A stretch of 64,000 nt of DNA from Terriglobia bacterium (lineage in GTDB: Bacteria; Acidobacteriota; Terriglobia; 20CM-2-55-15): positions 192,001 to 256,000 of the forward strand of contig CBDCLE010000026.1 in NCBI GenBank assembly GCA_965218585.1, read 5' to 3'. The translations under genes and the position numbers were made by a program. Shown here piece by piece: positions 1 through 64,000 of this stretch. The notes under the pieces were generated by a model. It worked only from the letters and a program-made list of their open reading frames with translations. It was not told the origin of the DNA and searched no databases. Every line of letters begins with the position of its first letter. Position 1 is the stretch's first letter.

Positions 1-1121
1 GCGGCCGTCCCGCAGGGCCCGATCTCCGCTTCAAGATGCCGGTAGGCCTCACCACATGGAACGTCTCCTCCATCGGGTTTGTCCGTTTGCCCGGCAAAGT
101 GCGTGTCGATCCGGCGAACGCGGTCGAACACTGTAACGCGATACTTATCGAAATCCGAAACGGTTCGCCCAAGTCCTGCATCAACGATCCCGTCGAAGCC
201 GACTTCGGCCATAAGGCTACGTGCCCCGACCTTGTCGACGCCCGAGAGCGCGAGACGTGGATCATCAATGTATAGCTGGTCGCCCCCGAGAAGATAGCGA
301 TCGATCCTCCTGACGTCGAAGCCTTTTTCCAACGCCCAGCACTCAGCAACTTTCGTCTTCAGATCCCCGAAGGTCTCTCCCTTGACCAAAACCGACGTGG
401 CCCAATTCTCTTCGGTAATCGTGTCGCGGTCCTGAAGAATGAGGGCGACGCCGGTGGGGTCCAGATAGGGCAGCGCCGCGAGCGCCCAAAGAAACGCTTG
501 TCCCAAATTGCCTAACCCAACCAGCCAGAGCGCGCCGGGCAGGAATACCTCCGCGAAGCGCGGCGCCTTGTCGCCTGCCCTGACAGGCCACAGGTCGATC
601 TCAGCTCGGAGGTCGCGGCAGCGTCCTCTCTCAGCTTCGAAGGCCGCACCGACCGCCAGCGCACCGGCGGCTATTCCGGGCAGCGGATTATCACCTTCGT
701 CCGAGCAGCCTCCACCCGGCGTAGTGATGCCCGCTCGCCAGTCTTCCCACCACGGCGAAACAGACCAAGCTTCGATGCGCGCTCCGTTCGTGCCGACAAA
801 GATCCTGCGCAACGAGCAGCCGTCGAATCCGAAGGCGCCAGCCAAGATGGCTGCCTCAGCGAGGCTTTCCGCAGCAAATGGAAGGGATGAATTGAAAGGC
901 CCATCTATGGCCCCCGAGACCCGAACACCACCGACGAACGTTCTACTAGCTACCGACACAGCCGTCAGTATGGCGGCGTGAGCTGCGGGCGAAGTGGCAT
1001 CGGGCCCCACAACAATCTCTAGGGTGAGCGCCCGCAACTTGGCCTGTGCTTCATCAAAAGAAATGTTCTCGCTGTCGACAAGTATCTTCGCCAGACGCGT
1101 AATCTGTAAATCTAACGCCAT
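1..1121 (-). CDS. bilD: ThiF/E1-like ubiquitin-activating enzyme (BilD-like), 3' end beyond window
   Basis: Hand translation from ATG at 1121 (in-frame alternative 1130): MALDLQITRLAKILVDSE...LWLVGLGNLGQAFLW...QDRDTITEENWATS...IVDAGLG...EIGPCGTAA, open to position 1. GxGxxG loop, candidate catalytic CG. Overlaps JAB stop. Not in ORF track. Confidence 0.85.
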   Translation of the reverse strand, partial: MALDLQITRLAKILVDSENISFDEAQAKLRALTLEIVVGPDATSPAAHAAILTAVSVASRTFVGGVRVSGAIDGPFNSSLPFAAESLAEAAILAGAFGFDGCSLRRIFVGTNGARIEAWSVSPWWEDWRAGITTPGGGCSDEGDNPLPGIAAGALAVGAAFEAERGRCRDLRAEIDLWPVRAGDKAPRFAEVFLPGALWLVGLGNLGQAFLWALAALPYLDPTGVALILQDRDTITEENWATSVLVKGETFGDLKTKVAECWALEKGFDVRRIDRYLLGGDQLYIDDPRLALSGVDKVGARSLMAEVGFDGIVDAGLGRTVSDFDKYRVTVFDRVRRIDTHFAGQTDKPDGGDVPCGEAYRHLEAEIGPCGTA

Positions 1122-1633
1122 GGCCACCATCCGACGTGCAATGGCGACGGGCGGTCGAAGCTGCGGTCCCGCCATTGGCGCGAACCAACGTATTCGTACA
1201 CGCCGATGCGGCCCGGACTGGTTGACCGTGCTGCGAAATACGGGAGGATAACAGCGATGTGGCCGACTTCGGCCATGATCGGATTCGCACGGTCGGACTC
1301 GCTCTGTCGGAAATCACCCGGATGAACGTGGACATCGGCGACAACGGCCCGACCAGTTCTCCGACAATGCAGCCAGAGATCGCCAAGCCGACGGCCATCG
1401 ATTTCGACAATGCCGCTCCTCAGGGCACCCGGATCGATGTCGTCGTAAAAGACGAACTCCTCGATTCGACGTGTCTTGCACCTGGAGCCCAAAAGAAAAG
1501 CGCCGCTCTCGACCCGCCCGCCAGCACGTCGCCTAAGTTCTGCGACGCCAGTGCACCAAACCTCTGCGTCACAAAGAATTTCAGGCGGAGGCCCGAGGAC
1601 GCTGCGCGCGAGCGTTGCTATTAAGGACGCCAT
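1112..1633 (-). CDS. bilC: JAB/MPN metallopeptidase (BilC-like deubiquitinase)
   Basis: ESGAFLLG and VADVHVHP...QSESD (E, HxH, SxxD JAMM motif); likely ATG at 1633 overlapping E2 end. Confidence 0.85.
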   Translation of the reverse strand: MASLIATLARSVLGPPPEILCDAEVWCTGVAELRRRAGGRVESGAFLLGSRCKTRRIEEFVFYDDIDPGALRSGIVEIDGRRLGDLWLHCRRTGRAVVADVHVHPGDFRQSESDRANPIMAEVGHIAVILPYFAARSTSPGRIGVYEYVGSRQWRDRSFDRPSPLHVGWWPWR

Positions 1634-2057
1634 GGAGATCCTCGAAAATGAAAGCAATCCGCCGCTCAGGGGTCCATGCAAGGTGTGGGAAAGTGACCGC
1701 GTTGCTATTGTGGCGGCCGGTCATCCGATCCCATGGGCGGTAGACGCTATCCTTTCCCCAGCATTGAAAAGTCTTCTCGACCCGAGCGCCTCCCTTTGGT
1801 CGCAGCTCACCTGCAAGGGGAGCGTTCCGCTCATGGTCCCAGATCCGAACCATCGGTGCCTGAGCCGGATAATTCGATAGCTCGGCCCGAAATCCGTATT
1901 CGCTGGTCGTGCTGTCCGGCTCAGTCGCGGAAATCACAAAGTCTAGTATGGGGAACTCATTCGAAATGATACGCCAACGCCCCGCATCGCAGCCGCTGAG
2001 AAAATCGCTTTCCTTGAGATCGGCGGCGATGCGGGCAATGCTGGGATCGGCGATCAC
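1581..2057 (-). CDS. bilB: E2-like conjugating protein (BilB-like)
   Basis: Between Ubl and JAB; NYPAQAP...WD...YRPWDR...H...W pattern of bacterial E2 folds; GTGA overlap with Ubl stop. Confidence 0.75.
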   Translation of the reverse strand: MIADPSIARIAADLKESDFLSGCDAGRWRIISNEFPILDFVISATEPDSTTSEYGFRAELSNYPAQAPMVRIWDHERNAPLAGELRPKGGARVEKTFQCWGKDSVYRPWDRMTGRHNSNAVTFPHLAWTPERRIAFIFEDLHGVLNSNARAQRPRASA

Positions 2058-2599
2058 AAGCAGCTCCCATTGGCAATATCGCCACGCACCAGATCAAGGG
2101 CAAGCTCACAGTCTTTTCCGGCCAAATGTCCGACATGCTCCGGCCCGTGCAGTTCCTCCTTGTGGCCACGCCGCGCTAGTTCGAACTCTGCTGCCATGCT
2201 CGAGTCGATATCGAACACCTCAATTGCCCAAGCGAGAACGTCCTTGACGGCCTCAAACCGCTTGAACGCACGTCTGTGTTCGCCCTCCTGATAGTACACA
2301 GTCACTGCTACCTCACCCGTGTGATGGACGTGGTGGCGGCGTTGATGAAAGTAGTTTGCGTCGACCACGATGGCAGGTGTCAGCGGTTCGGTCTCTCCCT
2401 CGCGGACTAGAATTAGCTCTTCGACATTGCAGCCGCGCTCGGCAGCAACTACTTCGAGGATCGCGGTCACGCTACTGCCCAACTCCAGTTCGACGAACCT
2501 CTCCTCGATGCAACCCAATTTCACCGGGATCGAGAACTTCCGCTCGGCCTGCGGCGAGTTCCCGCGGGCATCAGCGCCATTTTTTTCAGTCATTTCCAC
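2054..2599 (-). CDS. bilA: Ubiquitin-like protein (BilA-like, probably two beta-grasp domains)
   Basis: First gene of Ubl-E2-JAB-E1 operon; 181 aa ending LDLVRGDIANG-SCL; GGAG RBS. Confidence 0.7.
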   Translation of the reverse strand: MEMTEKNGADARGNSPQAERKFSIPVKLGCIEERFVELELGSSVTAILEVVAAERGCNVEELILVREGETEPLTPAIVVDANYFHQRRHHVHHTGEVAVTVYYQEGEHRRAFKRFEAVKDVLAWAIEVFDIDSSMAAEFELARRGHKEELHGPEHVGHLAGKDCELALDLVRGDIANGSCL

Positions 2600-2661
2600 A
2601 ATCTCCAGCAGTATTTTTGATCACCAGCGGTGCGGACCTTCCCCACCGACAGCGCCTCTGA

Positions 2662-2690
2662 AGAGTAGCAACTTCGAAAATATGTGTCAA
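2662..2690 (-). promoter_or_regulatory. sigma70-type promoter of bil operon
   Basis: Minus strand TTGACA-N17-TACTCT. Confidence 0.65.
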
Positions 2691-2771
2691 CACCACACAC
2701 GTAAAAGTATGTATAAGTTTGTGAAAAACACATTAATTAGACTTGACGCACACCTAGGAAAGGGGCAGTCT

Positions 2772-3149
2772 ATGAGCGTGTCGGATATGGAGCTTTATCG
2801 TCGCCTCGGGCGGGCAGTTGCCAAGCGACGCGCAGAACTCGGTTTCACCCAAGACGACGTTGCAAAAAGGCTAGGCCTTTCCAGAGCCTCAGTCGCCAAT
2901 CTCGAAAACGGCCGTCAGCGCATCATGGTGCATCAGCTTTTCGCGCTAGCGAACACACTGAACCTCAAAACGATTCTGGATCTAGTACCCAAGACCTGGG
3001 CACCTCCGGGTCCTTTACCGGAGATCAAGGTGAGCGGTTCGGCCCTAAGCCCGCAGCAGCAATCGGCGGTCGAAAACCTGCTTGCCACAGCCTTAACTGA
3101 AGATCGTCTGAGAAACATTCGTCGTGAATCCGTACGCCCAAAGGGATAA
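2772..3149 (+). CDS. XRE-family HTH regulator (CapH-like)
   Basis: MSVSDMELY...TQDDVAKRLGLSRASVANLENG; ATG 2772, divergent from bil operon. Confidence 0.85.
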   Translation: MSVSDMELYRRLGRAVAKRRAELGFTQDDVAKRLGLSRASVANLENGRQRIMVHQLFALANTLNLKTILDLVPKTWAPPGPLPEIKVSGSALSPQQQSAVENLLATALTEDRLRNIRRESVRPKG

Positions 3150-3654
3150 AGCTCGGCGAGCAGCACAGTCCCTGCTTAGCCACCATCGCGTAAGAGCGGC
3201 GCCTGTCCATGTCGAGCGCATAGCCAAGTCCCTTGGTGTGCGCGTCGAGTACGCTCCACTCGACAGTGAACTCTCCGGACTCGCACATATTCGGGATGGC
3301 GTTCCGATCGTAGGCATCAACACGCTGCACGCCCCCAATCGGCAGCGCTTTACGCTCGCCCACGAATTGGGCCACGTTCAGCTTCACCGCCATGAGATTG
3401 AGCACGCCGTACATGTTGATCGCGGTTCGCTACGGCGTGACGCCCTTGCAGCTGAGGGCGTGGACCCTATTGAAATCGAAGCAAACACCTTTGCGGCCGA
3501 ATTGCTCATGCCGACGGACCTCTTAACAACGGCACTCGAAAGACGTTCCGTTGATCTTGAAGATGACAAAGCTGTAACGGCGCTGGCCAAGCGCTTTAGG
3601 GTAAGCGAAGCCGCCATGCGCTATCGGCTGAACTCGCTCGGAGAATCGGAGTGA
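3124..3654 (+). CDS. ImmA/IrrE Zn-metallopeptidase (CapP-like)
   Basis: RQRFTLAHELGH (HExxH) and EANTFAAELLMP. Confidence 0.9.
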   Translation: MNPYAQRDKARRAAQSLLSHHRVRAAPVHVERIAKSLGVRVEYAPLDSELSGLAHIRDGVPIVGINTLHAPNRQRFTLAHELGHVQLHRHEIEHAVHVDRGSLRRDALAAEGVDPIEIEANTFAAELLMPTDLLTTALERRSVDLEDDKAVTALAKRFRVSEAAMRYRLNSLGESE

Positions 3655-5115
3655 GTTTCGTCATCTACGACGTTGAGACCACAGGGCTCACAAGAGGATT
3701 CGATCAAATCGTTGAGTTTGGGGCTATCCGCACAGATTCAGCGCTGAAGTTAACGGACCACTTTCAGATCCGCTGTCGCCTCATGCCTCATGTCATCCCT
3801 TCGCCGAGGGCGCTGTACATTACGGGGCTTCGAATAGAGCAGCTCCTCGATGCATCTCTACCCTCGCACTATGCGATGGTCACAGAGATCCAACGAATCC
3901 TCGACTCATGGTGCCCAGCCCTATTCCTGGGATTTAACTCCTTGTCATTCGATGAGGAATTTTTACGCCGAGCCTTCTATCAGTGTCTTCACCGCCCGTT
4001 CTTGACGAACACTCGGGGAAGCGCTAGAGCCGACGTGCTTAATCTGTGCCGCATGACGGTAGCTCTCAGGCCCCGACGTGATGAAGGCGGCGACCGACGA
4101 GAATGGTCACACAATCTTCAAGCTCAAGGCGCTTGCTGAGACCAACGGCATTGCAGTGCCCTTGTCGCATAGCGCTATGGCGGACGCATCGACAACGCTT
4201 GCGCTTTGCCAAATCATCAGAAGTGGTGCACCTGAAGTCTGGTCACAGTTTCTGAGATTCAGCCAGAAAGCGACTGTCGAGTCTTTCATGAGCGAAGAAG
4301 ACGCTTTTTTGGTATCGGAGACTGTCGGCAATCATCATCGTATCCGCCTCGTAACCCCGATCGGCACACACAGCGAACGAGCGACACGTTACTACTGCCT
4401 TGACCTTGCCACCAATCTTGATGAGCTCCGGGAGATGTCAGATGGGGAACTGATCTGCCTATGTAAGAGCGCCTCACGGCCAATCGTGACAGTTCGCACG
4501 AACGCAGCGCCGACGCTATGGCCGCTCTATGATGCGACTCAAGAACATGTCGCTCCATTCGAGGACGAAACCCAGGTCTTGATGCGTGTCGCACAGATCC
4601 GAACAGCTGGGCCGTTCTTGGAACGGCTTCGAAGAGCGGCCGAGGCAGCCGAACCGTTTTATCCGCCACGAGCGCATGTGGAAGAGCAGCTGTACGCGGG
4701 TGGATTCCCGCTGCCGCAGGACGAAATTCTCATGCGGCGTTTTCATGCAGCCCCTTGGGAACAACGCGCTACGCTGGCGCGCCAACTCAGTGACGCTAGA
4801 TACCATCACCTAGCTCTACGACTCATCTATCTTGAACGGCCTGACTTGCTTGCAATTGAGCGCCGATACGCTGCAGACGACGAGGTGCGCAAACGCCTCA
4901 TGGCTGCTACCGACGCCAACGTGCCTTGGCGCTCAATTCCAGCGGCCCAGCGAGACATGAAAGCTCTCCTAGAATCACGGCTCGAAGGCGATGATTTGGC
5001 GAATCAACTGCGGTACTTGGACTATTTGGAAGAACGCGCGGCCGCGCTTGAAATGCCAATCTCGGGAGCTGGACGCTCGTGCGTCTCTACGGATGTCTGC
5101 TTGACTCGTCAGTGA
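3651..5115 (+). pseudogene. Exonuclease I (SbcB)-like DEDDh exonuclease, frameshift near 4070 (possibly sequencing error)
   Basis: IYDVETTG, GFNSLSFDEE in ORF 3651-4139; SHSAMADA and HVEEQLYAGGF in ORF 4078-5115. Confidence 0.75.
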
Positions 5116-5149
5116 CACAGCGACACGAGGTTACCAGCCACGTGATTCT

Positions 5150-5270
5150 GAATGTGCGGATAAAAACAACGTTGAGTGGCACTACATCGACTTGGTCAAG
5201 CCCATGCATAACGCCTTCATCGAGAGCTTCAACAGCAAGCTGCCCGGCGAACTGCTCAATGCGGTCGGGA
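5150..5270 (+). mobile_element. IS3-family transposase fragment
   Basis: KPMHNAFIESFNSKL integrase-core motif. Confidence 0.55.
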
Positions 5271-5283
5271 CACATTTTCGCTT

Positions 5284-5598
5284 TCAGTCCCAGTCGCCCT
5301 CGGCGTCCCGCCTGAGCGCCTCAGCGAGCTCCGGATCACCCTCGCCGCGGCGGACGGAGCGCTCCACCAGATCGACCCGCCGTCCCAGATCGGCGAGCCC
5401 GGCGCCGCGCGCGGCAGCGTAGACGGCAGCGGCGACGGCAGCCATCACCAGCCCAAGGTGCAAGCCGATGGCGAGGCCATAGTCAGCGAAAATCACCCGC
5501 CAGAACGGCGCCAGATACTCCAAGCGCGAACCACCGGCGAGGACGGTCGATCCGGCAAGAGCCGCGGTCAGGCCGGCGCTGATTCTCCAGGGCTGCAT
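5284..5598 (-). CDS. Small membrane protein of conjugative-element module (copy 1)
   Basis: Hydrophobic segments; paralog at 11877-12190. Confidence 0.55.
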   Translation of the reverse strand: MQPWRISAGLTAALAGSTVLAGGSRLEYLAPFWRVIFADYGLAIGLHLGLVMAAVAAAVYAAARGAGLADLGRRVDLVERSVRRGEGDPELAEALRRDAEGDWD

Positions 5599-5607
5599 CA
5601 GTGTTTC

Positions 5608-6465
5608 CTAAAGCTCGAAAGCGGCCGGGTCCCGCTGGGCCGGACCACGGATGGAAGTCTTGCCGTCGCCGGTACCCAGTATCCGAAGCACGCGGGCTTG
5701 GGAGCGTCCGGTGGCGTGCACCACGAAGCCGGCACGGGCCTTGGCCCGGATAGCGGCGGCGCTGTAGCGTCCGGAGGCCACCTCGACGTTGACGCGGCTG
5801 GTGAGCCCATCCGCATCGGGGTAGTGCACGCGCCCCTGCTCGTCGATGGGCAGGTCCAGTTCCCGTGCGGCGCGGCGCCGCTCGGCATCGGCCGCTTGTC
5901 GGCCGTCCCGGACCCGGGCGGTTTCGCTGCGGCGAGCGATGATGCTCTTCAGTTCGGCATCGAGCCACACGCGGTGGAGGGTGGCGCCCTGTTCGGACAA
6001 GCGCTGCTGCTCCCGCCCGCAGGCTCGATAGATCCCTGTGTCGTGGACGATCTGGGCGCGCTGGACCCGCCCCGACAAGACTTGCTGTTCCCGGTCCAGT
6101 CCCCGCTCGACGGCCAGCTTGCGGGCGGTGTCCGCCCCTCATGCGGTGAGCGTCAACACCTTGAATGGATTTCCCTTCGGGCCTGTGGCCGTGGACTCCC
6201 GCGCGAGTCCTTCCTCGATCCAGCAGTTGACGGCCCTTCGGGTCGTGTAGGGATGGCCGCCGAAGTGAGCTTCGGCCAGGTCGCGAAACGAGATGCTGCG
6301 GTAGATCCGGACATCGGCCAGATCGCGCTTCGACCGTCCGTGAAAGGACACGCGCTCGGTATGCCTCCGGGGGGCGTACTCGCGGCGATGGCCGTCCCTC
6401 ATCCGGTTGGCAAGGCGGACCTCCGGCACCAGACTCCGATCCGATCACGCGATCCAGCATCGTCA
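5608..6465 (-). pseudogene. Degraded replication-relaxation-like protein (copy 1)
   Basis: Fragments match C-terminal third of ORF 12201-15050 (AHFGGHPYTTRRAVN, HYPDA...VNVEV) with deletions and frameshifts. Confidence 0.55.
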
Positions 6466-6776
6466 CTCCCTCAGCGGCCCGATCCGAAACTCCGGCCCGG
6501 AACCGGGAGCTTGTGTTGCGGCTGCATCGCGGCCTCGGGAGATTTAGATCGAAAAGATCGGCGCCTCTTTGTAAAGCGAAACCGCATCTGCAACGGGTCC
6601 GCTGTTACCCTGGTAGAGTAGATATTCAGAAGGCTCCCAACTAATTTTGCTGCGGATTTTAGACGTCAACACTTCACTTTGAACATGAAAATAAATATTG
6701 GCTTAATTTTTGTTCACATCGGGGCTGTTTTCCGTCTATACTTGGACCTGTCAGTGGGGGAGGTCGACCGATACCA

Positions 6777-7449
6777 ATGAGTGAAAGAACCGAAACTCTG
6801 CTCAGAAGCGTCTTTACGGAGACCATTCAGTCTGCGCTCGTCGCCGCCATAAGCTCTGCTTACGACCTGAACATGGAACGCTATGCGCCCGAAGTTGGGG
6901 ACGACGCCATGTTGTTCGGCTTGATGAACTACAAGTCAAAAGTCCCACTTCTTAACGCGTCTGGGGGTCGATGCCTCCAAAGACTGGGTCACCGTCATCC
7001 GCCAGACGCCATCCTTTGAGTTCAAGATCGGGAACTACAAGCTGTCGGCCTACTGCGCAGGACACACTAGCACTGTCGAGCCCCGAAATGCGTTTCCCTA
7101 CAATAGAAACCGCGCAGCAAGGATAGTCGAAACGAATCGGAACCAGTTGTCGTTCCCCTTTGCTATCTCCGGCAAAGAAGCTCCTGATGTCGACGACTCG
7201 AAATGCCCTGAACTAGTACTCGCTGACATCGGGAATCCCCTAGAGGGCCTCCTCAAGGTTTTTCTCGCCGTTCCGATCGAAAAAGACGAGGATGGCCGGA
7301 TTACGCGTTGGGGAACGATTCTCGAGATTTGGAACAAGGCATCGCACGAGCGTCCACGGGTCGCTTCCGGCACGCCTTCCCCACCACCGGAGCCGATCAA
7401 GGAACCCGTCGTCACGTTGCGAACAAACACCGTGGAGCGAGAGCGTTGA
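6777..7449 (+). CDS. Hypothetical ~220 aa protein, putative toxin; one frameshift near 6943
   Basis: Frame change joins MSERTET...NYKSK to HFLTRLG...NQLSFPF...VERER; stop overlaps TTG start of next gene. Confidence 0.55.
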
Positions 7450-8552
7450 AGCCACTCGATCTTTACACGGCAGCCCACATGTTCGAGGCAGACCAACTGC
7501 GGCTGGCACGGGAATACCGGGGGCTTCAAAGAAAGGAACTCGCAAAGTTGCTTGGCGTAACACCGAGCGCCGTCAGCCAATACGAGGCGGGTAGGATCAA
7601 GCCAACGCCGCAGATGATTTCCCGTATGAAGCTAGCGCTGCACTTTCCAGTTGGTTTCTTCGTCGAGCCTCCCTCGTCCAGCGTCGCCGTCGACCAGTGT
7701 CACTTTCGTAGTTTGCGGTCTTGCACGCAAACGCAACGCAGGAGAATGGCCGCGGCAGCCACCCTCGTGGGAGGGCTGGTTGCACATCTTGCTGTCAATG
7801 TCGATTTCCCTACGGAAAACCTACTCTTGTTAGTGTCAGATCCACCAGACAGTGACGAAGAGATCGAAGGGCTGGCAGTCGATGCACGGAAACACTGGGG
7901 CCTGGGTCTGGGTCCGATCACACACATCTCGAAACTCGTTGAAAGTCACGGCGTCGTAGTCAGCCGTACTTTCCACGATTGCGCACAAGTCGACGCGTTC
8001 TCGCTTTGGCACTCGGCGCGCCCCTTGATATTCCTGAATGCCGACAAGAATAGCGGGACACGAAGCCGCTATGATGTCGCTCACGAACTTGGGCATCTCG
8101 TTATGCATACCGACTGCCTTCCTGGCGACCAAAGACACGAGCAGCAAGCCCATCGGTTCGCAGGCGCATTTCTACTACCGCGAGAAACCTTTGGTCGTGA
8201 ATGTCCGAGGCGTTTAATCTGGCCGCATTTGCTGGAACTCAAAGAACGATGGGGCGTTTCCCTGTCAGCTATCGCGCATCGCGCCTTCGATATCGGACTC
8301 TTCTCCGCTAGCGCATACCGACGGGCCAACGTTCAGTTGTCCCAACGCGGCTGGCGGGATAAGGAGCCTCAGGAGCCGTTGCCGGAGGAGCCAACGCTCC
8401 TGCGCCGCGCCCTTTCTCTGTTGGAAACAACCGGTAAGACCCTTGCCAGCATTGCCAGCGAGCTGAACATGACCCAGCACGACATCGAACTACTTGTCGG
8501 CGGTCCATTTCAACCACAGAAGGATCGGCCGAGTCTCTCTTTCGGCGAATGA
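7446..8552 (+). CDS. XRE-HTH plus ImmA/IrrE peptidase fusion (antitoxin-like)
   Basis: LAKLLGVTPSAVSQYEAG HTH, HFRS, AHELGH, EQQAHRFAGAFLLP; start at 7446 or ATG 7479. Confidence 0.88.
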   Translation: MKPLDLYTAAHMFEADQLRLAREYRGLQRKELAKLLGVTPSAVSQYEAGRIKPTPQMISRMKLALHFPVGFFVEPPSSSVAVDQCHFRSLRSCTQTQRRRMAAAATLVGGLVAHLAVNVDFPTENLLLLVSDPPDSDEEIEGLAVDARKHWGLGLGPITHISKLVESHGVVVSRTFHDCAQVDAFSLWHSARPLIFLNADKNSGTRSRYDVAHELGHLVMHTDCLPGDQRHEQQAHRFAGAFLLPRETFGRECPRRLIWPHLLELKERWGVSLSAIAHRAFDIGLFSASAYRRANVQLSQRGWRDKEPQEPLPEEPTLLRRALSLLETTGKTLASIASELNMTQHDIELLVGGPFQPQKDRPSLSFGE

Positions 8553-8560
8553 GGGCCTAG

Positions 8561-10297
8561 CCCGCATATTTCACCAATAGGACCAGAAAAGGCCGCCCTG
8601 TCTGGCATAAAGCGTTTTGGAATAAACGTTTAACAAGCCAAACGGAGACGGCCCTTATGAGAACAGAGTGTAACCAAGTCACGTTCGAATTTCACGGACT
8701 ACTTCATCGAAAAGTGAAGGCGCGTTTTGACGGCGGAAAGATCACCTCCGACGCTGGGGTTCTGCTGTTGCGGGAAGTGGAAAAGCGAACCGGGTTGATC
8801 GACGGACTGGCCCAGTGTTTTACCGATCACCGGACCAGAGGTTGATCGAACACACGGTAAAGGAATTGTTGGGGCAGCGTGTCTATGGGCTCTGTTTGGG
8901 ATATGAAGACCTGAACGATCACGACCAGCTGCGGACCGATCCGATGCTGGCCGTGGCAGTGGAGAAGGCCGATCCTTTGGGAGAGAGCCGACGCCAGGCC
9001 GGGGACCGGGGAAAGGCGCTGGCGGGCAAGTGTACGCTCAACCGGCTGGAGCTGAGAGGGGCTGAGGCCGATGGCCAGGAGCGGTACAAGAAGATCGTCA
9101 TGGATGAGGACCGGATTGAGGGCTGGATGGTCGATGCGTTTCTAGCCGCCCACGACACGGCACCGGAAGAGATTGTTCTGGACATGGACGCGACCGATGA
9201 TCCGATCCATGGTCAACAGGAAGGCCGGTTCTTTCACGGCTACTACCGCCGCTATTGCTATCTGCCTTTGTACATCTTCTGTGGCGAACATCTGTTGTGC
9301 GCCCGTCTGCGCCGATCCAATATCGATGGTGCCGATGGAGCGGTGGATGAGTTGAAACGTATCATCGGCCAGATCCGTCACGGCTGGCCGGAAGTGAGGA
9401 TCATCATCCGGGCCGATTCCGGCTTTTGCCGGGATGAATTACTCCGTTGGTGTGAGGTCCATCAGCTCGATTACGTGATCGGGTTGGCCAAGAACGACCG
9501 TCTCAAGCGAGAGATTGCTCAAGAAATGACTCAGGCCGAAGCGGAGTTTAACACCACCGGAAAACCGGCGCGGGTGTTTAAGGATTTCCAGTACCGGACC
9601 CTGAAGAGCTGGAGCTGCACCCGACGCGGCGTTGCCAAGGCCGAGTTCCTGAACAAGGGTGCCAATCCTCGATTCGTGGTGACCTCATTACCGACAAAAC
9701 GCCTCGCCGCCCAAGCTCTCTATGAAGATTTCTACTGCGCTCGCGGTGACATGGAGAACCGCATCAAGGAACAACAACTGGATCTGTTTGCCGACCGCAC
9801 CAGCGCGGCGACGATGCGTGCCAATCAGCTCCGGCTGTATCTATCCTCAGCCGCTTACATGCTCATGCATGCACTGCGTCGTCTGGGGCTCAAGGATACC
9901 CCGCTGGCCCGCGCTCAATGCCAGACCATCCGCCTGAAGCTTCTCAAGATCGGCGCTCGCATCCGCCTGACGGTCCGCAACGTCTGGCTCTCGATGTCGG
10001 AGGCCTATCCCTACGCCGAAGTCTTTGCGACCATCCTTCGCAACCTGCAGTCGATTCCTCTGCGGTGCTGACACAGGACCCCGATCCACGGCTCCAAAAT
10101 AGACTTGTTTCTTTCTCCGACGGAGAGCTCTGCCTGACTACCTTATCCAGGCCTCCTTCAAACCCCAGAAACAAACCCACTCATGGCCAGCGACACCCTG
10201 ATTGTCCCCATCCGTGCCTTACCGGAACCCAGACTCTCCCAACGCCCACTCTTCCGCACGAAAACGCGCTTCATTCACGATTGGTGAAATATGCGGG
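8561..10297 (+). mobile_element. IS1380-family element, copy 1 (transposase 8657-10071, one frameshift)
   Basis: IRs CCCGCATATTTCACCAAT; CTAG on both flanks; FDGGKITSDAG, DMDATDD, RADSGF, RGDMENRIKE. Confidence 0.93.
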
Positions 10298-10610
10298 CTA
10301 GGCGTTCGAGGTCTTTCTTGATAACGCCGAGGTGCGTAACGTTTCGAGCGAGGCGGTCTACATCGTTGATCAAGACGGTGTCGAACGAGCCGCTCGACGC
10401 TGCGTTGCGTAAGCGGCCCAATGCCGGGCGCTCCAACACGCCGCCGCTCCAGCCTTCGTCCTTGAAGACGCCCACAACCAACCACTGCCGGTCTCTTGCG
10501 AACCGTTCCAACTCGGCGACCTGGGATTCGATGGTCTGATCTTCCCCTTGTTCTTCGGTCGAGACGCGCGCGTACAGCGCGACGCGTAGCTTTTCTTTTT
10601 TCTCGGACAT
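10298..10610 (-). pseudogene. Serine recombinase N-terminus truncated at IS1380
   Basis: ALYARVSTEEQ, DEGWSG, RPAL, DRLAR. Confidence 0.85.
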
Positions 10611-10649
10611 CGAACAGGGGTTAAGAGTCGGAGCGAGCGGAGGAAGGGC

Positions 10650-11021
10650 CTAGATTTCTATCAGCCCTACACTGATCTGGAGGGCTCGATCGACATGGGC
10701 CATTGTCTCGGCACGCAGCTTACCTAATCGTTTCACGAGCCGCCGCCGGTCGATCGAACGGATCTGGTTCAGAAGCACTATCGAATCGGACGTGAGGCCG
10801 CCTTCGCGTGCCTTGATCGCGACCTCCGTCGGATACAACTTGTCGTCGATCTTCGAGGTGAGAGCCGCCACGATTGTGATTGGACTGTGCCGATTTGCAA
10901 CGTCGTTCTGCAAAATCAGGGCTGGGCGCGTTTTGCGAATCTCCGCGCCCAGCGTTGGATCAAAATTGACCAGGTAAACCTCTCCCCGATAGGGTTGGGT
11001 TACCTTGCTTCGCTCGGCCAT
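10650..11021 (-). CDS. mazF: MazF/PemK endoribonuclease toxin
   Basis: RGEVYLVNFDPTLGAEIRKTRPALILQND; QIRSIDRRRL. Confidence 0.93.
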   Translation of the reverse strand: MAERSKVTQPYRGEVYLVNFDPTLGAEIRKTRPALILQNDVANRHSPITIVAALTSKIDDKLYPTEVAIKAREGGLTSDSIVLLNQIRSIDRRRLVKRLGKLRAETMAHVDRALQISVGLIEI

Positions 11022-11242
11022 GCTTCTTCATCAAGATTGAACCACTCGGTGACGAGGCTAAGATCGCGGTCGCCCCGGTTCCGGGCGCCTTCTTCGAGCT
11101 GCTGCTTCAACCGGGCACGGCCTAGAGTCTGGACGTACCCGCGAACGGCCCTGTCTACGAGCCGACTCCGTTGGCCCTTGCTGGCGACCTGATCCATCAG
11201 CCGGATGGTTTCTTCCGGGAGGGTCACGTTGATCCGTTTCAT
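11000..11242 (-). CDS. Ribbon-helix-helix antitoxin
   Basis: MKRINVTLPEE...RSRLVDRAV; overlaps toxin start. Confidence 0.85.
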   Translation of the reverse strand: MKRINVTLPEETIRLMDQVASKGQRSRLVDRAVRGYVQTLGRARLKQQLEEGARNRGDRDLSLVTEWFNLDEEAWPSEAR

Positions 11243-11273
11243 AAGGGTTACCTCCACATTAAGCTGTACTATG

Positions 11274-11300
11274 AGAATACACACTATTCGTGTGTGTCAA
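11274..11300 (-). promoter_or_regulatory. TA promoter with palindromic operator
   Basis: TTGACA then ACACAC-N5-GTGTGT inverted repeat and TATTCT. Confidence 0.55.
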
Positions 11301-11876
11301 GTCGCGTAGTGTGGATAACTAGCTATTGATCACCTATTTATTGTCCGTATTCTTGCCGATTTTTTGACCCTAAAAAGCGGCTTTCGACGGACTCCGGGCC
11401 GTCGAGGATGATGCGAAAAGCACGCTGCAGCGCTTCTTCGGCTTCTTTCGCCTCTTCCGACGGATCTCTCGCACTGGCTCTCCGGCCAACACTTTCTCTT
11501 TCATCGATCCTCCTCCGATCGCTCCGATCACGAAAGTGTCTCTTAGTTTTGCAGCGATTTCTGTCCGACATGGCTGACGGGCTACAATCCACACCTCCGT
11601 CAGGATCCACGGCCCTCTTCAGGTCGGTGCCGGATGCGTTCAACCCATCTGGGACGGGATCTGGTGCGTTACGCATGGCGGCGGCCCATGCCGCACCCGG
11701 ATCGTCTTTTGAGAGCCTCGCTCGTCTCCGGTTGGGACTTCCGAGCCGGGAACGCCGCTAATGTAAGCTGCCCAGTCCTGGTTGGACTTCTCCGAAGACC
11801 ACGGGATCACATGAGCTGATCACCGAGGGCGACTACTCGCCGCATCTGTCATATTTTGGTCTAACCGGAACCAAGG

Positions 11877-12190
11877 TCACTCCCACTCCCCCTCGGCGTC
11901 CCGCCGTAGGGCCTCGGCGAGTTCCGGATCGCCCTCGCCACGCCGGATCGAGCTCTCCACCAGATCGACCCGCCGTCCCAGATCGGCCAGCCCGGCGGCG
12001 CGGGCGAGACCGTAAAGGCTGGCCGCAACAGCGGCCAGCACCAGACCCAGATGGGCGGAATAACGAGGCCATAGTCGGCGAGGATCAGCCGCCAGAATGG
12101 CGCGAGATACTCCAGGCGCGAACCACCGGCGAGGAAAGCCGCTCCGGTAAGCGCGGCGGTCAGGCCGGCGCTGATTCTCCACGGTTGCAT
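11877..12190 (-). pseudogene. Small membrane protein (copy 2), frameshifted
   Basis: MQPWRISAGLTAAL... and ...GLADLGRRVDLVE...DAEGEWE in different frames. Confidence 0.5.
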
Positions 12191-12200
12191 CGTCGTTCTC

Positions 12201-14984
12201 CTAGAGCTCGAAGGCGGCCGGGTCCCGCTGGGCCGGACCACGGATGGAAGTCTTGTCGCCGCAGGTGCCCAGTGCCCGAAGCACGCGGGCTTGGGAGCGT
12301 CCGGTGGCGTGCACCACGAAGCCGGCACGAGCCTTGGCCCGGATGGCGGCGGCGCTGTAGTGTCCGGAGGACACCTCGACGTTGACGCGGCCGGTGCGCC
12401 CGTCCTCATCGGTGTACTCCAGCTGCGCATCGGGGTAGTGCACGCGCCCCTGCTCGTCGATGGGCAGGTCCAGTTCCCGTGCGGCGCGGCGCCGCTCGGC
12501 ATCGGCCGCCTGTCGGCCGTCCCGCACCCGCGCGGTTTCGCTACGCCGGGCGACGGCGCTCTTCAACTCGTTGTCGAGCCGGACGCGCCGGAGGGTGGCG
12601 CCGTGTCCGGACAGGCGCTGCTGCTCCCGCCCGCAGGCTCGATAGATGGCGGTGTCGTGGACGATCTGGGCGCGTTGGATGAGACCGGATTCGAATTGTT
12701 GTCCGGAGTCGAGATCCTGCTCGACGGCGATATCGCGGGCGGTGTCCGCCCCTCGTGAAGTGAGGGTCACCACCTGGAATGGATTCCCCTTCGGACCTGT
12801 GGCCGTGGACTCCCGCGCGAGCCCCTCCTCGATCCAGCAGTTGACGGCCCGGCGCGTCGTGTAGGGATGGCCGCCGAAGTGGGCCTCGGCCAGGTCCCGA
12901 AACGAGACGTTGCGGTAGATTCCCACATCGGCCAGGGCGCGCTTGGAACGTTCGCGAAAGGACACCCGCTCGGCGTGCTCCCGGGGGTCGTACTCCCGGC
13001 GATGGCCGTCGCGCATGCGGTAGGCATCGCGGATCTCCGGCGCGGGACTTCGATCCGATTCGATCATGCGGTCGAGCATCGTCAATCCCTCAGCGACTCG
13101 GTCCGAAACTCCGCTCCGGAACCGTTGGCGCAACCCCAGGCACGCGAAGCTTTGTACACCTCTGTTTCGGGCGGCCCGAGCAAAGTTTTTAGCTGCGATC
13201 CGGTCGTCCTCCTGGAAGCTGCCTCGAGACGCCATCGAATGAACCAGGTAGTAGTCCGTCGTGATGCCGTCCAGCGCCCCAGGAAGTGTTTCTGGAGAGG
13301 AAATCGACTGCGTAGCGACAATGGGGATGCAGCGGCATTGGCGGGTCAGGGCAAAGGATTTTTCATCACCCGAGGGGTCGTCCTCCCCCACCGAAGCGAA
13401 GGCCTGATATTCATCGCAGATAAAGACGGCGGGCCGGAAGTAGACGCCCGGCGACTCCTTCATCCTGGCCGGTCGCATGAGAAGCGCCTGTAGCCAGGCG
13501 TTCTTGAGCATGACTCCCACGGCACGGGCCAGCGCCGGATTGATACCGGCGGGCATGTTCAAGGTCAGCACCTTGCCCCCCTCGATCAGTTCATAGAGTG
13601 GGGGCAGATGGCGCGGCCCGTCGATTCGTTCCTCTTCGACCGGCGGAATCGACGTGGGCGCGGGTTTGTCTCCTTCCCCGCCGCCCGGCTTCTTGTCCGG
13701 CTCCTGGGCGTCCCTGGCCTGGACTGAAATGGCCTGTGGATCGTCGGGGACTTCCGGCGGTCCCGGACAGAACACCCTGGCCACATCCGGCATATCGAAC
13801 ATGGACAGGAACACCGAAACCCCTTCGACAATCGAGGACTTGATTTTGTTGTCCAGCGTTTGCCAGTCATGGACAAACCAGCGTTTGACTGCCGCCACCC
13901 GTTCCCGCACATCGTCGCCGCTTCCGGGCTCCCAGACCACCCGGTAGGTCAGCTTGAGTTCGTCCAGTTTGTTAAGCAACGGACGGCTGTAGACGGCTTG
14001 TTGTTCGTCCGTGTCCGGGGCGTCTTTCCACACCCATTCAGCGAGCTTCATGAGTTGGGCTTTCAACACGTCCTCCGGGACGAAAACCGTTCCTGTGTTC
14101 AACTCGTCGCTGAACTCTTCGGCTCGCTTGATCGTGGCCGCGAAAAGGTCCGGGTCGATGGCACAACTGTAGACCTGCTGCAACGTCACCCAACGCTCCG
14201 GGAGCGCCCGGTGAAGCTCGATAATCCAGCGGACCAGATTGGTATAGGCTTGCTGCCAGAACGGTTCCTTTCCCTTGCCGAATAACTGATTGAGCAGAGA
14301 GGAAACGGTGTAGGCCAGCGAGTAGGAATCGAGCCACCAGGCCAAGAGCGGGTTCCACTGCCAGTGCCCCTTCATTCCCAGCTCGATGTAATCCTTTCCA
14401 CGGCCCGCCTCGATCAGGATTCGGCGGATGTCGTGGCAGAAATCTCCCTTGACTTCGAGCACCAGCGCCGCCGCCCGCTTCTGTGGATTCTCGGCTTGCC
14501 AGCCGAGAAGTTGCCGGGCGAAGGGGTGAATGCACGCCGAAGTTTTCCCGGAGCCCACGGCCCCGAAGATCGCCACTCCGGTATACAGTCCCCGCTCCGG
14601 GATGATGAGCCAGGAAGGATTGAAGATCTCGCGGGCCTCGACCGGATGATGAACCTCGCCGACGACGATTCCGGGGCCCGCTTGTTTGGAAGACAGCGGC
14701 CACACCGGGAGTGCTCCGAAGGGGGCAAAATCCCGCCTCCGGCCCTCCAGCCAGACCTTCCAAACGGACAGGACAATGAGGCCCGTGAGCATGACCAGGA
14801 CGAAGGGGAAAACGTAATACCAGAGCGGTACCCACCCGTAGAAGTTCGGGGTGTAGTAGTCCATCAGATCGAGCAACGGACTCTCCCCCAGCATGGGGAA
14901 GGGATGCCGGACAAAACTCCACACGGCGTACCCCAGCCCGCCGAAAAACAGAAGGATATGAGGAATGAATCGACGCCATTTCAT
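12201..14984 (-). CDS. VirD4/TraD-like coupling ATPase fused in frame to an epimerase fragment and a replication-relaxation-like domain
   Basis: N-terminal TMs, Walker A GAVGSGKT, EVKGD, ICDEYQ, VATQS; C-terminus matches 5608-6465. Confidence 0.7.
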   Translation of the reverse strand: MKWRRFIPHILLFFGGLGYAVWSFVRHPFPMLGESPLLDLMDYYTPNFYGWVPLWYYVFPFVLVMLTGLIVLSVWKVWLEGRRRDFAPFGALPVWPLSSKQAGPGIVVGEVHHPVEAREIFNPSWLIIPERGLYTGVAIFGAVGSGKTSACIHPFARQLLGWQAENPQKRAAALVLEVKGDFCHDIRRILIEAGRGKDYIELGMKGHWQWNPLLAWWLDSYSLAYTVSSLLNQLFGKGKEPFWQQAYTNLVRWIIELHRALPERWVTLQQVYSCAIDPDLFAATIKRAEEFSDELNTGTVFVPEDVLKAQLMKLAEWVWKDAPDTDEQQAVYSRPLLNKLDELKLTYRVVWEPGSGDDVRERVAAVKRWFVHDWQTLDNKIKSSIVEGVSVFLSMFDMPDVARVFCPGPPEVPDDPQAISVQARDAQEPDKKPGGGEGDKPAPTSIPPVEEERIDGPRHLPPLYELIEGGKVLTLNMPAGINPALARAVGVMLKNAWLQALLMRPARMKESPGVYFRPAVFICDEYQAFASVGEDDPSGDEKSFALTRQCRCIPIVATQSISSPETLPGALDGITTDYYLVHSMASRGSFQEDDRIAAKNFARAARNRGVQSFACLGLRQRFRSGVSDRVAEGLTMLDRMIESDRSPAPEIRDAYRMRDGHRREYDPREHAERVSFRERSKRALADVGIYRNVSFRDLAEAHFGGHPYTTRRAVNCWIEEGLARESTATGPKGNPFQVVTLTSRGADTARDIAVEQDLDSGQQFESGLIQRAQIVHDTAIYRACGREQQRLSGHGATLRRVRLDNELKSAVARRSETARVRDGRQAADAERRRAARELDLPIDEQGRVHYPDAQLEYTDEDGRTGRVNVEVSSGHYSAAAIRAKARAGFVVHATGRSQARVLRALGTCGDKTSIRGPAQRDPAAFEL

Positions 14985-15237
14985 AGTGTTTGTCTCTCTT
15001 CCGTCAGCGCCCCGCCGGGGGCGTTTTTCGAGCCTTCCCGCAGGGATCAATTAAGGACGATAGCGACCCTCATGGGGCCGGATAGAGCGTGCAACACCTC
15101 GCCTCTATCGGGGCCACATGACCCCGCGCTTTTTAGGGGGGTCGCTATCGTCCTCCCCGATTTCGCTGGATCGGCACGGTGGAGGCCGATTGGTATGGGA
15201 TAACCAAAAAAGAATTAAGGAGATAGGCGGATATGGT

Positions 15238-15316
15238 CTTGCAACACCTTTTGTCCGAATCCTGCAACACCCCCCTCTCTGAGGGTGTTGCATCCTGGAT
15301 CGGAAGGTGTTGCAAG
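15238..15316. repeat. Nested inverted repeats of TGCAACACC
   Basis: CTTGCAACACCTT/AAGGTGTTGCAAG (13 bp) enclosing TGCAACACCC/GGGTGTTGCA (10 bp). Confidence 0.8.
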
Positions 15317-15837
15317 AAAAAATCCCTCGAATCATGCCACATTTCCCATTGCTGTTGACCCCCATTACAGGGTTCCTTCGGGACCGGCAAAACGCTCCGC
15401 AAACCACATCCCGTAGTCGTCAATCGAGACCCCTTCCATCACCTTCGCTTCGGGCAGACTTTGGAGCGCCGCAGACCGTTTCATGGCTCCACCGAATCCC
15501 CCGTACCGGGCCAGAAATTCTCGGTCTTTATGGGTCATCGCTTCGTCAATCGCCTTGATTTCCGGATTCACCGTCCGCCCCTCGCCGGGCTCCCTTGGGA
15601 CCGCTGCCGCCCATGCCCGCAACACCCGCTCCGCCCGCTCGACCGTGGAGCGAGACTATGGCCCAGCCGTTGAGGTCTTTCGCCGAGAAGGGTGATGGAA
15701 TCCCCTCGGCCGCTCCCGGTTCGGCTCTATCACCCCTCGGTCTTCGCATCCGAAAGCGAACGCTTCGAACATCCGGTCATGTTCTATGAGAATATACGCT
15801 CTTCGCCGGGAGCCAGAATGAAGGCGGAACCAAAACG

Positions 15838-16878
15838 GTGACGGGCGAAGGGAAAATCGACCGGAACAATAATATGGTGAAGCGATTTTTGAACAAACTT
15901 GATGGTTGGGTCCGCAATAGGACCCATCGCATCCTTGGTTTTCTTGAAGATCGGCTTGCACCGTTCACCTTGATGGTACTTGCAGCCGTGCTTACTCTCT
16001 CGATCTGGTTCTGGGATTCGTGGAGAGGGGAAGAAGAATCTGTCGGCATGGCAATCCGCAATCTTGTTCTGGCCATTGCCGCAATAGCTGCGTTGCCCCT
16101 TGCCATTTGGCGCAGCAAGGTGGCCGAACGTCAGGTTGCCACGGCACAGGGCGGCCTGCTGAACGAACGCTATCAAAAAGGTGCGGAAATGCTGGGCAGC
16201 AAGAATCTCCCGGTCCGTCTCGGCGGTATCTATGCCCTTGCGGATTTGGCTCGTGAGCACCCCGAGGACTATCACACGAAGAGTATGAGTCTCCTCTGCG
16301 CGTTCGTGCGCCACCCGGTCGGGGAATCTATTGAGGCAGCCTTGCCGATAAAAGGCTTAACCCCCGCCGCCGAATTCATACACGGTTGGGATGAAGAAGA
16401 TGAGGCAATCTATGGGGTCGGCAAAGGCCGACCGCTGCGGGTGCGCGAGGATGTTCAGGCAGTCATGACGGCGATCGGTGAGCGCATCGAGGCTCAAATC
16501 AGAACAGAAAAAAGGGAAAACTACAGGCTGGAGTTAAGCGGAACGAAGCTGAGATTTGTGCAGCTGCTCGATGCTGACCTGAACCGTACGAACCTGCTCG
16601 ATGCAGATCTGACCAGTGCGGTGGTGGTCGGTACGTATCTGAAAGATGCGTATCTGAAAGGTGCAAATTTTGAAAGTGCGAATCTGCTCCGGGCGAATTT
16701 GACCGGCGCTGACCTGAGAGATTCTAGAGGTCTCACCCAAGAGCAAATTGATCAAGCGCAGGCGGATTCCGGCAACCCGCCGAATCTAACGGATGTCGTT
16801 GACGCCACGACCGGCAAACCGCTGGTCTGGCGCGGCGACCCATTCCGGAGTGATAGGACAGGAATCAGAACACGATAA
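15838..16878 (+). CDS. Membrane-anchored pentapeptide-repeat protein
   Basis: Two TMs, ERYQKGAEMLG...VRLGGIYAL, ADL/ANL repeats. Confidence 0.85.
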   Translation: MTGEGKIDRNNNMVKRFLNKLDGWVRNRTHRILGFLEDRLAPFTLMVLAAVLTLSIWFWDSWRGEEESVGMAIRNLVLAIAAIAALPLAIWRSKVAERQVATAQGGLLNERYQKGAEMLGSKNLPVRLGGIYALADLAREHPEDYHTKSMSLLCAFVRHPVGESIEAALPIKGLTPAAEFIHGWDEEDEAIYGVGKGRPLRVREDVQAVMTAIGERIEAQIRTEKRENYRLELSGTKLRFVQLLDADLNRTNLLDADLTSAVVVGTYLKDAYLKGANFESANLLRANLTGADLRDSRGLTQEQIDQAQADSGNPPNLTDVVDATTGKPLVWRGDPFRSDRTGIRTR

Positions 16879-16960
16879 GAATGCGAGATCGGAAACAAGT
16901 ACGTTTTTTCGATTCAAGTGAACCTGCTGGACGCCGCGCCGCATGCGTGCTGCTGACGCC

Positions 16961-19819
16961 GTGACGGCGGGTGAGTTCATCGCCAAGTGGCGGGCGTCGG
17001 AACTGAAGGAGCGCGCGGCTTCTCAGGAGCACTTCATCGACCTGTGTCGACTGCTGGTCGAGCCGACGCCAGCGGAGGCCGACCCGACGGGCGATCGCTA
17101 CTGCTTCGAACGTGGAGCGCGCAAGGACACAGGCGGCGACGGCTGGGCCGACGTGTGGAAGCGGCACTGCTTCGCATGGGAGTACAAGGGCAAGCGCAAG
17201 GATCTCGACACGGCTTTCAATCAGTTGCGACAGTATGCGCTGGCGCTGGAAAACCCGCCCCTGCTTGTCGTCTCGGATATGGCGCGGTTCCGAATCCGCA
17301 CTAACTGGACGAACAGCGTGAGCGAGACGCATGAATTCACGCTCGACGATCTCGCGGACGGCGCAATCCGAGACAAGCTCAAATGGGTTATGTCTGACCC
17401 GGAGCGGCTGCGGCCGGGCGAGACGCGGCAGGCGGTAACCGAACGCGCGGCGACAACCTTCGCGGAGCTTGCGCAATCGCTGCGGAACCGGGGCCACGAT
17501 CCGCAAACGGTGGCGCATTTTGTCAACCGTCTCGTGTTCTGTATGTTCGCCGAGGATGTGGGCCTGCTGGCCGACAACATGTTCACCCGGATGCTGGAAC
17601 ATGCGCGGTGCCGGCCGGATGAGTTCGCCGCCCTGGCGCAGGACTTATTCGGAGCGATGTCCGCCGGCGGTCGGATCGGGTTCGAGGCGGTGGCATGGTT
17701 CAACGGCGGACTGTTCGACGACGATGCCGCCTTGCCTCTCGACAAGGCCGGGATCGAGACAACGCTCAAGGCGGCGGCGCTCGACTGGTCGGAGATCGAC
17801 CCTTCGATCCTGGGCACGCTGTTCGAGCGTGGGCTCGACCCGGACAAGCGTTCGCAGCTTGGCGCGCATTACACGGACCGCGACAAGATCATGCGGATCA
17901 TTGAGCCCGTGGTCGTCCGTCCCTGGCTCGCCGAATGGGAGTCGGCGAAGGTCGAGATCGCCGCCGAACTGAAACGGGCGGACGCCGCCCGATCGCGGCC
18001 CGCCCGCGCAAGACGACGCAAGGAGGCCGAACAGCAGTACCGGGCGTTTCTCAACCGACTGCGCGCGTTCACGGTGCTCGATCCGGCATGCGGCTCGGGC
18101 AACTTCCTCTACCTCGCCATACAGGCGCTCAAGGACCTGGAGCACCGGGTGCAGCTTGAGGCGGAGGCCTTGGGTTTCCAGCGCGCGTTCCCGGAAACCG
18201 GCCCGGCCAACGTCAAGGGCATCGAGATCAACCCGTACGCGGCCGAGCTAGCGCGCGTGTCAGTATGGATCGGAGAGATCCAATGGATGCGGCGCAACGG
18301 CTTCGCGGAAGCGCGCGACCCGATCCTGAAACCGCTCGACACCATCGAGTGCCGCGATGCGATCCTGACGCCGGAGGGCGGTGAGCCGGATTGGCCGGAG
18401 TCCGATGTCGTGATCGGCAACCCGCCCTTTCTTGGCGGAAAGCTTCTCAACACCAACCTTGGCGACGACTATGTATCGAGAGTTTTCAGTCTTTATGAAG
18501 GCCGCGTGCCAGCAGAGGCCGACCTCGTCTGCTACTGGTTCGTGAAGGCCGGCGAGCACGTGGGGGCGGGCAATGCGAAACGTGTGGGCCTTGTATCGAC
18601 CAACTCAATTCGTGGTGGGGCGAACCGGCGGGCGTTGCAGAACGCGATCGCTGATCGCCCAATATTCGAAGCATGGAGCGACGAACCTTGGGTGATCGAT
18701 GGCACGGCAGTGCGCGTTTCCATAGTGTGTTTCTCGCGACAGGAGGCCGGGGCGGTGCTGGAAAGACGGCTCGATGGCCAGCCTGTGGATGCCGTCCACG
18801 CCGATCTGACCGCGCTGCGCGGTGGGGCTGGCGTGGATTTGACGGTAGCACAACGTCTTGAACGGAACATCGGCGTCGCGTTCATGGGCGACACGAAGGG
18901 TGGCGCGTTCGACGTGTCGGGGACCCAAGCACGCCAATGGCTCTGCCTGCCGGCAAACCCAAACGGTCGGACCAATGCCGACGTTCTGAAACCGTGGATC
19001 AACGGAATAGCCCTCACCCGGCGGCCGGCAGATAAGTGGATTGTCGATTTCGGGTGGACAATATCAGAGCGCGATGCGGCTCTCTACGAAGAGCCGTTTC
19101 GGTGGGTGCGGGAACGTGTCTACCTGAAGCGGCAGGAAAACCGCCGCGAATCCTATCGCGACCAGTGGTGGCGGCATGTCGAGCCGAGACAGGGCATGTG
19201 GCGGGCTCTCGATGACCTGCCGCGCTTTATTGCCACACCCACCGTCGCCAAGCACCGGTTGTTCGTCTGGTGCGATGCGCGCATCTGTCCCGACCATGCC
19301 CTGATCGTCGTCGCGCGCGACGACGACACGATGTTCGGCATCCTGCACAGCCGATTTCACGAGGCGTGGTCGTTGCGGCTCGGCACATGGCTTGGTAAGG
19401 GCAACGATCCCCGCTACACCCCAACCACGACCTTCGAAACCTTCCCCTTCCCGGACGGCCTCTCTCCCGATATTCCCGACGACGACTATGCGAACGACCC
19501 CCGCGCTGTTGCCATAGCCGCGGCCGCGCGGCGACTTGTCGAACTCCGCGACCGCTGGCTCAACCCGCCCGAATGGGTGGAATGGGTGGACGAGCCGGTT
19601 CCCGGCTATCCCAAGCGCCCGGTTCCCCGTGACGAGGAGGCCGCGAAGGTGCTCAGGACGCGTACGCTGACGAGCCTCTACAACACCCGCCCGCAATGGC
19701 TCGCGGACGCACATGCGGCCCTGGATGCTTCGGTCGCGGCCGCCTACGGTTGGCCGGCCGACATCCTCGATGACGAGGCCCTCCGCGAACTGCATGCGCT
19801 TAACTTGGCGGGTGGCTGA
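16961..19819 (+). CDS. Type IIG (MmeI/YeeA-like) restriction-modification enzyme
   Basis: N-terminal AD...WEYK nuclease motif, GAHYT, LDPACGSGNF, GNPPF; C-terminal target-recognition region. Confidence 0.9.
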   Translation: MTAGEFIAKWRASELKERAASQEHFIDLCRLLVEPTPAEADPTGDRYCFERGARKDTGGDGWADVWKRHCFAWEYKGKRKDLDTAFNQLRQYALALENPPLLVVSDMARFRIRTNWTNSVSETHEFTLDDLADGAIRDKLKWVMSDPERLRPGETRQAVTERAATTFAELAQSLRNRGHDPQTVAHFVNRLVFCMFAEDVGLLADNMFTRMLEHARCRPDEFAALAQDLFGAMSAGGRIGFEAVAWFNGGLFDDDAALPLDKAGIETTLKAAALDWSEIDPSILGTLFERGLDPDKRSQLGAHYTDRDKIMRIIEPVVVRPWLAEWESAKVEIAAELKRADAARSRPARARRRKEAEQQYRAFLNRLRAFTVLDPACGSGNFLYLAIQALKDLEHRVQLEAEALGFQRAFPETGPANVKGIEINPYAAELARVSVWIGEIQWMRRNGFAEARDPILKPLDTIECRDAILTPEGGEPDWPESDVVIGNPPFLGGKLLNTNLGDDYVSRVFSLYEGRVPAEADLVCYWFVKAGEHVGAGNAKRVGLVSTNSIRGGANRRALQNAIADRPIFEAWSDEPWVIDGTAVRVSIVCFSRQEAGAVLERRLDGQPVDAVHADLTALRGGAGVDLTVAQRLERNIGVAFMGDTKGGAFDVSGTQARQWLCLPANPNGRTNADVLKPWINGIALTRRPADKWIVDFGWTISERDAALYEEPFRWVRERVYLKRQENRRESYRDQWWRHVEPRQGMWRALDDLPRFIATPTVAKHRLFVWCDARICPDHALIVVARDDDTMFGILHSRFHEAWSLRLGTWLGKGNDPRYTPTTTFETFPFPDGLSPDIPDDDYANDPRAVAIAAAARRLVELRDRWLNPPEWVEWVDEPVPGYPKRPVPRDEEAAKVLRTRTLTSLYNTRPQWLADAHAALDASVAAAYGWPADILDDEALRELHALNLAGG

Positions 19820-19849
19820 TAAATTGGAGAAAAGAACCCGTAGGGAGAG

Positions 19850-21175
19850 ATGATGCGTTCGGATAGCCCGCCCAGAAAGACAAATGACCCAATCTTCCTT
19901 GAGGATATCAGTATTACCCACATAGCAGGTCAACGTTTAGCGGAACCCTGCGCGGCCAGCGTCGTCCTTCATCTGTCTCCAAAAATAATGTGCCGCATAG
20001 AATCAGACAATCTCCCCAAATCTTTGGTGAATTTACAGCATGACGCTTTCTTGATAACCACACAAAATGGTTGTAAGGCCAAAGTATTTCTTCGATATAA
20101 CCCAAACGACCTCATGTCTTTACGTGAATCATTAAGGGGTTTTCTCGTTCCGTATAAATCGCCCTGCACGGTAATTCATTCTGATATTCGACTTAGATCT
20201 GTAAGTTTCGGCGTGCTGAATTTCCCGAGATTTTATGGCCGGAAAGACAAATGGATTGATATGAATGAAATGCGTCGCCGATTAGGCGTCGCTGAAATGA
20301 AAGATGATGGCTTGATGATTGAAATTACAGAGGATCCAAGTCTTTCTGAAAACACGAAGTCACTACAGACAGATGATGGTTATGCTGTAACCCATACAGG
20401 GCTCATCCGGCGTTATGACGGTGAAAATTTTTGCGTGAAGGAAGCGGAAAACATTTTGCGTAGGCTGCGAGCTTTCCTCTCATTCGCTCGCGGCTCGGCG
20501 TGCGGCGTGACACTCGTCAAGGCGGTCGATCAAAACGGTAGTGAAATGATCCTGGAATGGGGAACCACGCATACCGAACCCTGGAGTAAGGGAAATGACA
20601 CATGGATGCCGACAAAAGATGGAGGGGATACTCTTTCCCCATTGTTCCCCGGATTCTGGAAGTTGTGCAATGACCAAGATTGGAGAGAAACGCTATTTGA
20701 TACCATTGATTGGTACCTCAATAGTAAGAATGGTCCTTTTCATGTAGGAATCATTCTGGCCGAAGCTGCCCTTGAATCCCTGTGCTATAAAATTACATCG
20801 GCAAAAGGAAAGGGTGTTGCGGGAAGAGATGTGCCCAAGGCACTACGCAAAGTTGGACTTTGCACAAAAATACCTCCATCGTGTAGGGAATTGAAGAGAT
20901 TTTCCGAAGAACATTCTCAGTTCAGCGACGAGGGGCCGAAGGCAATTGCAGATGTTCGCAACGATCTTGTTCATGCCAATAAGAAATTTAGCTACATTTC
21001 GGCGGAGGCCCAAATGGATGCTTTACGCCTAGCTCAGTGGTACATAGAATTGATCTTGCTCAAACAATTTGATTACCACGGGCGTTATAGAAACCGACTA
21101 ACGATTGTTGGCGAGAATCCGTTTACAAACGTACCTTGGGCAAATGGAAATCTCGAAACGTCGGCTACGAAGTGA
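19850..21175 (+). CDS. ApeA-like HEPN-domain protein
   Basis: C-terminal ALESL...RNDLVH (RxxxxH); AT-richer than flanks. Confidence 0.65.
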   Translation: MMRSDSPPRKTNDPIFLEDISITHIAGQRLAEPCAASVVLHLSPKIMCRIESDNLPKSLVNLQHDAFLITTQNGCKAKVFLRYNPNDLMSLRESLRGFLVPYKSPCTVIHSDIRLRSVSFGVLNFPRFYGRKDKWIDMNEMRRRLGVAEMKDDGLMIEITEDPSLSENTKSLQTDDGYAVTHTGLIRRYDGENFCVKEAENILRRLRAFLSFARGSACGVTLVKAVDQNGSEMILEWGTTHTEPWSKGNDTWMPTKDGGDTLSPLFPGFWKLCNDQDWRETLFDTIDWYLNSKNGPFHVGIILAEAALESLCYKITSAKGKGVAGRDVPKALRKVGLCTKIPPSCRELKRFSEEHSQFSDEGPKAIADVRNDLVHANKKFSYISAEAQMDALRLAQWYIELILLKQFDYHGRYRNRLTIVGENPFTNVPWANGNLETSATK

Positions 21176-21405
21176 TGTGTTAACCCATCATCATCGCATT
21201 GTCTCCGATGTCGAACTCCAGGTGCTCGCGGCGTGCCCCCAGCCGGTCCGGTAGTCGCCTCGGCGTTCCGACAGCCCGAGCCACGGCGTACCGGTGAACC
21301 GTCCGCCGAACGCTGGCAAGCCGCCACCGGCCCGCACTTCGAGTCGGTGGCTGGGTGCGGCGTGATAGTCGGCGACGGCCCCGCCGATCTCCGCCCGTGT
21401 TCTCC

Positions 21406-21648
21406 TTAGGGCTCCGAGTCCTTTGGTGCCGTCCCTTGGGCCAGGAACTCCGCCCATTGCTCCATCAAGGTCCGCCGACGTTCAAAGAGGTCCGAGCGGG
21501 CATAGGCCGCTTCCACCTGGTTGCGGACCACGTGCGACAACGCCGCCTCCATGACCGCATGGGGCGCGTCGGTCGATTCGGCCGCCCAGTCGCGAAAGCT
21601 CGACCGAAACCCATGGGGCACGGCCGGGATTCCCAACTCCCGAAGCAA
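21406..21648 (-). pseudogene. Tyrosine integrase C-terminal fragment
   Basis: HGFRSSFRDW, LSH, EAAYARSDLFERRR. Confidence 0.85.
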
Positions 21649-22224
21649 ACGGCGCTGAACTGTACAGGACGATATGCTGTTGATAGAAATATAGCTTATG
21701 GATATTGTTGGATATCATAGAATCCTATAGTGGCGGACACTTCCTCCTTCATCGATCCTCCTTCAGATCGTTTCGATCCCGAAAGTGTCTCTTAGTTTTT
21801 CAGTGGATTCTGTGCGAAACGTTCTGACGGGCTACACGTCATAGCTGGCCTCTTAGCTGGCGTCTTAGCCTTGGTGGCGTTGATCTACCACTACTTCTTC
21901 AACTGAGGTGTCGGGCGGTACCGGACTGCCCCCAGCCCTTATACTCGATACTGTCTCACGAATGTCGATCGCATCATCGAGTTAAGAGACGGGACGTTGA
22001 AATCTGCGAGCTTTGCTAAGGACCTCAGCGGTCAGCCGAAGAAGGCTCGGTCGGCATGAGCAATGTCTTGCGCGCCGAAAAAAGAGAACAAGTTATTGCA
22101 TTGGGGCGGCTTAGATGGCCGCTGCGACGGATCGAAGAGGCGACCGGAGTGAGCCGGGAGACGACCGGGCGTATCTGAGGGTACTGTCAATCCGATTCTG
22201 TTCGTACAACGATCCTTGTAATGT

Positions 22225-23746
22225 TGAAGTGCTCCCCAAAATTCGGACAGGTCGCTAAGGTGTAAAATCGCTGCCTCGGGAGAGGCAGATGAAGAAGCGA
22301 CAGCGGAAGCAATACAGCGCAGATCTGAAGGCAAAGATCGCCGGCGAGGCGGTCAAGGGACAGAGAACGATCCAGGAGATCGGGTCGCACTACGAAGTGC
22401 ATCCGACGATGGTCACGAATTGGAAGAAGAAGTTGCTAGAGGGAGCATCGAAGATTTTCTCGAATGGCCAGGTGCAGGCTGGCGAAGCCGATGAACAGTT
22501 ACGGGCTGAACTGTATCAGCAGATCGGCAAGTTGCAGGTCGAGGTGGACTGGCTCAAAAAAAGTCCAGACTTTCTCGTTAGGTGAACGACGGTCATGGAT
22601 CAAATCGAACGACACGGAACTGAGCATCGTCGAGCAGTGCCGGTTGACCGGAGCGTCCCGGTCTGGCTTGTACTACACACCCGTGGGCGAGAGTGTCTGG
22701 AACCTCGAGTTGATGCGGCTGCTCGACGAGCAGTACACGCGGACACCGTTCTACGGCGTTCGGCGGATGACCAATTGGTTGGAGAAGCAAGGCCATCCGG
22801 TCAATGCGAAACGAGTGCGGCGACTGATGCGGCACATGGGATTGGAAGCGATCTATCCGAAACCGCGATTGTCGATGCCGGCACCAGGACATCGGATCTA
22901 TCCGTACCGGCTGCGGGGGCTGCGGATCGATCGCCCGAACTTCGTCTGGGCAACCGACATCACGTACGTCCGACTGCGTCAGGGCTTCATTTATCTGGTG
23001 GCGATCATGGACTGGTTCAGCCGGTACGTGCTGTCCTGGGAAGTGTCGGTATCGATGGACAGCGCCTTCTGCGTGTCGGCACTGGACTGGGCTTTAAAGG
23101 ACGCCCAACCGGAGATCTTCAACACGGATCAGGGAGCACAGTTCACCAGCGAGGTGTTCACCCGCCGACTGGACGACCATGGCATCACGATCAGCATGGA
23201 CGGTCGGGGGCGAGCAATGGACAACATCTTCGTCGAACGTCTGTGGCGTACGGTGAAGTACGAAGAAATCTATCTGAAGGATTACCTGAGTGCTCCCGAA
23301 GCCATCTCGAATCTGAATTCCTATTTTCGGTTCTACAATCAGGAGCGCGGTCATCAGGTCTTCGACTATCGAACGCCGGAGGCCGTGTACTTTCAGAGTG
23401 CGACGAGCGCGCCATCGGTCACCGAACGGGCCGTGTCTCAGGTCGTCCTCGACGACGATCGTCGCTCATAGACAATCCTCGCGCGACTTTTTCCGTGGAA
23501 ATCTATGCCGAGAGCGGACAGGAGCGAAACACGAGAACGAATGAACGACAGTCCAGGCCTGTGGAAACTGCCGCCGCTGTGGAAATCCTCGGAAGGATTC
23601 CCACAGCGGCTTGAAAACAGCCTCGCAGGCTCGGCTTTTTCACAGTTCCCACAGGCCCGGCGACGGGTCCAATATCAACCCATTTCAACGGCAGCGATCC
23701 ACCTTAAGACCCGGGATTTTCTGTCCGAAGAATGGGGAGCACCTCC
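22225..23746 (+). mobile_element. IS3-family element (orfA 22289-22585, orfB to 23471, programmed -1 frameshift)
   Basis: IRs GTGCTCCCC...TTCGGACAG / CTGTCCGAA...GGGGAGCAC; A7G slippery site near 22556; WATDITY, NTDQGAQF, DNIFVERLW. Confidence 0.93.
23556..23657 (+). other. Structured three-way-junction motif, copy A (IS3 3' region)
   Basis: Outer stem GGCCTGTGGAAACTG/CAGTTCCCACAGGCC, inner stem GCCGCTGTGGAAATCC/GGATTCCCACAGCGGC. Confidence 0.7.
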
Positions 23747-23952
23747 CATCTCCCGGGTTGGCAATTGGATTCCGAAACCAACTACGCTATTGACGGGCTA
23801 CGGTCGGCGTTCAACTCAAATCTCATACTGGAGTCGTTTGGGTGAAGTTAGCCGTACAAAAGCGAAACTACTCACGTGGGTTAAATCGTGGGTCAAAAGC
23901 AGATTCTATATTATAAGTCATTATTTTTCAGTATATTAGAAGTTAAGTATTA

Positions 23953-23968
23953 ATTCCGCCGCCTCCAT
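23953..23968 (+). other. Putative att site resembling tmRNA 3' end
   Basis: ATTCCGCCGCCTCCAT, preceded by CGTGGGTYAAA direct repeats and an AT-rich tract, followed by a terminator. Confidence 0.45.
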
Positions 23969-24003
23969 TCACAAGGATTCAATAAGAATCCGATAGAGAC
24001 CAG

Positions 24004-24034
24004 AGCCCGCTTAAAGGCGGGCTTTGTCTTTTTG
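24004..24034 (+). terminator. Rho-independent terminator
   Basis: AGCCCGC-ttaaag-GCGGGCT then T-rich tail. Confidence 0.75.
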
Positions 24035-24151
24035 ACATGAATAGGCGAACCAATCGCCTATTTGATTGCGATGAATTCCCTCCTCACTTAACATTCACCG
24101 AGCCTTGCCTTCGAGGTGTACGGTCGGGTCACTCCAGAACAGGGAGCCAAA

Positions 24152-26209
24152 ATGAATTTGTCTCGACGGGAATTCCTGAAGTTATTTCCACAGACTGCGG
24201 GTTGTTTCGTAGCAACCGCTTCGATGATTTCGTTGTCAGCCTGCACCACACCCCGAACAGCCACCAGCGCGTACAGGTTTCCTCAGGGTGTCGCATCCGG
24301 CGACCCGTCTCCCGAGAGCGTAGTGTTCTGGACTCGGAGTGTGTCCAACGATGGCGCCGTCGGAGCTATTGACCTCAAGCTCCAGGTCGCCAGAGACGAG
24401 ATGTTCTCGGACTTAATTCTGGAAAAGGACCTCGTAGCAGAATCGCAACTGGACTACACCGTCCGTTGCTTTGTCGATGGGCTCGACGCGGATCGGCATT
24501 ACTTCTACCGGTTCCTCGCACCGGACGATACAGCTAGCCGGGTGGGTCGGACACGAACGGCTCCTGCGGACGACTCCGAAGCGCCTCTGGTCACGGCTGT
24601 ATGCTCGTGTCAGAACTACTCCCAGGGGTTTTTCGGCGCTTATCGCCGGCTGCTCAGGGATGATGAGGCTGCGCCTGACGGTCGAAAGCTCGATCTGATC
24701 ATCCACGTTGGCGATTTCATTTACGAGCGCGAACAGCTTGTGGAAATCGATCTCCCGAACCGTGATGGCACGCCGAGGGTTCTCGGTGATTTCCCGTCTG
24801 GAGCGCCTGCGGCCGTTACGCTTGATGACTACCGTCATCTGTACCGCCTTTATCTGTCGGATCCAGATCTGCAGGAAGCCAGAGCTCGCTTCCCGTGGAT
24901 CAATACTTGGGACGACCACGAAGTCGCCAACGACTATTGGCAGGGGTTTACTCAGTCGGGTGAGCCCATGCAGAGACGGAAGGTTGCAGCAAACGCGGCA
25001 TGGTTCGAGTTCATGCCGGCGGCTCTCACCTTCGCCCGGCCCGGTCCCGCCGGATTCAATCCTGCCGTTGATTTCGTCACTCCCGAAGTCCAGGACGCAC
25101 CGGGAACAGATTTCGATGAAGACTACCTGGGTCAAGAGACCAACAACATGGCAGCCATCGGGTCGATGACGATTTACAGGAGCCTCGGGTGGGGCAGGCT
25201 CGTAGATCTCTTTGCGGTTGACGGACGGAGCTATCGGGGACCGAGGGGGGTCGACCCGGAAATCCTGGCAACGGAAGAATATCCCGATGCCCCGCTGCCG
25301 GCCGAACTCGTCAAGACCCTGAATGCTGGACGAACCGCGAACAACGGCACCCCCCCGGAAACGGTCGAACTTCAGGGCAATCGGGTTCCCAATAGTCGCA
25401 GGGACTCACCCCGGGGGTCATTGCTAGGTGCCGAACAGAAAGCATGGCTGAAGGAATCACTCGAACAAAGTCAGGCCCGATGGAAGGTGATCTGCAACGA
25501 CGTGCCCATGATGCGTTTCGGATTCGACATGAACTTTCGAGAAACAGGACGCGTGGACGATCTGTGGTGGTCCGACAGTTGGGACGGATATCCCCTCGAA
25601 CGCAACGAGCTCATGAGTTTCCTCAGAGACAGCGGAATTACGAACGTCGTTTCGGTGACCGGAGACCGCCATGCCCATTTTGCAGGTCTTGTCTACGACG
25701 ACTTCGACAGCCCGGAACCCGCAGCAGTGATTCCGGAGTTTGCCTGTGCCGGCATCAGTGCCAACTGCAGGCTGAGACTCCAGCAGACCCTTACAAGCTC
25801 GGATCCCGAACTCGACCGGTTGGTCCATTTCAACGGCGCCGAATTCGGCTTTAGTGAAGTCTTGATGCCGGCGATGAACGCGTGGTTACTCTTTGGTGCT
25901 GAATCTGCCGGTCGGTTGCATGATACCGGAGAGGCGGATCAAGCGATGGAGGCACTCAACCCGAGGGTCAACGCGCACCTCACGTACGCGGACACCGAAG
26001 CCTACGGTTACTTTGTGGCGCGCTTCTCCGATGCGGCCCTTGAAGTCGAGTTTGTGACCGTTGGCCGGCCCACGGAAGATTTCGGTGAAGATGGACCGTC
26101 GGCTCTGCGTCGGGTACGGTTCGGCGTGCCCGCCTGGTCCGAAGGAGAGGGCCCCCGGCTCGAGCGAGCCGGGATCGACGGAACTCCGCCGCTGATGGGA
26201 CTCAAATAA
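24152..26209 (+). CDS. phoD: Alkaline phosphatase D, Tat-exported
   Basis: SRREFLK Tat motif, FPQGVASGDP, HVGDFIYE, WDDHEV, DSWDGY, TGDRH. Confidence 0.92.
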   Translation: MNLSRREFLKLFPQTAGCFVATASMISLSACTTPRTATSAYRFPQGVASGDPSPESVVFWTRSVSNDGAVGAIDLKLQVARDEMFSDLILEKDLVAESQLDYTVRCFVDGLDADRHYFYRFLAPDDTASRVGRTRTAPADDSEAPLVTAVCSCQNYSQGFFGAYRRLLRDDEAAPDGRKLDLIIHVGDFIYEREQLVEIDLPNRDGTPRVLGDFPSGAPAAVTLDDYRHLYRLYLSDPDLQEARARFPWINTWDDHEVANDYWQGFTQSGEPMQRRKVAANAAWFEFMPAALTFARPGPAGFNPAVDFVTPEVQDAPGTDFDEDYLGQETNNMAAIGSMTIYRSLGWGRLVDLFAVDGRSYRGPRGVDPEILATEEYPDAPLPAELVKTLNAGRTANNGTPPETVELQGNRVPNSRRDSPRGSLLGAEQKAWLKESLEQSQARWKVICNDVPMMRFGFDMNFRETGRVDDLWWSDSWDGYPLERNELMSFLRDSGITNVVSVTGDRHAHFAGLVYDDFDSPEPAAVIPEFACAGISANCRLRLQQTLTSSDPELDRLVHFNGAEFGFSEVLMPAMNAWLLFGAESAGRLHDTGEADQAMEALNPRVNAHLTYADTEAYGYFVARFSDAALEVEFVTVGRPTEDFGEDGPSALRRVRFGVPAWSEGEGPRLERAGIDGTPPLMGLK

Positions 26210-26246
26210 GGGATCGTTTCCTAGTAACGCCGGTCTCCCAGCCTGC

Positions 26247-27158
26247 CTACTCTCCAGCCATCTGGAAACAGCTTTCGTGGAACGACATTATCTCGTCTCC
26301 GGCTTTCTCGTAGATCATTTCCGGGTCATGCCCAACGTCGGGGATGATACGCCTTTCGAACGGAATTTCGAGCGATTCGAGATGGCCCATCCACTCAAGA
26401 TTCGCCTGATAGTTCATGCCGTCGGCCCCAACCACGACGAGAATCTCGAGTCGAGGATTGCTATCCGAGGCGGCATATTCCTCTGCAAGGTCCCACGAGT
26501 TGTAACCCGGATCGAGCACGATACCGGCCGCCGGCCCTCCTAGGCGGCCACCGTTCTCTGAGGCTCTTTTTTCTTGCTGATGACCACCGGCAAGCGGCAC
26601 CGCCGAGCAGAACAACTCCGGATGCCTGAACATGTCCCGCGCCGCCCCCCGGCCACCGGAGGAAAACCCTTCGATGCCGCGGCCGGCGCGACTCGATATC
26701 GTTCTGTATTTCGTATCGATCAGCGGAATGAGTTCCTCCACAAATGTCGTTTCCGCAAGGGAATCCCCATAGTCATAGTGTGCGGGAGCCCCGCCGTTGG
26801 GAAACACGTAGATCATCGAACCCACGTCGCCGGATTGAATCCGGGCATCGATCAGGCTCGCCATGTCGACATCCGCGGGATCAAGCATCCGTGCCTCGTT
26901 GCCGAACCCCCCGTGGAGAAAATAGACGACAGGATAGCGCCGATCCTGATTGGAAGGATCTTCATAGCCAGGCGGCAAGTAAATCCCGTATCCGACATCT
27001 ACGTCCATAACCGCACTGTGATAAGTGTGGTGGCTAACCCTCTCGTGTACCGTGTCGGGCAACGGGTTCACCCAACTGGGTTCTCCCCGCTGCGCCAGGG
27101 CCGTGGTGACGGGAAAGACGATAAGGAGGAAGAGGGCACAAGATCGGGCAATCTTCAT
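26247..27158 (-). CDS. Secreted alpha/beta-hydrolase esterase (paralog 2)
   Basis: YLPPGY, YPVVYFLHG, GFSSG. Confidence 0.85.
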   Translation of the reverse strand: MKIARSCALFLLIVFPVTTALAQRGEPSWVNPLPDTVHERVSHHTYHSAVMDVDVGYGIYLPPGYEDPSNQDRRYPVVYFLHGGFGNEARMLDPADVDMASLIDARIQSGDVGSMIYVFPNGGAPAHYDYGDSLAETTFVEELIPLIDTKYRTISSRAGRGIEGFSSGGRGAARDMFRHPELFCSAVPLAGGHQQEKRASENGGRLGGPAAGIVLDPGYNSWDLAEEYAASDSNPRLEILVVVGADGMNYQANLEWMGHLESLEIPFERRIIPDVGHDPEMIYEKAGDEIMSFHESCFQMAGE

Positions 27159-27162
27159 CTCT

Positions 27163-28074
27163 CTAGTCTCCAGCCATTTGGAAACAGCTTTCGTGAAACG
27201 ACATGATCTGGTCTCCGACTTCCTCATAGAACGCGACAGGGTCATGCGGGGCGTCGGGAATGATCAAACTCTTGAACGGAATGTCGAGGGACTCGAGATG
27301 GTCCATCCACTCGAGGTTGGCCTCGTAGTTCATGTCATCTGTGCCAACAGCCACAAGTATCTGGACTCGTGTATCGCTGCTCCTGGCAGCGTATTTTTCT
27401 GCGAGGTCCCAGGAGTTATCCCCCACCGCAACCACGATACCCGTCGTGATCCCTGCCAGGCGGCCCTCGTTCTCCGCCGCAATCTTTTCATGCTGGTGAC
27501 CACCCGAAAGGGGTGCTGCTGAGCAGAAGAGTTCCGGATATTTGAACATGTCCCGGGCTGCCCCGCGGGCGCCGGCGGAGAACCCTTCGATGCCGCGACC
27601 CGCGCGGCCGGCTATCGTCCGGTACCTGGCATCAACATGAGGAATAAGCTCGCGCACAAAAGTCGTCTCACTCATTCCCCGCTCATGGTCATAGTTGCTC
27701 ACGGGCCCGCCGTTGGGAAACACGTAGATCATCGGACCAACGTCGCCGGATTGAATCCAGGCATCGATCAGGCTCGCCATGTCCTGGCGCGCTGGATTGA
27801 GCATCCGTCCTTCGTTGCCCTCGAACCCTCCGTGGTGGAAATAGACGACAGGATATCGCCGTTCCGAGTTGGCCGGATCTTCATAGCCGGGCGGCAGGTA
27901 TATCGCATATCCAACATCAATACCCATGACCGCGCTGTGGTAGGTGCTGTGGTGAACTCTCTCGTGTGCTCCGGCCGGCAGCGGGTTCACCCAATGGTGT
28001 TCGGGCAATTGCGCTTCGGCCGTAGAGAGCTGGAGAGCGATAAGGAATCCAGAAAGAAAGGCTAGAGTCTTCAT
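27163..28074 (-). CDS. Secreted alpha/beta-hydrolase esterase (paralog 1)
   Basis: Signal peptide, YLPPGY, GFSAG. Confidence 0.85.
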   Translation of the reverse strand: MKTLAFLSGFLIALQLSTAEAQLPEHHWVNPLPAGAHERVHHSTYHSAVMGIDVGYAIYLPPGYEDPANSERRYPVVYFHHGGFEGNEGRMLNPARQDMASLIDAWIQSGDVGPMIYVFPNGGPVSNYDHERGMSETTFVRELIPHVDARYRTIAGRAGRGIEGFSAGARGAARDMFKYPELFCSAAPLSGGHQHEKIAAENEGRLAGITTGIVVAVGDNSWDLAEKYAARSSDTRVQILVAVGTDDMNYEANLEWMDHLESLDIPFKSLIIPDAPHDPVAFYEEVGDQIMSFHESCFQMAGD

Positions 28075-28149
28075 TGGTTTTCTCCGAAAAGTTTTTGCGA
28101 TGCAACCTGCTCCCGCGCCGCATCGTATAGTCGAATCGGTGATTTCGTT

Positions 28150-28662
28150 CTACCTGGACACATGCCTTTCGAGATACTGGGCTACGAACGCTTCAAGCCC
28201 CTCGGAGTCCAGTCCCACTTCCCTCGCTTCGGCTTCGGCGTCGGGAACGTTCCAACCGTCCCGGATGACGCGGCGAACCATCCAGAGCGCGGCTACGCGC
28301 TGGGCCGACCCGCAGTGAATGAACATTGGCCGGTTTCGAGCGTCATCGGTTACCGCCAGGAATTCTTCGACCTGTTCGTTGGGGATGTTCGCTCCTGCTA
28401 TCGGTATGTTGAAGTAATTCATACCGAGTTGCCGGACGAGGGATTCTTCTGCGGCCGCGTCGTGTTCGCTGGGAACCCGCAAGTTTAGAACGGTGCGGAA
28501 CCCATCGGCTTTCAGGGTCTCGACCTGAGCCAGAGTTGGCTGACCCGCTGTGCAGAAATCCGCGTTCACTCGCAGAAAGTTTCGTATGGGTTCGTCCTGG
28601 GCCTGGCCAGTTGCACTGAACAGAAATACCCACGCAAATAAAACCGCAACTCCTCGCTTCAT
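28150..28662 (-). CDS. Cys-phosphatase-like protein (DUF442/Blh-like)
   Basis: AGQP, VLNLR, IHCGSAQR (CX5R). Confidence 0.8.
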   Translation of the reverse strand: MKRGVAVLFAWVFLFSATGQAQDEPIRNFLRVNADFCTAGQPTLAQVETLKADGFRTVLNLRVPSEHDAAAEESLVRQLGMNYFNIPIAGANIPNEQVEEFLAVTDDARNRPMFIHCGSAQRVAALWMVRRVIRDGWNVPDAEAEAREVGLDSEGLEAFVAQYLERHVSR

Positions 28663-28722
28663 CTGAGCCTCCCTCAGCGTTTCGGTTAGAGACGCTGTCT
28701 TCTTCAACTGAAAATCTGTTGG

Positions 28723-29289
28723 CTACTTTCCCGGGACCATAACGTGGGCACTCACTGTGCCGGCCTGCATCAACCAGGGGCGATCATCTTCGCTTGGCTC
28801 GGTGCGCATCCCCGTTGTCTCTTCGGTTGCGTATGGGAGCATGACCACCATCATCCGGGTAGCGTTCTCACGGTCGCTGCCGTTGAGGCCGTAGCGCGCC
28901 TGACCCGCCTCGGGGCGAGGTAACTTACCTTGCTCCATCTCTTCGTTGCGGATCTGATCGCGTTCGTCCCGGCTTGCACCATCGGCGAGAAGTTGTACGC
29001 CCCTGAGCCAGTACTCCTCGACCTTTTCGTGCTGACAGACCACCGAGAAGCCGTTCTGCCTGGGATCATCGGCAACGCAGACCAGACCATTGGTCCCCTC
29101 GCGAAGTACCGTCCGGTTGTAGGCCGCGTCATAGGCGACGACGGCCGCGCCCGGTTGCAGGTCCGCCGGCAGCGGCAAGAGAGCACTGGCAATCTGCTGA
29201 TCGACGTCGCGCTCCTGACTGTAAGCAACTGGGGCCACACCGAAGTTGCACGCGAATACTAAAAACACCAGGATAAGAATTCTTCGCAT
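28723..29289 (-). CDS. Secreted hypothetical protein
   Basis: Signal peptide, GGAG RBS; PWLMQAGT..AHVM C-terminus. Confidence 0.7.
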   Translation of the reverse strand: MRRILILVFLVFACNFGVAPVAYSQERDVDQQIASALLPLPADLQPGAAVVAYDAAYNRTVLREGTNGLVCVADDPRQNGFSVVCQHEKVEEYWLRGVQLLADGASRDERDQIRNEEMEQGKLPRPEAGQARYGLNGSDRENATRMMVVMLPYATEETTGMRTEPSEDDRPWLMQAGTVSAHVMVPGK

Positions 29290-29382
29290 TGTTCTCCTCC
29301 GTCCGGCACACGCTGAACTCTCAGAAACTTTCAACGCACGCTGGGAGTCCGCTTTCCGAAAGCAGACGTTCAAACTCAAGCT

Positions 29383-30533
29383 TTAACGACTCTCGGTCGT
29401 GTTCACGCCGGCGGGTGCCGCAGCCATCAGCCTCCGCCAAAATTCCATGTCAAACGCGTCCTGTGCACTTTCATCGCCCGCAGTGACAGGTGGCGCATCG
29501 CCGATGCGGCTCACCACCAGTCGAAGGCTGGGCACCACATAGATCTTGCGCCCGAGGCCTCCCAGAGCCGCGATCAGATCATCGGGCGCGCCCGGGATCA
29601 GGGATCCTTCCTGCATCTCAGGATTCCGGCCAGCGTTAACCGTGGTGCCCCCGTTGAGCCACCAGAGGAGACCATAAGCCTCGTTAAACGGCTGTGAGGG
29701 ATTGAAGGCCTCCGAGTAGTAGTTTGGATCGCCGACGATATCTTCGCCGCGCCATATCCCGTCTGCCAGAACAAGTAGTCCAATGCGGGCAAGGTCCCGT
29801 GCAGAGGTTCTAAAGCCCATGGAGGCGGCACCTCGCCCCGTAGGCATCCATGTCCGGGCACCCCAGTCGCTGTGGCTCATGCCGATCCTGGAAGTCAGCC
29901 ATTGGGTGGTGTGTATTCGTTTACTGTCAGCCCGCTCGCGGCCTCCATTACGGCTACCAGCCGGGTATAGATGGGAGTGTTGTACCTCCACATTTCACCC
30001 GCCGGGGCTTCGAACTGGCCCTGTGGGGTGAGACCGCTCGTCATTGAAAGCAGATGACGAACGGTGATCCGGGCCTCTCGTTCGGTATCAGCTCGAGACC
30101 AACCTTCGCCAAGATAGTCAGTAACCGGGCGATCGAAGTCGAGCAGTCCCTTGCCACGTGCGATGCCAGCCAGCAACGACACGACGCTCTTCTGCAGCGA
30201 GGCGACGTCCTCGATCCGACGTCCATCGGCCGTGTGATCGACCACGAGGTTCGGGTAGTCTCCGGCATCAGCTGCCAGCGCCTCAGGTTCCCAGTGACCC
30301 TCGGCAAGAATGCGGCCACCAAAGAGCACCACGACATCGCTGGACCGCTGCTGCCTGGCGTAGGCGAGAGCCTCCCGAAGTCCTGCTCCGCTCCAGCCGG
30401 TATCGGCCGGGTCCACTCTCTGCCACTCGCCACTTGGGTCGGGAAAATAGTTTTCCTGCGCCAGGCTGGAGACAGCCAGCCCGAAAACCAGACTGGCCGC
30501 GAGCGCGGTCTTCCTGAAGCACGATCGTGTCAT
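29383..30533 (-). pseudogene. Beta-lactamase-family serine hydrolase, frameshift near 29905 (possibly sequencing error)
   Basis: ASLQKS (SxxK), HLLSMTSG, YN in first ORF; ARDLARIG, YGLLWW, ALGGLG in second. Confidence 0.75.
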
Positions 30534-30685
30534 TAGAGCCTCCCCCTGAGGGGTCCAAGGATAGCATGAGAACCGCTGTAGCCGGGTTGGCTTAGAGTGT
30601 CCGAGGGCTGTCGCAGGAGAGGCTTATCAGGGATCTCGACCAGGATGCGAGTGCTATAATTTTACTGCCCTTCCAGAGTTGAAAT

Positions 30686-30946
30686 ATGGACACACCCATG
30701 ACACCCGAAGAACGGTTCACCCGAATCGAGAACTTCCTGAACACGGTAGCGGAGCATCAGGCGCAGATGTCCGAAAATCTGCTCCGTCATGACACGGATA
30801 TTCTGGAACTACGAGAGATACAGAAGGGTATGGCGCTCGCTATAACTAAGGTTGCTGACGCGCAGAAGATCACAGAGCAGAGTCTGAAGGCGTTGACCAA
30901 AAAAATGGACAGGATTATTGGCAAGGAAGACAGTACGCCGTCGTAA
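30686..30946 (+). CDS. Small coiled-coil hypothetical protein
   Basis: Heptad-like pattern; own intergenic slot. Confidence 0.6.
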   Translation: MDTPMTPEERFTRIENFLNTVAEHQAQMSENLLRHDTDILELREIQKGMALAITKVADAQKITEQSLKALTKKMDRIIGKEDSTPS

Positions 30947-31008
30947 TTAGGGTCGGGCCAGTCCCTCGCGCCATTGCCTGGTGTCCCCTTTTTCTTTACC
31001 GTCGTTCT

Positions 31009-32424
31009 CTACTGACCGGTTACAAGCCGGCGAATCGTCCCGTCCTGCTTGTTCAGAACAAACACCTGCCCATCGGGTCCCGTGCCGAAACGCAAATCGG
31101 CGCGGGAGGCCGGATCCTCTCCCTGTTCCCGATTCTTTGCCTGAATCAACTCGAGGAGCGTTCTGGCTTCCCCGCCGTCGTTGAGCAATACCCTCCGGAT
31201 TTCGTCCTGGCCGCCGTCAGGAAGATTGTCCGCGTCCAGATGGAAGATCTCACCGCTCGGCAGATCGCCAAACAGGATGCGGCCCTCTAACTCTGGGATC
31301 GCATCGCCGCGGTAAACGACAAGACCGATCGAAGCAGACTGGGACTGAAACAACGGATCCGGCTGGCCCCACTCCGCGATGGGATAGGTCACATTGGGAT
31401 CGCTGCGTGGACTCTCCAGACTCACTGCCTGTCGACTGATGAAAGCGAAGCTACCTTCCCAGGTGTTCCATCCGAGGTTGGCACCGCGTGTGACCGGACT
31501 GATTTCCTCGACGATGTTCTGGCCGATATCAGTAAAAAACATATTACCGTTCGCCGAATCCCAGGCGAAATTCTGCGGATTACGGACACCGTATGCATAG
31601 ATCTCGGCCAGCGTCCCATCGTCGCCATCGTTTGAAAACGGGTTGTCGTCCGGGATCCCATATTGTCCGTTGGCGCTGCCCGACCCGAGCGGGTCGATAC
31701 GGAAGATCTTGCCGAAGCCTGAACCGAGCTTTTGTGCGTTGAAGAGCGGATCGCCACCACTGCCGCCATCGGCGATCCCTACGTAGAGCAGACCGAAATC
31801 CCCCTCGCCCGGCGACGCCGTCGTATTGAATCCAATCTGACCGCCATTGTGGTTACCGAAAGGTTGCTCGAACCGGAACAGCTCCCGGGGTGAACCACCG
31901 TCGTAAGTCGTCCCGCCGGGCGTCATTGCAGTCCACTCCAGAAGAACTGTGTCGTGCGTGTCGTTGCCGCCTCCCGGGACAAAGTCGGGCTCCGGGGCGG
32001 TGTCGGTAACGTCGCTCCACGTATAGAACTTGCCAAAACCCGGAGTGCCAGCCTCGCCGAATTGAGGATGGAAGGCGAAGCTCTGCATTCCCCGCTCTCT
32101 TCCGCTTGAGTTGACGCCGATGCCCCAATTGTCGGCATTCGTGTCGACGTATCGGGTGACTGTCTCTCCGTCGTAGCTGACGCTGAAGATCGGACCCTGC
32201 ATGTCGTTGACGAACAGGCGGCCGGTTCCGGGCTCGTTTACCAGGATCATGGGGCGGGCGGTTGCTCCATCCACGTCCGGAATGGAGGCGAACTCCACAT
32301 AATCGACAGTGATGACACCTTCGACGGCTTCGACCGGTTCGGAAAAAGGATCGTTTGTCGTCTGGGCGAGAGCTGGTAACGCCACTAGCGCTACGACCAT
32401 CAAACAATTTACATATCTGGCCAT
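31009..32424 (-). CDS. PQQ-dependent glucose/sorbosone dehydrogenase family protein
   Basis: QPFGNHNGGQIGF, DGGSGGDP, GKIFRIDP, AYGVRNP. Confidence 0.88.
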   Translation of the reverse strand: MARYVNCLMVVALVALPALAQTTNDPFSEPVEAVEGVITVDYVEFASIPDVDGATARPMILVNEPGTGRLFVNDMQGPIFSVSYDGETVTRYVDTNADNWGIGVNSSGRERGMQSFAFHPQFGEAGTPGFGKFYTWSDVTDTAPEPDFVPGGGNDTHDTVLLEWTAMTPGGTTYDGGSPRELFRFEQPFGNHNGGQIGFNTTASPGEGDFGLLYVGIADGGSGGDPLFNAQKLGSGFGKIFRIDPLGSGSANGQYGIPDDNPFSNDGDDGTLAEIYAYGVRNPQNFAWDSANGNMFFTDIGQNIVEEISPVTRGANLGWNTWEGSFAFISRQAVSLESPRSDPNVTYPIAEWGQPDPLFQSQSASIGLVVYRGDAIPELEGRILFGDLPSGEIFHLDADNLPDGGQDEIRRVLLNDGGEARTLLELIQAKNREQGEDPASRADLRFGTGPDGQVFVLNKQDGTIRRLVTGQ

Positions 32425-32491
32425 CTTGATTCCTATATGGGTGGATCCGAGGACCCACCGGTTCTGTTTGCCTAAGAAAGTTCGGACATGC

Positions 32492-32884
32492 CTACCGACG
32501 GTTCACCTTGAAATCGCCTCGAGCACCGGGGCGACCCCAACTGCCCACGATTTCCTGACGAAAGAGGGAACCGTAGTTCTCAAGCGTTCCCTCGAAGGTG
32601 TAAGTCACTGGATTTCCCGCTTCGTCCTCGATGTCTACCTCGAAGCGAACTCTCCAGTCCGAGGGTTCGAAGGTCACAGCTTGAATAGAAGTGCTCTGTG
32701 GACCGGGATTAAGGATACCCGTGACCGCATTGCCGTCCCAAAACATGACAATCGTCACATAGGTCCGATCGTCCGCGCCCGGTCCCCAGTCGCCACTCCA
32801 CGTACCGGCCAAAGGGTGCCCTTCCTGAGCGCCCGAGAGGGGGACACACACCAGGCAAACGATGAGACAAAACCAACGCACCAT
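32492..32884 (-). CDS. Secreted hypothetical protein
   Basis: Signal peptide, HPLAGTWSGDW. Confidence 0.65.
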   Translation of the reverse strand: MVRWFCLIVCLVCVPLSGAQEGHPLAGTWSGDWGPGADDRTYVTIVMFWDGNAVTGILNPGPQSTSIQAVTFEPSDWRVRFEVDIEDEAGNPVTYTFEGTLENYGSLFRQEIVGSWGRPGARGDFKVNRR

Positions 32885-33043
32885 TCTCGAAATCTCCCAG
32901 TCTCTGGATTGTGAGAAATGCTAACATTTACCCGCGGAAATCGGAATTCCAGGCCAAATCTCTCCCGAGGAGTCGCTCGAGCTCGTCTGAGATGGTCTTG
33001 ACAAGGTGAATCAACAACAAGGGTATAAGAGACGGCTAGTCGG

Positions 33044-33454
33044 TTGGAGGGCACATTGATAAGAGCCAGGTTTGTCGCACTGATATTCACCATAGGATTC
33101 ATAGCAACGGCATGGCCCCTGGCCGCCCACCACTCCTTTTCCGCGGAATTCGACAGGGACAGACCCGTGACAACGACTGGGGCCGTAGTCAAGATTGAGT
33201 GGATGAACCCCCATATCTGGTTCTACGTGGATGTGCGGGATGAAGAGACCGGGACCGTCACGAATTGGGCCTGGGAAATGGGCAGCCCGAACGGGCTGAT
33301 GCGACGCGGCTGGTCACGGAACTCGCTAAAGATTGGCGACGTCGTCAATGTAGAAGGAAGTCAGGCCAGAGATGGGAGCAACAAGGCGAACGCAACCACG
33401 GTCGTTCTTGCCGATGGCACACGACTCTTCGCAGGCTCCAACCCGAATAACTGA
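33044..33454 (+). CDS. DUF6152-like protein
   Basis: AHHSFSAEFD...WMNPH...G.P..L.R.GW pattern. Confidence 0.75.
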   Translation: MEGTLIRARFVALIFTIGFIATAWPLAAHHSFSAEFDRDRPVTTTGAVVKIEWMNPHIWFYVDVRDEETGTVTNWAWEMGSPNGLMRRGWSRNSLKIGDVVNVEGSQARDGSNKANATTVVLADGTRLFAGSNPNN

Positions 33455-33466
33455 GGAGATCCTGAC

Positions 33467-34273
33467 GTGCGAGAACACTTCTGCTCCAAGCCCATCAGAT
33501 TGTGTGGAGTAGCTCTTCTTTGGCTGGCCTTGGCCACAACTTCGTTTGGTCAGGCGCCGGATGCCGACGCAACCGAAGCATCCGTGCCTGCGCCGCGACT
33601 GTCCTCAGGCCTCCCAGACCTCGGTGGAAAAGGCACGTGGGGCTTGCCTTATATCACCAACATGTCCCAGCCGGTCCGGGGAGAGGAGCCGATTGAGATA
33701 CCGTTCCAGCCTTGGTCCCAGGCAGTTTTCGAGGCGCGGCAGTCTAACGAATCCCGCTATGACCCTGAAGGTTACTGTCTGCCGCCGGGCATACCCCGAG
33801 CCCTCGGCACCCCATATCCCATGCAGTTCCTTCAGGAAGAGGACCGGATCATCCAGATCTTTGAAGGTGGAGCGCACATCTGGCGTGAGATCTTCATGGA
33901 CGGTCGACGGCATCCGGAAGGAGACGCCTTGAATCCGACCTACAACGGCCACGCTGTCGGGCGTTGGGAAGGGGACACACTCGTTGTCGATGTCGTCGGC
34001 TTCAACGAAAAAACCTGGCTCGACATCTCCGGCCACCCCCATACAGATGCGATGCGCGTCACCGAACGATACACACGCACCGACCTGGACACACTCCGAT
34101 ACGAAGCAACCATAGATGACCCGAAGACCTATACCCGGCCGTGGACAACCGGATGGACTATCGGGTGGAACGAGGGCCAGGAACTGCAGGAATACATCTG
34201 TCAGGAGAACAACCAGTACCTGGAGGGGTTGATCCGCGAAGAAATCATGCTGGAGCTGGGAGAACCGGAGTGA
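33467..34273 (+). CDS. Conserved secreted hypothetical protein
   Basis: DP..YCLPPGIPR, GRWEGDTLVVD, TIDDPKTYTRPW, EYICQENN. Confidence 0.75.
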   Translation: MREHFCSKPIRLCGVALLWLALATTSFGQAPDADATEASVPAPRLSSGLPDLGGKGTWGLPYITNMSQPVRGEEPIEIPFQPWSQAVFEARQSNESRYDPEGYCLPPGIPRALGTPYPMQFLQEEDRIIQIFEGGAHIWREIFMDGRRHPEGDALNPTYNGHAVGRWEGDTLVVDVVGFNEKTWLDISGHPHTDAMRVTERYTRTDLDTLRYEATIDDPKTYTRPWTTGWTIGWNEGQELQEYICQENNQYLEGLIREEIMLELGEPE

Positions 34274-34297
34274 GGCGGGGAGCTAGACCTACGCCCA

Positions 34298-35533
34298 GTG
34301 AATAACCAGCGATCACAACCCGGTTTCGGCGAATTCGTCGCCCTGATGGCGATGATGATGTCTCTGGTCGCTCTGTCAATCGATGCGATCCTCCCTGCCC
34401 TGCCTGATATCGGTAGCGATCTCGGGGTTGAGAGAGCCAACGACACACAACTGGTCATCTCGCTGCTTTTTCTGGGGTTCGCGGCGGGCCAGCTCGTCTA
34501 TGGACCGCTCTCAGACGCCGCTGGACGCAAACCCACCGTCTATCTTGGCTTCGTGTTGATCGGAGTGGGTTCGATTCTTTCCCTGACCGGAACAAGCTTT
34601 CCGGTGATGCTGGCGGGAAGATTCCTGCAGGGAGTCGGTGTCGCGGGCCCCCGGACAATCACGTTGGCTCTGGTACGGGACCGCTACGAGGGAAGGACTA
34701 TGGCCCAGGTGATGTCTTTCGTGATGGCCATTTTCATCCTCGCCCCTGTCGTCGCGCCCACTCTGGGACAGGGCATCCTTCTCTTTGCGGGATGGCGGGC
34801 AATCTTCGGTTTCTACCTTGGGCTGGTTGTCGTCGTTTCGATCTGGTTCGGAATCCGGCAACCGGAAACGCTGGCCCCGGATCGCCGCATTCCCTTTACC
34901 GCAGCGCGGATCGCGGGGGCTGCACGGGAAGTTCTGTTCAACAGGATCGCGTTCGGGTACACGATTGCCTCGGGATTCGTCTTCGGATCGTTCGTCGGCT
35001 ACCTCAACTCTTCGCAACAGATCTTCCAGCAACTGTACGGTCTGGGCCGACTGTTCCCGCTCTATTTTGGAATCGGCGCGCTTTCGGTGGGATGCGCATC
35101 GTTTGTCAACGCAGGACTCGTGATGAAGCACGGAATGCGATTGCTGGCTGTGCGTGCTCTGCAATCGGTGTCAGGGCTCTCTGTGACTTTCTTCGCGGTA
35201 ACGTACGCTCTGGGGGGCCAGCCGCCCTTATGGCTGTTCATGGCCTACCTGTTGCTTGTGTTCTTCAGCGTGGGCATTCTCTTCGGGAACCTGAACGCGC
35301 TTGCGATGCAACCGGTCGGTCACGTCGCCGGAACCGGTGCTGCGATCATTGGTTCTCTCGCCACTTTCATTTCGATCGTCCTCGGAACGGGAGTCGGACA
35401 AGCCTACAACGGAACGATCCTGCCTTTAGTCGGAGGATTTGCCGGATTCAGCATCGTTTCGCTCCTCATCGTGCACTGGATCGAACGTGAGACTATGATC
35501 CCAGCAGTCGAAGCAGTTTCGATCAAAGATTGA
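34298..35533 (+). CDS. Bcr/CflA-family MFS efflux transporter
   Basis: ALSIDAILPALP, GPLSDAAGRKP, ~12 TMs. Confidence 0.92.
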   Translation: MNNQRSQPGFGEFVALMAMMMSLVALSIDAILPALPDIGSDLGVERANDTQLVISLLFLGFAAGQLVYGPLSDAAGRKPTVYLGFVLIGVGSILSLTGTSFPVMLAGRFLQGVGVAGPRTITLALVRDRYEGRTMAQVMSFVMAIFILAPVVAPTLGQGILLFAGWRAIFGFYLGLVVVVSIWFGIRQPETLAPDRRIPFTAARIAGAAREVLFNRIAFGYTIASGFVFGSFVGYLNSSQQIFQQLYGLGRLFPLYFGIGALSVGCASFVNAGLVMKHGMRLLAVRALQSVSGLSVTFFAVTYALGGQPPLWLFMAYLLLVFFSVGILFGNLNALAMQPVGHVAGTGAAIIGSLATFISIVLGTGVGQAYNGTILPLVGGFAGFSIVSLLIVHWIERETMIPAVEAVSIKD

Positions 35534-35566
35534 TAAACTAGAGTTGCGCCTGTCCGGATTCCATCC

Positions 35567-37033
35567 ATGAAGCACGGCCGATCGCATCGCCGGTTCGTCA
35601 TCGCAACAGCTCTTACCTGTCTGCTCGGGGTGGGAGCAGTGGCTTCCGAATTTCCTCCACCCCAGGAAACTGAGCAGCGGGCGCCTTTTGTCGTCTATTT
35701 CGACGACGGCCCCTTACCCACATCCGGGTTAATCCGTGATGAAGCGACATATGTTCCCCTTACAGGACTCGTCCGACGCATGGCATTGCCCTATACGGAC
35801 GCGACCGGTGTAGGCTCCTTCACGGTTCGCGGTCCGCGTGGGACTCTGATTGCAGTGGATGGAGAAGACACCCTGACCGTCGACGGGCGGACTCTGAAAC
35901 TCGAAGACGCACCTTTCAGAAACGGCATGGAGTGGTTTGTGCCGATAAAGTTTCTGACCACGGGTCTGGAACAGATCACCGGAGTGGACTTCCAGTACGA
36001 GCCCGGTGCGCCCCGAGTTCTGGCTGGCACGCTCCGAGCAACCGACCTGGCTATCACTGCGGTTGGAAACGAGGGCGAAACACGTCTGACGATACGATCC
36101 GCACTCGGCGTTAACCTTCGAGTTCAACAGCTTCGAGAAGAGAATCGCGTAATCCTGTCTATCGACCGTGCACCGATGAGTCCCGCCGAGGAGGTCCTCG
36201 ATTACAGGGACGCCTCCGTCAGGTCGGTACGATTCGACGATGCGGACGGGCGTTCCAAGATTGTGGTTGAGACGACGTCGCAGGTCGCAAGCGTCCGATT
36301 GACTCCAACCGACGCGAACCGCACTTTCTTTGTGGATTTCGTTCCCGAAAGCGTACCTGCCAGACCCATCGCTTCACCCCCGGACCGGGAGGGACTTGTA
36401 TCGTCGGATGAGGTCCGGGTCATAGTGATCGACCCCGGTCATGGCGGACTGGATGGTGGGGCCCAGGCATCGGGAACGCTGGAAAAAGATCTGACGCTCA
36501 CCCTGGCCCGTGGCATCCGCAGGCGACTTCAGAGGGAGATCGATACGACGGTCATCCTCACACGGGACGCCGACCTGGAATTGAGCGGCGAGACTCGTTC
36601 AGCGATTGCCAACAATAACGAGGCCGATCTGCTGATCAGCCTGCATGTGGGGTTTTCTGCCGATCCCACCGAAACGGGCGCTTCGCTGTTCGTCATGAAG
36701 GACATGCCGGACGAAGAGAGGGTCGAACGAGCGCTCTTCAAGCCATGGTTCCGAACGCATCAAGACCATCTGGGACAGAGCCGCCGGCTGGGAGAAATTC
36801 TTCAGAGAAAGCTGATGAGGGCGATCCCCGGTTGGGAGTTTCCGTTGCGGGAGGCTCCGATCAGTGTCCTGACCAGTGCAGCCATGCCCGCGATCCTGAT
36901 CGAAGTGGGTAACGCGAACAATCCCTCCAATCTTGCGACCCTGATCGATCAAGGGTTCCAGGGTCGTCTCATTGAGGCCATCGTCGAATCTGTTAGTGAA
37001 TTCGGTGCGCCCCGGGAAGGAGCGAGTCCATGA
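35567..37033 (+). CDS. N-acetylmuramoyl-L-alanine amidase (Amidase_3)
   Basis: IDPGHGG, EKD, LISLH, PAILIEVG. Confidence 0.88.
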   Translation: MKHGRSHRRFVIATALTCLLGVGAVASEFPPPQETEQRAPFVVYFDDGPLPTSGLIRDEATYVPLTGLVRRMALPYTDATGVGSFTVRGPRGTLIAVDGEDTLTVDGRTLKLEDAPFRNGMEWFVPIKFLTTGLEQITGVDFQYEPGAPRVLAGTLRATDLAITAVGNEGETRLTIRSALGVNLRVQQLREENRVILSIDRAPMSPAEEVLDYRDASVRSVRFDDADGRSKIVVETTSQVASVRLTPTDANRTFFVDFVPESVPARPIASPPDREGLVSSDEVRVIVIDPGHGGLDGGAQASGTLEKDLTLTLARGIRRRLQREIDTTVILTRDADLELSGETRSAIANNNEADLLISLHVGFSADPTETGASLFVMKDMPDEERVERALFKPWFRTHQDHLGQSRRLGEILQRKLMRAIPGWEFPLREAPISVLTSAAMPAILIEVGNANNPSNLATLIDQGFQGRLIEAIVESVSEFGAPREGASP

Positions 37034-37680
37034 CACGCAACGTCTGGATCAGCCTACTTCTGATGATTGCCGTCACGGGAGGATCCGCGCTTTACTTTTT
37101 CAGCATCGCCGACAGTGTGTTACAAGATTCTGGGCCGGAGACCGAGCCGATCTTTGATGAAGCCGCCCGGCCACTCTATGAGCCCACCGATCCCCCCATT
37201 GAGGCAAGGATGTTCTTCCCGGGCACCAGCAATGACGTCCTGCTCAGGACTCAGGACGTCACGATCTTCGCTTCGGCTGAGATAGAAAACCGCGTCCGTC
37301 AGATTGTCGAGAAATTGATCCAGGGAGCGGAAGACGAAGATCTCTTCGGCAGACTTCCTGACGACACACGTCTCAACGAAGTGTTTGTAACCGATAACGG
37401 CATCGTGTACCTGGACTTCAACAGTGCACTCTCGGACAATCACCCCGGGGGGGTGCTTCCCGAGCAGGCCACGATATATTCCATTGTCAACTCGATCACG
37501 TACAACGTAGCTGGAATCGATCGGGTCAAGATCCTTATTGGAGGAAACGAGAAGGAGACGCTGGCCGGACATTGCCTGCTTCTGCTACCGTTGGAAACAG
37601 ATCTTTCGATCAGCGACATGGCGCCCATAGCATCATTGGCCCAACCTCTTCCGACAGGCGAGATCATAGATGAGAACTGA
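37030..37680 (+). CDS. GerMN-domain protein
   Basis: N-terminal TM; [27 protein letters not shown]. Confidence 0.85.
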
Positions 37681-38398
37681 CGGGCGAAATCCCGGCGATC
37701 TTCGTCGGGTTCAGATCACGCCGGATTTTATTCCGCATGCAGAAGGCTCCGTGCTGATCGAAGTCGGCCGGACCCGCGTCATCTGCACGGCCAGCGTCGA
37801 GGAATCCGTACCGCTCTTTATGCGCGGATCCGACAAGGGATGGATCACGTCGGAATACTCGATGCTGCCACGCGCTACGGAGAGCCGCACTCCGCGGGAA
37901 GCTTCGCTGGGCCGCAAGTCGGGTCGCACGCAGGAAATTCAGCGCCTCATCGGGCGGTCGCTTCGAACGGCCGTCGATTTGGACCTGCTGGGCGAACGCA
38001 CGATCTGGGTGGATTGCGACGTCATCGAGGCCGATGGTGGAACGCGAACAGCTTCGATCACCGGGGCTTTTGTGGCTATGGTCCAGGCAATGGACAAGCT
38101 GGTCGCGAAGGGTGCACTCGAAACCGTGCCACTGCGCTCCAACCTGGCCGCGATCAGCGTGGGCATCCTCGACGGAGTGCCGATGCTGGATCTGAACTAC
38201 GAAGAGGATTCCAGCGCCGATGTGGACTTCAACGTCGTGATGACCGACCAGAGCGAGTTTGTAGAAGTCCAGGGGACTGCAGAACGGAAGCCCTTCCCGA
38301 GGGCACTCCTGGACGAACTCCTCGAGCTGGCGGAATCCGGAATCGCGAAGCTGATCCAGACCCAGCAGCAAGCGCTCGGTGAAATGCGAAACCAGTGA
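37670..38398 (+). CDS. rph: Ribonuclease PH
   Basis: [41 protein letters not shown]. Confidence 0.97.
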
Positions 38399-38975
38399 GG
38401 TCTCTCGTTGTTGCCAGTCGGAACCGCGGCAAGGCAGAAGAGATCGCCCTGGTCCTCGAGTCTCTTGAGAACTGGAAAGTAGAGTCGCTCCCGGAAGGGA
38501 TTCCCGACGTCGAAGAAACCGGATCCACGTTCCTGGAGAACGCGGTCCTCAAAGCGGAGTATTACAGCCAGATGGTCGATCGCTGGTGTGTCGCCGACGA
38601 CTCCGGATTGATTGTCGCCGCACTGGACGGACGACCCGGCATTTATTCAGCTCGATATGCCCCTGACGACGATCGGCGGAATCAAAGGCTGCTCGGAGAA
38701 TTGAAAGAAGTGCCCGCGGGCACGCGCAACGCCCGTTTTGTCTGCGCTCTGGCACTGGCCCGAAACGGTCGTCCGACATGGACAGTTGAGGGTCGGGTCG
38801 AAGGACAGATTGCGGTGGACCGACTGGAACCTACGGCTTCGGTTACGATCCACTGTTTTGGGTCCCGGAGTTCGGCAAGACCATGGGCGAACTGCAACCC
38901 GAGGTAAAGAATCGAATCAGCCACCGTGGACTGGCGCTGGCCAAGCTCAAGCGACATCTTGAGGCGCAGGGGTGA
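38395..38975 (+). CDS. rdgB: Non-canonical purine NTP pyrophosphatase; frameshift near 38820, probably sequencing error
   Basis: ADDSGL, PGIYSAR; shifted frame gives GFGYDPLF...KNRISHRG, stop at 38975. Confidence 0.9.
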
Positions 38976-39073
38976 TTTTTTACATTCTCCGGTACCATCA
39001 ATTGCTAACGTAGTAGGAGCCGAGTGGATCTAACCAGGGTGTTCGAGGAGATTTCCCAAGGAGGTCGAGAATT

Positions 39074-39709
39074 GTGACTTCGATATTGATGATAGTGATG
39101 CTTCTGGGGCCGATGGGACAGGGGCCGAGGGACCTCACGGTTCCCGACGAGTCGCAGATCAAACCGCCGCTGGTCGTGGCCGAGGGTACAACGATCCCCG
39201 TGAGCCTGATCAACGAACTTCCCACCAAGAACGCCGAAGCCGGCAATGGTGTCTATGCTCAGACGATCTTCCCTGTGACGGTCAACAACGAAATCGTGAT
39301 CCCCGTCGGGACCTACGTGCGGGGCCGAATCGTCAACGCTGAACGACCGGGACGCGTGTCCGGAAGGGCCGAACTGACGATTAACTTCCATACGATTGTC
39401 CTGCCGAGCGGTCTGACACTGCCGATTTTTGGAAGCCTGGGTGGCGTCGGCGGAGTGGCCGAACGAAGAGGAGAGGCCACGGTCAGTGGTGATTCGTCCA
39501 AGGGAGATGACGTGGGCACGGTCGCCACGAATGCGGGGACGGGAGCGGTCATCGGAGCGATCGGCGGTGGCGGCAAGGGCGTCGCGATTGGCGCCGGGGC
39601 CGGCGCAGCAGCCGGAATCGCACAGGTTCTCCTGACACGTGGTGACGATCTGACGTTGCCCAGAGGCACGACGATCGAAGTCGTGCTCGACCGGCCACTG
39701 GAACCGTGA
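39074..39709 (+). CDS. Exported VirB10/TrbI-like hypothetical protein with glycine zipper
   Basis: IPVGTYVRG, GAVIGAIGGGGKGVAIGAGAGA, LTRG.DL.LPRGT. Confidence 0.65.
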   Translation: MTSILMIVMLLGPMGQGPRDLTVPDESQIKPPLVVAEGTTIPVSLINELPTKNAEAGNGVYAQTIFPVTVNNEIVIPVGTYVRGRIVNAERPGRVSGRAELTINFHTIVLPSGLTLPIFGSLGGVGGVAERRGEATVSGDSSKGDDVGTVATNAGTGAVIGAIGGGGKGVAIGAGAGAAAGIAQVLLTRGDDLTLPRGTTIEVVLDRPLEP

Positions 39710-39784
39710 AAATTTGGGACTGACACCTAATCCCTCGCTCTTCGAGGAATTAGGCTGTCTGTCCTAAGAATTTTCATTCCCCTT

Positions 39785-39813
39785 TTGCAACCTCCCCTTC
39801 TTTCCATTACCTT
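39785..39813 (+). promoter_or_regulatory. Promoter of tRNA-Pro
   Basis: TTGCAA-N17-TACCTT upstream of tRNA 5' end. Confidence 0.5.
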
Positions 39814-39827
39814 TAACTGAGTCACTT

Positions 39828-39871
39828 CGGGGCGTAGCGTAGTCCGGTCAGCGCGCCTGCTTTGGGAGCAG
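39828..39871 (+). tRNA. tRNA-Pro(TGG) 5' fragment only (no T-arm or 3' acceptor strand)
   Basis: CGGGGCGTAGCGTAGTCCGGTCAGCGCGCCTGCTTTGGGAGCAG; anticodon 39863-39865; similarity stops at 39871. Confidence 0.85.
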
Positions 39872-40041
39872 TAATTCGATCGTCTCGCTGGATCCCGTAC
39901 CATCCATCGTAGTTCCCAATAACTATTGAAACAGCTATACTTAAGAGGTATATTACGTCCATGGATGTCCACTGCCATCTCGTACAGTGCCGTCCTGTGG
40001 ACCCCAAATTGGACCCCATCGGTTCCGCAAGGGGGCTGACA

Positions 40042-41250
40042 GTGCCGAGACTCAAGCTAAGCGCGCGCGGGGTCATGGCATTGGGAACGAATCGAGCGCG
40101 CCAAGAATTCTGGGACACGGTCACGCCCGGACTGGTCCTGCGTGTCAGTGGAGAGAGTGGCGCAAAGACGTGGAGCGTGAGATACCGAATGAACGGTACG
40201 CGCCGCCGTCAGAAGCTGGGAAGCTACCCGAGGCTGAGTCTGGCGGAAGCGCGAGCGGCAGCTCGCGAGGTGCTGAGGTAAGCCGACGCGGGGGAGGATC
40301 CTGCAAGGGAGCGTGCCGACCGTAAAGCGGGCCGTTACAGGTTCAAGGAGCTTGCCGAAGAAGTCCTGGAGGCACGGGCGATGCGGACCCGAGAAGCGAC
40401 CCAGCGGGAGAGAGCGCGGCTCCTCGGAAAGGAACTCGTGCCCATTTGGGGCCATCGGCCAGCTCCGGACATCACTCGACGCGAGGTCGTCCACCTCGTC
40501 GAAAACATTGCCAAGAGAGGAGCCCCGATCGTCGCGAATCGGACGCTGAGTCTCATCCGACTGATCTTCAACGATGGGCTGCGGCGGGGATTTCCGACTC
40601 TGGAGGCCAATCCCGCGCACCTCGTCGAGCCGCCGGCCGAGGAATCGGGAAGGGACCGGTACCTGACTCGAGAAGAGATCAAGGTCATCTGGCAAGCGAC
40701 CGGGAACGAAACTCTGGCAACACGTGGTGTCTTCCGCCTCGCGCTACTGACGGGTCAGCGGATCGGTTCGGTGTGCGCGATGCGATGGGATGGAATCACA
40801 GGCGACCTATGGACGATTCCGCCGGAACACTTCAAAGGAAAGCGGATCCACGTTATTCCGCTCTCGACCGAGGCGTTTGAAGTCATCGAGGAGCTGAGCG
40901 AGACCGCCCACTCGGACAGATGGGTTTTCCCGTCGCGGGCAAAGGCGAAAAGACCCTATTTAACGAACATGGCTGGGTCGCTCTCCAGGGTCCGCAAGAA
41001 GACGTTGATCCCTAGCTGGAGCGTCCATGACTTCCGCACCACCTTCCGGACCCACGCCGTCCGGGCCACAGAGGACGGCGGTCTCGCGATCCCCCGCCAT
41101 GTAGCAGATGCAGTACTCGGTCACAAGGAAGCAACGCTTGGATTCGAGAGGTATACAGGGGACCGGGACCGCTACCTCCTACATGAGAAGCGAGACGCCC
41201 TGAAAAAGTGGGGTGCGTTCATCATGGAAGCGGTGAAGGCGGCGAGGTGA
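40042..41250 (+). pseudogene. Tyrosine integrase with arm-binding domain, in-frame TAA at 40279-40281
   Basis: GLVLRVS...LGSYPRLSLAEAR; TGQR, HDFR, LGH, RY; upstream TGGACCCCA direct repeats. Confidence 0.88.
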
Positions 41251-41339
41251 AGCGAGACTACTCACCACTAGAAAGAGGGCGGGGCTTCTCAAGGCACTGT
41301 CAAGTTAACCGGAATTCGGGTAGTGGGCAAGTTTCAATT

Positions 41340-42213
41340 TCAACTCGCTCGCTTTCTGTACGGTCCCCGTTTTCCCGGTTTCGGCTCGGCGGCTTCCAAC
41401 AAAGAGACTACTTCCTCGATCTCCCAAACGTGGTCCGTCAATCCGGCTTCCATCGCCGGAGTAACTCGGAGCGTTTTGTGAACCTTACAGAAATTGTAAT
41501 TCATATAGTGAAGGGGCTATTGCCGCTGCGTGGTTCTGGATGTTCTTGGAGAATCCATTAGTGAGGCGAGTGAATCGGCGCATGTGCATGCGCATTGTGA
41601 GATTCTGGCGTTCTATATAACTGGTCGAGACGTGCCCCGGGTCAGGATCGCCGGACACCGGATGCATGTGGATACCGATGCATTGTGCGGGGCTGTACTT
41701 GTGTTCGTCCTGTGGTTTGCCGTACAGCTTCACAAGCTGAGCGTAATCAACCTCAGAGCCAAACGCAGCTTCTACGCCGATCAGATAGGCTTTGTGGCCG
41801 TCAGACGTAAGCTGGACGCGATTAGTGAGCCGCCCCGCCAGATCCGCAAGAAACTCGCTGGCGCAGATAGCATCTCGCCGACCGACCAGCCACGATGGGA
41901 CAAGCTTGCTATCGGCGTCAACCGCAACCCAAGTCCACACATCACCGAAGCCGAACTGTCCCCGGGCTTCCTCTGGTACGTTCTTTTCCTTCGCGTAACA
42001 GAAGGACCAGATTTCATCGACCTGTATGCGTTCGCTCGTAAGGTTGCGAAACGTCCGATCCTGATAGGATCGGCACACTTCTCCAACGTCTTCCAGAAGC
42101 CTCAAGACGGTCGGCTTAGACGCGCTAGTCATGCGAACGGTCGAACGGATCGAGCAACCTTCGATCAATGCCTTGATTACTTGAGTGCGCTTTTCCTTGC
42201 TCAGCTTGTTCAT
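41340..42213 (-). CDS. IS1-family DDE transposase (frameshift near 41513)
   Basis: QVDEIWSF, LTSDGHKAY, TSYIERQNLTMRM..RRFTRLTNGFSK; shifted tail YNFCKVHKTLRVTPAMEAG. Confidence 0.85.
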
Positions 42214-42693
42214 GGGTACCATTATGCTTGAGCCGCTCAAGTAAAGCAAGTGCTATCTTGTGTGGCTCCATGCTAGGATAAGCATTGCTATGCCTACAAA
42301 AGGAGAGCAGCTGTTGGCCGCAGCGAATCGGGTTGCTGAAGAACACGATGCCGATGTTTTGTTTTTGAGTGGCGACCTCGATTTGCCAAATGATCGCAAG
42401 TTTATTGAAATGTGTGACAAGCGGTCCAGCAAACGCCCTAATGCTTTCATTATTCCAGTCACTCACGGCGGGAGTGCAAATGTCGCATATCGTCTAGCAC
42501 GGTGCTTGCAGCGCCAATATGACCAGATAACTGCGTGTGTGCCTGGCCCCTGCGGAAGTGGTGGGACGCTGCTAGTTATTGGGGCGCACAATCTGATTAT
42601 TACAGACCATGGGACACTAGGGCCATTGGACGTGCAGATCCGAAAAGCCGATGAATTGGGCGAAATGACTTCGGGTCTCACTGCCATGGAAGC

Positions 42694-44058
42694 GAGGTCA
42701 TTACAAAAGGTGTGTAAAAGTCATCAGGCGGCGGCCTTCGATTTCATCACGACTCTGATGCCGTCAGCGAATTGCTGACCATCATAGACCTCTTGTAAGA
42801 GTTCGGATCCTTTTAAGTGTCGCCAAGCCTTCTCAGCGACACGTAGTAGCTTCCAGATCATTGCCGTTGCATTCTCGACACGCTTGAATCGGCGAGCGGC
42901 GTTGGTGCGGAGGCGAACCATGTCGAAAGGCGATTCGACGATGTTGGTCGTTCTAAGATGCACCCAGTGTTGTTTCGGGAACTCATAGAAAGTGATCATC
43001 CGGTCCCAGTCCCGCAACAGCGTCTCACCCGCTTTGGGATAGTTCTTCTCATATCGGCGGACGAACTGATCCCGCTTTCGTTCGCAGGCCGCGCGGGAGT
43101 TCGCGAAGGCCATCCCATGGAGCAGCTGTCTGGCCGCGGGCTGCTCGGTCTTCGGCAGATGATCGACCACGTTGATCGACTTGTGGTTCCAGCAGCGTTG
43201 TTCCTGGCCCTGGGGCTGTTGCTCGGCCAGCGCGGACCAGATGCCCAGGTGACCGTCCGCGACAGTCAGCCGTCCCAGCTTCAGGCCCCGTCTCTGGAGA
43301 TTGCGCAGAATGCGGCTCCAGGACTCCTTGCTTTCCCGCTGCCCGCTCTCACAGGCCAACAGCACTTTGCGCCCGTCTGACAAGGCTCCGATGATCACCA
43401 GCAATGCCGCTCGCTCTTTCGCGATCCCCGCTTTCACGTACAAGCCGTCTGCCCACTGGTACACGACCTCGAGGCCGGACAGGTCCTGCTGGACCCACTC
43501 GTCATACTCCAACTGCCAGGTCGATTTCAGTCGTTGGATCGATGCTCGCGACAACGGAGCGCCAGCGCCAAGCAGTCCGCGCATGGCCTGCTCGAAGTCC
43601 CCTGTGGCCAGACCGTGGAGGTAGAGATCGGGAAATAGCTCGCCCAGCTGTTTCGATTTCCGTCGAAAATACGGCAGGATCTGACTCTCGAACCGCTCGG
43701 CGGTGTTTCGAACCCGAGGTCGTCGAACCTCCATCGTACCGTTCATCATTGCGAAGCGTCGCGGCTTCCCGTGACCGTTCCGGTATCCTCGTCGATTCGG
43801 ACTCCGCTCCGACTTTTCCCGACCCAGAAATTGAGTGACTTCGTCCTCGAGCAGCTCCTGTAGCCAGACTTGGACCCGGGATCGCACCCAGTCCTCCAAA
43901 CCTTCATACGCGTTCGTTGACGCCACTGATGCCGGTATGTTCTTCTTCTTCATGGGTGGTGTACCTTTCTCCCGATTGCTGCCGGGATTGCTTACGGTTT
44001 CGAATTCACCGAAAGCGTACACCGCCTTCTCTTTTTACACACCGATTGGAACGACCTC
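42694..44058 (-). mobile_element. IS256-family element type A, copy 1
   Basis: GAGGTC..GACCTC ends, 9-bp duplication CATGGAAGC, transposase 42724-44022. Confidence 0.93.
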
Positions 44059-44324
44059 CATGGAAGCGCTGAGCACGCTTAGATCAGAGTCTTTTGCGAT
44101 GTTTGAGGCCAACTTGCTCGACCTGAAGACACACAGCGCAGGGTCAATTACGCTCAAGACTGCGATGGACATTGCGCAAAGGCTCACGGTTGGATTGTTT
44201 GATAGGGTTTACGCCCAGATCGATCCAATGAGGTTGGGCGAGGACGGACGACTCGTCAAGATTGCTTTGGAATATGGGTCGAGACTAGATAGGGTGGCAG
44301 ACAATTTAGAGCCCGGGGCCCTAG

Positions 44325-46061
44325 CCCGCATGTTTCACCAGTCCGGCGATCAGGGGGATTTGGGCAGTAAGAATCGGATTCGGGAGGATCTGGGTTCGAA
44401 TTGGGCATGTGTGGCGTGACTCGGCGGTGTCGACAAGCGGGAGTTGCTGCGTTTTCGGGTTCAGAAGAGGGTGACGAAACGCACTGAGACAAACCTCGGC
44501 GGAGCCGAAAAGAGCGAGTCGATTTTGGCGCAGGGGATCGGGTCGGTTCTCAGCAGCGCAGAGGAAGCGCCTGCAGGTTTCGATGGACGAGGGCAAAGAC
44601 CTCGGCGTAGGGATAGGCTTCCGACATGGAGATCCAGATGTTGCGAACCGTCAGACGGACTTGAGCTCCGATCTTGAGGAGCTTCAAGCGGATCGTCTGG
44701 CACTGAGCGCGGGCCAGATCGGTATTCTTCAGTCCCAGACGGCGTAACGCGTGCAGGAGCATGTAGGCGGCCGAGGACAGATAGAGCCGGAGTTGATTGG
44801 CGCGCATGGTTGCCGCGCTGGTCCGGTCGGCGAATAGATCCAACTGCTGTTCCTTGATGCGATTTTCCATGTCGCCCCGCGCACAGTAAAAGTCTTCATA
44901 GAGGGCGCGGGCGTCCAGGCGTTCCGGCGACAGTGAGGTCACAACGAATCGAGGATTGGCGCCTTTCTCCAGGAACTCGGCCTTGCCGATGACGCGTCGG
45001 GTGCAGGTCCAGCTCTTCCGAGTGCGATACCGGAAATCGTTAAACACCCGCGCCGGTTTCCCGGTGTCGTTAAACTCGGCTTCGGCCTGACTCATCGATT
45101 CAGCGATCTCGCGCTTGAGCCGATCGTTCTTGGCCAGACCCACCACGTAATCGACCTGGTGGGCCTCGCACCAACTCAGCAATTCATCCCGGCAAAAGCC
45201 CGAGTCGGCCCGGATGATAATCGACACCTCCGGCCAGCTCTGCCGGATCTGGCCGATGATGCGGTTCAATTCCTCGACGGCGCCGTCCGCACCGTCGACA
45301 TTGGAGCACCGCAACCGGGCGCATAGCAGATGCTCTCCCGAAAAGATGTAGAGCGGCAGATAACAGTAGTTGCCGTAGTAGCCGTGAAAGAACCGTCCTT
45401 CCTGATGGCCATGGATCGGATCATCGGTCGCATCCAGGTCCAGAACAATCTCCTCGGGCGCCGATCCGTGAGCCGCCACAAATGCATCCACCATCCAGCG
45501 GTCGATCTTGTCCGGGTCCATGGCAATCTTCTTGTACCGCTCCTTCCCATCGACTTGCTCCCCGGTCAGTTCCAACCGGTTCAGCGTACACTTGCCCGCC
45601 AACGCTTTTCCCCGGTCTCGGGCCTGCCGCCGCTTCTCCCCCAGTGGATCGGCCTTATCCACCGCCACGGCCAGCATCGGATCGGTCCGCAGTTGGTCAT
45701 GATCGTTCAGATCCTCGTAGCCCAGACAGAGTCCGTAGACGCGCTGCCCCAATAACTCGCTCACCGTGTGTTCGATCAACCTCGCGTCCCGGTAATCCCT
45801 GAAACACTCGGCCAGTCCGGCGATCAGACCCGTTCGCTTTTCCACTTCCCTCAACAGCAGAACCCCAGCGTCGGAGGTGATCTTTCCGCCGTCAAAACGC
45901 GCCTTCACTTTTCGTTGAAGAAGTCCGTGAAATTCGAACGTCGTTTGGTTACACTCTGTTCTCATAAGGGCCGTCTCCGTTTGGCTTGTTAAACGTTTAT
46001 TTCAAAACGCTTTATGCCAGACAGGGCGGCCTTTTCTGGTCCTATCGGTGAAATATGCGGG
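44325..46061 (-). mobile_element. IS1380-family element, copy 2 (intact 471 aa transposase 44550-45965)
   Basis: IRs CCCGCAT(A/G)TTTCACC, CTAG duplication. Confidence 0.95.
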
Positions 46062-46414
46062 CTAGCGAAGTTAGTAAGTAAATATCCGACACATACGTTT
46101 GAGATTGACAGAGAAGAAGCTGAGGAACTGTTTTATAGGGTTGGGAGCCCGACGGATAGTCAGAGCGAACTTATCACGGTGTTAGGCAACGCCGTGCATA
46201 ATCCAAGCGATCAAACGACTTTCTTATTTTTGTCGGCGGAGAAGAAAGACGCCGAAGAGGTAGAACATGACTACGAGCATTCGGCAGATACGGGTAGCGG
46301 AGAGCAGGAACATGCTGAGGCTACTCCGGATAATGGACAAGAGGGAGCCGAAGAAGGCATCCCGACGAGATTCATCAAGTCTATTGGATGACCTCAAGAA
46401 CTCGCCCAAACTGG

Positions 46415-46678
46415 CTATACCGGCTGACCTTTTGATTTTTTCCAACGTGCGGAGGCCGCGCGCTTAGCAATCTCCTTTTTCTTCTTTTTGGACAGCTTTT
46501 TTGCTCTAGCTGCCCCGCCTTTTAGGCCACCTTTTCTTCCGATCTTGGCGAGGTATGCCTTTACGGCATCAACTTCGGCTTCTTTCTCTTCCTCGGTCGA
46601 AAGCCGGACAATTTCAGCGGCCAGTTCGTTGGGATCTTTGGGACGCTTCTTGGTCTTCTTATTACTTGTTCCGCTCAT
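46415..46678 (-). CDS. Small basic histone-H1-like/KGG protein of the IS1 element
   Basis: KRPKDPNELA...GRKGGLKGGAARAKKL...IAKRAASARW. Confidence 0.7.
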   Translation of the reverse strand: MSGTSNKKTKKRPKDPNELAAEIVRLSTEEEKEAEVDAVKAYLAKIGRKGGLKGGAARAKKLSKKKKKEIAKRAASARWKKSKGQPV

Positions 46679-46752
46679 GCATCCAACAATATGGGAGATG
46701 CAAGGAAAAAGCAATGGAGAGAGGTTTCAAAATTGACCACTACCGGAATTCG

Positions 46753-46821
46753 GGTAGTGGTCTAGTTTCCATTTCAAAGGGCATCAGTACAGCTACTTTC
46801 GTTCCAAACTAGACCAGTACC
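46753..46821. mobile_element. 69-bp mini-IS1-like element
   Basis: GGTAGTGGTCTAGTTT / AAACTAGACCAGTACC, 15 of 16 complementary. Confidence 0.6.
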
Positions 46822-46953
46822 GATTTCCAGGAGGTTCCACTGATTGACATGCCAGCTAAGTCGCTGATTGTTCGTCCTGTCTAGAATTGATTTCGCGTCT
46901 AAAAAGAGTGAATTCCGGTTAACTTGACAGTGCCTCAGTCACTCATTGATCCT

Positions 46954-48746
46954 CTATTCTCCAATGATCTTAATCAGAACTCGCTTCCGGCGGCGGCCGT
47001 CGAATTCGCCGTAAAAAATCTGTTCCCATGGTCCAAAATCCAAATGGCCTTTCGTGACGAGGTCATTACAAAAGGTGTGTAAAAGTCATCAGGCGGCGGC
47101 CTTCGATTTCATCACGACTCTGATGCCGTCAGCGAATTGCTGGCCATCATAGACCTCTTGTAAGAGTTCGGATCCTTTTAAGTGTCGCCAAGCCTTCTCA
47201 GCGACACGTAGTAGCTTCCAGATCATTGCCGTTGCATTCTCGACACGCTTGAATCGGCGAGCGGCGTTGGTGCGGAGGCGAACCATGTCGAAGGGCGATT
47301 CGACGATGTTGGTTGTTCTCAGATGCACCCAGTGTTGTTTCGGGAACTCATAGAAAGTAATCATCCGGTCCCAGTCCCGCAACAGCGTCTCACCCGCTTT
47401 GGGATAGTTCTTCTCATATCGGCGGACGAACTGATCCCGCTTTCGTTCGCAGGCCGCGCGGGAGTTCGCGAAGGCCATCCCATGAAGCAGCTGTCTGGCC
47501 GCGGGCTGCTCGGTCTTCGGCAGATGATCGACCACGTTGATCGACTTGTGGTTCCAGCAGCGTTGTTCCTGGCCCTGGGGCTGTTGCTCGGCCAGCGCGG
47601 ACCAGATGCCCAGGTGACCGTCCGCGACAGTCAGCCGTCCCAGCTTCAGGCCCCGTCTCTGGAGATTGCGCAGAATGCGGCTCCAGGACTCCTTGCTTTC
47701 CCGCTGCCCGCTCTCACAGGCCAACAGCACTTTGCGCCCGTCTGACAAGGCTCCGATGATCACCAGCAATGCCGCTCGCTCTTTCGCGATCCCCGCTTTC
47801 ACGTACAAGCCGTCTGCCCACTGGTACACGACCTCGAGGCCGGACAGGTCCTGCTGGACCCACTCGTCATACTCCAACTGCCAGGTCGATTTCAGTCGTT
47901 GGATCGATGCTCGCGACAACGGAGCGCCAGCGCCAAGCAGTCCGCGCATGGCCTGCTCGAAGTCCCCTGTGGCCAGACCGTGGAGGTAGAGATCGGGAAG
48001 TAGCTCGCCCAGCTGTTTCGATTTCCGTCGAAAATACGGCAGGATCTGACTCTCGAACCGCTCGGCGGTGTTTCGAACCCGAGGTCGTCGAACCTCCATC
48101 GTACCGTTCATCATTGCGAAGCGTCGCGGCTTCCCGTGACCGTTCCGGTATCCTCGTCGATTCGGACTCCGCTCCGACTTTTCCCGACCCAGAAATTGAG
48201 TGACTTCGTCCTCGAGCAGCTCCTGTAGCCAGACTTGGACCCGGGATCGCGCCCAGTCCTCCAAACCTTCATACGCGTTCGTTGACGCCACTGATGCCGG
48301 TATGTTCTTCTTCTTCATGGGTGGTGTACCTTTCTCCCGATTGCTGCCGGGATTGCTTACGGTTTCGAATTCACCGAAAGCGTACACCGCCTTCTCTTTT
48401 TACACACCGATTGGAACGACCTCTTCGTGACGGCAGCGACGACTTCCCTGCCCATGACCTGGCGTTTGATATGAGCATCCGCGTTGTCTTCGCCAGTGTC
48501 GTTGTGCCGGTACCGCTCGACGGGCTCGTGGGGAGCAAGCTTTTCAAGAAAGGCGTCATAATCCTGAATGAGTCCCGGCTCGTCGTCATTGATGTACACG
48601 CTTGCTGAGATGTGCATTGCGTTAACCAGGCAGAACCCCTCCTGTATACCGCTTTCCGCCAGCGCGGCCTCGACCTTGGGAGTGATATTGATGTAATCCC
48701 TCCGGGTTCCAGTTTCGAACCATAGCTCTTTTCGGTACGATTTCAT
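46954..48746 (-). pseudogene. yjbQ: YjbQ (UPF0047) protein interrupted by IS256
   Basis: [13 protein letters not shown]...[14 protein letters not shown]...VTK then [31 protein letters not shown]. Confidence 0.88.
47059..48423 (-). mobile_element. IS256-family element type A, copy 2
   Basis: Near-identical to copy 1; 8-bp duplication TTCGTGAC. Confidence 0.93.
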
Positions 48747-49108
48747 GGCCCCTCCTTCGGTCTAAGGAACAAACAAGAAACTCACGCCGCCGGCTCGTAT
48801 CAAAGCCCACGCCTACTCCTCCGATTTCCCTTCCTCCAGTAACAAGGGTTATGTTTCAGAGTTTCTGCAAAAAGGCCCTGAAATAGGAAGGGGCCAGGGT
48901 ATCTCCGAAAAGTTGGTAACCAACAACTTTGAAACGAAGGAGATGAACCGATGGCCCGAACTAAGATTAAGCGAAAGGGAGTGGATTGGAAAGAACTGTT
49001 AGGAGAGGAAAAGGATCTGCTGAAAAGCGTCGTGCAGGAGGTGGTTCAGGAAATTCTCGAGGGGGAGATGGAGCAGGTTGTGGCCGCGGCCAAGAGTGAA
49101 CGAACGGC

Positions 49109-50474
49109 GAGGTCGTTCCAATCGGTGTGTAAAAAGAGAAGGCGGTGTACGCTTTCGGTGAATTCGAAACCGTAAGCAATCCCGGCAGCAATCGGGAGAA
49201 AGGTACACCACCCATGAAGAAGAAGAACATACCGGCATCAGTGGCGTCAACGAACGCGTATGAAGGTTTGGAGGACTGGGCGCGATCCCGGGTCCAAGTC
49301 TGGCTACAGGAGCTGCTCGAGGACGAAGTCACTCAATTTTCTGGGTCGGGAAAAGTCGGAGCGGAGTCCGAATCGACGAGGATACCGGAACGGTCACGGG
49401 AAGCCGCGACGCTTCGCAATGATGAACGGTACGATGGAGGTTCGACGACCTCGGGTTCGAAACACCGCCGAGCGGTTCGAGAGTCAGATCCTGCCGTATT
49501 TTCGACGGAAATCGAAACAGCTGGGCGAGCTACTTCCCGATCTCTACCTCCACGGTCTGGCCACAGGGGACTTCGAGCAGGCCATGCGCGGACTGCTTGG
49601 CGCTGGCGCTCCGTTGTCGCGAGCATCGATCCAACGACTGAAATCGACCTGGCAGTTGGAGTATGACGAGTGGGTCCAGCAGGACCTGTCCGGCCTCGAG
49701 GTCGTGTACCAGTGGGCAGACGGCTTGTACGTGAAAGCGGGGATCGCGAAAGAGCGAGCGGCATTGCTGGTGATCATCGGAGCCTTGTCAGACGGGCGCA
49801 AAGTGGTGTTGGCCTGTGAGAGCGGGCAGCGGAAAAACAAGGAGTCCTGGAGCCGCATTCTGCGCAATCTCCAGAGACGGGGCCTGAAGCTGGGACGGCT
49901 GACTGTCGCGGACGGTCACCTGGGCATCTGGTCCGCGCTGGCCGAGCAACAGCCCCAGGGCCAGGAACAACGCTGCTGGAACCACAAGTCGATCAACGTG
50001 GTCGATCATCTGCCGAAGACCGAGCAGCCCGCGGCCAGACAGCTGCTTCATGGGATGGCCTTCGCGAACTCCCGCGCGGCCTGCGAACGAAAGCGGGATC
50101 AGTTCGTCCGCCGATATGAGAAGAACTATCCCAAAGCGGGTGAGACGCTGTTGCGGGACTGGGACCGGATGATTACTTTCTATGAGTTCCCGAAACAACA
50201 CTGGGTGCATCTGAGAACGACCAACATCGTCGAATCGCCCTTCGACATGGTTCGTCTCCGCACCAACGCCGCTCGCCGATTCAAGCGTGTCGAGAATGCA
50301 ACGGCAATGATCTGGAAGCTACTACGTGTCGCTGAGAAGGCTTGGCGACACTTAAAAGGATCCGAACTCTTACAAGAGGTCTATGATGGTCAGCAATTCG
50401 CTGACGGCATCAGAGTCGTGATGAAATCGAAGGCCGCCGCCTGATGACTTTTACACACCTTTTGTAATGACCTC
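49109..50474 (+). mobile_element. IS256-family element type A, copy 3 (one extra T near 49340)
   Basis: 8-bp duplication CGAACGGC. Confidence 0.93.
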
Positions 50475-51667
50475 CGAACGGCGGGGCGGACCGGATATCG
50501 GAGTGGCTATTACGGGCGGGACCTGGTCACGCGGGTGGGCAAGCTGGAGCTGCGCGTGCCGCAGGACCGGGCCGGGCGGTTCAGCACGGAAGTGTTTGAA
50601 CGCTACCAACGCAGCGAGAAAGCTTTGGTGGCCAGCTTGGCGGAGATGTACGTGCAGGGCGTGTCGACGCGCAAGGTCAAGGCCATCACCGAAGAATTAT
50701 GCGGGCATTCGTTTTCGGCCAGCACGATCAGCCGGATTAATAAGACACTGGACACGGAGCTGAAAAAGTTTGCGACGCGAGCATTGGAGGAAGAATACCC
50801 GTACCTGATTCTGGATGCGCGCTACGAGAAGGTGCGCGAAGACGGGGTCATCCGGAGCCGAGCAGTTCTGGTGGCGATCGGAATCAACTGGGACGGGAGG
50901 CGCGGTGTGTTGGCGGTGGAACTGGCGGAACGGGAAAGCACGACCAGTTGGCGGGAACTGTTACTGAGTTTGAAACAACGCGGCTTGTGCGGCGTGGAGT
51001 TCGTGGTGACCGACGATCATGCCGGGTTGAAGAAAGCCATCGCAGAAGTCCTGCCCGAAGCGATCTGGCAACGCTGCTACGTCCACTTTCTGAGAAACGC
51101 ATTGGATTATCTGCCGCGCAAAGCCGATGACGATTGTCTCCAGGAACTGCGTTGGCTCTACGACCGGCGGGACCTCCAGGAAGTGCGGCAGGACCTGGCG
51201 ACATGGTTGAGCAAGTGGGGGCAGAAATATTCCAAACTCTGCGACTGGGTCGAAGACAATATCGACGAGACACTAAGCTTCTACACGCTGCCGCTTCAGC
51301 ATCACAAACACATGAAATCCACCAATATGCTGGAACGGCTCAACGAAGAGATCAAACGGCGAACGCGCGTGGTGCGGATATTCCCCAACGCAGCCAGCTG
51401 TCTGCGTTTGATTCGGGCGCTGACCACCGAAACGCACGAGAACTGGATCGAAGCGATCCGCTACTTGAACATGGACCTGTTGAAGGAACACAAAAGGGAC
51501 TGGCACCGTCAGACGCCGGCTGCCTAAACGCGTCCCAACGGGCCGACCCAATGATCGACTCGGATGTCGATCGGCGATTACAGAGCATCCTGGAGCGAAC
51601 AATCGCTGTGGAAAACTTTCGAGGGGACGAAAGAAAGAAAAAGAACCAAAAAAGAAAGAAACGCAGA

Positions 51668-51778
51668 GGCCTGATGGAAATGACGCCTCAGAGGAAATCC
51701 GCCAAAAGGCGCGGATTCCCTCTGAGGCTTGGAAAAGCTTCGCCAAAAACGCTCAGCATTCCCACATTCCCACAGGCC
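51668..51778 (+). other. Structured three-way-junction motif, copy B (IS256 type B 3' region)
   Basis: GGCCTGATGGAAATG/CATTCCCACAGGCC; GCCTCAGAGGAAATCC/GGATTCCCTCTGAGGC. Confidence 0.7.
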
Positions 51779-51847
51779 CGACGGCGATCGACACTCAAGA
51801 ACTGAATTTTTTGGAAATACTTTTTGCAGAACTTGACGCACACAACT

Positions 51848-52073
51848 GTAACAAGCGCACCTCGTCGACAGAATCGGCGCACACGAGAAAAACTACCGGT
51901 CTTCCCTGGGGGTTGAACAACGTCCCACGAAACGCTCCCCGGAATGCATCGTAAGGGTCTTCGCCACGCGTAAGGTAAGGTATTCCGGCGCTGTCGAGAA
52001 GCGACTTGACGATCGCCGCTTCAGCCGGATCGATCGTCTCGAAGACTACTTCCAAGGGTTCGTCGCTGTCCAT
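51848..52073 (-). pseudogene. DUF2007-like small protein, C-terminus cut off by IS256 type B
   Basis: EAAIVKSLLDSAGIPY; resumes as LEEGKSEE* at ~48813-48838. Confidence 0.65.
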
Positions 52074-52168
52074 ATCCGCGATCCTCGCATCTCGTGGACT
52101 GTATCGTGCCAGAAGGTAGCCTACTCTGCCCGCATGTGGCAAAGTGAACGATGGAGGGAGACAAGAAC

Positions 52169-52247
52169 GTGACAAGAATACTGGGAATATCCGGCAGTCT
52201 GCGAAAAGGCTCTTACAACACCGCACTGTTGAAAGCGGCCGCGTACT
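52169..52247 (+). pseudogene. NADPH-dependent FMN reductase N-terminal stub
   Basis: MTRILGISGSLRKGSYNTALLKAAA, cut at IS6. Confidence 0.7.
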
Positions 52248-53078
52248 GGTTGTGTTGCAACTCTGGCCGACGGCGGCTGTTAACCTGAAGAGATCATGAA
52301 AAAGACAATCCGACCGGTGATCTTCAAATGGCGACAAACCGAGCCCGCGCTGGTTCTTTGCGCCGTGCGCTGATACCTGCGGTACTCGCTCTCGTCCCGT
52401 GATGTCGAAGAGCTGCTCAGCGAACGCGGCCTGAAGGCGGACCACACGACAATCTGGCGCTGGGTCCAGCGCTACGGTCCCGAACTGGAGGCGCGGTTGC
52501 GCCGTCATCTCAAGCCAACCAATCAGTCCTGGCGCGTCGATGAGACCTACGTTCGTGTCAAGAGTCGTTGGTGCTACCTCTACCGAGCCATCGATTCCAC
52601 CGGCGCCACGATCGACTTCGTGCTCTCGGGGGTGCGCGATGCCGCTGCGGCCAAACGCCTGTTCCGTAAGGCGCTGACGGATCCGTCGCATCCACAGCCC
52701 CGGGTTATCAATACGGACCAAGCACGCCTCTATGGCGCGGCGATTTCAGGAGTGAAGCAGGAAGGACTCCTGCGACGCCGTTGCCGCCACCGACCTGTTC
52801 AATACTTGAACAACATCCTGGAGCAGGATCATCGAGCGATCAAACGACGCGTGAAGGCCAAGCAGGGCTTTCGTGAATTCCACGCGGCGCGGCGAACAAT
52901 CCAGGGATACGAGGCCATGAACATGATCCGGAAGGGGCAGGCGAGGCGGGTCAGCGGTTCGGATGTTCGGCAACAGATTCAGTTCATCAACATGCTGTTC
53001 GAGGTGGCTGCATGAGACGGAGCTTGGTCGACCCAACCAGTCGCTCTCTTGCTGATTTTTGAAAGTTGCAACACATCC
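52248..53078 (+). mobile_element. IS6-family element, transposase 52296-53015 with in-frame TGA at 52371
   Basis: IRs GGTTGTGTTGCAACT / AGTTGCAACACATCC; WRVDETY, YLNNILEQDHRAIK. Confidence 0.9.
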
Positions 53079-53103
53079 CGCGAAGTGTGGTATGAACTAA
53101 AGG

Positions 53104-53505
53104 ATGTCAGAACTTGCAGAAGCAACTGGAGAAGTACTTGGACAACATCTGATCGCCGACATGACGGGGTTGTCCCCTGTCCTCCTGCGTGATGGTGATC
53201 GGATCATGCATGTTCTTAACGACGCGTTGGCGCTGGCAGGCTTTCACTCCATCAGGAGCGTGGAACATCACTTCGTCGAGCGTGGCGCGGGATTTACGGG
53301 GATGGTCCTTTTGGCGGAATCCCATGCCGCCGTTCATACCTATCCCGAGCAGGAATACCTCGCGCTCGACATCTTCGCTTGCGGCGGTATCGATCCATCC
53401 ACCGTCATGGACGCGTTGGTTCGAGAGCTGAGTCCTACAGCAGTCGACGCACGGACTCTGACACGCGCTCCTCGCGCCAGCATTCCCGCGGACAGAAAAT
53501 CTTAA
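53104..53505 (+). CDS. speD: S-adenosylmethionine decarboxylase proenzyme
   Basis: GQHLIAD, LLAESHAAVHTYPE, DIFACG. Confidence 0.9.
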   Translation: MSELAEATGEVLGQHLIADMTGLSPVLLRDGDRIMHVLNDALALAGFHSIRSVEHHFVERGAGFTGMVLLAESHAAVHTYPEQEYLALDIFACGGIDPSTVMDALVRELSPTAVDARTLTRAPRASIPADRKS

Positions 53506-53558
53506 TCCGCGGGATATCACCTGAAAATGTTCGGGGTGAGGCCGGATTCGGCCTACCC

Positions 53559-54566
53559 TCAGAAGGTCCACACGATCAGGATCGAAGCGCCGATGTAGCC
53601 GAACGCTTCGAGGAGGCCCGCGCCGATGTTTGGATGTTCCTGCGTCTGCTCGTCAGCAAGGTTAACGCCGGACGCCAGCAAGATGTCCGTAAATTTGTGG
53701 ACTAGGAACAACATGATGAACCCAAATACCACGTAGACGGCGAATTGGAGCAGGCTATCGGTCCAACCGGTGAAATCGCCGCCGACTGCCACACTGATGA
53801 CATTGCCGATACCGATGAGCGCCCCTCCGAACGCCAGGCCCACCGCGGCGTTGTCTCGCTCCAGTTCTTCAAGGAACTTGTACGGGGTCATCAGCTCGTA
53901 CAGTCGTCCGGCGACCACCAGCACCACCTGAGCGAGTAGCCAGAAAGCCAGCAGGATCAGCATGCCGGAACCCAGGTCGCCGAATGTGCTCGATGTCCGA
54001 GAAGCTTCCCCTGAATCACCCGCACTGGCGCCAAGAATGATCAGACCGTTGGCGATGTATACGCCGGCCTCGACGAACCCCACGCCGAGGTTGCGATCTT
54101 GGACAACCTCTTTGGTGTTGTTGAATGTAGCCAGAAGGATCTTCTCGCACATGACGCTTGCAAGAAGCATGAGGACGATCGCGGAAAGACCGTAGACGCC
54201 GATCGTAACCACGTCCGTTCCGAGGCCCTGTGTTTCGCCCGAAATCGCCCCACCGAAAGCGATTAGAATTCCAAAGTAAAATCCGACCGTGGAAACTGCG
54301 AGTGCCAGGTTGTCCCGGCTGAAGAGTTCCTTATTCAAATCCACGCGCCGATACAGACTGGAATAAGCAAACTTCGCGATCCACAAGAGAACAAACGCTT
54401 CGAGGATATAAACGAAGGATTCGGCAATCAGGTAAAGATTGTCCGCCAGAGAAACCTGCGCCGGCAGTGGAATAGAAGTCTGCGCGGAGAGGGCAAATTC
54501 CAGTCCGGTGATTACTGGGGCGGCTAACAGAAGTGCGGCGGCGTGAAAGGCCGGCTGTTTGCTCAT
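53559..54566 (-). CDS. Tandem DUF350 (YjfL-like) membrane protein
   Basis: Repeated (K)EL..DN.A(LV) motifs between TMs. Confidence 0.75.
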   Translation of the reverse strand: MSKQPAFHAAALLLAAPVITGLEFALSAQTSIPLPAQVSLADNLYLIAESFVYILEAFVLLWIAKFAYSSLYRRVDLNKELFSRDNLALAVSTVGFYFGILIAFGGAISGETQGLGTDVVTIGVYGLSAIVLMLLASVMCEKILLATFNNTKEVVQDRNLGVGFVEAGVYIANGLIILGASAGDSGEASRTSSTFGDLGSGMLILLAFWLLAQVVLVVAGRLYELMTPYKFLEELERDNAAVGLAFGGALIGIGNVISVAVGGDFTGWTDSLLQFAVYVVFGFIMLFLVHKFTDILLASGVNLADEQTQEHPNIGAGLLEAFGYIGASILIVWTF

Positions 54567-54598
54567 AGTAAAATTCCTGTTGTGTCGTCGATCGCGGA

Positions 54599-55354
54599 TC
54601 ATTTCCCCAGGCTGCGTCCCCCCGAGGCCGCCCGACTGGCTGCTCTGGCTTGGAAACGCGACTGTTTGGCTTGATACCTCTGAGAGAAAGATGGACGCGT
54701 TGTGGCCGTCGACGTACCGTTCGCGCCGAAGGTGGGCCGCCCTCCGGTCTGAGGGCCGTAATAGGGCTGTCCGCGATTCCTCGAACCGGCGTAGGAGTCG
54801 TAGTCCCCCCGATTGATCTGGTGACCACCCAGCGCGGCGCTCATGAACGCGTACTGCCCGTAAAAGATCCAGAAACCGCCGGGACCAAAGTAACCGTATT
54901 GGCTCCGGCCCACATGCTGATAGTAGGGAGGGTGGCTCTGGTCATAGCCGGTCAAGGTGCCATCCGCATTCTTTGCGGCCACGACCATGCCGATGGATCG
55001 TTCATAGCGGTCCACCAGCCTGTCGGAAATGGAATACGTGTTCACCCGTTCATCAAACTGAGCCGCTTCTCCCTCGTCGGGATCCTCTCCGATCGGCTCG
55101 GTGACCTGGTAGCTGCTCTTGAGCGACATGCGATTCCGCAGAAACCCGTCTTGGACGTCGTCTACGATGATCGAATACTCGGAATACTCGGCAAGCTCCT
55201 GCACCAGCCTGGGAACCGGGTCACCCCTGGAGAGCAAGCCGCCGACTAACCAGAACCCCACGAGTATTACGACCACGACCATGCCCGCCAGGAGCCAGAA
55301 CTCCTGGTTTGTCTGCCTGGTGGGCATTCTTAGATTTCTTGGATCATTTCTCAT
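54599..55354 (-). CDS. Membrane-anchored protein with Gly/Arg/Ser-rich tail (YjfM-like position)
   Basis: N-terminal TM, PPYY..VG...YG...FW.FYGQYAFM. Confidence 0.65.
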   Translation of the reverse strand: MRNDPRNLRMPTRQTNQEFWLLAGMVVVVILVGFWLVGGLLSRGDPVPRLVQELAEYSEYSIIVDDVQDGFLRNRMSLKSSYQVTEPIGEDPDEGEAAQFDERVNTYSISDRLVDRYERSIGMVVAAKNADGTLTGYDQSHPPYYQHVGRSQYGYFGPGGFWIFYGQYAFMSAALGGHQINRGDYDSYAGSRNRGQPYYGPQTGGRPTFGANGTSTATTRPSFSQRYQAKQSRFQARAASRAASGGRSLGK

Positions 55355-55365
55355 ACTGCTAGTTC

Positions 55366-55917
55366 CTATGCATTCCCACTCGGCAGGATGTTCGTGAATT
55401 GATACTCTCCCACATATTCACCAGCGACGGCCTTGAAATCCCTTTCTCCGTACTGCGTTACGAACAGCACATTCGTTCCTGAGTCATCACAGTAGGTCCA
55501 ACTAATGAAGCTTTTGCCCGGGCCTGTGGCGTTTTCATGGAACAGACCCGCGCCGCTCTCCATCAGCCTATGGTTCCGCCCATTGTAGGTCAAGTGATTG
55601 GGGGGATCTTCATGTCGGAGGGTATGTTCAATGACGTCCTCGGAGAATTGGCTGATAGAAATGCTTTCTGTCAGCGTCCAGGAAGTTTCGCCGTCACTAT
55701 CAGCGCGCTCCAGGTAGACGACCTTGCCGGAGGTCTCGATCACCCATTCCTTGGTCTCGCATCCGGAGTAGTCGTAGGTATTGTACGCTTTGACCTCCCA
55801 TGTCTCCATATCGTAATCAACCAGGTATCCAGCCTTCATTGCGCCCAACCGATAGTCCACCAGCGAATCGGATTCCTCATCGTCACCCCCCCGGCCAAAC
55901 CATTCTTTCAATCCCAT
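55366..55917 (-). CDS. DUF4178-like protein
   Basis: GYLVDYD..TWEV..YNTYDY...EW; PP..L.Y.G; operon context. Confidence 0.7.
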   Translation of the reverse strand: MGLKEWFGRGGDDEESDSLVDYRLGAMKAGYLVDYDMETWEVKAYNTYDYSGCETKEWVIETSGKVVYLERADSDGETSWTLTESISISQFSEDVIEHTLRHEDPPNHLTYNGRNHRLMESGAGLFHENATGPGKSFISWTYCDDSGTNVLFVTQYGERDFKAVAGEYVGEYQFTNILPSGNA

Positions 55918-55945
55918 TGTTTAATTTTCCCCGGGGAGCATCGGA

Positions 55946-57538
55946 CTACCATCGAGCGAGATCTTCGCGATAATACCTCGCGAGAGTCGGTTGTTCCAAG
56001 GTATTAGGCTCGACCTCAACACGGGTCATGTCCGCATCGAAATCAAAATTGGCCAAGAACAACTCCTTGGTCAGGTAACGCAGCCCGGGCATAAACTGAA
56101 CGCTGGCAGGATCGATCGGTGCCTCGGACCCGATATGAAAGCCCCATTCGCCGAAGGAAGGTACGTAAGCGTGAAATGAGAGCACCTCGAGATCCGCTTC
56201 TTCCATCGATTTGCCGATACACCAGTAGGCCTGGCGCGTGTAGTAAGGGCTCGTCGCCTGAGCAATTACCACTCCTCCGGGAGCCAGATGCCGACGAATA
56301 AGCTTGTACGCTTCGACCGAGAACAGTTTTGAGATCTCTTCTTCTCGCGGATCTGGAAGATCGATTACGACCACCGAATAGGGTTCGTGTTCCCTCTGCA
56401 GAAAACTAAACCCATCTTCGTTAATCACCCGGACCCGGGGGTGGCTCAGGGCGTTCCGGTTCAGGTCGGTAAAATAGAGATTGCGCCTGGCCAGCGTCGT
56501 CATAGCCGGATCGAGGTCCACCAGCTCGATCTCTTCCACCTCTGAATACCGCAGGATTTCACGAACGGCGAGCCCGTCACCGCCGCCGACGACCAGAACC
56601 CGTGCCCGGCTATGCGAAAATGCCATGGCAGGGTGGACCAGCGCTTCGTGATACCGGTACTCGTCGACTGAGGAGAACTGTAGGTGCTCGTTCAAAAAGA
56701 GTCGGGTTTCGTCCTTCCAGCGCGTAACCACAATCTTCTGATATTCGGTCTCCGTGCTGAAAACCACCTGGCCTTCGTAGAGGGAATCTTCCCACCGATC
56801 CATCAGGGGTTGGGCTTGACTTGCAAATACGGCCAACACAGCAGAAATCAGGACGCCCTGGACGACGAGTCGTGCCCGGTCTCCGGCCGATATTTCGGCC
56901 CACACGGCGAGAAGGATGGCCGAACCGGCGGCAACGTTGAGGGCGCCGGCAAGGAGTGATGTATGAAACGCCCCGAGAACCGGCAAACAAAAGAATGGGA
57001 AGAGAACAGCGGCGACCAGAGCGCCAACGTAATCGACCGAAAGCACATTCGACAGGATCGTCCGCAACGATCCGTGTCTTCGTAGGATCCGTGTGAGGAG
57101 TGGGATCTCCAGTCCGATGAGCGTGCCGATGATCAGGATGATGACCAGCATCAGGTATTTGTAGACGCTGGTGTAAGCGTTCGCGAGGTACAGAGCGGGA
57201 ACTGTCAGACCTCCGAACAATCCGAGCCACAGTTCCAACGCCACCAACCGCCGGATCAATTCCCCGTGAACGGCCCTCGAGATCCACGAGCCCAGGCCCA
57301 TCGCGAACAGAAAGAATCCGATCGTCAGCGAGTACTGCTCGACACTGTTGCCCAGGAAATACGACGAGATACTTCCGACCAGTAACTCGTAGACGATTCC
57401 GCACGCCGCGGCGACGAAAATCGATGCGAGTATCAGGAACAGACCCAGCCTCGACAGCCTCTCTTCTCCCGACCCGACATCGTCGAACTCTAGTTCGTTG
57501 GGGGTGAGATTGGTGTCAGTTGTCTTGGTGATGCTCAT
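55946..57538 (-). CDS. speE: Membrane-bound polyamine aminopropyltransferase (spermidine synthase)
   Basis: TM domain ACGIVYEL; DEYRYHEALVHP, VLVVGGGDG, IDLPDP, VPSFGEWGF. Confidence 0.9.
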   Translation of the reverse strand: MSITKTTDTNLTPNELEFDDVGSGEERLSRLGLFLILASIFVAAACGIVYELLVGSISSYFLGNSVEQYSLTIGFFLFAMGLGSWISRAVHGELIRRLVALELWLGLFGGLTVPALYLANAYTSVYKYLMLVIILIIGTLIGLEIPLLTRILRRHGSLRTILSNVLSVDYVGALVAAVLFPFFCLPVLGAFHTSLLAGALNVAAGSAILLAVWAEISAGDRARLVVQGVLISAVLAVFASQAQPLMDRWEDSLYEGQVVFSTETEYQKIVVTRWKDETRLFLNEHLQFSSVDEYRYHEALVHPAMAFSHSRARVLVVGGGDGLAVREILRYSEVEEIELVDLDPAMTTLARRNLYFTDLNRNALSHPRVRVINEDGFSFLQREHEPYSVVVIDLPDPREEEISKLFSVEAYKLIRRHLAPGGVVIAQATSPYYTRQAYWCIGKSMEEADLEVLSFHAYVPSFGEWGFHIGSEAPIDPASVQFMPGLRYLTKELFLANFDFDADMTRVEVEPNTLEQPTLARYYREDLARW

Positions 57539-59241
57539 TGAACTGCGTCCGTCTCTCCGGATAGCCCCTTGATCGATGATTCGAATGTCCTGCCGAGGCA
57601 CTCCAGGACCTGTTCGGCCGCCCGGATGCCGGAAAAACAGGCTTCTTCGAACAGCGGCAGTCCTGTCGTGTCACACGAGGCGAAATACACGTTTCCGGCA
57701 GGCTCCCTCCGAGTGACGCTTTCTAGGCCCCATATGAGTCCCGGCCTCGGCCGGATCATGGCGTGACCCCACCGGTAAACGTCGATGCGGTCTACGACAC
57801 GCTCCAGGTCCGGATGGGCCACCAGTAGGTCCCGCATGATCACGTTGACCCAGTACGGATGTTCTTCTTCAAGGAGCTTCCTACGAGCAAGGTCGATGTC
57901 CTCGACGAACGGTAGATAGTAAACCAGGACCGATGGGTTGTCTCTGTAGACCTGCCGGGTTTGATGATCAGCGACAATGTAGCCCAGGGATTGGCTGTCG
58001 CCGAGCACATTGTCCCACGCGATCGAGACTTCGGCGTTTGTGGGCAACTCGCTCACGTGGATACTGGCGGTCAGCCATGGGCTGTAATCACAAGATTCGA
58101 TCGCTTCTACCTGGGGCCCTGGCAATCCATCGACCAGGAAAGGCGCGGTGTGGAGCTTGGAGGCATGGATCACGGTTCGGGCCGAAATAGTGCGATATGT
58201 CTCACTCGGTGTATCGAAGTAGCCGACCCGAACGCCGGAATTGTCGTTATCGATGTTGTCGATCCGGAGCACCGTGCATCCGAGCCGGTATTGCGAGTCC
58301 TCCAGGTCTTGAGCTAAGCGTTGTACGAGAAACCCGTTTCCCGCGGGCCACGTCAACGTATCCGAAGGGTACTGGTCCCACAGCCGCTTGTCGTAGTATC
58401 GGCAGGCGAAATAGTGAATGCCGGCCCAGGCCGACACGGTTGCCATCGTGCTCCCGTAATCGTCCCGGCAAGCATGGTTGATCATCCAATCCAACCGTGG
58501 CGAATTCCATCCTTTGGAGCGGACGTAGGTTTCCATCGAAATGTTGTCGAGTTCACGAACCCGGGAGTCCGTGGTGCTGTAGCTGAGAGGGAGTGAGAAT
58601 GCGCGCCGGCCGTCAAAACCACGGTAAAGCGTCCAGGTCAGCATGTCGTCCTCAAAAGCAAGTATGGCTTCCCGGTCCTGGGTTGAGGCCCCGGCGAGCA
58701 GATCCCATTCGATCCATCTTCCGTCCATGAAGAGACGTTCGGTGGGCCATCGCAGGATATGTTGTTCGGGAATCCTCGGCCGTCCGGCCTCATCGTAGCC
58801 TTCGATGATGCCCAGGTCGGACAGGACTTCTTTGACGCAATCCGCTTCCGCGGGCGGAATATTGATGTAGTGTGCCGCCCAGGGGAATTCCGCGCCCTCT
58901 GCGCTTCCGGACGCGGATGTGCCTCCAAGCCAGGGCTCCAGTTCGAGCAGGACAAGGTTGTCCAGTCCGGCTTTCATCAGCTTCCAGGCTGCGCACAGTC
59001 CAGAAACGCCACCTCCGACGATGGCGACGTCGTAGGTATGAGCATCAGGCTCGGGAAACCGATCGCGAGGGCGAGGTTCGCGAAGAAGATGCCCCGCCTG
59101 CTGGCCCCCGCCCACGATTTGCCCCGGGATATTGAAGGTCCTCGGAGGCGGAGTGCCTGAATTCCAGCACGAAGGCACGACCGCCAGGAGGCTGCCGGTC
59201 GCGGAGAGGCGAATGAACCGACGGCGTGTAAAGAACGACAT
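57535..59241 (-). CDS. FAD-dependent amine oxidase-like protein, Tat/lipoprotein signal
   Basis: TRRRFIR, IVGGGVSGL, PWAAHY, CRDDYG, SAWAGIHYF, RWGHAM, LFEEA. Confidence 0.85.
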   Translation of the reverse strand: MSFFTRRRFIRLSATGSLLAVVPSCWNSGTPPPRTFNIPGQIVGGGQQAGHLLREPRPRDRFPEPDAHTYDVAIVGGGVSGLCAAWKLMKAGLDNLVLLELEPWLGGTSASGSAEGAEFPWAAHYINIPPAEADCVKEVLSDLGIIEGYDEAGRPRIPEQHILRWPTERLFMDGRWIEWDLLAGASTQDREAILAFEDDMLTWTLYRGFDGRRAFSLPLSYSTTDSRVRELDNISMETYVRSKGWNSPRLDWMINHACRDDYGSTMATVSAWAGIHYFACRYYDKRLWDQYPSDTLTWPAGNGFLVQRLAQDLEDSQYRLGCTVLRIDNIDNDNSGVRVGYFDTPSETYRTISARTVIHASKLHTAPFLVDGLPGPQVEAIESCDYSPWLTASIHVSELPTNAEVSIAWDNVLGDSQSLGYIVADHQTRQVYRDNPSVLVYYLPFVEDIDLARRKLLEEEHPYWVNVIMRDLLVAHPDLERVVDRIDVYRWGHAMIRPRPGLIWGLESVTRREPAGNVYFASCDTTGLPLFEEACFSGIRAAEQVLECLGRTFESSIKGLSGETDAVQ

Positions 59242-59254
59242 TGCTGGATGATAC

Positions 59255-59956
59255 TCAGATGCCCATCTTCTTCTTGAGCTCAGCCAGCGAGTCGCTGGTC
59301 TCGGCCGAGCTGGGCACCGCAAGGGTTCTGTCTATCTCCTGGTCCAGGGTGACGCTCGCGTCGGTCATGTCTCCGTAAGACTCGGCAAGCGACTCCTCCT
59401 CTATCACTTTGTCCTTCATCCTTTCCAGTAGTGCAATCGTACTGGAGGAGTCGACGTTCGACATCTGCTGGTTGATTTTCCGCATCGATGTCGCCGTCTT
59501 GGCACGGGCTCTCAAGGTCACCAACTCGGTCTCGAAGCGGCTGATGGTTTCCTTCAGAGTTCCCACCTTCGCCTGGAGCTGATCCCCCATGGATTTCTGC
59601 TGCTCGTAATCCTTCTTTAAGGAACCTGAGCGTTGGAGAGCCTCCTCCTTCTTGGTCAAGGCTTCAGTTGCCAGACGTTCCGCGTCAGCTTCGGGCAGAT
59701 CCCCACTCTTCATTTTCTGGAGAAGAAGCATCGCTTTTCTTTCGTAATCCTTCGCAAGCTTTTTCTGGTCGTCCGAGTCTTTCTTGAAACGAATTGCGAT
59801 CGCTTTAACTTGCGCCAGACTCTGCATGGAGCCCTGCAGGTCTTTCTTCAGGTCGCGAATTCCCTGCTCGCTCATCTTGATCGGATCTTCGAGCTTATCC
59901 ACGACCGAATGTGCCTGGGACTGTACGTTTTTGAAAATTCTTTGAAAAAAACTCAT
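59255..59956 (-). CDS. PspA/IM30 (ESCRT-III-like) protein
   Basis: MSFFQRIF...LEDPIKMSEQ.IRDL, coiled coil, L.RMK.KV, LAELKKKMG. Confidence 0.92.
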   Translation of the reverse strand: MSFFQRIFKNVQSQAHSVVDKLEDPIKMSEQGIRDLKKDLQGSMQSLAQVKAIAIRFKKDSDDQKKLAKDYERKAMLLLQKMKSGDLPEADAERLATEALTKKEEALQRSGSLKKDYEQQKSMGDQLQAKVGTLKETISRFETELVTLRARAKTATSMRKINQQMSNVDSSSTIALLERMKDKVIEEESLAESYGDMTDASVTLDQEIDRTLAVPSSAETSDSLAELKKKMGI

Positions 59957-60372
59957 TTGTCAGCTCCCCCCGACTGTCGGTAACTAAATTCCAGCAACTC
60001 TGGGCCGTTTTCGGCCAGGGCAAGCTCCAGCGACCGGATGGAGCCTTCCAACTCGTTACAATCCAGGTTTTCCAATTGCAAGGTATCGCGGAAAAGGACG
60101 CGGTTACCCTCTTCGTCGTCGAGCACAAACGCTCCATGTACCATGGTTCGGTTCATCTGGAGGAGGCGTTTGAAGAAATCTCCAGCATCCTCGGGGACGT
60201 CCATGATGAGTTGTTCGAGGATGACGATTGGGGGTTCGCAGTCAATGATCAGGTTATGAATCCCATTCTCCTCATCCCCCACCACGATCAACTCTTCGGC
60301 TTCATCCTCGCTGACGATCTTCAGATCGATGTCGAGCAGATAGCCCTTCACCAAGTCTAGGTTCTCGGACAT
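59953..60372 (-). CDS. YbjN/CesT-like chaperone
   Basis: LLQMNRTMVHGAFVLD...FRDTLQLENLD.NE. Confidence 0.75.
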   Translation of the reverse strand: MSENLDLVKGYLLDIDLKIVSEDEAEELIVVGDEENGIHNLIIDCEPPIVILEQLIMDVPEDAGDFFKRLLQMNRTMVHGAFVLDDEEGNRVLFRDTLQLENLDCNELEGSIRSLELALAENGPELLEFSYRQSGGADK

Positions 60373-60374
60373 GT

Positions 60375-60764
60375 TTACTTCTCCTGTCTGTTTGTCTCGC
60401 TCTGGGACCGCTTCCGCAGCCGCTCGTAAGCACCGTTCAACCGTTGCGTCAGTTCATCGGCTATTCTTCGTTTCTCGAGATCTTTCGAATGCAGATCCGG
60501 GTGGTATTTCCGTAACAGCCGTATCCATGCCTGCCGGACCGTGGTAAGGCTGGAACCATAGGGCACCTCCAGGTTGGAATAGAGCTCGGCCAACTCTGAA
60601 TCGATACGCTGGGCGTTAGATTCTGTATTTCTGCTACCGTGGCCCAGCCCGTGGGCCCGAGTCTGCCTTTGGCGTCCACGTGCCCGATCAGCGTAAATCC
60701 GTCCGTTCGAGCCAGCGTGGAGCTGGGCTCGAATGAAGCGGATCACGCGGGTCACCAGTTTCAA
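60375..60764 (-). CDS. J-domain protein
   Basis: YSNLEV...KYHPD...LNGAYERL. Confidence 0.85.
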   Translation of the reverse strand: MKLVTRVIRFIRAQLHAGSNGRIYADRARGRQRQTRAHGLGHGSRNTESNAQRIDSELAELYSNLEVPYGSSLTTVRQAWIRLLRKYHPDLHSKDLEKRRIADELTQRLNGAYERLRKRSQSETNRQEK

Positions 60765-60893
60765 CCAATCAGCTCCCTCGAAGACAGGTTCTCAAAGACG
60801 ACATTGCGACCTCATCAGAATCATAACTCAATAGGTTATATTTGGCGGTATTGGTAATCTCGCGTTCGTCAGTGAAGGGATGACTCGATCACC

Positions 60894-61952
60894 ATGCTCA
60901 GGTTGATTATGGAATGGTTCCGGCGCTTCAGGCCGGAAAGACATGGCGAAACCGGTAAGGTAATCCTCTTGTTTTCCGCCCTGATCGCCTTGGGTGCGGT
61001 CGGTTATAGACTTTTCGAGGGTGCTGTCGATCCCGAGCTGTCCTGGAACGATGCCATTTGGTGGTCGATCGTTACGATGACGACCGTGGGATACGGGGAC
61101 TATTTTCCAACGACCGTCTACGGTCGCTACCTGGTGGCGATTCCAGTGATGTTTGTCGGCATCGGCATCCTTGGCTACCTGCTCTCGGTGATGGCAACTA
61201 CGTTGATTGAGTCGAGGTCAAAGGAGTTGAAAGGCATGACGGATCTCCGCGTTGAATCCCATGTGCTCGTAGTGAATTTTCAGAGCGAAGGCCGGAATCT
61301 AGAGATTGTCAAGGAGCTGCGGGAGGACTCCAAGACAAAGGACCTTGCAATAGTGTTGGTCGATGACCACCTCGACGAGCTGCCGCCCGAACTGGGGAAA
61401 CTGGGTGTCCGTTTTGTGAAGGGCAACCCATCGAGGGGAAGTGTCCTGCGGCGCGCATGCGTCGACAAGGCGCGTTATGCAATCGTTCTTGCCTCGGAAG
61501 TGGACCAAGTGCGCGCCGATGACCATACTCTCGCCGCGGTCCTTACAATCGAATCGATTAACCCTAACATCTTCACAGTCGCCGAATGCCTCGACCCTGA
61601 GCGTGTGGAACTGATGCGCCGATCGGGATGCGATAGCGTGGTCTGCGTGTCCGGTCTCGCATCGTCCTTCTTAGTTCAGGAGGTTTGCGATCCTGGCATG
61701 CATGCAGTCGTCAACGAACTGATGTCAAATAGATTTGGTCAACAGGTCTACATCGTACCGGTTGAACAAATGCAAAACTGGGAATTTTCTGAGCTGCAGG
61801 CACATCTTTCACAAAAAGGGTGCCTTGTATTGGGAGTACAACGCGGCAGCGAGGCCCTGCTCAACCCAGGGAATGCGTACAAGATCGAAGCGAGCGATCA
61901 CGTCATCTGTATGGGGCCACACAGGCCCGTTCCGGTTCGGATCTCGAGCTAA
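60894..61952 (+). CDS. Potassium channel with RCK (TrkA-N/C) domains
   Basis: TTVGYGD selectivity filter, two TMs, RCK domain. Confidence 0.92.
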   Translation: MLRLIMEWFRRFRPERHGETGKVILLFSALIALGAVGYRLFEGAVDPELSWNDAIWWSIVTMTTVGYGDYFPTTVYGRYLVAIPVMFVGIGILGYLLSVMATTLIESRSKELKGMTDLRVESHVLVVNFQSEGRNLEIVKELREDSKTKDLAIVLVDDHLDELPPELGKLGVRFVKGNPSRGSVLRRACVDKARYAIVLASEVDQVRADDHTLAAVLTIESINPNIFTVAECLDPERVELMRRSGCDSVVCVSGLASSFLVQEVCDPGMHAVVNELMSNRFGQQVYIVPVEQMQNWEFSELQAHLSQKGCLVLGVQRGSEALLNPGNAYKIEASDHVICMGPHRPVPVRISS

Positions 61953-62224
61953 CGATCCTTGGTCGGTGACTGCGCCTTAGAACGCTTCCAGAACGCGGAT
62001 AGTCCTAACACCAGAACGCCCACTGAGATTGCTCCACAAACAACACCCCAGAACCAATACGGCAAGAATAACTGTCGCGGTCCTAGCTGTACAAATGGCA
62101 CTCAGTGTTTTCTCTCGCGCGGACTATCTTTTCACCAAGACTGCGACGACTGGTGCGGGAGCTATGCCATCCGACGTTGCACAGCTCGCAGATCTACTAC
62201 CGCATCCAGAGTCGGCTCCAACTT

Positions 62225-62435
62225 CGGCCAAGTCGCGGTAGGCAACGCTGCGATACATCCCCACGTCCGCTACGGCCCGCCTCACACGCCCCTCGAACGT
62301 CTGATGATCCGTGCGCGGATCGTATTCGCGCCGGTGGCCGTCACGCTGCCGCTGTTCTCGCTCCTTCGCGTGGTCGCGCCTGGGGCGGGTGAAGCTCCTG
62401 CGGGAGTCAGGCGTGAAGTCTCGCGGATCGAACAT
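62225..62435 (-). pseudogene. Replication-relaxation-like fragment (copy 3)
   Basis: RDGHRREYDPR...RAVADVGMYRSVAYRDLAE matches copies 1 and 2. Confidence 0.65.
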
Positions 62436-62444
62436 GGTCCTTCC

Positions 62445-62771
62445 TTACCGGCCTGGCCCCATGTCTCTCTGCTGTTGTTGCGCGGGCTGCTCGGTGGGTT
62501 GCTTCGGGGTGTGGCTGATTTGCGGACCCCGGGCGTGAGAGTATTGCCGGGTCCACTCCGCCGCCGTCTTCTCCTGGACCGGTGCTTCAACCTCGCGCTC
62601 AATCGCACGATCCACCAGGTAATCGCTCATCTTCTGCGCGTCCCGGGCCGCTCGATGAATCTCATGCGGGTCTTTTTCCAGGACTTCGAGCCAACCCTTC
62701 ACATAGGCGGCTCCGCGCTGCGGGTCATGCCCCACACCAATGCGCTCCCCCGTCATCATGGCGCTGGTCAC
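62445..62771 (-). pseudogene. ArdC-like (MPTase) C-terminal fragment
   Basis: AAYVKGWLEVLEKDPHEIHRAARDAQKMSDYL. Confidence 0.65.
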
Positions 62772-63051
62772 GCTATATTGAATTTAAGTAATTGATAACA
62801 CTAGATATGTTGGCAACGCGTCCACTATGATTCCCTCATCAGACCCCTCTTTCTGAACGGGAATCCATTGGACCTTAGAAGACGTCCCTAGACCGCACAG
62901 CGTCCCATGAGAGGGCGGAGCCGGTCCGGTCCCTGTCGGGCAGGGCGGTCGATGGGCAAGACGGGAGTGTCGCTAGATTGGAACCCTCGCGCCGAGGATC
63001 CTGATGAGGGCACGGATTTAACTTCACACACGGAGCGATTCCTACGCGGAC

Positions 63052-63330
63052 CTAGGAGCCTGCGCCGTAGGACGATTTTCGACTCGGCGAATTTCGCGAT
63101 ATGGCGATTGATCGGTATCGGTGACCGGGGAATGGGCGTTTTGGACGACGAGGCGCCGATGGGTGCGCCACGGGTGCTTGAATCGACCCTCGTTCGGCCT
63201 GATTTGCGGGCGGTATCCCTGTCATCAGGCTGCCTGAAGCCCCTGCATCCGCTTGACGTTCAATGCCAGACACACCAAGTTCCACTCGCCCTGGACCTTG
63301 TTCAGGCCGCGCAGGCTGAATCGGCGGGAG
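63052..63330 (-). mobile_element. IS1182-family 3' remnant
   Basis: Minus strand LRGLNKVQGEWNLVCLALNVKRM...*; terminus near CTAG at 63052. Confidence 0.7.
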
Positions 63331-63389
63331 TAACGTAAAAGTTGTGTTTCGTGATTTCCAGTTGAGAGAGAATGATAGATTCGTCGTCC

Positions 63390-63510
63390 GGGCTGTGGGA
63401 ACTGTGCGGACGCCGGAGGTGTTCCAAGGGCCTGTGGAAATCATCAAGAAGAAGCCGCCGAAGGCGACCGATTCCCCCGATTTCCATAGGCCCGGCAGTT
63501 TCCACAGCCC
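63390..63510 (-). other. Structured three-way-junction motif, copy C
   Basis: Minus strand GGGCTGTGGAAACTG/CAGTTCCCACAGCCC; GGGCCTATGGAAATC/GATTTCCACAGGCCC. Confidence 0.7.
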
Positions 63511-63599
63511 CCGTCGCCCGCTGAAATTGAAGCGGGCTCCAGTTCACGCTGGAGCCCTAGACCTGAGTCATCAGTTATTCAGTTATGGAGTTGAACCCA

Positions 63600-64000
63600 A
63601 TGTCTACAGATCCGAATGAAAGCGTACCATCAGAACAGATTTCTGAATCCACAAAAACACAGATCCAGACCCTGCTGGCCTCCGGGCTGGCCGATCTGAG
63701 CCTGCGCGAGGTACTGGGGACCCTGTTGTCGGGCCTCAGTGTGGCCGAACGGGACCTGCATCTTGAACACCGCCCCGACGACCGTCCCAATGGTTTTTAC
63801 GATCGCTCCCTCCAAGTGGGCAGCGTTCCGATCGATATCCGTGTCCCTCGAACCCGTAACGGGGATTTCCGTCCCGCGAACCTACCATCCCCGTATCAGC
63901 GCGGCTACCCTGAAGAAGTCGAGTCCATCTTGCTGGGACTGCTGGCCTCATCCCGTTCGGTCAATGCGGCCCGGGAGGCGCTTCAGAAGATGGGCCTGTC
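63600..64000 (+). CDS. IS256-family transposase type C, 3' end beyond window
   Basis: MSTDPNE...AERDLHL...PNGFYDRSL..G...IRVPRTRNGDFRP. Confidence 0.8.
   Translation, partial: MSTDPNESVPSEQISESTKTQIQTLLASGLADLSLREVLGTLLSGLSVAERDLHLEHRPDDRPNGFYDRSLQVGSVPIDIRVPRTRNGDFRPANLPSPYQRGYPEEVESILLGLLASSRSVNAAREALQKMGL

Follow-up and report, generated by a model that had tools for sequence, protein, structure and literature searches.

A conserved Exonuclease I-like gene coupled to a short CapP-like peptidase and an HTH repressor in a candidate controller of immune operons

The window, a stretch of 64,000 nucleotides from the genome of a Terriglobia bacterium (contig CBDCLE010000026.1), contains at its start a BilABCD operon. 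Divergent from it lie three genes encoding a CapH-like repressor, a CapP-like peptidase and an Exonuclease I (ExoI)-like enzyme, and the two gene groups share one control region:

1-1175 (ORF from 3), minus strand: bilD, E1-like (PADLOC BilD, 1.3e-102)
1112-1681, minus strand: bilC, JAB deubiquitinase-like (PADLOC BilC, 3.8e-58)
1581-2057, minus strand: bilB, E2-like, DUF7665 (PADLOC BilB, 8.9e-46; Pfam DUF7665, 1.3e-22)
2054-2599, minus strand: bilA, ubiquitin-like (PADLOC BilA, 3.8e-36)
2600-2771, no strand: shared divergent control region between bilA and the capH-like gene
2772-3149, plus strand: capH-like gene for an XRE-family HTH repressor of 125 aa (Pfam HTH_3, 8.6e-13; PADLOC capH, 5.4e-9)
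3124-3654, plus strand: gene for a short CapP-like M78 zinc peptidase of 176 aa (Pfam Peptidase_M78, 7.3e-29; PADLOC capP, 6.4e-35)
3651-5115, plus strand: gene for an ExoI-like DEDDh 3'-5' exonuclease (Pfam RNase_T and Exonuc_X-T_C; PADLOC RTasSbcB)

The window holds the 3' part of bilD, which extends about 228 nt past the window start (ORF end at L132:6772). The HTH and peptidase genes share 26 nt, and the exonuclease gene begins with a GTG (3651-3653) whose last two letters are shared with the stop codon TGA (3652-3654) of the peptidase gene, resulting in a GTGA junction. The arrangement read from the letters in the first-pass annotation, an XRE-HTH gene and an overlapping HExxH peptidase gene divergent from bil and an exonuclease coupled through GTGA, agrees with the coordinates, the profile matches and the start/stop overlap at 3651-3654. 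An IS fragment is located 3' of the exonuclease gene, at about 5120-5260.

In the assembly, the exonuclease gene is read as two ORFs (3651-4139 and 4078-5115). The break consists of one extra C in a CCCC run at 4071-4074; homologues read LRPDV across this position, which needs CCC. A comparison over 3400-4800 revealed that one letter at 4071 is missing in contigs of the public runs X1, X2 and X4. X2 derives from the same sample as X1 and X4 from another study, so that three runs, two samples and two studies are represented; the sample behind X1 and X2 is possibly the one from which the assembly was made. Both contigs of a further run, X3, stop or start exactly at the break. The remaining 345 codons are open and share 72% identity with the nearest homologue, and the product predicted without the extra C comprises 487 aa, homologues being around 472 aa long. 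Because the extra C is absent from the X1, X2 and X4 contigs, the frameshift is probably an assembly error or a minor variant and not an old lesion, and the exonuclease gene is probably intact. A real and old frameshift near 4070, which had been named as an argument against a functional unit, thus finds no match in three public contigs, whose depth at the break is only 3-4.

In Pfam, the exonuclease is recognised by RNase_T (5.7e-10) and by Exonuc_X-T_C (8.7e-16; 58.3 bits, cut-off 27), and each of the two ORFs has one match to the PADLOC model 'RTasSbcB' (1.2e-53 at model positions 2-140 and 1.4e-36 at 143-420). It matches E. coli ExoI at an E-value of 1e-31, and Pfam and Foldseek indicate that the ExoI-specific SH3-like and C-terminal helical domains are present. 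The structural model of the orthologue at locus L002 (pLDDT 91.7) was aligned by Foldseek to E. coli ExoI (4js4_A) across about 487 columns at 24% identity (TMq 0.82, TMt 0.84). Each of the 30 triad exonucleases compared has the DEDDh residues D7, E9, D101, H173 and D178. The enzyme is, by sequence and structural model, a full-length ExoI fold that is predicted to be catalytically intact. In a hand alignment, Y207 of E. coli ExoI, which we take to be a contact of the SSB tail, is replaced by Q, and the equivalent of R148, presumably also a position of the SSB pocket, is kept. In all six triad genomes searched, namely that of the window and five others, the triad gene provides the sole Exonuc_X-T_C match. 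A triad-type exonuclease was not found in a phage collection, where all eight matches are less than 60% identical (best about 29%); most of these are flagged as host or insertion-duplication sequence at the ends of Stx prophages.

The peptidase of the window carries an HELGH motif, and its match to the PADLOC capP model spans positions 3-155 of 242. The protein consists of the peptidase domain and a helical linker. HExxH is invariant across 33 aligned peptidases, all of which are 167-178 aa long and lack the GAF domain. The window peptidase aligns to residues 86-173 of the 291-aa chain of Thauera CapP (7t5t), which is also the best match for the predicted structure of the L002 orthologue (81% identical, pLDDT 86; TMq 0.67, TMt 0.44). 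IrrE and PprI are the next-best structural matches, and RefSeq names the orthologues 'ImmA/IrrE family metallo-endopeptidase'. [quoted passage not shown] According to the accessible part of a recent preprint, it is activated by ssDNA bound in the groove between peptidase and GAF (Calloji 2026, 10.64898/2026.05.16.725639). [quoted passage not shown] The window peptidase contains no cysteine, 25 of 32 orthologues have none and seven have one, and the 33-sequence alignment has no conserved cysteine column. By its sequence, it is a relative of CapP and not a canonical CapP, with neither a GAF domain nor a cysteine switch. The original assignment as CapP-like holds at the level of profile and fold, but does not extend to the canonical form, of which this 176-aa protein lacks the GAF domain and the switch. 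Since the published groove for ssDNA has a GAF half that is missing here, the term 'ssDNA-stimulated' is not simply transferable to this enzyme.

Every peptidase linked to the exonuclease is GAF-less (36/36 genomic loci, 18/18 metagenomic loci); in all 18 exonuclease-linked metagenome loci, the peptidase frame ends at most 12 aa past the profile. Short CapP-like peptidases occur without any exonuclease at 53 of 71 assessable metagenome loci, and the exonuclease is therefore an accessory of one subclade, not something that these peptidases generally require. At related short-peptidase loci, the third position is occupied by an HD-domain protein (L058) or by DprA-like proteins (L095 and L099).

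In an alignment of 14 divergent control regions, TTGAC is invariant about 30 nt ahead of the capH start and TGTCA-like words recur; these words may represent the operator. A scan of 2500-5400 for sigma-70 promoters and terminators gave no excess over shuffles, its sole promoter-like site falling within the exonuclease gene, and a repeat scan of 2590-2780 detected one inverted repeat only, a 9-nt pair, and nothing above chance. A PDB search with the HTH protein yielded generic XRE repressors (E up to 0.01) and no solved CapH.

Relatives of the exonuclease were collected by an alignment-based scan; the C-terminal ORF alone as query gave none. A peptidase gene is located directly upstream of the exonuclease gene at 36 of 48 genomic loci, which corresponds to 36 of 46 assessable ones, and at 35 of these (35/48) an HTH gene is also found upstream of the peptidase. 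These genomic loci come from Pseudomonadota, Acidobacteriota and Binatota, and some lie on conjugative rhizobial plasmids; 18 metagenomic loci add to the 36. The peptidase-exonuclease junction is a 4-nt NTGA overlap at 11 of 32 loci and a spacer of 7-18 nt at the other 21, and downstream of the exonuclease no gene is conserved across the related loci. In a quick tree, the linked exonucleases form one clade (35 rows, SH-aLRT 98), which also includes L038 and L041, where neither an HTH nor a peptidase gene lies upstream. The eight out-group rows have no triad, and the out-group flanks scanned (L039, L043 and L047) carry genes for TsaE, thioredoxin and ZnuA/ABC transporters. The tree was calculated without L014 and L024, in which the exonuclease is split by frame breaks, the near-duplicates L021 and L034 (of L020 and L033), and the truncated L036 and L045. 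By sequence comparison, the HTH, peptidase and exonuclease genes are a conserved, tightly coupled unit that travels between distant bacteria and plasmids, and not a chance adjacency. Thus, the linkage on which the first-pass annotation had made its three-gene unit depend is present in other genomes (36 of 46 assessable loci), and the comparison with housekeeping SbcB that it proposed separates the linked enzymes into a clade of their own, the scanned out-group flanks being of housekeeping type.

The operons facing the triad differ. The cargo of the 36 genomic triad loci is Bil at nine, Bil-like at three, CBASS at ten, E1-E2-JAB at four and Bub-like (multiubiquitin/E2/E1) at seven, with three loci of unknown cargo or too short a contig; these classes were assigned from 41 representative proteins (PADLOC), a subset of which was rescanned with Pfam, and otherwise by clustering. 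Recognisable cargo is therefore present at 33 of 36 loci. Closely related exonucleases can accompany different cargo, as seen for L017 and L018 and for L004 and L005. The cargo is, as judged from these gene neighbourhoods, interchangeable, and the putative controller operon sits divergent from an immune operon, which is BilABCD in the window.

The closest known arrangement is CapH+CapP, described as a 'controller of adjacent pathways', in which an XRE-HTH gene is likewise followed by an M78 HExxH peptidase gene, divergent from CBASS, Bil or Bub operons. CapH/CapP adjoins Bil in 25 of 162 operons, according to the part of the preprint at hand (Chambers 2023). The triad differs from CapH+CapP in its peptidase, which has 176 instead of 291 aa, ends after the linker and lacks both the GAF domain and a cysteine-switch residue, and in the third conserved gene, the coupled ExoI-like gene. 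The word 'exonuclease' is absent from the accessible portions of the main texts searched of CapH/CapP-related papers. The claim that the triad had no earlier description was borne out by literature searches, which found none; the supplementary operon tables of the bioRxiv CapH/CapP preprints were outside the search and could list a third gene. An M78 peptidase also cleaves an XRE repressor after DNA damage in IrrE/PprI with DdrO of Deinococcus and in ImmA with ImmR of ICEBs1 and phages. However, IrrE/PprI, a protein with a GAF domain, governs a repair regulon on the chromosome, and ImmA/ImmR controls the induction of mobile elements; a coupled exonuclease is not described for either pair in the literature searched. 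ImmA is also a short, GAF-less form.

With E. coli ExoI (SbcB), the triad enzymes share the three-domain fold, RNase_T and Exonuc_X-T_C and the DEDDh residues, but they form a separate clade, and their genes belong to regulator operons on plasmids and in defence islands instead of housekeeping contexts. A related concept is known from DRT10/UG17: as far as the available text goes, host SbcB degrades the ssDNA of DRT10, thereby setting an activation threshold, so that a 3'-5' ssDNA exonuclease silences ssDNA-dependent immunity, and a phage SSB-like protein may relieve this (10.64898/2026.04.29.721553). In that case, however, the enzyme is the housekeeping SbcB of the host, whose gene is not part of the system. 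Among family models, PADLOC PDLC03817 'RTasSbcB' (2-420 of 436 positions), which is described as DRT, matches both exonuclease halves most strongly; no reverse transcriptase was detected among the ORFs scanned in the 1-26 kb part of the window, and in the accessible main text of the UG/Abi paper only host SbcB is mentioned and the word 'exonuclease' is absent. In CBASS, a small DEDDh enzyme, 'Exo' or Cap18, is encoded with the immune system and acts as a threshold device, as stated in the parts of the reports available (10.1101/2022.01.04.474952; 10.1101/2025.03.04.641389). According to the same parts, it is a small homodimeric RNase T-like protein inside the CBASS operon, which cuts a 2'-5' dinucleotide intermediate and has no DNA or RNA nuclease activity, whereas the window enzyme is a predicted full ExoI in a regulator operon with mostly non-CBASS cargo.

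We tentatively favour the view that the triad is a controller of the adjacent immune operon, in which the exonuclease would serve as an ssDNA-trimming threshold and reset element. By analogy with CapH/CapP and IrrE/DdrO, the repressor would close the shared control region. Upon DNA damage or infection, the peptidase would cleave the repressor, thereby inducing both the cargo and the controller operon. The exonuclease would degrade ssDNA with free 3' ends and hold the basal signal under the threshold; as it would be co-induced with the peptidase, it would afterwards clear the signal, allowing fresh repressor to re-close the switch in a negative feedback. Negative feedback and a second anti-phage effector are the two roles for the exonuclease that the first-pass annotation had suggested. 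Because the hosts have no other ExoI, the module would bring its own and supply the enzyme.

The restriction of the exonuclease to GAF-less peptidases fits at least as well with a different role, which we regard as possible but somewhat doubtful: the ExoI-like protein might bind the GAF-less peptidase and replace the GAF domain as its DNA-sensing part. Cleavage of the repressor could then be licensed either by the exonuclease engaging 3' ssDNA or by a phage SSB-like or anti-nuclease protein that blocks or displaces it, and nuclease activity would tie the signal to a continuing supply of ssDNA. This agrees with the short, GAF-less architecture of all exonuclease-linked peptidases (33 aligned; 18/18 metagenome loci), their lack of a conserved cysteine (25 of 32 have none), the translational coupling of the two genes, and the other candidate nucleic-acid proteins that take the third position, namely the HD-domain protein of L058 and the DprA-like proteins of L095 and L099. 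On the other hand, 53 of 71 short CapP-like peptidases do without an exonuclease partner, and a pure sensor would not need the five catalytic residues that are all invariant. When the two L002 proteins were modelled as a complex, support was weak, with a median score of 0.45 (0.43, 0.45 and 0.57) against 0.00 for the best of three controls; contact agreement between the runs was at least 92% and partner pLDDT at least 78, and the prediction returned no interface. In the calibration of the mark applied, 116 of 157 solved complexes reach it, as do 2 of 215 mismatched pairs, but scores of 0.60 or below include only 18 of these 157 together with both passing mismatches, so that such a low score misleads more often than not if the interaction was not already likely. 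Three peptidase-exonuclease fusion proteins (P0121, P0122 and P0123) would also suit a physical partnership; they are, however, singletons from single contigs, and the fusion at L009, where the junction was inspected, comes from a MAG and results from a single differing base next to a run of G, so that it may reflect faulty assembly. The fusions were therefore dropped as Rosetta-stone evidence.

It seems rather unlikely that the exonuclease acts outside the switch, as an effector or repair enzyme induced by damage or infection together with the cargo, which, for example, breaks down ssDNA replication intermediates of phages. Such a function would be in line with an intact ExoI-type nuclease in an operon that is probably autoregulated by the repressor, with the lack of another ExoI in the hosts and with the defence-associated PADLOC model 'RTasSbcB', described as DRT, for this exonuclease family; Deinococcus IrrE/DdrO, moreover, induces DNA-repair genes after radiation, as described in the accessible parts of the sources (PMC12828697; Lau 2022). 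However, the exonuclease gene is always part of the regulator operon and never of the cargo operon, its position is constant while the cargo class changes, the recognisable cargo at 33 of 36 loci means that it is not the sole output, and the phage collection is devoid of the triad-type enzyme. Trimming of a nucleotide second-messenger intermediate, as by the CBASS-associated DEDDh 'Exo'/Cap18, is highly improbable, although both are DEDDh enzymes beside immune operons, CBASS is the cargo at ten triad loci and the N-terminal ORF weakly matches (1e-5) the 184-position PADLOC model 'Effector Exonuclease'. Most of the cargo (Bil, Bub-like and E1-E2-JAB) has no nucleotide cyclase, which disfavours this function; the gene belongs to the regulator operon even where the cargo is CBASS, and a three-domain ExoI of 472-487 aa stands against a small homodimeric RNase T-like enzyme, as portrayed in the available part of that report (10.1101/2025.03.04.641389). 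Least credible of all is a chance neighbour or decaying pseudogene with no role, as might be read from the split into two ORFs and the IS fragment that follows: three public contigs lack the extra C, each half of the gene is conserved and has an open frame, and the triad recurs at 36 genomic and 18 metagenomic loci. This reading is refuted to the extent that sequences can do so.

To our knowledge, the controllers of abortive-infection operons that respond to DNA damage are CapH/CapP, CapW and CapK/CapS. How they set their threshold and switch off is a question that a controller carrying an exonuclease makes directly testable. The occurrence of the same three-gene module beside many immune operons points to an undescribed way of tuning the CapH/CapP alarm, and the peptidases reveal a large branch of CapP-like proteins without the GAF domain that activation, as published, requires. 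In genome annotation, an 'exonuclease domain-containing protein' beside an HTH/ImmA-IrrE pair would mark a controller of an immune operon, thereby flagging unidentified adjacent operons as candidate defence systems. If the exonuclease were the sensing partner of the peptidase, the module would guard ssDNA-end metabolism rather than merely measure ssDNA, and it would represent a portable, self-contained alarm that could be plugged in before any immune operon in hosts without an ExoI of their own.

At the left end of the window, a control region of 172 nt between bilA and an HTH gene separates a Bil ubiquitin-like defence operon, all four genes of which match PADLOC Bil models (E 1.3e-102 to 3.8e-36), from three genes that are read in the opposite direction. 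The first-pass annotation had described these as an XRE-HTH gene divergent from bil, an overlapping HExxH peptidase gene and a GTGA-coupled SbcB-like exonuclease gene, and Pfam, PADLOC and the coordinates place all three as described. Within the GTGA, the GTG start of the exonuclease gene is overlapped with the TGA stop of the peptidase gene.

Genes at the left end of the window
3-1175, minus strand: bilD, open at the window edge (PADLOC Bil model, 1.3e-102)
1112-1681, minus strand: bilC (PADLOC Bil model)
1581-2057, minus strand: bilB (PADLOC Bil model)
2054-2599, minus strand: bilA (PADLOC Bil model, 3.8e-36)
2772-3149, plus strand: XRE-HTH gene (Pfam HTH_3, 8.6e-13; PADLOC capH, 5.4e-9)
3124-3654, plus strand: M78 peptidase gene with HELGH motif (Peptidase_M78, 7.3e-29; PADLOC capP, 6.4e-35)
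3651-4139 and 4078-5115, plus strand: Exonuclease I-like gene in two ORFs (RNase_T, 5.7e-10; Exonuc_X-T_C, 8.7e-16)

The PADLOC model RTasSbcB matches both exonuclease ORFs (1.2e-53 and 1.4e-36), which suggests an earlier record of this family in the vicinity of defence reverse transcriptases. The break between the two ORFs is an artefact, either an assembly error or a rare variant. The frame requires CCC at the site where the window has CCCC (4071-4074), and full-length homologues of about 472 aa read LRPDV across this site. Logan contigs of four public sequencing runs were compared with window positions 3400-4800: one letter is omitted at 4071 in contigs of runs X1 and X2, which stem from one sample, and of X4 from a second study, while X3 yielded two contigs, one ending and one beginning at this spot; beyond the 4071 site, no differences were found in this interval. 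These contigs have a depth of no more than 3-4, and the window may itself stem from the sample of X1 and X2; the conclusion is drawn because the reading of the homologues is shared by three contigs that come from two studies. With one C fewer, the exonuclease has 487 aa, as computed from the coordinates. The window assembly thus contains at least one homopolymer-length error (4071-4074), and other split genes of the contig may share that cause; the overlapping ORFs 22464-23471 and 22595-23614 could be a further case or result from natural IS3 frameshifting.

As judged from sequence and predicted structure, the triad exonuclease is a genuine full-length ExoI relative. It matches E. coli ExoI over residues 2-361 (E ~1e-31), and the AlphaFold2 model of the orthologue from locus L002 (pLDDT 91.7) can be superimposed on that enzyme across some 487 columns (TMq 0.82, TMt 0.84). 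The five DEDDh residues are invariant in 30/30 triad exonucleases. The genome of the window and 5/5 other triad-bearing genomes each have the triad gene as their only match to the ExoI C-terminal family; among 14 control genomes, E. coli alone has a match.

The surrounding region looks like a mobile defence island, judging by its gene content. Directly after the exonuclease (~5120-5260) comes the C-terminal fragment of an IS transposase, recognised by eye in the translation, and a DDE transposase (8815-10071, plus strand) and an IS3-type transposase (22464-23471, plus strand) lie further downstream. By Pfam, a second M78 regulator of the same island (7308-8552, plus strand) is a single protein of 414 aa that begins with an XRE-HTH domain and ends with a Peptidase_M78 domain, an arrangement resembling the PADLOC RmrA models. 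Behind a pentapeptide-repeat protein (stretch 15838-19819) lies an MmeI-like type IIL restriction-modification protein (16943-19819, plus strand). Left of the window on the same contig (G000:C26:185001-192400), an IS1595-type zinc-ribbon fragment, a Mutator-family transposase and a phage-type integrase with an arm-binding domain are found beyond bilD, which suggests that the Bil-plus-controller unit lies at the edge of an integrated element.

Linkage of the three genes, judged from gene order, is strongly conserved. A search with an alignment of exonuclease homologues gave 48 loci in contigs, one genome per species, whose neighbours were scored by phmmer with the window's own proteins. The peptidase gene is directly upstream of the exonuclease gene in 36/48 loci and is accompanied by the HTH gene in 35, so that HTH+M78+SbcB-like triads beside defence operons occur in many other genomes; in L006, the HTH gene is gone and the peptidase truncated. 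Both genes are missing from 10/48 loci, and in L032 and L045 the contig starts too near the exonuclease for its upstream genes to be judged. The peptidase and exonuclease genes share an NTGA overlap of 4 nt in 11/32 loci and are separated by a spacer of 7-18 nt in 21/32; no conserved gene was found downstream of the exonuclease among the related loci. The hosts comprise Candidatus Binatia, Terriglobia, Acidithiobacillus, other Gammaproteobacteria, many Alphaproteobacteria and 'Deltaproteobacteria' MAGs. Two conjugative Rhizobium plasmids carry the triad, one beside Bil genes and the other beside multiubiquitin/ThiF genes, where RefSeq names the products helix-turn-helix protein, ImmA/IrrE family metallo-endopeptidase and exonuclease domain-containing protein. 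Within the limits of sequence evidence, a chance neighbourhood is excluded, the triad recurring in 36 loci.

The divergent immune operons were classified from 41 representative proteins, all scanned with PADLOC and some also with Pfam, labels being extended to other loci by clustering. Bil operons were assigned to nine loci in addition to the window, a weaker Bil-like E1/JAB/DUF2604 set to three, CBASS to ten, E1-E2-JAB fusions to four and Bub-like multiubiquitin/E2/E1 operons, some with DUF6527 and DUF6791, to seven; three loci have cargo of no recognised class or too short a contig. The CBASS forms are cyclase-HORMA-TRIP13 with a NucC, TIR or SAVED-nuclease effector, cyclase with 2TM and a Tle1-like lipase, and cyclase alone. 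Large PD-(D/E)XK nuclease family proteins, about 900 aa long, are encoded beside the E1 gene in triad-bearing Bil or Bub-like operons (L130:1-1970, L131:1-2405, L004:7810-10515 and L027:2-2284, the two conjugative Rhizobium plasmids included) and may belong to the operon as a member not recognised so far. Ser/Thr protein kinase genes are located past Bil-like or Bub-like cargo at two triad loci (L021:1-1680 and L037:280-2423).

In a quick maximum-likelihood tree of 42 exonucleases and the window's C-terminal piece, all triad-linked exonucleases fall into one clade of 35 rows (SH-aLRT 98), and the eight out-group rows are triad-free; the out-group flanks scanned (L039, L043, L047) carry housekeeping-type genes (TsaE, thioredoxin, ZnuA/ABC transporter). 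The clade also includes L032, at a contig edge, and the long-branch L038 and L041, both without HTH and peptidase genes. In L041, these are replaced by a gene for a 1064-aa PD-(D/E)XK, RNase H-like, SF1-helicase protein (L041:2592-5786), a relative of which is encoded just downstream of the triad in L022 (L022:7552-9030). Near neighbours in the tree differ in cargo (L017 E1-E2-JAB, L018 CBASS; L004 Bil, L005 CBASS); the three genes therefore move together and serve as one module for immune operons of different kinds, as published for CapH/CapP.

The designation 'CapH/CapP-like' holds for gene order, placement and catalytic site, but not for the GAF domain and the cysteine switch. According to the Lau 2022 preprint (10.1101/2022.04.27.489752), an HTH-like linker joins the peptidase domain of canonical CapP to a GAF domain, and one in three of these proteins possesses a cysteine switch; the Calloji 2026 preprint (10.64898/2026.05.16.725639) describes activation by ssDNA bound in the peptidase/GAF groove. 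The predicted structure of the peptidase, modelled for the L002 orthologue (81% identical, pLDDT 86), is closest to Thauera CapP (7t5t), followed by IrrE/PprI, with partial cover (TMq 0.67, TMt 0.44). However, the window's peptidase has 176 aa versus 291 in CapP, ends after the helical linker and matches positions 3-155 of the 242 of the PADLOC capP model. All 33 aligned orthologues have 167-178 aa and an invariant HExxH, and no conserved cysteine was found among them; the module thus lacks two structural features of CapP. Conversely, a metagenome scan with the short-peptidase alignment gave 80 loci, in which the peptidase frame never extends more than 19 residues past the profile, a few frames being cut by contig ends. 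The exonuclease follows within 0-34 nt in 18/80, 9/80 have less than 300 nt downstream and cannot be judged, and in 53/80 the exonuclease is nowhere in the locus and no third gene is shared. Its place is taken by a 473-aa HD-domain protein in L058 (929-2350), by a DprA-like (DNA_processg_A/SLOG, by Pfam) protein in L095 (4520-5227) and by a blastp relative of the latter in L099 (1813-2280). The exonuclease-linked cases cluster among the peptidases nearest the query. The exonuclease was thus added within a single branch of the broader GAF-less HTH/M78 family and is no universal partner.

The triad had been said to lack any published description, and none was found in the openly available main texts searched. 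CapH/CapP was reported beside 25/162 Bil operons by visual inspection for Pfam01381 and Pfam06114 neighbours (Chambers 2023 preprint), and CapH with CapP, or CapW, at 219/544 Bub operons (2026 CapK/CapS paper). The word 'exonuclease' does not occur in the main text of the former, nor in the main texts of the Lau 2022 preprint, the 2026 CapP mechanism preprint and the CapK/CapS paper. Co-mentions of CapH/CapP and exonuclease were unrelated or concerned Cap18 among the papers listed, and the triad was not found in literature on Cap18, SbcB with reverse transcriptase, M78 with SbcB, or ImmA with exonuclease.

By the precedents of CapH/CapP and IrrE/DdrO, the repressor would close the shared control region until DNA damage or infection leads the peptidase to cleave it. 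In 14 aligned control regions, TTGAC is invariant and TGTCA-like words recur, which could be the candidate promoter and operator; consensus scans of the region added nothing on either. Three readings of the exonuclease were ranked, and the leading one, though tentative, is a threshold and reset element: it would clear ssDNA having free 3' ends and, because it is made from the peptidase's induced transcript, would lower basal noise and end the response. Precedents for such thresholds are the control of DRT10 by host SbcB (10.64898/2026.04.29.721553) and the small CBASS 'Exo' (10.1101/2025.03.04.641389).

A somewhat less probable reading is that the exonuclease acts as a sensor partner that stands in for the missing GAF domain. 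Complex prediction points weakly in this direction, with a median score of 0.45 versus 0.00 for the best of three controls, at least 92% of contacts agreeing between runs and a partner pLDDT of at least 78; in calibration, however, passing scores of at most 0.60 came from 18/157 solved complexes and from both passing mismatched pairs (2/215). Three proteins (P0121-P0123) join peptidase and exonuclease domains, but each is a single-contig singleton, and the one junction inspected (L009:5473-7434) resembles an assembly error, the fusion depending on a single base next to a run of G where the NTGA junction normally lies. That the exonuclease is a co-induced effector or repair enzyme ranks third and seems improbable, and a Cap18-like role is unlikely, as the cargo spectrum and the ExoI architecture count against it.

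Comparison across loci shows a conserved and mobile operon of three tightly coupled genes, one of them for an intact ExoI-type nuclease, placed as a controller before interchangeable immune operons. The module of the window belongs with CapH/CapP but has a peptidase that lacks the GAF domain and an ExoI of its own, which may act as a threshold and reset element.
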